IMG/VR virus record: IMGVR_UViG_2703718868_000001
Reading direction: 5' to 3' (one strand)
Source: a virus
Taxonomy: Duplodnaviria > Heunggongvirae > Uroviricota > Caudoviricetes
Length of the DNA: 6,855 nucleotides
Shown: one piece after another, positions 1 to 6,855 of the stretch
How positions within the stretch are numbered: position 1 is the stretch's first letter
Layout: each line of letters starts with the position of its first letter
Notes under the pieces: generated by a model
The model's input: only the letters and a program-made list of their open reading frames with translations
What the model was told of the DNA's origin: nothing
The model's database searches: none
Translations under genes and position numbers: made by a program

Positions 1-13
1 GGAGGAAATTTTA

Positions 14-775
14 ATGGAAACCGTTTTTGACGCACTGAAAGCAATGGGAAAAGCCAGCTCTGTTGGACTGGCTGAGCGGCTTGATATCAGTCGTGAAGAG
101 GTTCTCAACGAACTGTGGGAACTCAAAAGAAATGGCGTTGTTGATAAAGCGGGTCACATCTGGTTTCTGGCTGGCGAAGGTGAATCCGGGGTAACCGAAG
201 AGCAGCCAGAACAGTCTGAAGTACCGGATGTGCTGACCGGGGAGGTCGAACAAAAAGTTACCGCAGACATGATGATTGAGTTTATCGGTCAGGAGGGGGC
301 TAAAACGTGTGAGGAACTGGCGGATAAGTTCGGTGTTAGCATTCGCAAGGTTGCTTCCACGTTGGCGGTGGTAACCGCAACGGGACGCCTGGCACGCGTA
401 AATCAGAACGGTAAATTTCGTTACTGCATGCCGGGCGATAATTTACCAGCAGAGCCGAAAGCCGTGCCGGTAACGGAAAATGATGGTAAGGCCTTTCCTC
501 AGCCAGCAGGTGTTGCGTTACCAGTACAGGAATCTGCAACACAGGAAGATATTAAAACAGAAACAGTGGCGGACATTGTGCAGTCGTTGCCATCGTTTAC
601 CGAAACGCAAGCAGATGAGCTGATTTTTCTGTCCCTGTGCAGGGCAAACCTGGCGCTGCGCAGGGCGAAAAGTGATGTTCAGAAGTGGGAGCGAGTCTGT
701 GCCGCGCTGCGGGAACTGAACAAACACAGGGATATTCTCCGGGATATTACCGCCACCAGAGAGCTGCTGCGGTGA
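14..775 (+). CDS. hypothetical phage protein with two tandem winged-helix-like DNA-binding modules and a C-terminal helical region
   Basis: ATG at 14 with GGAGG at 1-5 (8-nt spacer); 253-codon ORF ending TGA 773-775. Residues ~1-55 ([52 protein letters not shown]) and ~86-140 ([57 protein letters not shown]) repeat the same helix / small-residue turn / recognition-helix / beta-hairpin pattern, separated by an acidic linker. Fold assignment (FaeA/PapI-like wHTH) is from pattern only. Confidence 0.6.
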
Positions 776-807
776 GTGGCTGGAAGAAGTGGCGCTGGGC
801 GGAAATT

Positions 808-1089
808 ATGATACTCCGGCAGTGTGCGGGAACGATGACAGTCGAAAGCATCGGCAGTCTGATTGGCCGTAGTGGGGCTGCCGTCAGGACGAAAGCGCGG
901 GAACTGGGTATCTGCATGATGTTACGGGGTGATTATCACCAGTCAGCCAAATGTTCACAGCGTGATATTGAGCTGGCGCGGCAACTGCATCAGCGTGGCG
1001 TACCCCGACGGGAAATTGCCGAAAAGTTTGGGATGAAGTTGGGCGCAGTGAATAACTACGTTTATTTCGACAGGAGGGTTCAGGCGTGA
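808..1089 (+). CDS. small putative HTH DNA-binding protein (hypothetical)
   Basis: ORF-track frame 685-1089 overlaps the 3' end of the upstream gene; ATG at 808 (G-rich GGGCGG upstream) is the most plausible start, with GTG 772 (overlapping the upstream TGA) or ATG 837 as alternatives. Product has two HTH-like segments (SIGSLIGRSGAAVRTKARELGI and REIAEKFGMKLGAVNNYV). Stop TGA 1087-1089. Confidence 0.5.
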   Translation: MILRQCAGTMTVESIGSLIGRSGAAVRTKARELGICMMLRGDYHQSAKCSQRDIELARQLHQRGVPRREIAEKFGMKLGAVNNYVYFDRRVQA

Positions 1090-1391
1090 GGGTGAGAATT
1101 TATATCGCCGGTCCGATGACGGGATATGAAAATTTCAACCGTGAGGCGTTTCACAGGGCGGAAGAAGCACTGAAACGGGAAGGGCATACCGTTTTAAACC
1201 CGGCAGTACTTCCGGACGGACTGACACAGCCACACTACATGGATATTTGCATGGCGATGATACGCTGCGTGGATGCGATTTACATGCTGAAAGGCTGGCA
1301 GCGGTCGGCAGGCGCTAAGGCAGAACTGGCACTGGCGGAGAAACTGGGACATGCGGTTATTTTCCAGGAGGCAACCAGTGAGAAAAATTAA
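1086..1391 (+). CDS. DUF4406-like protein (nucleoside 2-deoxyribosyltransferase-like fold)
   Basis: GTG at 1086 overlaps the upstream stop (GTGA) with AGGAGG at 1072-1077 (8-nt spacer). N-terminus MRVRIYIAGPMTGYENFNREAF matches the I-Y-I-A-G-P-M-T-G motif I associate with DUF4406 / deoxyribosyltransferase-like proteins (from memory). 101 aa, stop TAA 1389-1391. Confidence 0.65.
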   Translation: MRVRIYIAGPMTGYENFNREAFHRAEEALKREGHTVLNPAVLPDGLTQPHYMDICMAMIRCVDAIYMLKGWQRSAGAKAELALAEKLGHAVIFQEATSEKN

Positions 1392-1410
1392 TTATCAGAC
1401 GCTACGTGAG
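1365..1410 (+). repeat. copy 1 of a duplicated RBS + start + N-terminal coding module (CAGGAGGCAACCAGTGAG...)
   Basis: The 18-nt string caggaggcaaccagtgag at 1365-1382 is identical to 2328-2345; the next 28 nt match at 20 of 28 positions by manual alignment (38 of 46 overall). It holds the SD (AGGAGG) and GTG start of the first Ea22-like gene. Confidence 0.8.
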
Positions 1411-2028
1411 ATAGCAAAACTGGCAACCCAGGGCGAATGGGTCGCATTCATTTCGCCGGGCACTGATACATATGCGGTGCATACGCCGGGGGATGAACGT
1501 TGCGGAGACATTATCAAATGGCCTGGCTTTGATGACCAGAAAAATGCAGAGAACAACGCAGAATTTATTGCAGCTTTCAACCCTGAAGTAGTACAGGCAC
1601 TGCTGGATGAACGGGAAGCCCAAAGCAAACGTATTGCAGAGCTGGAAGCTAATCTTGTGGCGCTGGCGGCGGAGAATGCACTTGCTCGTAAAGCAGTTCA
1701 GGCATTCTGCGATGTTGTTGGCGACAACACCGAGGTTATCTGCGAGGAGGTTGGGAGAGATGGCGTTCTGGTTATTTTGGAGGCCATGAAGGCAACAGGA
1801 AATATGCCAGCCACCGATGCTTTCCTGTCTGAAGTGCGGGCGCTGGGGGTGGATGCTGCTATAGAAGCTGCAAAAAATCTGGTGGCCCAAGAATATGAGT
1901 ATAAGGATTTCAAAGCGGCGCAGAGTGATTGCTGTATGCACCCTGGTTCAGACCTGATAGGGAAGGTTGAAATGACTGAGTGGTTAGTTGACTTTGCTGC
2001 CCAGCTTCGCAAAGGAGTTCAGTCATGA
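1378..2028 (+). CDS. Ead/Ea22-like family protein (long paralog)
   Basis: GTG at 1378 in frame with ORF 1351-2028, preceded by AGGAGG 1366-1371. N-terminus VRKINYQTLREIAKLATQGEW resembles the conserved N-terminal motif of lambdoid Ead/Ea22-like proteins (from memory); coiled-coil-like middle (EAQSKRIAELEANLVALAAENALARK). Stop TGA 2026-2028. Confidence 0.7.
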   Translation: MRKINYQTLREIAKLATQGEWVAFISPGTDTYAVHTPGDERCGDIIKWPGFDDQKNAENNAEFIAAFNPEVVQALLDEREAQSKRIAELEANLVALAAENALARKAVQAFCDVVGDNTEVICEEVGRDGVLVILEAMKATGNMPATDAFLSEVRALGVDAAIEAAKNLVAQEYEYKDFKAAQSDCCMHPGSDLIGKVEMTEWLVDFAAQLRKGVQS

Positions 2029-2354
2029 GAGCTTCAATTAGTTATGTCGACGATTGCCACCTAAGCGTGCGTGTTGATGAAATTGTGTCATCCGTGCCAA
2101 CTTTTCCGACAAAAAATGCAGCCGTTAATGCAGGCGCGCCATTCGGATGGAGGACGGCAGTTCGTATTGAGCGTCGATTCGAAAACGTTTGGGTGGTAGG
2201 TAAGAAATGCTTCCAAAGCGATCGCTCTGCGGGGCTTAATTTTGAAGCATATCGATTCCCGTTCCTCCGATGGGAGAAAGAGGGCGGGATTACAAAATGC
2301 CCGATTCTTTCCGTGCGCAGATTCAAGCAGGAGGCAACCAGTGAGCAAGATTGA
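2025..2354 (+). CDS. hypothetical protein (109 aa), translationally coupled
   Basis: ATG at 2025 overlaps the upstream stop (ATGA); AAGGAG at 2012-2017 with 7-nt spacer. Several rare codons (AGA, AGG, CGA, CTA). No recognisable motif; the 3' end overlaps the next gene's RBS/start by 14 nt. Confidence 0.5.
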   Translation: MRASISYVDDCHLSVRVDEIVSSVPTFPTKNAAVNAGAPFGWRTAVRIERRFENVWVVGKKCFQSDRSAGLNFEAYRFPFLRWEKEGGITKCPILSVRRFKQEATSEQD

Positions 2355-2373
2355 CTATCAGGCATTGCGTGAG
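2328..2373 (+). repeat. copy 2 of the duplicated RBS + start + N-terminal coding module
   Basis: See copy 1; 2328-2345 is identical to 1365-1382 and holds the SD and GTG start of the second Ea22-like gene. Confidence 0.8.
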
Positions 2374-2685
2374 GCAGCACAAAACTATCGGTCGATGCTG
2401 GCGTGGTATCAGGAGAAACCAGACAGTCCAAACGCTGAGCAGGATTGTGATGCAGCTTTGGCTGCGTTTAAGCGTGAAATCCGTCATCGTGAAGTGGATA
2501 TTATCGCTGATTTGCTGGATGAACTGGAGGAAGCAAAACAGCGTATCGACGAGCAGGAGTCCCGCATAGTGAAGTTACCAGAACCATTCAAGCTGGCTAA
2601 ATCATCAAGTGGATTAACGTACTACTACGCTGATGAGGTCAATGCCGCACTGACTGCTGCTGGTATTCGCATAGAAGGAGAGTGA
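2341..2685 (+). CDS. Ead/Ea22-like family protein (short paralog, N-terminal-domain type)
   Basis: GTG at 2341 preceded by AGGAGG 2329-2334; N-terminus VSKIDYQALREAAQNY parallels the 1378 gene (KINYQTLREIAK). Coiled-coil segment DLLDELEEAKQRIDEQESRIV. Stop TGA 2683-2685. Confidence 0.65.
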   Translation: MSKIDYQALREAAQNYRSMLAWYQEKPDSPNAEQDCDAALAAFKREIRHREVDIIADLLDELEEAKQRIDEQESRIVKLPEPFKLAKSSSGLTYYYADEVNAALTAAGIRIEGE

Positions 2686-2686
2686 G

Positions 2687-3040
2687 ATGACCACTATTAC
2701 CAAAGAGCGACTGCAATGGCTGGCTAACATTTCTGGCCGCGATGACATTGACGATATAGACGGCGGTGAAATTCGTGAGCTGGCGCTTATCGCGCTGGCA
2801 TCGCTGGAAGCGAAGCCTGTAGCTTCATGTATTATTGAAGATGGGGGCATGTGTGTTGACGGGTTCGGTGAGTATGTTGGTCACTCGCTGCCTGATGGAA
2901 CGCACCAGCTTTACGCCGCCCCGCCAGTGCCTAGTAAGTTGCCGCGTGAATACAGAAACGGTTGGCCTCTTGCATATAGTGATTATGCTGAAGGCTGGAA
3001 CGACTGCCGCGAAGCCATGCTTCAGGGAGATAAATCATGA
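2687..3040 (+). CDS. hypothetical phage protein (117 aa)
   Basis: ATG at 2687 one nt after the upstream stop (TGAgATG), AAGGAG at 2675-2680. Product contains LYAAPP and GWNDCREAML motifs that I vaguely associate with lambdoid accessory proteins, but I cannot name the family. Confidence 0.6.
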   Translation: MTTITKERLQWLANISGRDDIDDIDGGEIRELALIALASLEAKPVASCIIEDGGMCVDGFGEYVGHSLPDGTHQLYAAPPVPSKLPREYRNGWPLAYSDYAEGWNDCREAMLQGDKS

Positions 3041-3390
3041 TTAATCGTATCAAGCTGGAGCACATCCTCGAATATGCCAGGCAGCAGAAGCATACTGGTC
3101 AGCATTGTAAAATTCCACCAGGGGATATGGTTGAAATCATGGAGATTGCCATGCGCAAGGCTGGCAATTCTCCGGTAACTCCGGATGGTTGGATAAGCTG
3201 TAGTGAGCGAATGCCGCCAGTTGGTGTTGATGTACTACTGTTTGTGTCCAGCACGGGTGAACAGTTTACAGGTTTTAACCTGGATAATACGGGTGACTTC
3301 CAGTATGCGCAGTGTTTCGGTGCGCCTATCGTGTGTGAAGCCACACACTGGATGCCGCTACCAGAACCGCCGAAGGAGGTGCGCCAATGA
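3037..3390 (+). CDS. DUF551-like phage protein
   Basis: ATG at 3037 overlaps the upstream stop (ATGA), GGGAGA at 3025-3030. C-terminal motif GWISCSERMPP...THWMPLPEPPK matches what I recall of DUF551 proteins (from memory). Stop TGA 3388-3390. Confidence 0.6.
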   Translation: MINRIKLEHILEYARQQKHTGQHCKIPPGDMVEIMEIAMRKAGNSPVTPDGWISCSERMPPVGVDVLLFVSSTGEQFTGFNLDNTGDFQYAQCFGAPIVCEATHWMPLPEPPKEVRQ

Positions 3391-3470
3391 GCTGGCCTGA
3401 GGCCTTCTCAAATGTTGGTATTGCAATGGCGGTAGCATTGGTTGTGTATTCGATTTGCCGCTGGGGATAA
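3387..3470 (+). CDS. 27-aa hydrophobic micro-protein (MSWPEAFSNVGIAMAVALVVYSICRWG), putative single-pass membrane peptide
   Basis: ATG at 3387 overlaps the DUF551 stop (ATGA) with AAGGAGG at 3373-3379 (7-nt spacer); stop TAA 3468-3470 sits just before the intrinsic terminator. Too short for the ORF track; the call rests on RBS quality, coupling and a ~20-residue hydrophobic core. Confidence 0.45.
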   Translation: MSWPEAFSNVGIAMAVALVVYSICRWG

Positions 3471-3471
3471 C

Positions 3472-3502
3472 AAAAACCCCGGATTGATGGTCCGGGGTTT
3501 TT
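3472..3502. terminator. rho-independent terminator, probably bidirectional
   Basis: Perfect 7-bp stem CCCCGGA (3477-3483) / TCCGGGG (3491-3497), 7-nt loop, A5 run upstream (3472-3476) and T5 run downstream (3498-3502). Confidence 0.75.
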
Positions 3503-3660
3503 GAAGGAAACAAAACAGAAACAACAATTGCTGTTACCTGTTGTTACCATGGCAAGTAAACGTATCTCAGGCGAGCGCATTGCGCCGTTCTGACGCACAT
3601 AAGGTAGAGTAGATTGCAGAAGCTGGCAATAAAAAGTTGGTGGAAAGTCTGATGCAGATG

Positions 3661-3686
3661 CGAAAAGATAGCCCCGAAAACGGGGC
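3661..3686 (-). terminator. putative intrinsic terminator for the minus-strand gene
   Basis: Hairpin GCCCCG-AAAA-CGGGGC at 3671-3686 lies 5 nt downstream (minus sense) of the 3692-3694 stop and is followed on the minus strand by UAUCUUUUCG. Confidence 0.55.
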
Positions 3687-3691
3687 CGGAT

Positions 3692-3973
3692 TTACTGAGC
3701 ACCAATAATCCTGAAGATGTAATCCTTGAAGATGAGAGCCAGAGCGGCAGCAACAATAAACCACTGGAGTCGATCAAACTTGGTTTCCAGCTTGTCCAGG
3801 CGCTTATCAACCGATATTAGCTGGTTTTGCAAAGAATTAAAGCGACCATCAATCTCACGACGCAGGTTATCAACGCTTTCCTGTGTTGCCAGGTGTTGCA
3901 TGTTCTGCTGGCGATGGAGTAAAGCATTCAACACATCACTGGTGCTGAACTCAATTTTTTTGTCATCACTCAT
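3692..3973 (-). CDS. 93-aa coiled-coil protein with C-terminal transmembrane anchor (XhlA-like architecture; function unknown)
   Basis: ATG on the minus strand (plus 3971-3973) preceded by AGGAGG (complement of 3979-3984, 5-nt spacer); stop TAA (3692-3694). Product has heptad-like region NLRREIDGRFNSLQNQLISVDKRLDKLETKFDRL then hydrophobic tail WFIVAAALALIFKDYIFRIIG. It is the only convincing minus-strand gene in the window and has its own terminator. Confidence 0.7.
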   Translation of the reverse strand: MSDDKKIEFSTSDVLNALLHRQQNMQHLATQESVDNLRREIDGRFNSLQNQLISVDKRLDKLETKFDRLQWFIVAAALALIFKDYIFRIIGAQ

Positions 3974-4023
3974 GTTGGCCTCCTGTATGGGGAATCGTGG
4001 TACAGGAAAAACCTGTTAAGTAA

Positions 4024-4052
4024 ATAGTAAAGTTAATCGCTTCACTCATCAA
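4024..4052 (-). promoter_or_regulatory. candidate sigma70 promoter for the minus-strand gene (TTGATG-17-TACTAT)
   Basis: On the minus strand, -35 TTGATG (plus 4047-4052) and -10 TACTAT (plus 4024-4029) with a 17-nt spacer, ~50 nt upstream of the ATG. Hexamer matching by eye only. Confidence 0.3.
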
Positions 4053-4058
4053 GTGAGT
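4044..4058. promoter_or_regulatory. inverted repeat ACTCA-tcaag-TGAGT, possible operator
   Basis: 5-bp perfect inverted repeat with a 5-nt spacer (extendable with mismatches), overlapping the candidate -35 of the minus-strand promoter and 15-29 bp upstream of the candidate plus-strand -35. Confidence 0.3.
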
Positions 4059-4072
4059 AAGCACAGAAGCGG

Positions 4073-4102
4073 TTGACGACAACAGAAATCAGAGACAATA
4101 TT
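4073..4102 (+). promoter_or_regulatory. candidate sigma70 promoter for the downstream plus-strand operon (TTGACG-18-AATATT)
   Basis: -35 TTGACG at 4073-4078 and -10 AATATT at 4097-4102; needed in principle because the upstream operon ends at the 3472-3502 terminator. Hexamer matching by eye only. Confidence 0.3.
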
Positions 4103-4154
4103 GCCGCACGCCAGCCTGAACAACTGGCACCTGCTGCGTCAGCAGAGAAAACTG

Positions 4155-4433
4155 ATGGCGCACGATACCAGATTTTACAATTCGGATAACTCTGCCGCCC
4201 CTGCCAGCAGACACGGGCGGCGTTCTCATGCATTCAAATCTGACTGGTTCCGGCATGACCCATGCACTGAAGAACAGGCCGAATGGCTGATTCAGTGTTA
4301 CCGCAGACGTGGTTACGAGTTTCAGAAAGCTCTCAGTCTTGACCGTCGCCACTGGATAATCTCTGTCAGGCTACCTTATTCCGAACGCCCACCGCGTCCG
4401 TCCCGAACATTCCAGCAGCGCATCTGGAGGTAA
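4155..4433 (+). CDS. small basic hypothetical protein (92 aa); positional equivalent of rem upstream of ydfU in the K-12 Qin prophage
   Basis: ORF-track frame 4101-4433 begins with TTG at 4101 inside the putative promoter; first ATG at 4155 with weak SD GAGAAA. Arg/His-rich, several rare codons. Stop TAA 4431-4433, 1 nt before the next gene. Identity with Rem not verified. Confidence 0.45.
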   Translation: MAHDTRFYNSDNSAAPASRHGRRSHAFKSDWFRHDPCTEEQAEWLIQCYRRRGYEFQKALSLDRRHWIISVRLPYSERPPRPSRTFQQRIWR

Positions 4434-4434
4434 C

Positions 4435-5484
4435 GTGCGGGTATTACTTCGACCTGTTCTGGTACCGGAACTCGGGATGGTGCTCCTAAAGCCGGGCCGT
4501 GAATCAATGTCAGCATTCCATAACGGCAGAATATTGGTGGAACCGGAACCGAAAAACATGCGCGGTCTGCCGTCCGGAGTCGTTCCTGCCGTTCGACAGC
4601 CGCTGGCAGAGGATAAAACATTACTGCCATTTTTCAGCAACGAACGGGTGATTCGTGCTGCGGGTGGCGCTGGTGCACTGTCTGACTGGTTATTACGTCA
4701 CGTGAAATCCTGCCAGTGGTCACATGGCGATTATCATCACAGCGAAACTGTCATACATCGTTACGGTTCCGGCGCGATGGTGTTGTGCTGGCACTGCGAC
4801 AACCAGCTGCGCGACCAGACATCAGAATCACTCGATCAACTTGCTCAGCAGAATCTGGTTGCCTGGATGACTGACGTTATCCGTCACGCAATAAGCGGCA
4901 TGCAGGAGAGGGAGTTATCGCTGGCCGAATTATCCTGGTGGGCGGCCTGCAATCAGGTGGTGGATGCACTACCTGAGGCAGTAGCGCGTCGTTCGCTGGG
5001 ATTACCGGCGGAAAAAATCCGCTCCGTATACCGTGAGAGTGACATCGTACCGGGAGAACAGACAGCCATCAGCATACTGAAGCAGCGCACAAAAAATATT
5101 GCGCTGCCACTTCACGTCCACCAGCAACAAAATCCACCACAGAAAAAAACGGTTGTCAGTATCGCCGTTGATCCGGAGTCTCCTGAATCGTTCATGAGGC
5201 GGCCTAAACGTCGCCGTTGGGTTAATGAGAAATACACGCGCTGGGTAAAGACACAGCCGTGTGCGTGTTGTGGTAAGCCTGCTGACGATCCGCATCACCT
5301 GATTGGTCATGGTCAGGGGGGAATGGGGACAAAGGCCCACGATATTTTCACGCTACCGTTGTGCCGGGAGCACCACAACGAACTTCATGCAGACCCGCTG
5401 GAGTTTGAGAAAAAGTACGGCTCTCAGATTGAGTTAATTTTTCGTTTTCTTGATCACGCCTTTGCGACTGGCGTGCTCGGGTAA
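4435..5484 (+). CDS. DUF968-family protein with HNH-like Cys/His motifs (YdfU-like)
   Basis: GTG at 4435 with GGAGG at 4426-4430; 349 aa, the length I recall for E. coli K-12 YdfU. C-terminal motif CACCGKPADDPHHLIGHGQGG...LCREHHNELH is the DUF968/HNH-like signature; a second Cys/His cluster (CQWSHGDYHH...CWHCDNQ) lies near residue 95. Confidence 0.8.
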   Translation: MRVLLRPVLVPELGMVLLKPGRESMSAFHNGRILVEPEPKNMRGLPSGVVPAVRQPLAEDKTLLPFFSNERVIRAAGGAGALSDWLLRHVKSCQWSHGDYHHSETVIHRYGSGAMVLCWHCDNQLRDQTSESLDQLAQQNLVAWMTDVIRHAISGMQERELSLAELSWWAACNQVVDALPEAVARRSLGLPAEKIRSVYRESDIVPGEQTAISILKQRTKNIALPLHVHQQQNPPQKKTVVSIAVDPESPESFMRRPKRRRWVNEKYTRWVKTQPCACCGKPADDPHHLIGHGQGGMGTKAHDIFTLPLCREHHNELHADPLEFEKKYGSQIELIFRFLDHAFATGVLG

Positions 5485-5496
5485 AAGAGGTGACTG

Positions 5497-5856
5497 ATGC
5501 TCATAGATTTGGTTTTACCTTACCCGCCGACGGTGAACACTTACTGGCGACGCCGTGGCAGCACATATTTTGTCTCAAAAGCCGGGGAGCGTTATCGCCG
5601 GGCAGTGGCGCTTATTGTTCGCCAGCAGCGACTGAAATTAAGCCTGTCCGGACGGCTGGCAATAAAAATTATTGCAGAACCACCGGATAAGCGCCGCCGT
5701 GACCTGGACAATATTCTGAAAGCGCCGCTGGATGCGCTGACGCATGCGGGAGTGCTTATTGATGACGAGCAGTTTGATGAAATCAATATTGTACGTGGTC
5801 AGCTTGTTCCTGGTGGTCGGTTGGGTGTGAAGATTTACAAAATTGAGAGTGAGTGA
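5497..5856 (+). CDS. rusA: crossover junction endodeoxyribonuclease RusA (Holliday junction resolvase)
   Basis: ATG at 5497 with AAGAGG 5485-5490. Product aligns by eye with E. coli RusA: LPYPPTVNTYWR vs LPWPPSNNRYYR; PDKRRRDLDNILKAPLDALTHAG vs [30 protein letters not shown] vs KGGRLEL. 119 aa. Confidence 0.9.
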   Translation: MLIDLVLPYPPTVNTYWRRRGSTYFVSKAGERYRRAVALIVRQQRLKLSLSGRLAIKIIAEPPDKRRRDLDNILKAPLDALTHAGVLIDDEQFDEINIVRGQLVPGGRLGVKIYKIESE

Positions 5857-5864
5857 GCGTAAAT

Positions 5865-6395
5865 ATGATATATCCGGAAATTACAGGCAAAAGCGGCGAA
5901 CATTTACGCCTGAACACGCTGGAAGCAGTCTGGATCCAGGGGAAATTACGGATGTGGGGGCGGTGGTCGTATATCGGTGGGGGTAAATCCGGAAATATGT
6001 TTAACCGGTTACTGGTTTCGAAAAAGCTGACGAAAACAGCAGTTAATGAGGTTTTACGCAGAATGAAGAAATCCGGGCTGGATAAACCGGAACTTGAGGC
6101 ATTTTTTCGGGATATGACCAGAGGGAAGCAGAAGAGCTGGTTGTCACATTGTACAGACACAGAGGCGTTGATTATTGATCGCGTTATCAGTGAGGTGCTT
6201 GGGGAATATCCCGGGCTAATCAATATTCTCCGGCAAAGGTACGAAGGACGGGGAATGAGTAAGAGAAAAATGGCAGAATGTTTAAATCGTACTCACCCGG
6301 AATGGTGTTTCAGCACATGTGAGAAACGTATTGCAGGTTGGTTAGCCGTGGCTGAACACATGCTTTATGTACCTATGCACGATTCATTTCGATAA
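5865..6395 (+). CDS. late-gene antiterminator Q, QuuD (DLP12)-type, with an N-terminal extension
   Basis: Immediately downstream of rusA (the canonical nin-region position) and upstream of a strong intrinsic terminator. Several segments align by eye with my recollection of QuuD: LRMWGRWSY vs LERWGAWAA; CTDTEALII vs CDDDAMII; RIAGWLAVAEHML vs KAEGIIEGMLMAL. Start at ATG 5865; GTG 5853 overlapping the rusA stop is an alternative. Stop TAA 6393-6395. Confidence 0.65.
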   Translation: MIYPEITGKSGEHLRLNTLEAVWIQGKLRMWGRWSYIGGGKSGNMFNRLLVSKKLTKTAVNEVLRRMKKSGLDKPELEAFFRDMTRGKQKSWLSHCTDTEALIIDRVISEVLGEYPGLINILRQRYEGRGMSKRKMAECLNRTHPEWCFSTCEKRIAGWLAVAEHMLYVPMHDSFR

Positions 6396-6420
6396 AAAAA
6401 GCTTGCTTTTTTACGCAGAA

Positions 6421-6454
6421 ACAGCTTGAATTCCTGTAAGCTTCGCAAAGCTGT
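6421..6454 (+). promoter_or_regulatory. 7-bp inverted repeat (ACAGCTT ... AAGCTGT) with 20-nt spacer in the post-Q leader; candidate late-promoter / Q-utilisation element or RNA stem
   Basis: ACAGCTT at 6421-6427 is the exact reverse complement of AAGCTGT at 6448-6454; the spacer itself contains palindromes GAATTC and AAGCTT. It lies between the Q stop and the 6491-6514 terminator, where lambdoid phages carry pR' and qut. No convincing -35/-10 pair was found by eye. Confidence 0.3.
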
Positions 6455-6490
6455 ATCGCGAGGCGAAATGCAAGTTTTTTCGCACAAGGA

Positions 6491-6514
6491 AGCCACCGGA
6501 AGGTGGTTTTTTTT
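6491..6514 (+). terminator. rho-independent terminator (tR'-like)
   Basis: Stem CCACC (6493-6497) / GGTGG (6502-6506) with GGAA loop, extendable by G-U pairs, followed by T8 (6507-6514). Confidence 0.7.
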
Positions 6515-6637
6515 GTGTCCGTAATATACAGCAGCGCAATAAATTCGCTGGTGGTTATTAATACCGTTCTTTCAGCTTGCTGGCTTTTTCGACAAGAGTT
6601 ATTGGTGTGTCACGTTAACCGGAAAAAGGAAAAAGAC

Positions 6638-6835
6638 ATGCTGAAACAGCAGGATATGACCGAAACCGCCAGGGCAGTGTTTAATGAATTAAGCGTCACC
6701 GAACCGGCGACAGTCGGGGAGATTGCACAGAATACGTACCTTTCACGCGAACGCTGCCAGCTAATACTGACCCAGCTTGTTATGGCGGGTCTGGCAGACT
6801 ATCAGTTCGGTTGTTACAGACGCCTTCTGTCCTGA
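6638..6835 (+). CDS. small (65 aa) putative winged-helix DNA-binding protein (FaeA/PapI-like pattern), hypothetical
   Basis: ATG at 6638 with AAGGA at 6626-6630 (7-nt spacer); ORF-track frame 6503-6835 contains it. Product MLKQQDMTETARAVFNELSVTEPATVGEIAQNTYLSRERCQLILTQLVMAGLADYQFG has an xxEIAxxxxxxxxxxxxxLxxLxxAG pattern like small wHTH regulators. Stop TGA 6833-6835. Confidence 0.5.
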   Translation: MLKQQDMTETARAVFNELSVTEPATVGEIAQNTYLSRERCQLILTQLVMAGLADYQFGCYRRLLS

Positions 6836-6846
6836 AGGCTTTTTTA
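6822..6846 (+). terminator. rho-independent terminator after the small wHTH gene
   Basis: Stem GCCTTC (6822-6827) / GAAGGC (6834-6839) with 6-nt loop containing the stop codon, followed by TTTTTT (6840-6845). Confidence 0.65.
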
Positions 6847-6855
6847 TTTGTGGTA

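What the first reader, a model, noticed from the sequence alone, without database searches (positions are those of the whole stretch)
1086..1391. Phage-borne DUF4406 / nucleoside 2-deoxyribosyltransferase-like protein as a candidate nucleotide-targeting accessory enzyme
The N-terminal MRVRIYIAGPMTG motif is the nucleotide-binding signature of the deoxyribosyltransferase-like fold, whose members cleave or transfer N-glycosidic bonds of nucleosides and nucleotides. In an accessory operon of a prophage, a 101-aa standalone member could remodel the nucleotide pool, modify DNA precursors, or degrade nucleotide-based immune signals. No role is established for this family in phage-host conflict to my knowledge, so this is inference.
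Basis: inference. Interest (0 to 1): 0.45.

Follow-up and report, generated by a model that had tools for sequence, protein, structure and literature searches.

The report
Prophage DUF4406 deoxynucleotide-glycosidase-like gene
A small, strongly conserved E. coli prophage gene encodes an ordinary member of the catalogued but never-tested DUF4406 family, which has the fold and catalytic glutamate of enzymes that cut the base off deoxynucleotides. The gene is common and already annotated, and its substrate and role remain unproven.

Summary
The ORF at 1086-1391 (+) is real. It scores Pfam DUF4406 at E=8.5e-37, shows dN/dS of about 0.08 among prophage alleles, and is 100% identical to an E. coli prophage gene that RefSeq already names "DUF4406 domain-containing protein". 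DNA-level homologues occur in 1300 of 5426 complete E. coli genomes, and the family has more than 12,000 clusters at 50% identity.

An AlphaFold model (pLDDT 91) matches nucleoside deoxyribosyltransferases, MilB/BcmB and DNPH1. Alignments place Tyr6, Ser74 and Glu80 on the β1 tyrosine, the 5'-phosphate-site serine and the glutamate nucleophile of DNPH1.

Two features are atypical. The third triad residue (Asp) is Cys55 in this branch, although it is Asp in most other DUF4406 proteins. The C-terminal third of the canonical fold is missing.

In other phages DUF4406 is repeatedly fused to, or abuts, dATP/dGTP pyrophosphohydrolase domains (MazG-like, PF04447, PF18909). This mirrors the characterised DmtZ-DutZ pair.

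The best reading is a dNMP N-glycosidase or phosphodeoxyribosyl-transferase that remodels the nucleotide pool (confidence about 0.45). There is no evidence for a defence or anti-defence role.

The parts
1086..1391 (+). DUF4406 (PF14359) gene, 101 aa including the GTG start; stop codon at 1389-1391
1072..1077 (+). AGGAGG Shine-Dalgarno sequence 8 nt upstream of the GTG start. The start overlaps the upstream stop (GTGA, 1086-1089).
   Evidence: read directly from the sequence
1101..1103 (+). Codon for Tyr6 in strand β1. It aligns with Tyr13 of Rcl/DNPH1, the residue that orients the Glu and excludes 2'-OH sugars.
   Evidence: 124 Tyr and 19 Phe among representatives; role of the Tyr as stated in PMC12884076
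1248..1250 (+). Codon for Cys55, at the position of the triad Asp (Asp69 of Rcl; Asn in T. brucei NDT)
   Evidence: C 101 and D 20 of 149; Asp in about 70 of 80 loci of other DUF4406 branches
1305..1307 (+). Codon for Ser74, invariant. It aligns with Ser87 of Rcl (5'-phosphate site) and with Ser of the SPGTHIE motif in BcmB, where nucleoside transferases have Asp.
1323..1325 (+). Codon for Glu80, the predicted covalent nucleophile. It aligns with Glu93 of Rcl and the catalytic Glu of T. brucei NDT.
   Evidence: (140/142)
808..1089 (+). Upstream helix-turn-helix 'DNA-binding protein' gene in the same operon (RefSeq start; the longest ORF starts at 685)
1378..2028 (+). Downstream Ead/Ea22-like gene that overlaps the 3' end of the DUF4406 gene

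Best explanation
The gene encodes a minimal four-stranded member of the N-(deoxy)ribosyltransferase-like superfamily, expressed from the early-right operon of a Rac/lambda-like prophage. It most likely acts on 2'-deoxynucleoside 5'-monophosphates.

Proposed mechanism:
- Glu80, held by Tyr6, attacks C1' and forms a covalent deoxyribosyl-5-phosphate-enzyme intermediate, releasing the free base.
- Water (hydrolase) or another base (phosphodeoxyribosyl transferase) resolves the intermediate.
- Ser74 at the N-cap of helix 3 and the GPM[TS]G loop at the N-terminus of helix 1, possibly with Asn18 and Arg19, hold the 5'-phosphate.

The net effect would be to remove or exchange particular deoxynucleotides in the pool during phage replication.

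Shown: the family, the fold, conservation and alignment of Tyr, Ser and Glu, purifying selection, and the linkage to dNTP pyrophosphohydrolases in other phages. Inferred: the substrate class, the chemistry, the oligomeric state and the biological purpose.
For: Family: Pfam DUF4406 at 8.5e-37.

Fold: AF2 model with pLDDT 90.9 and pTM 0.84.
- Top Foldseek PDB hits are all NDT, MilB, BcmB or DNPH1, with TM 0.70-0.76.
- A profile search of PDB finds T. brucei NDT at 2.4e-4 and BcmB at 0.07, with the SxGxxxE motif aligned.

Active-site alignment:
- hhalign against rat Rcl (sequence checked against 2KHZ) pairs Y6-Y13, S74-S87 and E80-E93.
- S74 is present in 142/142 and E80 in 140/142 family representatives.
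- Most other DUF4406 branches carry the full Tyr-Asp-Ser-Glu set.
- PMC12884076 states that NDTs hold the 5'-OH with Asp/Asn, whereas nucleotide hydrolases have small uncharged residues there, and that the Tyr excludes ribo-substrates.

Selection: dN/dS is 0.084, and Y6, C55, S74 and E80 are retained in all 47 distinct prophage proteins.

Domain-fusion and adjacency evidence (Rosetta-stone logic):
- Mycobacteriophage Schatzie gp159 is DUF4406 plus a MazG-like PRA-PH domain. The next gene is PF18909, a dATP/dGTP diphosphohydrolase domain.
- An IMG/VR ORF fuses DUF4406 to PF04447, a dATP/dGTP pyrophosphohydrolase.
- PF04447 or PF18909 genes lie near DUF4406 in 7 of 44 dereplicated groups, and are fused or abutting in 5.
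- PF04447 lies within 1.3 kb in 2 of 15 groups of the Cys-type branch.
- BFVD models named as dATP/dGTP diphosphohydrolase proteins carry the fold.
- This matches the characterised DmtZ-DutZ/DUF5664 arrangement, in which dATP goes to dAMP and then to adenine plus dR5P (PMC12884076).
Against: - No DUF4406 protein has been assayed.
- This branch has Cys55 where the general-acid Asp sits. DNPH1 and Rcl structures that trap substrate use Asp-to-Asn or Asp-to-Ala mutants (entries listed).
- The protein ends after β4. It therefore lacks the segment that supplies second-subunit active-site residues in NDT and DNPH1.
- The fusion evidence comes mainly from the Asp-type branch, and this window has no pyrophosphohydrolase partner.
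- PF05014 scores below its threshold.
- The closest solved structure, 1t1j, is itself of unknown function.
- Residue equivalences come from sequence and profile alignments. I could not inspect model coordinates.
Confidence: 0.45

Rival explanations
1. It is a classical nucleoside 2'-deoxyribosyltransferase, as many phage annotations say. It would swap bases between deoxynucleosides (not nucleotides) for salvage.
For: PHROG 355 and many GenBank phage records use this name. The best Foldseek hits are NDTs. Tyr6 and Glu80 are conserved. Some phage PF05014 NDTs are active transferases (bioRxiv 10.1101/2025.10.22.683976).
Against: PF05014 scores only 16.6 bits against a cut-off of 28.8. The 5'-OH-binding Asp of NDTs is an invariant Ser here, as in DNPH1 and BcmB. 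The C-terminal residues that complete NDT sites are absent. The partners found are enzymes that produce dNMPs, not nucleosides.
Confidence: 0.12
2. It is a non-catalytic or very slow nucleotide-binding protein (a sponge, sensor or regulator). It would keep the binding pocket while having lost efficient catalysis through the Asp-to-Cys change and the truncated fold.
Against: Glu80, Ser74 and Gly76 are almost invariant, and dN/dS is 0.08. This fits an active site at least as well as a binding site. Sister branches have the full triad. No sponge-like genomic context was seen.
Confidence: 0.15
3. It is an anti-defence enzyme that destroys a nucleotide immune signal or a toxic nucleotide (for example dITP/dIMP-type, NAD-derived or viperin-type molecules) by cleaving its N-glycosidic bond.
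For: It lies in an accessory early region of a prophage. It has N-glycosidase-type catalytic residues. A Glu-only site could suffice for good leaving groups (my inference).
Against: There is no PADLOC match. No recurrent neighbour is a known defence or anti-defence gene. The family sits in replication and recombination modules of very diverse phages. Tyr6 argues against ribo-substrates such as NAD derivatives (PMC12884076).
Confidence: 0.08
4. It works with DNA cytosine-C5 methyltransferases. It could clear 5-methyl-dCMP or related modified nucleotides (a DNPH1- or MilB-like sanitising role), or it could act on DNA itself.
For: The C5 methylase (PF00145) is the most frequent neighbour: 14 of 44 groups within 4 kb, and 5 within 100 nt plus one at 132 nt. 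It is adjacent in 2 of 15 Cys-type groups. In phage N15, gp57 overlaps gp58, annotated as a possible cytosine-specific methylase. In Acidovorax phage Alfacinha1 the match lies under a methylase annotation. The nearest characterised relatives act on cytosine or modified pyrimidine nucleotides (MilB, BcmB, DNPH1).
Against: I computed no background frequency of methylases in phage early regions. There is no methylase in this window. The association may simply reflect shared placement in early modules.
Confidence: 0.1

Closest known systems
DNPH1 / Rcl (2'-deoxynucleoside 5'-phosphate N-hydrolase; PDB 2KHZ, 4FYH, 8QHR)
   Different: About 20% identity. Asp69 is replaced by Cys55. The C-terminal β5/α5 part with the second phosphate-binding Ser is missing. 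101 aa against about 150. Activity is untested.
MilB / BcmB / BlsM CMP and hydroxymethyl-CMP N-glycosidases (PDB 4JEM, 4OHR, 4JEN, 5VTO)
   Different: MilB prefers ribo-substrates and, from my own knowledge, has Phe at the β1 position. Here that residue is Tyr, which PMC12884076 links to exclusion of ribo-substrates. MilB and BcmB work in antibiotic biosynthesis, not in phages.
Nucleoside 2'-deoxyribosyltransferases (PF05014; T. brucei 2A0K, C. thermalis 8PQ*, L. leichmannii 1F8X)
   Same: Best sequence and Foldseek matches. Tyr and Glu are conserved.
   Different: The PF05014 score is below threshold. Ser stands in place of the 5'-OH-binding Asp. The C-terminal active-site residues are absent.
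DmtZ of Z-genome actinophages (PMC12884076)
   Same: A phage-encoded NDT-superfamily protein acting on a dNMP (dAMP hydrolase and dR5P transferase). It is fused or adjacent to a dNTP diphosphatase (DutZ) and to DUF5664, the same kind of partner found for DUF4406.
   Different: DmtZ is about 145 aa with five strands and the triad Tyr6/Asn77/Glu103. The authors found no Pfam model for it. It belongs to PurZ0 phages with diaminopurine DNA, and this prophage shows no such pathway.
DUF1937 (PDB 1T1J, P. aeruginosa PA1492)
   Different: 18% identity, a separate Pfam family, and of unknown function, so it gives no functional transfer.
Retron Ec86/Sen2 NDT-like effector (host defence)
   Same: Same superfamily label; an N-glycosidase-type effector reported to deplete adenine derivatives (PMC11482910).
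   Different: It is a host defence toxin associated with a reverse transcriptase and msDNA. There is no PADLOC match for this protein and no retron nearby.

Membership tests
Pfam DUF4406 (PF14359) | HMM score above the gathering threshold over the full domain | tested here: met
   125.9 bits against a cut-off of 22; residues 4-93 match profile positions 2-91 of 91
Pfam DUF4406 (PF14359) | Family signature G-P-M-[TS]-G after β1 and G-W-x-x-S-x-G-A-x-x-E before and within helix 3 | tested here: met
   Present in the sequence. Column counts: G9 144/144, S74 142/142, G76 140/142, E80 140/142
N-(deoxy)ribosyltransferase-like superfamily (NDT/DNPH1/MilB) | Flavodoxin-like α/β fold | tested here: met
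N-(deoxy)ribosyltransferase-like superfamily (NDT/DNPH1/MilB) | Catalytic Glu nucleophile in the helix after the S/D-x-G motif | tested here: met
   E80 aligns with Glu93 of Rcl and the Glu of T. brucei NDT and BcmB
N-(deoxy)ribosyltransferase-like superfamily (NDT/DNPH1/MilB) | Tyr (deoxy-specific) or Phe (ribo) in strand β1 | tested here: met
   Tyr6 aligns with Tyr13 of Rcl; 124 Tyr and 19 Phe in the family
N-(deoxy)ribosyltransferase-like superfamily (NDT/DNPH1/MilB) | Third triad residue Asp (or Asn) in the middle helix | tested here: not met
   Cys55 aligns with Asp69 of Rcl and the Asn of T. brucei NDT. The position is Asp in other DUF4406 branches
N-(deoxy)ribosyltransferase-like superfamily (NDT/DNPH1/MilB) | C-terminal β5/α5 segment that gives active-site residues to the neighbouring subunit | tested here: not met
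   The model ends after β4 (residues 90-93) and residues 98-101 are disordered. Targets are 130-160 aa, with only about half covered (TMt about 0.5)
N-(deoxy)ribosyltransferase-like superfamily (NDT/DNPH1/MilB) | Homo-oligomer with composite active sites | not testable with these tools
   Only monomer prediction was available
Nucleoside 2'-deoxyribosyltransferase (PF05014, EC 2.4.2.6) | PF05014 score above the gathering threshold | tested here: not met
   16.6 bits against a cut-off of 28.8
Nucleoside 2'-deoxyribosyltransferase (PF05014, EC 2.4.2.6) | Asp/Asn that bind the free 5'-OH | tested here: not met
   Invariant Ser74 sits at the Asp position. The rule is as stated in PMC12884076
DNPH1-type dNMP N-hydrolase | Small uncharged Ser at the 5'-phosphate site (Ser87 of Rcl) | tested here: met
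   S74 aligns with S87
DNPH1-type dNMP N-hydrolase | Base release from dNMPs | not testable with these tools
   Needs an enzyme assay. The only indirect support is fusion or adjacency to dNTP pyrophosphohydrolases
DmtZ (Z-genome phages) | Occurs with PurZ0/DutZ in diaminopurine phages and has no Pfam match | tested here: not met
   This protein matches PF14359. The window and the surrounding prophage show no PurZ or Dut genes. DmtZ properties are from PMC12884076
Known anti-phage defence or retron NDT effectors | Match to a PADLOC model or a defence-system context | tested here: not met
   No PADLOC hit for the protein. Two neighbouring ORFs gave only weak HTH-type matches to CARF/Csa3/SWIM models at E of about 1e-3 to 1e-2

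The most novel reading that the evidence does not exclude
The enterobacterial and Vibrio-phage branch of DUF4406 (Tyr-Cys-Ser-Glu) is a new catalytic variant of the NDT superfamily. In this variant a minimal four-stranded domain with Cys in place of the general-acid Asp would irreversibly destroy a specific non-canonical or modified deoxynucleotide. Candidates are 5-methyl-dCMP produced around phage C5-methylases, or purine dNMPs or dIMP produced by dNTP pyrophosphohydrolases. This would give temperate phages a pool-sanitising or counter-defence function that is currently unrecognised in about a quarter of E. coli genomes.
Probability: 0.12. Interest if true: 0.65.

Novelty: new member of a known kind. 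Interest (0 to 1): 0.33.

Why it matters
The gene itself is ordinary. It is already in RefSeq and Pfam and is present in about 24% of complete E. coli genomes. Its family, however, is very large, almost confined to phages and prophages, under strong constraint, and has never been assayed.

The recent demonstration that a phage NDT-like protein (DmtZ) hydrolyses dAMP next to a dNTP diphosphatase makes the parallel DUF4406-pyrophosphohydrolase fusions found here a concrete, cheap hypothesis to test. A positive result would annotate thousands of phage genes. It would also show that canonical-DNA temperate phages prune deoxynucleotide pools at the N-glycosidic bond.

Tried and rejected
- Direct PDB sequence search with the protein found nothing. 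NCBIfam found nothing.
- Literature searches for DUF4406, PF14359, 'nucleoside 2-deoxyribosyltransferase + prophage + lambdoid' and related terms returned only passing mentions or nothing. No functional study exists.
- PADLOC gave no defence-family match for the protein.
- Domain fusions among the 52 long proteins closest to the query were sporadic (HTH, DUF551, DUF4752, an anticodon-binding domain and others) and uninformative.
- A second profile search of the large protein database returned only the same close enterobacterial relatives.
- One representative carries an N-terminal HAD-like domain (PDB 2OBB-like, PHROG 1238). It is a single case and I gave it no weight.
- DUF6378, which is fused to DUF4406 in 3 groups, could not be tied to DUF5664 by hhalign or to any solved structure. 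I did not count it as a pyrophosphohydrolase.
- Asp53 compensating for the missing triad Asp: rejected, because only 56 of 101 Cys55 sequences have Asp53.
- Rfam and the promoter/terminator scans showed nothing specific at the locus.
- I could not inspect model coordinates or predict a dimer, so pocket geometry is not verified.

Full report
**Observation**

The ORF at 1086-1391 on the + strand is present exactly as described. It encodes 101 aa from a GTG start, and the product begins MRVRIYIAGPMTG. An AGGAGG ribosome-binding site lies 8 nt upstream. The start codon overlaps the stop of the upstream helix-turn-helix gene (GTGA). The next gene, an Ead/Ea22-like protein, starts at 1378, inside the 3' end. 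The gene is therefore one link in a tightly packed operon.

Pfam assigns the protein to DUF4406 (PF14359) at E=8.5e-37. Only sub-threshold matches go to DUF1937 and Nuc_deoxyrib_tr. PHROG 355, labelled 'nucleoside 2-deoxyribosyltransferase', scores 7e-48.

**Origin and prevalence**

Positions 685-2100 are 100% identical to a prophage of E. coli FHI_NMBU_11. There RefSeq annotates this very CDS (WP_032298829.1) as 'DUF4406 domain-containing protein'.

The prophage is Rac/lambda-like. Its gene order is integrase, excisionase, exonuclease and kilR; then repressor, cro and YdaT; then replication genes; then DUF1627, HTH, DUF4406 and Ead/Ea22 paralogues; then DUF968, RusA and the Q antiterminator. 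This places the gene in the accessory stretch between the replication genes and Q.

DNA-level homologues occur in 1300 of 5426 complete E. coli genomes. In every listed record they are annotated 'DUF4406 domain-containing protein'. The family has 12,347 clusters at 50% identity with E<=1e-3. It is found in phages of Vibrio, Arthrobacter, Mycobacterium, Gordonia, Pseudomonas, Rhizobium and others.

Among 51 distinct alleles from E. coli-type prophages dN/dS is 0.084. The gene is real, constrained and common.

**Fold**

An AlphaFold2 model built on 63 homologues has pLDDT 90.9 and pTM 0.84. It shows a β-α-β-α-β-α-β unit with four strands.

- Foldseek against the PDB returns only superfamily members at the top. 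These are T. brucei and C. thermalis nucleoside deoxyribosyltransferases, MilB, BcmB and DNPH1, with TM 0.70-0.76 normalised to the query.
- 1T1J shares the motif G-W-x-x-S-x-G-x-x-x-E.
- Targets are 130-160 residues long and only about half of each is covered. DUF4406 lacks the C-terminal β5/α5 portion of the canonical fold.

**Active site**

A family profile finds T. brucei NDT at E=2.4e-4 and BcmB at 0.07. Tyr, Ser/Asp and Glu are aligned in both.

I recalled the rat Rcl sequence from memory and verified it as identical to PDB 2KHZ. The substrate-trapping entry 4FYH differs from it by D69N. Profile alignment against Rcl pairs Tyr6 with Tyr13, Cys55 with Asp69, Ser74 with Ser87 and Glu80 with Glu93.

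Counts across 150 family representatives:

| Position | Residues observed |
|---|---|
| 74 | Ser 142/142 |
| 80 | Glu 140/142 |
| 6 | Tyr 124, Phe 19 |
| 55 | Cys 101, Asp 20, remainder small residues |

In actinophage and other high-GC branches the position equivalent to 55 is Asp in about 70 of 80 loci, so the full Tyr-Asp-Ser-Glu set is present there. All 47 distinct E. coli-type proteins keep Tyr6, Cys55, Ser74 and Glu80.

According to PMC12884076, the β1 Tyr orients the Glu and excludes ribo-substrates. The same paper states that nucleoside transferases hold the 5'-OH with Asp/Asn, whereas nucleotide hydrolases have small uncharged residues there. By these rules the protein looks 2'-deoxy-specific and 5'-phosphate-specific.

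The Cys-for-Asp change and the missing C-terminal segment are the two real departures from the canonical enzymes. Asp53 does not systematically compensate, because only 56 of 101 Cys55 sequences have it.

**Context and partners**

Around close relatives the neighbours vary (DUF977, HTH proteins, Ead/Ea22, integrase, portal). They are typical of phage early or accessory regions. In other phages the gene sits among helicase, Cas4-type exonuclease, RusA, RNase H-like, DnaQ-like and methylase genes.

A more informative signal came from domain fusions and direct neighbours:

- Mycobacteriophage Schatzie gp159 is DUF4406 fused to a MazG-like PRA-PH domain. The next gene, gp160, is PF18909, a dATP/dGTP diphosphohydrolase N-terminal domain formerly called DUF5664 (E=1.3e-23). 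In phage LittleE the same two domains are separate genes.
- In 80 diverse IMG/VR loci, which fall into 44 groups at 75% identity, one ORF fuses DUF4406 to PF04447, a dATP/dGTP pyrophosphohydrolase formerly called DUF550 (5e-19).
- In the same set, PF04447 or PF18909 genes lie near DUF4406 in 7 groups and are fused or abutting in 5.
- In a sample of the Cys-type branch, PF04447 lies within 1.3 kb in 2 of 15 groups.
- BFVD models named as dATP/dGTP diphosphohydrolase proteins also contain the fold.

This is the arrangement of the only characterised phage enzyme of this kind. DmtZ is an NDT-superfamily dAMP hydrolase and deoxyribose-5-phosphate transferase. It is fused or adjacent to the dATP/dGTP diphosphatase DutZ and accompanied by DUF5664 (PMC12884076). 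DmtZ is not itself a DUF4406 protein, since its authors report no Pfam model for it.

**Second recurrent neighbour**

The commonest neighbour family overall is the cytosine-C5 DNA methylase (PF00145). It lies within 4 kb in 14 of 44 groups. Five of these are within 100 nt on the same strand and one more is at 132 nt. It is adjacent in 2 of 15 Cys-type groups. In phage N15, gp57 overlaps gp58, annotated as a possible cytosine-specific modification methylase. In Acidovorax phage Alfacinha1 the match lies under a methylase annotation. I did not compute a background rate, so this is a lead and not a result.

**Mechanism proposed**

Glu80, positioned by Tyr6, attacks C1' of a 2'-deoxynucleoside 5'-monophosphate. 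The phosphate is held by Ser74 and the GPM[TS]G loop. The base leaves, and the covalent intermediate is resolved by water or by another base. The chemistry, substrate class and oligomeric state are inferred.

What is shown is the family, the fold, the aligned and conserved residues, purifying selection and the partner genes. I put this explanation at about 0.45.

Rivals:

| Rival | Confidence |
|---|---|
| Classical nucleoside transferase | 0.12 |
| Catalytically weak nucleotide binder | 0.15 |
| Methylase-linked cleaner of modified dNMPs | 0.10 |
| Anti-defence enzyme acting on immune nucleotides | 0.08 |

For the anti-defence rival there is no PADLOC match for the protein and no defence-type context.

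**Comparison with what is known, and verdict**

The protein is a bona fide DUF4406 member and belongs to the NDT/DNPH1/MilB superfamily by fold and by the Tyr and Glu residues. It should not be filed as a nucleoside 2'-deoxyribosyltransferase: PF05014 is below threshold and the 5'-OH Asp is absent. It should not be filed as DNPH1 or DmtZ either.

No experimental work on DUF4406 was found. The finding is correct as an observation, and the gene is already annotated as DUF4406 in public databases. The proposed conflict role is unsupported. The nucleotide-pool idea gains indirect support.

Interest is moderate to low for this particular gene. It is somewhat higher for the family-level hypothesis, which can be tested directly.

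Noticed in passing
window 3692-3973 (- strand), terminator-like hairpin at 3687-3670: A lone minus-strand ORF of 93 aa has a coiled-coil-like N-terminal part and a hydrophobic C-terminal tail. It is followed directly by a strong GC-rich hairpin and a T-run. It has no Pfam, PHROG, NCBIfam or PADLOC match. At the corresponding slot the otherwise similar E. coli FHI_NMBU_11 prophage carries a RelE/ParD toxin-antitoxin pair, so this looks like a variable moron slot.
   Followed up: partly
IMG/VR loci L098-L177 and L178-L254; phage N15 (L004 3001-4309): Cytosine-C5 DNA methylase (PF00145) is the most frequent neighbour of DUF4406 genes. It lies within 4 kb in 14 of 44 dereplicated groups, with five within 100 nt and one at 132 nt. 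It is also adjacent in 2 of 15 Cys-type groups, and in N15 gp57 overlaps gp58. No background rate was computed.
   Followed up: partly
L163 5001-5660, L166 3929-4591, L142 5001-5636, L168 4890-5630, L173 17-625 and similar loci: DUF4406 is fused to DUF6378 (PF19905, E about 1e-20 to 1e-23) in 7 loci belonging to 3 groups. DUF6378 has no known function and showed no detectable relation to DUF5664 or to any solved structure.
   Followed up: partly
DUF4406 family, position 55 of the window protein (window 1248-1250): There is a lineage-specific switch at the triad position. It is Asp in actinophage and high-GC branches (motifs such as YxRRD and CMRAD). It is Cys in the enterobacterial and Vibrio-phage branch (YMDIC), with occasional Gly, Thr or Ala.
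   Followed up: yes
window 1378-2028 and about 2341-2685: Two Ead/Ea22-like paralogues (PF13935) have similar N-termini (INYQTLREIAK and IDYQALREAAQ). They flank a 109-aa ORF of unknown function (2025-2354, PHROG 16670). DUF551 and other small phage ORFs follow.
   Followed up: no
window 5853-6395 and 6503-6839: The Q-type antiterminator is of the DUF1133 kind (1e-110, with a weaker Phage_antitermQ match). Downstream lies a small ORF with a weak winged-helix (TrmB-like) match, ending in a terminator-like hairpin at 6822-6839.
   Followed up: no
protein P0261 (metagenomic representative, 241 aa): This is a single DUF4406 protein with an N-terminal HAD-phosphatase-like domain (DxDxT motif; PDB 2OBB-like at E=1.5e-3; PHROG 1238). 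It may be another nucleotide-metabolism fusion, but it was seen only once.
   Followed up: partly
GenBank phage records (for example Arthrobacter phages TaylorSipht gp52 and Tweety19 gp28; L002, L003): Standalone DUF4406 proteins are named inconsistently in deposited phage genomes. Names include 'deoxycytidylate deaminase', 'MazG-like pyrophosphatase', 'hydrolase' and 'nucleoside deoxyribosyltransferase'. Pfam finds only DUF4406 in them, apart from one marginal PF05014 hit in Tweety19 gp28.
   Followed up: yes

Follow-up and report, generated by a model that had tools for sequence, protein, structure and literature searches.

Why does one stretch of prophage DNA carry the same translation-initiation region twice, in front of two genes that an unrelated gene keeps apart? 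The window analysed here, a stretch of 6,855 nt, raises this question at positions 1365 and 2328, and a local duplication, an exchange between phages or a functional constraint on the repeated sequence could each be invoked. The window is part of a lambdoid E. coli prophage and is 99.7-100% identical, piecewise, to the prophages of FHI_NMBU_11 and 04-00955. In these prophages, an integrase, a RecE-like exonuclease, kilR, cI/cro-type repressors and replication protein P are found on the left side, and a methyltransferase and tRNA genes on the right side. The prophage is of a Rac/Stx-like lambdoid type. The closest complete prophage has the RecE-like exonuclease and no annotated RecT.

The following genes of the window all lie on the plus strand. 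A DUF1627 gene (14-775) and a small DNA-binding protein ending at 1089 precede a DUF4406 gene (nucleoside 2-deoxyribosyltransferase-like; 1086-1391). Then come a first Ead/Ea22-like gene of 216 aa, Ea22-A (1378-2028), a small open reading frame, ORF109 (2025-2354), whose ATG overlaps the stop of Ea22-A (ATGA), and a second Ead/Ea22-like gene of 114 aa, Ea22-B (2341-2685). These are followed by an unknown gene (2687-3040, with its ATG at 2687), a DUF551 gene (3037-3390), a DUF968 gene (4435-5484), RusA (5497-5856) and a DUF1133/Q-like gene (5865-6395). The two Ea22 genes thus have replication protein P, DUF1627 and DUF4406 on their left, and DUF968, RusA and the Q-like gene on their right. ATGA and GTGA overlaps are seen at junctions nearby. 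A PADLOC search for defence or anti-defence functions gave no match for the eight genes submitted.

A repeat search of the window reported a single family, a direct repeat of 55 nt (1365-1419 and 2328-2382, both on the plus strand) with 80% identity and a spacing of 963 nt. The first-pass annotation had described a 46-bp version of this block (1365-1410 and 2328-2373), with 18 of 18 positions identical over the ribosome-binding site and start and about 83% identity overall, and our count from the sequence agreed with this (38/46, or 83%, with 18 nt exact). The first 18 nt of the block, CAGGAGGCAACCAGTGAG, occurred exactly in both copies and nowhere else in the window, and had no match in 200 dinucleotide shuffles. 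A profile made from the copies of the block in the phage population recovered the two copies of the window, with E values of 1e-15 and 4e-19, and nothing else in it.

Each copy comprises the final 8 codons and stop codon of the upstream gene, the AGGAGG motif, a 6-nt spacer, a GTG and about 14 Ead/Ea22 codons. In copy 1, AGGAGG (1366-1371), the spacer CAACCA and the GTG at 1378 lead into the first 14 codons of Ea22-A (MRKINYQTLREIAK); the last 8 codons of DUF4406, encoding the tail QEATSEKN, lie inside the same block, with the stop at 1389-1391. In copy 2, AGGAGG and the spacer lead to the GTG (2341) and the 14 initial codons of Ea22-B (MSKIDYQALREAAQ), and ORF109 ends there with the tail QEATSEQD and a stop at 2352-2354, 11-14 nt inside Ea22-B. 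The reading frame of each upstream gene differs from that of the Ea22 gene and closes at a stop codon 8-11 nt past the GTG. This stop arises where the downstream gene encodes Ile-Asn or Ile-Asp: ATT AAT and ATT GAC, read one base earlier, provide TAA and TGA. Such an arrangement packs the genes and suggests that they are probably translationally coupled.

In the population copies, third codon positions of the block were more variable than first and second positions, indicating that its coding part is conserved as protein and not as DNA. The block did not fold as RNA any better than shuffled sequences (z-scores of -0.4 to +1.7), an Rfam search of the whole window returned no family, and neither an inverted repeat or hairpin at the block nor a complement of the block elsewhere in the window was found. 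The repeated sequence corresponds to the conserved 5' end of genes of the Ead/Ea22 family, made up of a strong ribosome-binding site, a spacer, a GTG and about 14 codons of conserved peptide. It is present twice because the prophage has two consecutive Ea22-family genes, with the small, unrelated ORF109 inserted between them.

That the module heads two Ea22-like genes, as the first-pass annotation had proposed, was borne out by the Pfam family Ead_Ea22 (PF13935 / IPR025153), for which Ea22-A scored 93.5 bits and Ea22-B 35.0 bits against a cut-off of 27 bits. The GTG starts of both genes are the same as in the RefSeq annotation of near-identical prophages. The same annotation held that the two genes diverge completely downstream of the module. 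This was correct for the DNA, where the repeat search found no similarity outside the 55-nt block, but not for the proteins, which are 27% identical in BLASTP (E = 2e-4) via their N-terminus and an LLDExE..RIxExE stretch. The latter (LLDE..RI.E.E) can be aligned among Ea22-A, Ea22-B and lambda Ea22; both proteins also align to lambda Ea22 at the N-terminus, and Ea22-B in addition at its last residues. Ea22-A is composite: the shared block is followed by a centre that other phages match at 80-88% as far as about 1617-1678, by a conserved patch at 1807-1853 and by the tail ..AAQLRKGVQS. Conserved junctions, both on the plus strand, are present before ORF109 (2002-2027; tail QLRKGVQS and stop, site AAAGGAG, ATG) and behind Ea22-B (2655-2709; tail AGIRIEGE and stop, site GAAGGAG, and the ATG of the next gene at 2687).

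The first-pass annotation had allowed for a repeat confined to this single genome. Instead, the exact 18-mer was present in 111 IMG/VR phage contigs, only one of which had two copies 963 nt apart as in the window. Clustering of the flanks at 80% identity (250 nt on the upstream side; 300 nt on the downstream side, counted from +60) yielded 10 upstream and 30 downstream clusters, which occurred in 40 combinations. For several 2 x 2 sets of flanks, all four combinations were observed (e.g. U1/U2 with D2/D16). Ea22-A-type downstream sequence was found behind five different upstream genes, and DUF4406 ahead of 14 different downstream types in this 18-mer set. The left edge of the block was sharp, at the C/A before AGGAGG, 32 of 45 pairs of upstream clusters sharing no further base, as by chance; on the right side, similarity decayed by about +55. 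The IMG/VR contigs are redundant and were partly chosen by the block itself, so that these counts do not represent independent events.

Tandem blocks were common, with at least two same-strand copies in 51 of 283 loci, most often about 561 nt apart. The upstream ORF entered the block by a frame that leads to a stop codon, b or c, in 135 and 128 cases, respectively, and by the fusion frame in 1 case, a usage in which selection appears to be visible. A single entry frame for all upstream genes, equivalent to one ancestral joint, was also considered and was rejected, frames b and c being used nearly equally. When a single genome of every species was scanned for a 17-mer, the result was uninformative as to taxonomic breadth, with 65 matches versus an estimated 69 or so expected by chance (2 x 596e9 / 4^17) and only two of them in Escherichia.

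Because the first set of loci had been picked by the 18-mer itself, the test was repeated with two other selections. In one of them, the DUF4406 protein was the only criterion (80 loci). CAGGAG after ..IF was kept in 80/80 loci and the exact 18-mer in 29; the remaining loci had other initiation regions, followed by other genes. Homology to the window ended within 1360-1419 in 70 of the 80 loci. The 18-mer-type region also headed some genes that do not start with the Ea22 N-terminal motif, one of which still has an Ea22-type tail, AGIRIKGE. In the other selection, loci were chosen by the coding part of the block only (ATTRAYTAYCAGGCAYTGCGTG), and their initiation regions fell into discrete types. 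The type of the window, T1 (AGGAGGCAACCAGTG), accounted for 63 instances and stood behind 19 upstream clusters. The three others, T2 (15 instances), T4 (7 instances) and T3, which is lambda's own (7 instances), totalled 29 instances, with one upstream cluster for each type. T1 is therefore unusually promiscuous upstream.

Relatives of the window were found with and without the DNA that separates its two blocks. L029, L110 and L242 align to positions 1-1410 (79%) and 2328-3470 (98.8%) of the window, and since 46 nt of the subject are covered by both alignments, the three loci have one block and no 963-bp unit. This unit, which can be placed at 1383-2345 with an arbitrary phase, is missing from relatives in which DUF4406 is joined straight to Ea22-B. 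A synthetic DUF4406/Ea22-B junction used as a query gave a contiguous match, at about 96%, in at least nine complete E. coli genomes; the arrangement of the window itself was present in 4 of 5426 E. coli genomes.

The L029 alignment also displays an abrupt change of identity at the block. Over 2328-3470 it has 14 mismatches to the window, 9 of which are within 2346-2390 and 1 in the following 1043 nt. From about 91% in DUF4406, identity rises to 100% over the 18-mer, drops to 80% in the block's coding part and is 99.9% beyond, and a recent exchange evidently ended at the block in this locus. The closest relatives of the left half of the window (L038 and others) are 99.4% identical to it through 1853; past this point, they have a different Ea22-A tail and then, directly, another block.

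ORF109, of unknown function, had been taken by the first-pass annotation for a protein of no recognisable family. It had no match in Pfam or NCBIfam, but it belongs to PHROG 16670 (E = 2e-73). Its relatives make up only 20 sequence clusters, the named ones being all from Enterobacteriaceae, and its AlphaFold model was moderate (pLDDT 76, with only 1 of 5 models above 60). In the IMG/VR loci with ORF109 (n = 6), an Ea22-like gene was present downstream in 6/6 and a gene ending in ..LRKG.. upstream in 6/6; in the 18-mer contig set, ORF109 stood in front of two different Ea22 types. Fifty-nine fetched loci had an uninterrupted joint in which CTTCGCAAAGGAG runs directly into GCAACCAGTGAG, which is the sequence of the window minus 2018-2334. 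This joint falls within the AGGAG core of the two ribosome-binding sites. Judged from this comparison, ORF109 was inserted as a 317-nt cassette between two ribosome-binding sites; the cassette (2018-2334, plus strand) is bounded by the AGGAG cores at 2013-2017 and 2330-2334.

Taken together, the widespread and reassorting block, the relatives lacking 963 bp, the jump in identity and the insertion of ORF109 argue that the window is a mosaic joint of the lambdoid accessory region and not a local duplication. We put at roughly 70% the probability that the block is a conserved Ea22 gene start and also a mosaic joint, whose flanks are reassorted by joining and then by recombination within the block. 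In a first step, each new upstream neighbour would have come from a rare join at the ribosome-binding site, either illegitimate or based on microhomology, followed by selection; such joins are needed because recombination within the block only reshuffles existing neighbours and cannot create new adjacencies of an upstream gene with the block. In a second step, homologous or homeologous recombination in the 46-55-nt block would reshuffle left and right partners, and would also add or remove units between direct copies of the block. RecA or phage Rad52-type recombinases are candidate agents of these crossovers.

The first-pass annotation had gone some way in the same direction, viewing the locus as a cassette exchange in which a conserved 5' homology arm permits the swapping of C-terminal domains, and had suggested that breakpoints be mapped across relatives. 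They did map to the module, both in 70 of the 80 DUF4406-selected loci and in L029, where the 99.9% identical kilobase starts directly after the block. Cassette exchange is also in keeping with flanks that reassort on both sides and with the existence of 'empty' relatives with a single block. Swapping of C-terminal domains is too narrow a description, as whole genes and upstream genes are exchanged. The block may indeed permit the exchange of its flanks, yet some breaks lie directly at AGGAGG or directly past GTGAG, places that lack a homology arm.

How much homology the block offers depends on which copies are compared. The longest exact stretch common to the two copies of the window is 18 nt, the remainder being about 71% identical. 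Red and RecA are quoted as needing at least about 30 bp of homology (PMC2327257), more than these two copies offer, so that exchange between them should be inefficient. A more plausible event than a deletion inside the prophage is exchange between copies from different phages, which can be nearly the same along the entire block. Lambdoid recombinases act on short, diverged sequences (PMC2327257, PMC3945230). Many joints are located exactly at the AGGAGG core or just past GTGAG without a shoulder of similarity, and these fit illegitimate joining plus selection equally well.

We considered the possibility that the block is conserved purely for its function in initiation and as an N-terminal peptide, all joints arising by illegitimate recombination and selection (the Hendrix model) and the block never serving as a recombination substrate. 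The left edge, sharp at the ribosome-binding site and without an upstream shoulder, and the joints inside the 5-nt AGGAG core are as expected in this case. So are the relaxed third codon positions, a region that is unstructured as RNA and hence apt for an initiation site, and the near absence of the fusion frame, which looks like selection on function. Yet, function alone does not require that the 6-nt spacer and GTGAG be identical before unrelated genes, nor does it account for ribosome-binding types that are discrete alleles and not a continuum. Furthermore, the 80% shoulder of L029 is confined to the block, beside a 99.9% identical kilobase, and empty and filled alleles overlap by exactly one block. 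As homology-dependent exchange also dominates experimentally in lambdoid phages (PMC3945230), we consider it unlikely that function explains the block by itself.

Far less probable is that the block is a recognition site, either of an integron-like recombinase or a homing endonuclease, or of a regulator or small RNA controlling the genes that have this initiation region. The idea draws on the recurrence of the same 17-18 nt, including a spacer without obvious need, ahead of unrelated genes, and on HNH endonuclease genes annotated near Ea22-like genes in some matches. It meets with the lack of an inverted repeat, hairpin or Rfam family at the block, and of any complementary sequence elsewhere in the window. 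No recombinase or endonuclease gene adjoins the block in the window or in its closest relatives, and the break positions vary (0, +18, +41, +45-62) where one cleavage point would be expected. An integron-like, site-specific reading was rejected in particular, the sole integrase being that of the prophage, several kb away, and the block having no hairpin. The notion that the two Ea22 genes are ordinary paralogs, which arose by local tandem duplication, diverged in place and were inherited vertically, is hardly credible: they do belong to the same Pfam family, lie in tandem on the same strand and retain weak protein similarity, but there is no DNA similarity beyond 55 nt, the proteins are only 27% identical, an unrelated gene stands between the two, each has 96-99% identical relatives in other phages and other contexts without its partner, and the arrangement is restricted to 4/5426 E. 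coli genomes.

A mosaic joint of this kind is ordinary for lambdoid accessory regions, Ea22 mosaicism and lambdoid boundary sequences having both been published. Mosaic structure has been described for the ea22 genes of lambda and of Stx phages, whose products share an N-terminal segment and a coiled coil but have C-terminal domains that are unrelated, DUF551 among them (PMC10834534). Like them, the genes of the window belong to the Pfam/InterPro family and have the N-terminal motif M-S-x-I-N/D-x-Q-A-L-R-E-A-A, with unrelated C-terminal parts after what may be a coiled-coil-type stretch; Ea22-B also shares with lambda Ea22 the ending AGIRI[EK]GE, and the 5' coding DNA of lambda ea22 can be aligned with the block. 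By contrast, the ribosome-binding region of lambda ea22 is different, the lambda type being found behind one upstream context and the type of the window behind 19. Lambda ea22, to which pro-lysogenic activity is ascribed, belongs to the pL operon, where exo and xis flank it, whereas the genes of the window come after the replication genes and form a tandem pair.

Conserved short flanking sequences are presented as exchange points of lambdoid phages in passages of PMC2327257 and PMC3945230 that credit Clark et al. 2001 (HK620). The block resembles these boundary sequences in being short, conserved at a gene boundary in a subset of related phages and surrounded by unrelated DNA on either side, but differs in that some of its joints need no homology. 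The shoulder of about 80% beside a near-identical mosaic, as seen in L029, is the trace of homeologous recombination (Red/RecT/Erf) used in PMC2327257; the experimentally tested substrates, however, were several hundred bp long, whereas the block has only 46-55 nt and is partly coding. With the coupled, overlapping genes of phage early operons, the block shares an upstream stop 8-11 nt past the start and a strong Shine-Dalgarno sequence inside the upstream coding sequence, except that its initiation region serves many upstream genes in two frames. The resemblance to integron cassettes (arrayed small promoterless genes, a recurring short bounding sequence and presence/absence polymorphism of single cassettes) is superficial, as the block has no attC-like hairpin, no integrase beside the array and variable breaks.

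A more far-reaching proposal, which we advance only tentatively and regard as doubtful, is that the initiation region AGGAGGCAACCAGTGAG and the N-terminal patch form a selected, portable docking end that actively raises the turnover of lambdoid accessory genes. Such an end would supply a ribosome-binding site and a start to the downstream gene, stops in the two non-fusion frames to the upstream gene and enough homology to phage recombinases. If this were true, the locus would be a natural test bed for the relative parts of homologous and illegitimate recombination in phage mosaicism, with the three other initiation types, each in a single upstream context, as internal controls.

The mosaic joint described here reveals no new kind of system. 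What it adds to a known kind is a location after the replication genes, a tandem pair of Ea22 genes with an inserted gene, and a promiscuous initiation region of 17-18 nt. For annotation, the block accounts for the recurrence of QEATSE.. and ..GGNQ tails in small proteins that are otherwise unrelated, and also for truncated Ea22 remnants and fused gene calls. The locus is a clean, countable example of accessory-gene shuffling in E. coli/Stx-type prophages, and it could anchor an experimental test of homology-driven mosaicism.

The joint CTTCGCAAAGGAG|GCAACCAGTGAG is uninterrupted in 59 of the loci compared with the window, which shows that ORF109 (2025-2354), the reading frame between the two Ea22-like genes, is an insertion. 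The inserted segment spans 317 nt (2018-2334) and is delimited by one AGGAG core at each edge. Its 5' junction (2002-2027) is conserved and ORF109's own, with the upstream tail QLRKGVQS followed by a stop codon, the site AAAGGAG and an ATG.

Breaks also appear to lie within the block, the repeated segment that holds the ribosome-binding site, GTG and first codons of each Ea22-like gene. IMG/VR loci L002, L005, L010, L013, L016, L022 and others have a truncated Ea22 start of only 16 codons, MSEINYQELRQVKEKA and a stop, which lies directly 3' of the DUF4406 gene and is followed by unrelated AT-rich DNA. This remnant looks like the scar of a deletion or replacement broken within the block. Another locus, L032, is broken at +41.

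The 3' side of Ea22-B also has a conserved junction (2655-2709), formed by the tail AGIRIEGE with its stop, a GAAGGAG site and the start codon (ATG) of the gene that follows. Lambda Ea22 ends in a tail of the same type (DAGIRIKGE), as do several unrelated-looking proteins at other loci. From this shared tail we infer that Ea22-like genes have a variable middle between conserved ends. Within Ea22-A, a short conserved patch (1807-1853, containing NMPATDAFLSEVRALG) is the start or end point of many alignments and corresponds to the beginning of a C-terminal part that Ea22-A has in common with CUS-3 hkaH and with proteins annotated as 'eae-like'. Furthermore, the Ea22 N-terminus (from the gene at 1378-2028) matches internal positions of several PHROG profiles (phrog_250 from position 72, phrog_14548 from position 200 and phrog_18739 from position 199), suggesting that in some phages an upstream gene and an Ea22-like gene stand in fused gene calls or real fusions.

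A further mosaic joint lies inside a gene, at 3158-3216 in the DUF551 gene (3037-3390), since the DUF551 half of this gene is conserved whereas its N-terminal half is variable. The patch of about 58 nt, located where the DUF551 domain begins, is encountered repeatedly among the 3219 E. coli records that match window positions 1000-3500; among the matches listed for that region, many weaker ones consist of this patch alone, and 3215/3216 is a repeated end point of BLAST pieces.

On the minus strand, opposite to the array, an orphan 93-aa ORF (3692-3973) has a terminator-like site of its own (3687-3670). Its product is coiled-coil-like in sequence with a hydrophobic C-terminus, and no family match was obtained in Pfam, PHROG or PADLOC. 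Because this position is occupied in related prophages by a Hok toxin or by RelE and ParD as a pair, it is a variable 'moron' slot.

The DUF4406 start (1080-1089), which shares a GTGA with the stop codon of the preceding gene, is likewise a recurrent homology boundary: in 27 of the 80 loci picked solely by their DUF4406 protein, alignment with the window starts there. As judged from these alignments, joints at initiation regions are thus a general feature of this gene array.

Follow-up and report, generated by a model that had tools for sequence, protein, structure and literature searches.

What is a lone minus-strand gene doing in the early region of a lambdoid prophage, and what kind of protein does it encode? 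The question arises from a window of 6,855 nt (the whole stretch of DNA analysed here), in which the initial annotation had described an opposite-strand 'moron' for a coiled-coil membrane protein. The 93-aa open reading frame that it noted is present at 3692–3973 on the minus strand, stop codon included. This is the sole minus-strand gene, as had been claimed; the remaining annotated genes over the window's span are all on the plus strand. The strong ribosome-binding site assigned to it is also found.

3692–3973, minus strand: coding sequence of a 93-aa protein, predicted to be a tail-anchored coiled coil (open reading frame, dN/dS, 117 homologues).
3979–3984, minus strand: Shine-Dalgarno sequence AGGAGG, 5 nt before the ATG, invariant in three E. 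coli lineages.

Comparison of the coding region among the three E. coli lineages shows purifying selection on this gene, with dN/dS values of 0.056–0.075 at dS 0.25–0.7. These values mark the gene as real. An antisense ORF at 3726–4019 on the plus strand was discarded, since both the selection and the cross-genus conservation track the minus-strand frame.

The gene lies between a DUF551 gene on one side and a rem-like/DUF968/RusA/Q block on the other. Alignments with related prophages delimit a replaceable unit at 3471–4071, which is larger than the 3661–4058 proposed before. Homology to a ParDE-carrying prophage (L003) and to a hokD-carrying prophage (L015) ends at 3470; with L003 it covers 2926–3470 and 4072–6855, and ParDE lies between the two blocks. 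In strain UTME-9, positions 3471–4071 of the window are exactly swapped for ParDE. The cassette is also lower in G+C (45.1%) than its flanks (51.2% and 50.4%). Its left part consists of a hairpin and a spacer.

3471–3503, no strand assigned: inverted repeat of two perfectly matching 13-nt arms, CAAAAACCCCGGA / TCCGGGGTTTTTG, around a 7-nt loop; it marks where the cassette begins on the left (repeat scan).
3504–3669, no strand assigned: spacer of 166 nt between two hairpins, defined by alignment, with no Rfam family at threshold.

The repeat at 3471–3503 looks like a bidirectional terminator, for which it is a candidate, and Rfam at a permissive threshold returned sub-threshold matches on this hairpin only. 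The spacer accompanies the gene in two of the three E. coli lineages, and hokD stands in its place in the third.

Meanwhile, the slot itself proves to be a variable cargo hotspot, as had been suspected, and its occupants differ between related prophages: ParDE in UTME-9, HokD in strain C8, where it adjoins the gene, and RelBE-HokD in K-12 Qin. In Qin, relB-relE-hokD is found directly upstream of rem-ydfU-ydfT, the equivalent slot that the initial annotation had named. From these comparisons, 3471–4071 is a self-contained accessory cassette, or 'moron', in a recombination-prone slot. Like the RelBE-HokD, ParDE and HokD cargo, it occupies the same insertion point between nin-like genes and rem-ydfU, appears as an autonomous transcription unit of lower G+C, and is replaced cleanly between related prophages. 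Unlike that cargo, it encodes a single structural membrane protein and has no toxin-antitoxin partner. Paa is annotated somewhere within the aligned early regions of PPompW prophages. The opposite-strand Qin genes beside relBE, ydfV and flxA, were considered as relatives and rejected, having no similarity to the 93-aa protein.

The unit set against the early operon comprises the gene, a terminator and a promoter-like site, which are replaceable between prophages, and to this extent the moron reading holds. Four features lie on either side of the gene.

3670–3687, minus strand: intrinsic-terminator-like hairpin GGCCCCG-TTTT-CGGGGCT, then ATCTTTTCGC, beginning 4 nt past the stop codon and kept in strain RM11911.
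4024–4052, minus strand: candidate sigma-70 promoter, TTGATG (4047–4052), 17 nt, TACTAT (4024–4029), read from the sequence.
4032–4077, no strand assigned: imperfect inverted repeat GTTAATCGCTTC / GAAGCGGTTGAC, nearly invariant in the three lineages.
4073–4102, plus strand: promoter-like site of the rem-like gene, in divergent orientation (TTGACG, 18 nt, AATATT; promoter scan), the first feature of the common backbone.

The hairpin running from 3687 to 3670 has 7 pairs, 6 of them G-C, in agreement with the terminator originally proposed. A scan of the region found 2 terminator-like sites where chance would give 1.5, which on its own is weak evidence; what makes the site at 3670–3687 convincing is that it lies just 4 nt past the stop codon. 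The candidate promoter is present as described and both of its hexamers are invariant across the three lineages, but only 8 of its 12 positions agree with the consensus. The site thus falls below the threshold of our promoter scan (9 of 12), which called none on the minus strand. The region upstream of the gene (3974–4071) shows 93–96% identity among the three lineages versus 87–94% for the coding regions. A palindrome reported to overlap the promoter does exist (TCACT at 4042–4046, AGTGA at 4052–4056), although it is small and is broken in RM11911. On the other hand, the arms of the larger inverted repeat (4032–4043 and 4066–4077) are complementary at 10 of 12 positions and stand 22 nt apart. 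This repeat flanks the −35 hexamer on both sides and extends to the right border of the cassette, which makes it a candidate operator.

The product was divided into four segments, all encoded on the minus strand.

3893–3973, minus strand: codons 1–27, conserved N-terminal segment KKIEFSTSDVLNALLH..QH, a family-specific 'head' with no signal peptide (alignments).
3875–3892, minus strand: codons 28–33, L-A-T-Q-E-S, in which A29, T30, Q31 and E32 are invariant in 95 sequences.
3767–3874, minus strand: codons 34–69, coiled-coil stalk (heptad register, helix model, length variation).
3695–3766, minus strand: codons 70–93, conserved tail QWFIVAAALALIFKDYIFRIIGAQ, a predicted membrane anchor (hydropathy); the tail module is also present in proteins P0120, P0207 and P0209.

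In the family alignments, K6–H20 and H27 of the head are at least 90% conserved. The L-A-T-Q-E-S segment is a candidate beta-layer, which would cap a trimeric coiled coil. From V34 to L69, 10 of the 12 a/d positions of the heptad register are hydrophobic. The AlphaFold monomer model, computed for a single chain, is one continuous helix of residues 11–92 (pLDDT 70.8) in which the motif is likewise helical; a fold search is meaningless because the model is a lone helix. The stalk is hypervariable in length. Homologues range from 88 to 173 aa, and some carry insertions of 7-aa (RFEQVDK) or 18-aa repeats at this place, while the window allele has one of the shortest stalks.

The tail reaches its highest 19-residue Kyte-Doolittle mean, 1.93, at residues 72–90. 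Together with the register and the helix at 11–92, this supports the proposed coiled coil followed by a C-terminal hydrophobic anchor. However, the uninterrupted hydrophobic core comprises just 12 residues (FIVAAALALIF) and is ended by K83-D84, and a simple Hessa-scale sum over 19 residues is unfavourable (+4.5 kcal/mol). Because of these two features, it is not certain whether the window allele spans the membrane or associates with its surface.

This layout recalls XhlA, which is associated with the holin in the PBSX-type lysis cassette of Bacillus, and an XhlA-like identity had indeed been suggested. Under such an explanation, the protein would oligomerise in the inner membrane and aid, time or mimic a holin, or act as a toxic, membrane-damaging effector when induced. 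XhlA (PF10779; PHROG 1193) shares the size of about 90 aa and the order of N-terminal coiled coil and C-terminal transmembrane helix. The window protein weakly matches PHROG 1193 'hemolysin' (E 0.031), its relatives P0053 and P0022 match it at 9e-6 and 1e-4, and one relative is named 'Haemolysin XhlA' in UniRef. The top Pfam match of the Vibrio-type P0110 is XhlA (25.5 bits, E 1.5e-5); this is the best score in the family and lies under the Pfam gathering threshold of 34.7 bits, and the window protein itself has no match to Pfam XhlA even at E≤10. Moreover, the 67-position XhlA model covers only the C-terminal stalk and tail, leaving the head and ATQE of our protein with no counterpart. The gene also lies outside any lysis cassette: it is an early-region gene on the opposite strand, and in locus L001 the holin and the lysozyme are about 7.6 kb and 9 kb downstream. 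We consider the similarity to XhlA mostly architectural and weaker than a link to DUF1640/CCDC90, and the XhlA-like explanation improbable.

The DUF1640/CCDC90 family (PF07798; MCUR1, CCDC90B; phrog_17872, phrog_6701) offers the better-supported relationship, in which our protein would be an N-terminally shortened, distant relative. Both are small, with a helical N-terminus, an [aliphatic]-A-T-x-polar motif that opens the stalk, and one C-terminal hydrophobic anchor behind the coiled-coil stalk. Bacterial DUF1640 members, in our data and in the literature, are likewise carried on prophages and small plasmids. In DUF1640 the stalk opens with a beta-layer motif, described as [aliphatic]-A-T-K-[polar]-[DE] (Hartmann et al. 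2016, PMC4786415). L28-A-T-Q-E-S33 agrees with it at 4 of 6 positions, and in a head-only hhalign comparison, itself marginal (P=0.03), it aligns in register with V-A-T-K-R-D.

The tail provides a literal connection. The module RFDKLExKFDRLQWFIVAAAL.LIFK is common to our family and to P0120, P0207 and P0209, which have a canonical DUF1640 head. P0209, with this head and the same tail, scores 35.0 bits against PF07798 (gathering threshold 33.5 bits), and P0207 and P0120 fall under the cut-off. Used as a query, P0120 recovers family members at E 1e-16 to 1e-23, by way of the stalk end and the tail. An HMM built from ten canonical DUF1640 proteins that do not have the shared tail gives the family members a median of 13.9 bits, against a best of 13.4 and a median of 7.2 for reversed decoys. 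In 90 of 116 family members, ATQ lands on the ATK of this HMM. The best PHROG match of the window protein is phrog_17872, which is marginal (E 0.012) and is matched by canonical DUF1640 proteins at 1e-18 to 1e-22; P0014 and P0053 match phrog_6701 at 7e-5 and 6.5e-11.

The differences concentrate in the head. The canonical head helix FDTLKFV..LE.AG....QA is absent, the protein begins 13 positions into the canonical model, and the family has its own head KKIEFSTSDVLNALLH instead. With a head-only DUF1640 HMM, family members score no better than decoys (median 0.6 bits versus 3.2 for reversed sequences). The family motif is ATQE where DUF1640 has ATK[RD], and most canonical members end in a different tail, LTIKLG..A.G..TAI.K. 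The window protein has no match to PF07798 even at E≤10, and in a scan of 30 family members PF07798 stayed outside the top 25 families. A profile-profile comparison with canonical DUF1640 was set aside as direct proof of membership, as only generic coiled coil was aligned (89% probability). When solved structures were searched with the family profile and with P0120, the matches were limited to noise such as trimeric viral fusion coiled coils, and neither MCUR1 nor CCDC90B was among them. By sequence, the 93-aa protein belongs to a small, previously undescribed family, and the structural and evolutionary description as a whole is one that we hold with good confidence.

Where does this family occur? 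The gene is not a core phage gene always present at this position. It is carried by 6 of 5,426 complete E. coli genomes, there always within the prophage cargo slot, and 50,697 deposited phage records gave no match. The 117 homologues come from Enterobacterales and Vibrio (Escherichia, Salmonella, Photorhabdus, Serratia, Erwinia and Vibrio). Neighbour clustering of the gene-bearing loci (49 of 50 fetched) yielded three context classes with zero common neighbours: lambdoid prophages; Vibrio plasmids, on which the gene is adjacent to, and on the same strand as, ArdC-like and ArdA anti-restriction genes; and the Photorhabdus chromosome, directly downstream of icd in about a dozen species. Since no neighbour is common to the three settings, the gene appears to work alone and is, on this survey, a stand-alone gene with no obligate neighbour. 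A convergent canonical DUF1640 gene was considered as the partner in a paired system and rejected, occurring in two Salmonella loci of the 49. These settings bear on the lysis question as well. With homologues in plasmid anti-restriction islands or beside icd, none of the clustered contexts includes a holin or endolysin neighbour, and stable chromosomal carriage across Photorhabdus species speaks against a strongly toxic product. A lysis role is the less likely one for this gene.

The company of hokD, relBE and parDE raises another explanation, namely that the gene encodes the toxin of a type I-like addiction module, a membrane-active protein whose action an antisense or adjacent RNA would restrain. 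This would account for the slot shared with the Hok, RelBE and ParDE modules. A Hok/Gef gene lies less than 3 kb from a homologue on a Vibrio plasmid, and the conserved spacer at 3504–3669 has no assigned role. We notice, however, that no Rfam RNA family is detected, that the C8 lineage keeps the gene without the spacer, and that no partner gene or flank is conserved over the three context classes. The proteins measure 93–173 aa and contain an extended hydrophilic coiled coil, compared with fewer than 60 aa for type I toxins; 70 residues of the window protein are hydrophilic, unlike a Hok-like system, a hydrophobic toxin of less than about 60 aa with an antisense RNA. Hok-like peptides also do not show this pairing of a very low dN/dS with a stalk that varies freely in length. 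Known toxin, antitoxin and defence models do not match the window protein. Its Pfam and NCBIfam scans gave nothing beyond coiled-coil noise. Against PADLOC-DB it has no match at E≤10 and its relatives show only coiled-coil noise (E≥2e-4); a kinship with known abortive-infection or defence families, which the initial annotation had wished to see checked, thus finds no matching family. An addiction toxin is a very improbable identity for this protein.

The chromosomal copies invite a different idea. The protein could be an envelope scaffold, neutral or of benefit to the host, with no part in conflict. It would then be a generic coiled coil tethered to the membrane, where it organises a host complex as has been proposed for mitochondrial MCUR1/CCDC90B, and mobile elements would merely be its carriers. 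Its place immediately downstream of icd is conserved in at least 12 Photorhabdus species, and one uncultured 'Yersinia' genome has three copies next to housekeeping genes. Chromosomal fixation in Photorhabdus suggests a housekeeping-type benefit, which is a poor fit with a pure phage-conflict role. In addition, two reports (PMC7519068; bioRxiv 10.1101/2025.10.14.682030) describe eukaryotic DUF1640 relatives as scaffold factors. Against this stand the rare and patchy carriage in E. coli, confined to the prophage cargo slot, the linkage of the Vibrio copies to plasmid anti-restriction genes, and the hypervariable stalk, a trait expected more of conflict or accessory genes. We regard a scaffold with no conflict role as unlikely, if somewhat less so than an XhlA-like protein.

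The role that we find most likely, and put forward tentatively, lies in mobile-element conflict or establishment. This proposal follows from the solitary movement of the gene among prophages, chromosomes and the anti-restriction islands of plasmids, and from slots that otherwise hold toxin-antitoxin modules. Transcription would start at the gene's own candidate promoter and, being independent of the phage early operon, would probably take place in the lysogen. The C-terminal hydrophobic tail would insert in the inner membrane, with the N-terminus of this signal-peptide-free protein remaining in the cytoplasm; we infer both this topology and the timing of expression. The invariant A-T-Q-E would form a beta-layer on top of a parallel, probably trimeric coiled coil, a state that we infer from the motif and the family literature. 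Owing to the tail anchor and the capped stalk, the 27-residue head would be held at a set distance from the membrane (about 5 nm for the short allele) and may dock a partner there. It might, for example, exclude incoming DNA at the membrane, or interfere with a host or rival factor. We assign the overall explanation, which blends the description with such a role, a probability of about 0.5; the conflict or exclusion role taken by itself is doubtful enough to be a suggestion.

Small inner-membrane proteins of superinfection or entry exclusion include HK97 gp15, P22 SieA, T4 Imm and plasmid TraS/Eex. Our protein resembles them by analogy, as a small membrane protein found on prophages and transferable plasmids and apparently expressed by itself. 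It has no sequence similarity to them, and the likeness is one of setting alone. More speculatively, and with a low chance of being correct, the family may represent exclusion or establishment factors of a new class, common to prophages and transferable plasmids, in which a trimeric stalk, tethered to the membrane and facing the cytoplasm, presents a conserved head that intercepts incoming DNA or a membrane machine of the host or a rival, and the repeat-variable stalk sets its reach.

Our comparisons map the cargo-exchange slot of Qin-like prophages to the base pair and find it bounded by a hairpin. They also describe a minimal, head-swapped version of DUF1640, whose signature is an invariant ATQE, a repeat-variable stalk and a conserved tail, and which occurs in three sharply different genetic settings. 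If the gene had no phenotype, it would be merely another uncharacterised moron. At 93 aa and with no partner gene, it is a compact test case for the function of membrane-tethered stalks. Debate continues over the mitochondrial relatives, MCUR1 and CCDC90B, and the papers found on bacterial DUF1640-like proteins assign a function to none of them. If the exclusion or establishment reading is true, it would provide the first function for any bacterial member of the DUF1640/MCUR1 superfamily.

The cassette that carries the 93-residue gene is an autonomous, rare and horizontally mobile unit. Homology between the window and a ParDE-carrying prophage is limited to 2926-3470 and 4072-6855, so the replaceable unit is 3471-4071. 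The separate insert proposed in the initial annotation is borne out, but it is wider than the 3661-4058 suggested there. Its features are as follows.

3471-3503: left cassette edge, an inverted repeat with perfectly paired 13-nt arms, set between A5 and T5 runs, with the look of a bidirectional terminator
3504-3669: spacer of 166 nt between two terminator-like hairpins
3687-3670, minus strand: G+C-rich hairpin followed by a T-rich tail, starting 4 bases past the stop codon
3692-3973, minus strand: ORF of 93 codons for amino acids
3979-3984, minus strand: AGGAGG, 5 bases 5' of the ATG
4003-4016, plus strand: small hairpin CAGG-AAAAA-CCTG, within the predicted 5' UTR of the minus-strand gene
4047-4052 and 4024-4029, minus strand: candidate promoter TTGATG - 17 nt - TACTAT
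4032-4043/4066-4077: imperfect inverted repeat, arms GTTAATCGCTTC / GAAGCGGTTGAC
Right cassette edge: adjoins a plus-strand promoter-like site of the rem-like gene (promoter scan)

The ORF, read from the sequence, is real, and its own strong ribosome-binding site and terminator are as first described. All other annotated genes over the window's span lie on the plus strand, as checked in the closest genome, E. coli 04-00955. The promoter claim stands in part: both hexamers are present, but they match the consensus at 8 of 12 positions, and the promoter scan, with a cut-off of 9/12, called no minus-strand promoter. The palindrome said to overlap it amounts to TCACT/AGTGA and is broken in one of three E. 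coli lineages. The larger inverted repeat at 4032-4077 brackets the -35 hexamer, overlaps the plus-strand TTGACG of the rem-like gene and is conserved, nearly invariant, in the three lineages compared; it could be an operator common to both divergent promoters. The 5' UTR hairpin is invariant in the same lineages. The repeat at the left edge is probably also where transcription of the upstream plus-strand genes stops, together with any read-through of the minus-strand gene. The spacer has no RNA family match and no convincing ORF.

Identity between the window and 04-00955 is 100% over 3402-4450 but only 92% end to end, so the window is a mosaic, and the prophage backbone around the cassette is a different mosaic from that in 04-00955. 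The idea of a variable cargo hotspot is supported by slot swaps, low G+C, rarity and absence from deposited phage genomes. ParDE, hokD or relBE-hokD occupies the slot elsewhere, and the K-12 Qin order relB-relE-hokD-rem-ydfU-ydfT agrees with the initial annotation. In strain C8, 3471-3697 is swapped for hokD, and the gene comes after hokD. The cassette has a G+C content of 45.1% and its flanks about 51%; the gene is carried by 6 of 5,426 complete E. coli genomes and by none of the deposited phage genomes searched. Across the E. coli genomes, draft assemblies and viral contigs examined, it diverges from the rem-like/DUF968/RusA block, with any Q type downstream.

We also notice that the 3471-3503 repeat is the exact exchange breakpoint for ParDE, hokD or the window cassette among related prophages. 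The spacer is kept with the gene in RM11911 and replaced by hokD in C8. Paa is annotated inside the aligned early regions of PPompW prophages. In Qin (L051, 5398-6238), the opposite-strand genes ydfV and flxA adjoin relBE in the same neighbourhood; neither has similarity to the 93-residue protein, and both were rejected as relatives.

The gene and its family are real, and the protein is under strong purifying selection, with dN/dS of 0.056-0.075 at dS 0.25-0.7 in three E. coli lineages. A large protein database yielded 117 homologues, from Escherichia, Salmonella, Photorhabdus, Serratia symbiotica, Erwinia tracheiphila and Vibrio. Of 1.8 billion representatives searched exhaustively, only 11 reached E<=1e-10, and scanning 185,579 species, with one genome apiece, turned up 21 loci.

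Family alignments reveal a conserved head (KKIEFSxSDVLNALLH..QH), an invariant ATQE (A29 T30 Q31 E32), a variable coiled-coil stalk and a conserved hydrophobic tail, KFDRLQWFIVAAALALIFKDYIF. The stalk varies freely in length and repeat type (RFEQVDK heptads or 18-aa units), so that protein length ranges over 88-173 aa. The window allele is one of the shortest; other E. coli lineages have a 54-nt in-frame insertion. Six E. coli alleles (P0001, P0010, P0014, P0031, P0043 and P0044) have mosaic stalks, in which the repeat types RFNSSQDNVDNLRRE, RLDKMEQETERRFNKLE and TKEGIDTIRRE and their copy numbers are swapped between near-identical head and tail. A 1-nt indel in C8 (L015, 4995-5327; also PapM-36-2, P0008) recodes the first 12 residues to MTTKKLSSAPADVLNALLH... 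instead of MSDDKKIEFSTSDVLNALLH... and leaves the ORF open, so the extreme N-terminus may be dispensable, or the allele may be decaying.

The coiled coil holds, with 10 of 12 a/d positions hydrophobic over V34-L69, and AlphaFold models the monomer as a single helix (residues 11-92, pLDDT 70.8). The protein has no signal peptide. For the proposed C-terminal transmembrane helix, the 19-residue Kyte-Doolittle mean of 1.93 passes, but K83-D84 ends the uninterrupted hydrophobic core after only 12 residues, and summing on a simple Hessa scale gives an unfavourable value. Since the core of Vibrio members has 17-18 residues, we accept the tail anchor with a caveat for the window allele.

The family is uncharacterised, absent from Pfam and NCBIfam, and narrower than DUF1640. 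The window protein matches no Pfam, NCBIfam or PADLOC model, its PHROG matches are marginal, and the Pfam matches of longer members are typical coiled-coil noise. Among distant representatives, P0120, P0207, P0209 and P0212 join a textbook DUF1640 head, FDTLKFV..L..AG...QAEA.SDAV.ESHE..DVATKRDLDDLRKD, to the family's tail module. P0209 clears the PF07798 threshold, and P0120 as query retrieves members of the family with E-values of 1e-16 to 1e-23. In DUF1640 membrane proteins, [aliphatic]-A-T-K-[polar]-[DE] is the beta-layer that begins the stalk (Hartmann et al., 2016; PMC4786415); the invariant L-A-T-Q-E-S of our family lies at the equivalent place.

Full profile-profile alignment with ten canonical DUF1640 proteins lacking the shared tail matched only generic coiled coil. 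Head-only comparison placed LATQESVDNLRREI in register with VATKRDLDDLKKTL, but only at P=0.03, and a head-only HMM scored family members no better than reversed decoys. With the full HMM, the family median was 13.9 bits and the highest-scoring reversed decoy reached 13.4; ATQ fell on ATK in 90 of 116 family alignments. The best PHROG of the window protein, phrog_17872 (E 0.012), is matched by canonical DUF1640 proteins at 1e-18 to 1e-22; a second DUF1640-type PHROG, 6701, is matched by P0014 (7e-5) and P0053 (6.5e-11). Taking shared tail, ATQE placement, HMM scores and PHROG links together, we conclude that the family belongs to the DUF1640/CCDC90-like superfamily as a branch whose head is missing or swapped, and lies outside PF07798 as defined. 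Its architecture is of a known kind, for which the literature found assigns no function to the bacterial members either.

The XhlA-like product first suggested, with a role in lysis or membrane damage, retains weak matches to PHROG 1193 (window protein 0.031, P0053 9e-6) and 25.5 bits for one Vibrio-type member against Pfam XhlA (cut-off 34.7). However, the window protein has no Pfam XhlA match, its similarity is weaker than that to DUF1640, and the gene is nowhere near lysis genes in the closest genome, making this role rather improbable.

When ORFs up to 3 kb away from the gene were clustered for the 49 fetched loci that carry it, three context classes emerged, with no neighbour in common. 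In Photorhabdus (15 loci), the gene immediately follows icd, in the same orientation; 12 loci are E. coli lambdoid prophages; and on Vibrio MOBC plasmids (8-9 loci) it adjoins, on the same strand, an ArdC-like metallopeptidase and ArdA, with topoisomerase III and MobC nearby. The Erwinia setting has an integrase fragment plus HicB, and Salmonella and a relative carry the gene in P22-like and linear-plasmid-like prophages. A canonical DUF1640 gene converges on it in Salmonella only, their 3' ends overlapping by 4 nt. As contexts share no neighbour and this partner is confined to Salmonella, we conclude that the gene acts and moves on its own. The Salmonella pair might form a hetero-oligomer, reminiscent of MCUR1-CCDC90B. 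In two S. enterica prophages (L020, 6001-6671; L021, 6001-6659), the pair sits in an accessory region adjoined by AntA-like genes.

An uncultured 'Yersinia' genome has the gene at three chromosomal sites. Among the uncultured 'Yersinia' MAGs, with neighbours identified by eye, divergent copies at L044 and L045 lie beside apparent core housekeeping genes (Kef-like transporter; lgt/thyA-like), and the copy at L047, which shares one genome with L044, has flavodoxin- and Fur-like ORFs at a distance of 1.4-1.9 kb; at these three loci, nothing recognisable as a mobile-element gene lies within 2.6 kb. In Photorhabdus tasmaniensis and P. temperata (L041 and L042, 5001-5546 in both), the tblastn match is split in two with about 180 nt between, which suggests that the gene is disrupted or that its repeat stalk is very long or divergent. 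That the protein is a host-type scaffold or a hitch-hiker is unlikely, and a type I-like toxin very much more so.

In the lysogen, the gene would be transcribed from its own candidate promoter, and the product would be tail-anchored in the inner membrane, N-in, as a putative parallel trimer with a beta-layer cap; the head may thus be displayed for docking at a distance of about 5 nm from the membrane. Based on slots shared with toxin-antitoxin cargo and plasmid anti-restriction genes, and on the hypervariable stalk, we tentatively favour a role in mobile-element conflict or establishment (probability about 0.3).

Follow-up and report, generated by a model that had tools for sequence, protein, structure and literature searches.

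The window analysed here, a 6,855-nucleotide stretch of a Caudoviricetes genome, carries a pair of adjoining genes that are best read as an HNH nickase of recombination or replication and a loosely partnered small accessory protein of the nin region (probability roughly 0.55). With RusA and Q they make up the distal operon of the nin region in an E. coli prophage of lambdoid, Stx-phage-like type, and the succession of small protein, YdfU/DUF968 HNH nuclease, RusA and Q is an ordinary, widely conserved arrangement of E. coli lambdoid prophages. Overall, it is an ordinary system with minor new details, which will not surprise a phage specialist. In a large proportion of E. coli prophages, Stx-converting ones among them, a YdfU-type DUF968 gene lies just upstream of Q. 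Gene structure, family membership, conservation, fold similarity and synteny were established directly; the nuclease activity, its substrate, its RecA dependence and the role of the small protein are what we infer.

Three corrections accompany this reading: a conserved 92-codon gene is absent from the annotation of K-12 MG1655, the gene "pair" is lineage-specific, and the second Cys/His cluster of the large protein belongs to a strictly conserved domain without known relatives. The observations of a first-pass annotation, made from the letters alone, were confirmed, and its interpretation was partly supported.

The gene block and its setting

The coordinates and lengths first given for the two ORFs (92 and 349 aa, one nucleotide apart) were reproduced from the sequence, and the block is composed as follows:

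4155..4433, plus strand: ORF of the small basic protein (ATG start, 92 aa, stop codon TAA at 4431-4433)
4435..5484, plus strand: YdfU-type DUF968 protein (GTG start, 349 aa, strong Shine-Dalgarno sequence)
5497..5856, plus strand: RusA Holliday-junction resolvase (Pfam RusA, E 3e-16; conserved synteny)
5853..6395, plus strand: DUF1133/Q-like antiterminator (DUF1133, E 1e-110; Phage_antitermQ, E 1e-8)

A single base, C4434, separates the stop codon of the small ORF from the GTG at 4435, which is preceded by a GGAGG Shine-Dalgarno (SD) sequence at 4426-4430. In some relatives the reading frame of DUF968 extends without a stop for about 13-30 codons 5' of the GTG. rusA begins 12 bases past the DUF968 stop and belongs to the same operon, and the Q-like ORF shares its first 4 bases with the last 4 of rusA; RefSeq differs in placing the start of the Q-like ORF at an ATG 9 bases past the rusA stop (186 aa, no overlap). 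The order DUF968-RusA-Q is a conserved synteny. The four-gene block matches one E. coli chromosome at 99.8% identity, and 4,551 of 5,426 complete E. coli genomes contain portions of it.

The position of the DUF968 gene between replication genes and RusA/Q is stable over many genera, which, together with its presence in most E. coli genomes, argues against a selfish homing-type HNH endonuclease, or an anti-defence or inter-phage weapon, in the place of a recombination enzyme. As there is no intron or intein context, and as the closest relatives in both sequence and fold are phage recombination and replication nucleases, this explanation is highly unlikely. Searches of NCBIfam and PADLOC (E <= 0.01 for the latter) returned no match for either protein, so that the earlier suggestion of a role in phage-phage conflict has nothing in its support. 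A search of Rfam gave only sub-threshold chance matches, none of them inside the two-gene region.

The DUF968 protein and its two Cys/His clusters

The large protein matches Pfam PF06147 (DUF968) over residues 160-346 (E 2e-77) and at all 171 profile positions, and its score of 259.4 bits, against a gathering cut-off of 27.8, bears out the family assignment made at first. It also matches phrog_96, annotated as "HNH endonuclease" (E 5e-173), and its residues 2-135 are covered by phrog_11007. A full-length sequence search of the PDB gave insignificant matches only (YbcO, E 1.3; McrA, E 1.4). The description of the family as functionally uncharacterised now holds only in part. DUF968 and DUF1364/YbcO were united in 2017 as group 7 of the His-Me finger nucleases, with RusA and Q as neighbours and a proposed role in recombination (Jablonska et al. 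2017, PMC5714182), and the relative Gp16 was characterised in 2026 (PMC12817073); the YdfU subtype, although most sequenced E. coli carry one, has no studied member. The protein is divided into the following parts:

4615..5067, plus strand: N-terminal/central domain, residues 61-211 (pLDDT 94-97)
4711..4815, plus strand: second Cys/His cluster, residues 93-127 (C-Q-x5-Y-H-H-x-E ... C-W-H-C-[DE]-N-x-L-R)
5068..5208, plus strand: disordered linker, residues 212-258, Gln/Pro-rich and then basic (...RRPKRRRW...; pLDDT below 50-60), varying in length among relatives
5209..5481, plus strand: HNH/beta-beta-alpha-metal nuclease domain, residues 259-349

The C-terminal motif, C276-x2-C279 ... H287 H288 ... 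D303 ... C310-R-E-H313-H314-N-E-L-H318, is unchanged in all 65 homologues compared, with identities as low as about 45%, except at position 313, which is Cys in 33 and His in 32 of the sequences. C276, C279, C310 and H313 are assigned as the zinc ligands of the domain, and H288, D303, H314 and H318 are the catalytic candidates. The domain has the His-Me finger order of a beta-hairpin followed by an alpha-helix, with the conserved His at the first strand, the metal-ligand His of the helix and the structural Asp between the strands (H314, H318 and D303 being invariant in all 65), and it has the structural zinc site of the zinc-finger HNH subclass (CxxC ... CxxC/H). What was first called an HNH-like motif is a complete zinc-stabilised beta-beta-alpha-metal site.

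The closest characterised relative of this site is Gp16 of the Staphylococcus phage PhiNM1. The two proteins share 41% identity in the HNH core (residues 273-330 of the window protein), with an hhalign probability of 96% (E 2e-9), and the residues that were mutated in Gp16, C148, H157, C181, H184, H185 and H189, align with C279, H288, C310, H313, H314 and H318. In fold, the predicted model is matched best by Ref, the RecA-dependent nuclease of phage P1, so that the core is homologous to, or superposable on, Ref and Gp16. DNA processing, one of the two roles proposed at first, is the best reading of the HNH domain, its fold match and its kinship to Gp16 (PMC5714182; PMC12817073).

The second cluster, C93 ... 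H101 H102 ... C118-W-H-C121-D-N123, is equally real, and its C93, Q94, Y100, H101, E104, C118, C121 and N123 do not vary among the 65 sequences; the term "degenerate", if it is to mean decaying, does not fit a cluster that is conserved as strictly as the HNH site. In the model, a beta-beta-alpha element at residues 105-125 lies around C93, H101, C118 and C121. Residues 61-160 have no sequence relative in Pfam or the PDB, and a profile of the N-terminal domain searched against the PDB gave nothing meaningful. The domain, with its second, CHCC zinc site, probably serves in the recognition of a substrate or partner. Alternatively, the C-Q..Y-H-H..E...C-W-H-C-D-N motif could be a second, divergent His-Me active site, which would make the YdfU-type proteins two-headed nucleases. 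An alignment of residues 81-146 with the C-terminal HNH by hhalign falls in the register expected by eye but is weak (E 0.05, probability 1%), and a BLASTP alignment of the N-terminal domain with Gp16 falls in the same register, also weakly (E 1.2).

The small gene and its leader

The small ORF and the region preceding it contain the following features:

4073..4102, plus strand: weak sigma-70-like match, TTGACG-18-AATATT (9 of 12 positions), in a divergent intergenic region beside a minus-strand moron
4105..4154, plus strand: conserved 5' leader of the small ORF, at the start of which inter-phage homology begins (mosaic boundary)
4135..4162, plus strand: predicted RNA hairpin (7 + 3 bp), pairing the start codon at 4155-4157
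4330..4427, plus strand: C-rich, G-poor stretch of rut-like composition at the 3' end of the small ORF (38% C, 19% G, C/G = 2.0)
Residues 1-26 of the small protein: variable, disordered, Escherichia-specific extension (24-26 residues)
Residues 28-75: beta-alpha-beta-beta core (AlphaFold pLDDT above 90)
Residues 76-92: nearly invariant Pro/Arg-rich tail, ending in QQRIWR

The pair had been credited with its own promoter, a claim that did not hold, since the sole sigma-70-like match is no better than chance (2 sites of such quality in the region, 1.8 expected). Its -35 falls in DNA that differs between phages. A -10-like (T/G)ACAAT, which in the window would be the alternative -10 GACAAT at 4094-4099, recurs in hok-type, rem-type and ParD/RelE-type upstream contexts (the last being the window's own), whereas the -35 does not; two other upstream contexts have TATACT or nothing comparable at the -10.

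The start codon, left ambiguous between TTG and ATG by the first-pass annotation, is settled as ATG 4155 and not TTG 4101. It is conserved in K-12 and in all relatives and is also the start in RefSeq, where the product is annotated as a hypothetical protein. Nucleotide homology between phages begins only near 4105, 3' of the TTG, and column conservation climbs at that point from about 0.6-0.75 to 0.85-0.95. The start lies in the predicted hairpin, in the loop of which the weak SD (AGAAAA) of the small ORF is found. The identical hairpin is predicted in K-12 Qin (z = -3.3); in the alignment, 93% of its cells are paired, against 14-38% in slid controls, and three pairs show compensatory changes, although few independent lineages contribute to these values. 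In other genera the hairpin is not a general feature.

The annotation of MG1655 (NC_000913.3) leaves the interval from rem to ydfU without a CDS, which would imply that the small ORF is untranslated and its 280 bases a mere leader. The weak SD, the paired AUG and the Rho control of the region (PMC9160355) agree with this, but the substitutions do not. In the alignment of relatives, variability at codon positions 1, 2 and 3 is 0.043, 0.045 and 0.129, and in the part encoding the tail it is 0.009, 0.011 and 0.102; this periodicity is seen in the frame of the small ORF only. The frame is unbroken in K-12, with 76% amino-acid identity, the length differences between relatives (92, 90, 89 and 88 aa) preserve it, and homologues of 66-68 aa with their own ATG are found in Klebsiella, Citrobacter, Kluyvera and Enterobacter. 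An untranslated leader is therefore hardly credible. By its coding-type substitution pattern the small ORF is a genuine gene under selection, and it is placed for translational coupling. A programmed +1 frameshift fusing the two ORFs was considered and rejected, since third-position variability persists in the overlap and the DUF968 gene, with its strong SD, encodes an N-terminus that is conserved.

The encoded protein contains 16 Arg, 2 Lys and 5 His against 10 Asp/Glu. It belongs to PHROG 1212 (phrog_1212, E 4e-36), a family of unknown function, with residues 27-92 matching positions 1-66 of the 66-residue profile; the Escherichia version differs in its additional variable N-terminal extension. 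The family is narrow (73 clusters at 50% identity). A resemblance of the tail end, ...QQRIWR, to a beta-clamp-binding motif (Qxx[LIM][FW]) was considered and set aside, the Gln not being kept in distant members.

Another explanation is that the small ORF acts mainly in cis, in that its hairpin-gated translation sets the loading of Rho on the C-rich 3' end, and hence termination before DUF968-rusA-Q. The compensatory changes in the AUG-pairing hairpin, the weak SD and the rut-like stretch (the window's median C/G is 0.75 and its 95th percentile 1.24) speak in its favour. In K-12 Qin, moreover, a strong Rho-dependent terminator lies "upstream of ydfU", and in rho mutants the expression of ydfU goes up, but not that of rem, which lies upstream of it (PMC9160355). 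We infer that the stretch at 4330..4427 may be this terminator, the exact position of which is not given in that paper. The C-richness, however, follows from Pro, Arg and Ser codons, and the restriction of the hairpin among genera also counts against this explanation. The purifying selection on the amino acids, strongest in the tail, and the confidently modelled fold imply that the protein itself matters, which leaves a mainly cis-acting element a rather unlikely explanation. The small ORF could also be both, a protein gene and a translational gate on the late genes, in which ribosome entry decides on Rho termination before DUF968-rusA-Q. Such a gate, if real, would match the terminator upstream of ydfU and would constitute a Rho/translation checkpoint ahead of Q in Stx-type prophages. 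This gate and, in second place, the two-headed nuclease share a single low estimate, and between them they are improbable.

Pairing, proposed function and known relatives

The two genes had been described as a module, and the question whether they always co-occur had been raised. They are adjacent and placed for translational coupling, and their spacing is fixed in 75 of the 76 IMG/VR Escherichia loci that extend past the small ORF. The association is not obligatory, however: the small gene lies upstream in 25 of 38 DUF968 loci, in 14 of these with rusA between the two, and is absent from that position in the remaining 13. A second DUF968 subtype of Escherichia/Shigella (46-55% identical; loci L095 and L118) is without it. 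Seen from the small gene, adjacency to DUF968 is found only in Escherichia/Shigella and Klebsiella, and in other genera it precedes RusA, NinG, NinX, a metallophosphatase or an RNase_T exonuclease; the NinG proteins of related loci are genuine (Pfam NinG, E 1e-50 to 1e-74). The pairing is thus lineage-specific, and the genes are not obligatory partners.

This distribution bears on the possibility that the two form a nuclease and its cognate inhibitor, as in toxin-antitoxin or immunity systems, with the small protein holding the HNH nuclease inactive until needed. The one-base gap, the placement for coupling and the invariant spacing in Escherichia phages would suit such a pair, as would the toxicity of overexpressed Gp16 (PMC12817073) and the location of ydfU behind a strong Rho-dependent terminator, to which the silencing of toxic genes in prophages is ascribed (PMC9160355). 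In some phage records of GenBank the small ORF is named "toxin to Rem", an annotation for which a literature search found no supporting paper. A cognate inhibitor is nevertheless unlikely, given the 13 loci without the small gene, the 14 with rusA inserted, the other genes that the small family precedes, and the lack of PADLOC or toxin-antitoxin family matches. A model of the natural in-frame fusion P0146 (unpaired alignment; pTM 0.49), judged on pLDDT and pTM only, gave no sign of an interface, and the pLDDT of its small domain was below that of the small protein modelled alone.

In the preferred reading, of a nickase with a loosely associated accessory protein, the DUF968 protein would be a zinc-stabilised, divalent-metal-dependent beta-beta-alpha-Me (HNH) DNA endonuclease that nicks recombination or replication intermediates and serves recombination-dependent replication of the phage alongside the adjoining RusA resolvase. 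RecA may stimulate it, by analogy with its nearest characterised relatives, and the N-terminal domain would supply recognition or, alternatively, the second active site. The small protein, the gene of which is so placed in Escherichia and Klebsiella phages that its translation can be coupled to that of the nuclease, most likely binds either nucleic acid or some host factor that several enzymes of the nin region have in common, in a loose partnership rather than as a dedicated subunit or inhibitor of DUF968.

Among known systems, the nearest is the Qin prophage of K-12, the YdfU of which (b1560, PF06147) is 85% identical over its full length and has the same 349-aa architecture. Qin shares the neighbours, the small ORF (unannotated there) lying upstream of ydfU and a Q-type antiterminator downstream, but it has lost the rusA between ydfU and Q that the window retains, and upstream of the pair it carries rem-hokD-relBE where the window has a 93-aa minus-strand gene. 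Lambda NinG (Rap), a structure-specific endonuclease, occupies an analogous nin-region slot before Q, and in other lambdoids members of the small-protein family are found in front of NinG; the window's DUF968 protein has no Pfam NinG match and belongs to a different family. YbcO of DLP12 and phage 82 (YbcO/DUF1364, PDB 3g27) is a single domain of 96 aa, whereas the window protein has 349 aa and no Pfam YbcO match at E <= 0.01, the similarity being confined to distant profiles and fold.

[quoted passage not shown] PhiNM1 Gp16 (ABF73046), which matches Pfam HNHc_6 and, marginally, DUF968, belongs to the same HNH subclass (CxxC ... H ... C-R-E-H-H-N-E-x-H); its gene lies in the early region, which also contains RusA, about 3 kb further downstream, and its product is a nickase that is enhanced by RecA and needed for phage DNA replication (PMC12817073). 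Mutants of its catalytic His relieved the toxicity only in part (PMC12817073), a caveat to the use of Gp16 as the model enzyme. The N-terminus of Gp16, as in Gram-positive DUF968 proteins, is NinB/Orf-like (PMC4118853), whereas that of the window protein carries its own zinc cluster, and a NinB/Orf-like domain was rejected for it (hhalign of the family profile against NinB, probability 0.3%; no Pfam NinB match). Because this region is unrelated to both Ref and the NinB-like domain of Gp16, substrate targeting may differ. The residue-level link of the HNH core to Gp16 and P1 Ref makes of a domain of unknown function an enzyme hypothesis that can be tested directly.

Gene order around the DUF968 gene

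The window represents the early-right, or nin, region of an E. coli lambdoid prophage. Over 3900-5600 it shows 99.8% identity to the E. coli 04-00955 chromosome. Among 5,426 complete genomes of E. coli, 4,551 match parts of this stretch, and in 3,239 the query coverage is at least 80%. The gene order found here is that of RefSeq, where ead/Ea22-like and DUF551 genes come first and are followed by:

3692..3973 (-), 93-aa gene
4155..4433 (+), 92-aa "hypothetical protein" (the small ORF)
4435..5484 (+), "DUF968 domain-containing protein"
5497..5856 (+), RusA
5853..6395 (+), DUF1133/Q-like antiterminator (our own ORF call, GTG at 5853)

For the last gene, RefSeq uses an ATG 9 bases past the rusA stop instead of GTG 5853. 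The coordinates, lengths and one-base spacing that the first-pass annotation had assigned to the small and DUF968 genes are exact: the small ORF stop TAA (4431-4433) is followed by C4434 and then by the DUF968 GTG start, which is preceded by the Shine-Dalgarno sequence GGAGG at 4426-4430. DUF968 and rusA are 12 bases apart and, in our ORF call, the Q-like DUF1133 frame shares its first 4 bases with the end of rusA (5853..5856), which is consistent with the small gene, DUF968, rusA and Q being one translationally linked operon.

The 93-aa minus-strand ORF upstream has a coiled-coil-like N-terminal part and a C-terminal hydrophobic helix, WFIVAAALALIFKDYIFRIIGAQ, and is followed by a terminator-like hairpin at 3687..3670 (-). 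It belongs to no Pfam, PHROG or PADLOC family, and its NCBIfam matches are all sub-threshold. In related prophages its slot holds hok/sok, relBE with hokD and rem, or a ParD/RelE-ParE pair, a variety that marks a moron or toxin-antitoxin hot spot, and the protein may be a small membrane toxin or exclusion protein. Between DUF551 and this moron (3392..3542), the Rfam matches (MicC, with 28 bits where the gathering score is 90; PsrR1; Betaproteobacteria toxic sRNA) are all far below threshold and probably due to chance.

The small gene and its upstream signals

The small ORF is a gene. The first-pass annotation had allowed that it might not be translated, and several features of the sequence argue against this. 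In a comparison of 57 distinct homologous loci, variability is 0.043, 0.045 and 0.129 at the first, second and third codon positions, and 0.009, 0.011 and 0.102 in the last 26 codons; since variability is concentrated at third positions, this tail is kept as protein and not as RNA. Relatives of 92, 90, 89 and 88 aa maintain the reading frame across their length differences, and the ORF matches PHROG 1212 (E 4e-36). The family is small: HMMER, run exhaustively against 1.84 billion representatives, found only 73 clusters, most of them 66-68-aa proteins equivalent to residues 27-92; the first 26 residues are a disordered extension specific to Escherichia. AlphaFold predicts with confidence a core of beta-alpha-beta-beta topology (pLDDT >90 over residues 28-75); a Pro/Arg-rich tail follows, which ends with an invariant Trp. 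Fold searches returned only generic matches, and nothing was found in Pfam, NCBIfam or PADLOC.

In the Qin prophage of K-12, an intact homologue of 92 codons (76% identity) lies between rem and ydfU, at about 1644306..1644584 (-) of NC_000913.3 (2307..2585 (-) of the Qin locus compared, L003). It is unannotated in this RefSeq record of MG1655 and offers a testable lead. GenBank ON470619 and its sister records label the small ORF (1551..1829 of that locus, L156) "toxin to Rem", a name for which no literature basis was found. Rare database entries (P0146, of 438 aa, P0110 and P0158) fuse the small ORF to DUF968, in frame or via a +1 shift, and some relatives have no stop codon in the DUF968 frame for about 13-30 codons upstream of the GTG, a stretch that overlaps the small ORF tail.

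A promoter of the pair's own, as first proposed, was not borne out: there is a single 9-of-12 match (4073..4102), from a scan that yields no more sites than shuffled sequence, and its -35 element sits in DNA that is variable between phages, whose homology begins near 4105. The sole recurring element is the -10-like (T/G)ACAAT, present where the upstream context is hok-type, rem-type or the ParD/RelE-type that the window shares. In most IMG/VR loci, L015 among them, the 3' end of a hok-type locus comes just before the small ORF: some 60-100 bases ahead of it lies an intrinsic terminator, ACCCGCTTCGGCGGGTTTTGTTTTTT, and then TTTACAAT; this terminator is missing from the window.

A hairpin at 4135..4162 (+), predicted in both the window and K-12 versions, pairs the small ORF AUG. 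Pairing holds in 93% of cells and compensation is seen at three pairs, whereas slid controls are 14-38% paired; the number of independent lineages behind this figure is small. The compensatory changes distinguish the window type from the K-12 type, and no consistent counterpart was found in other genera. Over its final 100 bases (4330..4427 (+)), the small ORF is rich in C and poor in G, with a C/G ratio of 2.0 where the window median is 0.75. No stretches of the window are more C-rich and G-poor, a rut-like composition, than this one and 5061..5160 (+), in which the Gln/Pro-rich DUF968 linker is encoded. A study of K-12 reports a strong Rho-dependent terminator "upstream of ydfU" and finds that rho mutants raise ydfU and not rem (PMC9160355). 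Together, the AUG hairpin, the C-rich 3' end and the reported terminator make a translation/Rho gate ahead of DUF968-rusA-Q conceivable, and the hairpin and rut-like arrangement can be tested. The strong protein-level selection on the small ORF argues that such a gate cannot be its only role.

Co-occurrence of the two genes

The two genes form a module, as had been suggested, only in part. Of the 80 IMG/VR loci gathered with the small gene as the starting point, all that extend downstream have the DUF968 start at the same +5 position, save one rearranged remnant. Among 38 loci collected starting from DUF968, one genome per species, the small gene abuts DUF968 in only 11, from Escherichia/Shigella (including two pseudogenised copies) and from Klebsiella, where the stop codon shares one base with the start codon. 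Another 14 loci (Citrobacter, Kluyvera, Enterobacter, Phytobacter, Leclercia and others) have rusA between the two, and the remaining 13 have no small gene and carry a KilA-N/antirepressor-type gene upstream of DUF968 instead. Distant family members precede NinG, NinX, a calcineurin-like phosphatase, YbcO with RusA, or an RNase_T exonuclease. Judged by these gene neighbourhoods, the small protein is a nin-region accessory gene product with promiscuous neighbours and not a dedicated subunit.

The DUF968 protein, a probable nuclease, and its relatives

The DUF968 protein is most likely a zinc-stabilised HNH nickase or endonuclease. It would serve recombination-dependent replication of the phage, adjoining RusA, possibly with stimulation by RecA, and would be co-expressed with the conserved small basic accessory protein. 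The original observation is correct. Its interpretation holds in part: the evidence supports a nuclease in DNA processing, but it does not support an obligate pair, a private promoter or conflict between phages.

Pfam DUF968 covers residues 160-346 (E 2e-77), with a weak match to HNHc_6; PHROG 96 ("HNH endonuclease") spans the whole protein and PHROG 11007 residues 2-135. Identity to YdfU of K-12 Qin is 85%. The structure was modelled on P0146, a natural in-frame fusion of the small and DUF968 proteins, with a 105-sequence alignment.

Regions of the P0146 model (DUF968 numbering)
1-56, beta-hairpin, moderate confidence
61-211, domain of very high confidence (pLDDT 94-97)
212-258, disordered linker, Gln/Pro-rich then basic
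259-349, beta-beta-alpha domain, confident

The second Cys/His cluster, described at first as degenerate, is real and is not decaying. Across 65 homologues, C93, Q94, Y100, H101, E104, C118, C121 and N123 are invariant, and H102, W119, H120, L125 and R126 nearly so. In the model the region forms a beta-hairpin and a helix (residues 105-125), with C93/H101/C118/C121 positioned like a treble-clef zinc site. It aligns with the C-terminal HNH motif in a single consistent register (C93=C279, HH=HH, C118-x2-C121=C310-x2-H313, N123=N315), with weak statistics (hhalign E 0.05; BLASTP to Gp16, the HNH nickase of Staphylococcus phage PhiNM1, E 1.2). The domain has no match in Pfam or PDB sequence searches, and a NinB-like identity was rejected, so the cluster may plausibly be a copy of the HNH finger that has diverged. 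The cluster could be either a catalytic or a recognition module, and this invariant N-terminal domain is another testable lead.

Some E. coli variants of DUF968 (P0121, P0122, P0123, P0132) contain internal stretches of 30-100 residues repeated in tandem, such as the RELSLAEL...FMKRP segment or the one around the CxxC; these repeats are either real or assembly artefacts. Enterobacterial-type DUF968 loci also occur on contigs binned to unrelated taxa (L086, JAGZPX010000007.1, labelled Veillonella parvula MAG; L091, Geobacteraceae MAG; L096, Caulobacter segnis MAG), most likely through metagenome binning contamination.

DUF968 and DUF1364/YbcO constitute group 7 of the His-Me finger proteins, have RusA and Q as neighbours, and have been proposed to act in recombination (PMC5714182). 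Gram-positive DUF968 proteins have been described as fusions between an Orf/NinB-like domain and HNH (PMC4118853). One of them, PhiNM1 Gp16, was characterised in 2026 as a RecA-enhanced nickase that is toxic when overexpressed and required for phage DNA replication (PMC12817073). The numbering of the Gp16 sequence used here agrees with that study, and Gp16 scores 389 bits against HNHc_6 and 29 bits against DUF968. Its HNH core is 41% identical to DUF968 residues 273-330 (hhalign probability 96%, E 2e-9).

Residues mutated in Gp16 and their equivalents in the window
C148, C279
H157, H288
C181, C310
H184, H313
H185, H314
H189, H318

C279, H288, C310, H314 and H318, together with C276, D284 and D303, are invariant in the 65 homologues, from many enterobacterial genera; position 313 is Cys or His. 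By this residue conservation, the C-terminal motif noticed at first is a complete, selected HNH site and not a bare zinc ribbon. The residue-level link of the DUF968 protein to Gp16, and to Ref, the RecA-dependent nuclease of phage P1, is a lead open to test.

Follow-up and report, generated by a model that had tools for sequence, protein, structure and literature searches.

The window, that is, the whole stretch of viral DNA that was analysed, comprises 6,855 nt, and its last part carries on the plus strand a gene for a Q-type antiterminator, a leader with an intrinsic terminator, a promoter-like box, a short gene for a 65-aa protein (here called the small gene), a second intrinsic terminator and the first bases of a conserved intergenic leader. 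Q, leader, terminator, RBS, 65-aa ORF and second terminator had all been named in the original prediction and were all present with small coordinate shifts; the elements stood and their exact ends were corrected, with the ORF placed at 6638-6835 (start 6638 instead of 6639) and the terminators at 6492-6514 and 6822-6845.

The antiterminator gene (5853-6395, plus strand) can be read from GTG 5853, in which case it overlaps the RusA stop codon, and its true start is likely ATG 5865; a 176-aa form is the one annotated by PGAP in relatives. The protein was assigned to the DUF1133 family with a Q21-like C-terminal domain by Pfam profile search (DUF1133, 367 bits over residues 5-180; Phage_antitermQ PF06530, 35.5 bits at a cut-off of 26), and it matched PHROG 753, 'anti-termination protein Q-like'. 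In relatives Q is found 5′ of the small gene, and a holin and a lysozyme gene are located 3′ of it.

The 95-nt leader between 6396 and 6490 (plus strand) presumably holds pR′ and the Q-loading site. It contains a 7-bp inverted repeat (ACAGCTT, 6421-6427, and AAGCTGT, 6448-6454) as well as an 11-nt A-run with its T-run complement. The inverted-repeat stretch alone folded no better than shuffled sequences (z -0.03), and the leader together with the first terminator (6396-6520) reached -45.3 kcal/mol (z -4.0), because the A-run at 6396-6406 pairs with the T-run at 6470-6480. A consensus scan of positions 5800-6855 for sigma-70 sites with at least 9 of 12 matches returned none, and the best pR′ candidate seen by eye was TTGCTT (6403-6408) followed after 17 nt by TTGAAT, which is devoid of the A at -11. 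Since similarity to phages with other Q types begins only at approximately 6531-6547, the leader travels with Q.

The first intrinsic terminator, a candidate tR′ on the plus strand (6492-6514), consists of the GC-rich hairpin GCCACC-GGAA-GGTGGT (6492-6507) with a GGAA loop and a run of eight T (6507-6514), and it folds at -20.1 kcal/mol (z -4.8). As originally described, the small gene follows immediately on a Q-type antiterminator gene and this strong terminator. In the consensus scan this hairpin was reported for the minus strand only; our guess is that on the plus strand a stem extension takes up the T-run. A hairpin with T-run occurs at this position in essentially all of the 36 aligned loci, the stem sequence differing with each upstream module, and the hairpins on both sides of the small gene recur in relatives with compensatory changes. 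An Rfam search of the window gave only sub-threshold chance matches (rpsB sRNA, 21 bits; STnc560, 17 bits).

Between the first terminator and the ORF a conserved promoter-like box was identified (6577-6613, plus strand), which is composed of TTGCTG (6577-6582), a 17-nt variable spacer ending in AGAGT, TATTGG (6600-6605) and the subsequent GTGTGTCAC. An alignment of 36 loci that represent 12 genera shows hardly any change in the hexamers and no gap in their spacing, while the spacer sequence varies; the TATTGG hexamer reads TATCTG or TACATG in other genera. The box matches the sigma-70 consensus weakly (about 6 of 12 positions, without the T at -7). As RNAalifold predicted no consensus pairs in the box upstream of the ORF, the box is read as a DNA-level element; a dyad kept across genera was not seen by eye in the alignment of 6577-6613. 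With its own promoter-like box 3′ of the first terminator, the small gene need not depend solely on Q read-through for its expression. The Shine-Dalgarno motif AAGGA (6626-6630, plus strand) is located 7 nt 5′ of the ATG, and an AAGG or AGG motif is conserved at this position in the alignment.

The ORF itself (6638-6835, plus strand) extends from ATG 6638 to TGA 6833-6835. Its dN/dS, approximately 0.08 between genera and for the most part 0.1-0.25 within E. coli-type copies, marks it as a genuine gene under purifying selection. The short ATG start of the original prediction was found to be correct. The alternative start GTG 6503, which would yield 110 aa and sits within the hairpin of the first terminator, was rejected, as conservation begins exactly at the ATG; N-terminal extensions from different genera show no relationship, and more than 20 loci have no in-frame start 5′ of the ATG, which there opens the longest ORF.

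The second intrinsic terminator (6822-6845, plus strand), which was also matched in the scan, is formed by the 6-bp hairpin GCCTTC-TGTCCT-GAAGGC (6822-6839; -10.9 kcal/mol) and six T (6840-6845). Its left arm is coding, and the TGA stop codon lies inside the loop and right arm. The hairpin is held by compensatory changes in Enterobacteriaceae and is absent in Proteus, Providencia and Plesiomonas, and a strong T-run is confined to the E. coli clade and a few others. The window ends with TTGTGGTA (6847-6855, plus strand; alignment A3), the first bases of the intergenic leader.

Fold and family of the small protein

The 65-aa protein is predicted to have a winged-helix fold, as had been proposed from the sequence. 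The AF2 model (pLDDT 90.5, pTM 0.76) shows the topology H1-b1-H2-H3-b2-b3 with a beta-hairpin wing, the elements being helices at residues 2-16, 26-33 and 37-49, a strand at residue 24 and strands at 53-56 and 59-62. Foldseek aligned the model with IclR N-terminal domains (TM 0.81-0.83) and also with MarR/OhrR, SelB winged-helix and Zalpha domains; winged-helix dimerisation domains of SAM-dependent methyltransferases were among the top matches, the fold being generic. Fold searches of PDB and BFVD returned generic winged-helix matches only, none of them at E<1e-3.

In sequence searches the protein matched phrog_331 (E 4.4e-37, 127 bits; its residues 1-63 align with positions 35-97 of the 111-position profile), a family annotated as 'unknown', in agreement with the expectation that its function was undescribed. 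Every match in Pfam and NCBIfam remained below its cut-off. The proposed resemblance to FaeA/PapI (PF04703, gathering score 20.7 bits) found no profile match at E<=1, and MarR_2 scored 16.1 bits at a MarR cut-off of 27. MarR family members are about 140 aa long and have dimerisation helices on either side of the wHTH, which the small protein lacks. TrmB (PF01978) scored 19.2 bits (E 0.0011; cut-off 25.6), and TrmB family is the PGAP name for many members; unlike full-length TrmB, which has a C-terminal sugar-binding domain, the small protein comprises 65 aa without a second domain. HTH_3/Xre profiles gave no match, a PDB sequence search gave nothing at E<0.2, and PADLOC gave only a 15-bit winged-helix match.

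Homologues of the small protein numbered 340, with merely 83 representative clusters among 1.84 billion proteins. Signature residues are the N-terminal MLKQQDMT and the helix-3 motif C-Q-L-I-L-T-Q-L-x-x-A-G-L, and the conservation of helix 3 was also found in an unbiased HMM search. The net charge within the family ranges from -5 to +3 with a median of about -1, i.e. near-neutral to acidic, and members from Proteus and Providencia have an acidic wing. Such a charge is unusual for a nucleic-acid binder and favours a protein-protein role.

Linkage to DNA methylase genes and the intergenic leader

In its genomic context the small gene is not a free-standing cargo gene; on its downstream side it is constantly accompanied by a gene for an M.EcoGII-type methyltransferase. 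In approximately 30 of the 32 informative loci, which represent 12 genera, it lies directly 5′ of the methylase, with changing upstream Q types; in IMG/VR it stands about 153 nt upstream of the methylase in all 76 loci with sufficient 5′ sequence, and 1917 of the 5426 complete E. coli genomes contain the junction of the two genes. The Q module is swapped freely across 12 enterobacterial genera and the pair of small gene and methylase remains constant. The small gene as such is present in about 40% of complete E. coli genomes, at up to eight matching places per genome. The small gene thereby opens a conserved cassette of two genes in enterobacterial lambdoid prophages, with the methylase approximately 150 nt downstream. 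The cassette order in relatives is the terminator of the upstream Q module, the promoter-like box, the small gene, the hairpin or terminator at its stop codon, a structured leader and the methylase.

Genes further 3′ vary among relatives and include stx, TerB and NanS-p. In Stx phages carrying the small gene the order is Q, small gene, DNA methylase, tRNAs and stx. Because methylase and tRNAs precede stx in this order, the small gene is a neighbour of the stx slot and not its occupant, as had been supposed.

As the window ends before the methylase position, the second cassette gene is not visible here. Relatives with 98.3-98.5% identity over Q and the small gene have either a methylase or an AraC-type gene on the 3′ side; the T6 tail and Phe57 of the window copy resemble the methylase-context copy, a likeness that is not decisive for the next gene. 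The AraC-type regulator replaces the methylase in a minority variant (725 genomes), in which the small gene is intact and under purifying selection, so that its role may exceed the cis-linked methylase; other methylase copies are common in these genomes. In EHEC prophages, where the small gene adjoins this AraC-type host regulator, the variant is derived, the methylase having been replaced and the small gene retained. One locus (L022) has a deleted methylase and a truncated small gene, and a few loci (L021, L030) have kept the methylase beside a damaged small gene.

The second gene of the cassette is, by homology, assigned to the M.EcoGII family of non-specific adenine methyltransferases. Among the matches listed, all methylase homologues were at least 62% identical and enterobacterial. 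The downstream methylase is 71% identical to SUPREM, a published ancestral reconstruction of the M.EcoGII family whose sequence was taken from a PDF supplement and is slightly garbled; for 10 of the 11 SUPREM point mutants comparable in register, its residue is the substituted one, and these point mutants target positions separating the two clades. Phage 1720a-02, which is named by Murray et al. as bearing a very similar methylase (PMC5778455), has the pair of small gene and methylase. M.EcoGII is described there as silent in the lysogen, harmful if constitutively expressed and fully active alone in vitro (PMC5778455); the small protein is therefore not needed for catalysis. In the portions of the M.EcoGI/M.EcoGII literature available to us (Murray et al. 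2018, PMC5778455), the upstream small gene and the leader RNA are unmentioned, and silence in the lysogen is reported with no description of how it is regulated.

The intergenic leader, an unannotated element which in relatives runs on for about 140 nt to the start codon of the methyltransferase, was recovered in full length by its profile in 116 loci, i.e. in all methylase-context loci but two, which are cut or truncated. Its RNA structure is covarying: 94.7% of the alignment cells are paired, 11 pairs show double changes, and none of 500 shuffles scored as high. One leader helix pairs with bases just 5′ of the methylase AUG, and an alternative helix, which is mutually exclusive with the first and also covaries, would free these bases. 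In the columns of alignment A3 the leader helices include 51-56:94-99, 91-100:112-121 and 108-117:177-187. In the AraC variant the small gene has kept roughly the first 50 nt of this leader. An Rfam search with the methylase leader gave no match.

Candidate roles of the small gene

The presence of the small gene as fixed upstream partner of the methylase in nearly every relative suggests that it probably controls or assists the methylase and not host adhesins. Its assignment as a control or accessory component of the methylase cassette is put forward tentatively, at somewhat less than even confidence, with an inferred mechanism. A promoter of its own would supply the small protein at a low level, and Q-modified RNA polymerase reading through the first terminator would raise this to a high level. 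The invariant surface of helix 3 (Q41, T45 and Q46) might bind a conserved cis element, the candidates being the promoter box, the 5′ hairpin domain of the leader or both; these two elements always accompany the small gene. In this way the small protein could keep the toxic methylase silent in the lysogen and time its production in late development, by the logic of restriction-modification controller proteins and via a different fold. Counted for a control role were the linkage, the M.EcoGII-type identity and toxicity of the methylase, the winged helix with its conserved helix 3 and purifying selection, the box, the covarying leader and the part of it kept in the AraC variant, the combined methylase deletion and small-gene truncation in L022, and the PNB-2 precedent of phage PA8; counted against it were the family charge, the lack of a dyad by eye, the in vitro activity of M.EcoGII alone, the intact small gene of the AraC variant, the weak sigma-70 match and the loci L021 and L030. 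With rather less confidence, small protein and covarying, switch-like leader may together form an undescribed control device for M.EcoGII-type enzymes, either with an RNA-binding regulator choosing between leader folds or with a partner restraining or redirecting the enzyme.

If a control role holds, the small gene, box and leader offer a testable answer to how a prophage silences a toxic and indiscriminate methylase and releases it late. The small gene is common in E. coli and occurs in many Stx phages, where it is located 5′ of the block of methylase, tRNA and stx with no assigned function, and its M.EcoGII-type partner is a widely used enzyme in biotechnology. Should the methylase link prove wrong, the small gene would still rank with the most abundant winged-helix genes in enterobacterial prophages that lack a characterised function.

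It is also conceivable, at roughly one chance in five, that the small protein acts by binding the M.EcoGII-type enzyme as an antitoxin-like inhibitor or as a targeting or specificity subunit, the in vivo behaviour then differing from that of the 'non-specific' enzyme alone. The strict synteny of small gene and methylase, the near-neutral or acidic charge with an acidic wing in some clades, and the Foldseek matches to methyltransferase dimerisation domains, though the fold is generic, would agree with such binding, for which the PNB-2/MT-A70 complex of phage PA8 is a direct precedent (PMC10810198), and the methylase is toxic if expressed alone (PMC5778455). However, the hairpin or terminator and the 150-nt regulated leader between the genes suggest unequal expression and not a stoichiometric complex. 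The small gene also outlasts the exchange of the methylase for an AraC-type gene, and M.EcoGII has been described from an AlphaFold model and gel filtration as a homodimer requiring no partner (PMC11551740). Were a partner role true, the 'non-specificity' of M.EcoGII would be a property of an enzyme studied without its natural partner, and the pairing of the two genes makes partner-shaped enzyme behaviour in vivo testable.

A Q-dependent late cargo regulator of the FaeA/PapI type, which would reprogram host transcription (e.g. adhesin phase variation) or serve as a general late regulator, is improbable. The position 3′ of Q and a strong terminator, the winged helix, the small size comparable to that of PapI and FaeA, the known use of the Q-to-lysis interval as a moron site (PMC4104026) and the persistence beside an AraC-type host regulator in EHEC prophages would all be in line with it; against these stand the missing FaeA/PapI profile match, the constant linkage to a methylase and not to host-interaction genes, and the small gene's own promoter-like box. 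Host reprogramming minutes before lysis would moreover leave little time to act, nothing points to adhesin phase variation, and no fimbrial, Lrp or GATC context was found.

Just as improbable is a cis-acting translated leader, in which translation of the ORF up to its hairpin-embedded stop would modulate termination and leader folding and thereby couple methylase expression, the protein being secondary. The stop codon within the hairpin of the second terminator, whose left arm is coding, and the mutually exclusive leader helices would allow such coupling, and in Proteus and Providencia the first strand of the leader helix 51-56:94-99 begins about 13 nt past the stop codon. In the E. coli clade, however, the helix begins approximately 24 nt past the stop, too far for direct ribosome occlusion, and the low dN/dS and the confidently modelled domain with an invariant surface helix show that the protein sequence itself is selected; a translational effect can only be an added layer and not the whole story. 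A chance ORF without a protein product, or a real product of 110 aa from GTG 6503, is extremely improbable: many automatic gene calls have 72-110 aa and the phrog_331 profile has 34 additional N-terminal positions, but the unrelated extensions, the conservation from the ATG onwards, the GTG within a hairpin and the purifying selection speak against it.

Comparison with known systems

Restriction-modification controller (C) proteins such as C.PvuII and C.AhdI are Xre-type five-helix HTH dimers acting with a palindromic C-box. The cassette resembles these systems in having a gene for a small protein of DNA-binding type immediately 5′ and in the same orientation of a gene that is harmful if expressed prematurely, in a presumed timing or limiting role and in its own promoter-like region. 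It differs in that the small protein is a predicted winged helix with no conserved dyad seen by eye, that the partner is an orphan methylase and not an endonuclease, and that the intergenic space contains a terminator and a structured RNA leader. PapI and FaeA (PF04703) are fimbrial phase-variation co-regulators that act with Lrp at Dam GATC sites. They share with the small protein a single winged-helix domain of about 65-77 residues, whereas the helix-3 motif CQLILTQ is specific to the small-protein family and the small gene is located in the lambdoid late region between Q and a methylase or AraC-type gene.

In phage PA8, PNB-2 is described as binding M.EcoPA8orf6770P in a 1:1 ratio and setting its substrate preference (Gong, Chakraborty and Koudelka 2023, PMC10810198). 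This pair, which was located in the PA8 genome through the published terminator sequence, also places a predicted winged-helix protein directly 5′ of a methyltransferase in an Stx-type lambdoid phage, but PNB-2 has 143 aa, its methylase is of the MT-A70 type with 208 aa, and the two genes are found near int in the early-left region (L004) instead of after Q. Homology was rejected (BLASTP E 0.21 over 18 residues; phrog_1680 versus phrog_331), and PNB-2 serves only as an analogy for what the small protein might do. In most relatives the downstream partner gene belongs to the family of M.EcoGI and M.EcoGII (Murray et al. 2018, PMC5778455), which are likewise prophage-borne, although the methylase itself lies outside this window. 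Finally, the late-leader region is described as an insertion site for morons (Tree et al. 2014, PMC4104026). As in the lambdoid morons 3′ of pR′ (Juhala et al. 2000; PMC4104026), the small gene lies between Q and the lysis genes, with a promoter-like element on one side and a terminator on the other, but instead of a variable insertion it is a constant, methylase-linked gene across genera.

The small gene and its winged-helix product

The 65-codon ORF downstream of the Q-type antiterminator (ATG 6638 to TGA 6835, plus strand; ribosome binding site AAGGA at 6626-6630) is, on comparative sequence evidence, a real gene with a correct short start. Its product matches phrog_331 ('unknown function') with an E value of 4e-37, and dN/dS was 0.08 across genera; for the E. 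coli-type copies, that of the window among them, most values lay at 0.1-0.25. Conservation starts exactly at the ATG, more than 20 loci have no upstream in-frame start at all, and the N-terminal extensions proposed by gene callers, including the form starting at GTG 6503, are unrelated between genera. The comparison across genera therefore upheld the short start and ruled out the longer, membrane-anchored protein from GTG 6503 that the original prediction had named as the alternative.

In a collection of 5.8 billion proteins 340 homologues were found. When 1.84 billion cluster representatives were searched exhaustively with a profile, only 83 clusters were returned and the family is therefore narrow; the genome scan detected it essentially in Enterobacterales alone. 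The AlphaFold2 model, for which a 22-sequence alignment was used as input, reached a pLDDT of 90.5 and has the canonical winged-helix order H1-b-H2-H3-b-b. Every Foldseek match in PDB and BFVD was to a generic winged-helix domain, and none had E<1e-3; among these domains were IclR N-domains (TM 0.81-0.83), methyltransferase dimerisation domains, MarR/OhrR, SelB and Zalpha. The TrmB profile (19.2 bits vs a cut-off of 25.6) and the MarR_2 profile (16.1 bits vs 27) remained below threshold, no FaeA/PapI profile matched, and NCBIfam, PADLOC and PDB sequence searches gave nothing useful. The predicted winged helix was thus recovered in the model and its FaeA/PapI-like character was not; the name 'TrmB family transcriptional regulator', as given by PGAP, is based on a match below the cut-off.

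Conserved positions are concentrated in the N-terminus (MLKQQDMT) and in helix 3 (C-Q-L-I-L-T-Q-L-x-x-A-G-L), and the wing is variable. As RCQLILTQL was used as one pattern of the locus scan, the invariance of this motif among the scanned loci is partly by construction; the same motif was also carried by unbiased HMM matches, retrieved without a word index, in which the N-terminal conservation was kept as well. By analogy with typical winged-helix regulators, and as read from the sequence, the exposed helix-3 positions should be Q41, T45 and Q46. Net charges in the family lie between -5 and +3 (median near -1), which is atypical for a DNA binder.

Gene order, leader and terminators in the window

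The window covers the junction between the early-right and late regions of a lambdoid prophage. A DUF1627 protein (14-775) is followed by DUF4406, Ead/Ea22-like and DUF551 proteins, a DUF968 protein (4435-5484), RusA (5497-5856) and the Q-type antiterminator, which belongs to the DUF1133 family and carries a Q21-like PF06530 domain. The Q gene ends at 6395 and starts either at GTG 5853, with a 4-nt overlap with the RusA stop, or at ATG 5865 (176 aa), the start from which the DUF1133 profile runs and which PGAP annotates in relatives. The DUF1627 protein showed two separate weak winged-helix/HTH matches (residues ~4-50 and 85-133), one of them to FaeA and sub-threshold (16.4 bits), and therefore appears to be a second, larger winged-helix protein with no function assigned. 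Among the plus-strand genes, a 93-aa minus-strand ORF with a hydrophobic C-terminus (3692-3973) had no match in a Pfam search; at the corresponding place the relative L003 has a toxin-antitoxin pair (ParD/ParE), likewise on the minus strand.

After Q, all elements listed in the original prediction were present: leader, terminator 1, ribosome binding site, ORF and terminator 2. The 95-nt leader of the Q module (6396-6490) contains a 7-bp inverted repeat (6421-6427/6448-6454), the folding of which is unremarkable on its own (z -0.03). Taken whole, the leader folds unusually strongly (z -4.0) because its 5′ A-run pairs with a T-run just before terminator 1. The 11-nt A-run AAAAAGCTTGC directly follows the Q stop codon, its complement GCAAGTTTTTT lies just 5′ of terminator 1 (window 6396-6480), and the pairing encloses the inverted repeat. 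Terminator 1 (6492-6514) is a GC hairpin followed by T8 (-20.1 kcal/mol, z -4.8). A short pR'-tR' RNA, comparable to lambda 6S RNA or StxS, may have the stretch 6396-6480 as its body; neither pR' nor a Q-loading site was identified in the window.

Terminator 2 (6822-6845) is a hairpin with a T6 tail and contains the stop codon of the small gene. Hairpins of this type over the stop codon are kept by compensatory changes across Enterobacteriaceae, with stem variants including GCCTTC/GAAGGC, GCCTCC/GGAGGC, CTCCGC/GCGGAG and GCTGCC/GGCAGT. A strong T-run is confined to the E. coli clade and a few others; of the relatives compared, Proteus, Providencia and Plesiomonas have no such hairpin.

Association with M.EcoGII-type methylases

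In a megablast of the window to phages, matching begins only at ~6531-6547, just past terminator 1. Q, its leader and terminator 1 make up one mosaic module and the small gene is part of the next. In phiP27 and Stx2a phages the order is Q, small gene, a 352-aa DNA methylase, tRNAs and stx; the proposed location of the small gene in the stx slot was not borne out, since it neighbours this slot with the methylase and tRNAs between. A cross-genus set of 34 loci was compiled from one-genome-per-species contigs (Escherichia, Salmonella, Kluyvera, Citrobacter, Klebsiella, Enterobacter, Buttiauxella, Proteus, Providencia, Mangrovibacter, Mixta and Plesiomonas). The gene upstream of the small gene varies in this set (lambda-type, Q21-type or DUF1133-type Q, or other), and the same beta-class N6_N4 methyltransferase follows ~150 nt downstream in ~30 of the 32 informative loci. 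The small gene lies ~153 nt upstream of the methylase in all 76 IMG/VR methylase loci with enough upstream DNA, and the junction of both genes is present in 1917/5426 complete E. coli genomes.

Two loci labelled as a Bacillus sp. MAG (L005) and a Chryseobacterium sp. (L014) consist of typical enterobacterial prophage sequence (small protein identity 100% and 81%, respectively) and probably reflect contaminated or mis-binned source assemblies. Decay of the cassette as one unit is exemplified by a gut Enterobacteriaceae genome (L022, 3977-4300), which has lost the methylase, all of the leader beyond ~114 nt, and the first 13 codons of the small gene together with its promoter box.

SUPREM, the sequence of which was taken in slightly garbled form from a PDF supplement, is a published ancestral reconstruction of the M.EcoGII family, and the phiP27 methylase shares 71% identity with it. 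The SUPREM point mutants target positions separating the M.EcoGII clade from the SUPREM clade (PMC11551740); at 10 of the 11 positions comparable in register the phiP27 enzyme has the substituted residue of these mutants. Phage 1720a-02, named by Murray et al. for an enzyme very similar to M.EcoGII (PMC5778455), carries the pair of small gene and methylase after its Q genes. Judged by sequence, the partner of the small gene is an M.EcoGII-type enzyme. Adenines are methylated by M.EcoGII irrespective of their context; the enzyme is not made in the lysogen, and its constitutive expression harms the cell (PMC5778455). The upstream small gene is not mentioned in the available portions of the M.EcoGII and SUPREM literature (PMC5778455, PMC11551740).

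Upstream of the small gene, essentially every locus has a T-run-tailed hairpin with a stem sequence that changes from one upstream module to another. Next comes a conserved box (window 6577-6613) of TTGCTG, a 17-nt variable spacer ending in AGAGT, TA(Y)NTG and GTRTGTCAC, for which RNAalifold gave no structure. Fixed hexamers, fixed spacing and a free spacer form a promoter-like pattern with a weak sigma-70 match lacking the T at -7; the small gene is therefore probably transcribed at a low level from a promoter of its own, besides any read-through due to Q.

Between small gene and methylase, relatives share a highly conserved, unannotated leader of ~140 nt (6267-6416 in phiP27, L001), which had no match in an Rfam search; the window contains only its first 9 bases (6847-6855), and the rest of it and any methylase would lie outside. 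Its profile is found at full length in 116 loci, i.e. all methylase-context loci examined except two cut or truncated ones. Covariation is strong: in the alignment 94.7% of cells are paired and 11 pairs show double changes, a level reached by 0/500 shuffles. In one long-range helix (columns 108-117 with 177-187), the nucleotides directly preceding the methylase AUG are base-paired. A second, covarying helix (91-100 with 112-121; 93:119 as CG, AU, UA and UG, 96:116 as UA and CG) is mutually exclusive with it and with 51-56:94-99. With this anatomy, the leader looks like a translational switch or riboswitch-like element.

In 725/5426 complete E. coli genomes the small gene adjoins an AraC-family gene (237 aa, Pfam; phrog_1450), which from the literature context probably belongs to the Psr/PatE group. 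Relatives 98.3-98.5% identical to the window over Q and the small gene carry either the methylase or this gene. As compared between L003 (~10040) and L121 (~3540) versus L120, the breakpoint lies immediately beyond the leader's first helix domain, so that only the first ~50 nt of the leader are retained, and the AraC-family gene is preceded by a TATAAT-bearing promoter-like stretch of its own. The T6 tail and Phe57 of the window resemble the methylase-context copy.

Proposed role and relation to known systems

The cassette combines a selected winged-helix protein in a fixed place ahead of a toxic methylase with terminator insulation, a conserved DNA box and a covarying switch-like leader, and we infer that the small protein is a control or accessory component of it. 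A nucleic-acid-binding regulator is ranked first, as a tentative reading, because the polar face of helix 3 and the cis elements are invariant and R-M controller proteins provide an analogy. The protein would act on its own box and/or on the leader 5′ domain that always travels with the small gene, and would keep the methylase off in the lysogen and time it late. A protein partner or inhibitor of the methylase is ranked second and is rather unlikely; the acidic charge of the protein and the non-homologous PNB-2 precedent (PMC10810198) speak for it. Two observations count against any methylase-centred model: the intact, selected small-gene copies adjoining the AraC-type gene, and the activity of M.EcoGII alone in vitro. 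A purely cis-acting 'translated leader' would leave the selection at protein level unexplained and is improbable as the sole role; with the stop codon inside the terminator hairpin, it may still contribute a further layer of control. Reprogramming of the host by a late cargo regulator, as originally proposed, found no specific support and is just as doubtful.

The small gene is not new as a sequence, its family being widely deposited as 'hypothetical' or 'TrmB family'; no description of the obligate pairing with M.EcoGII-type methylases, the promoter box or the switch-like leader was found in the literature searched. Membership of the small protein among R-M controller proteins or PNB-2 is excluded by fold or by sequence, and these are its nearest functional analogues.
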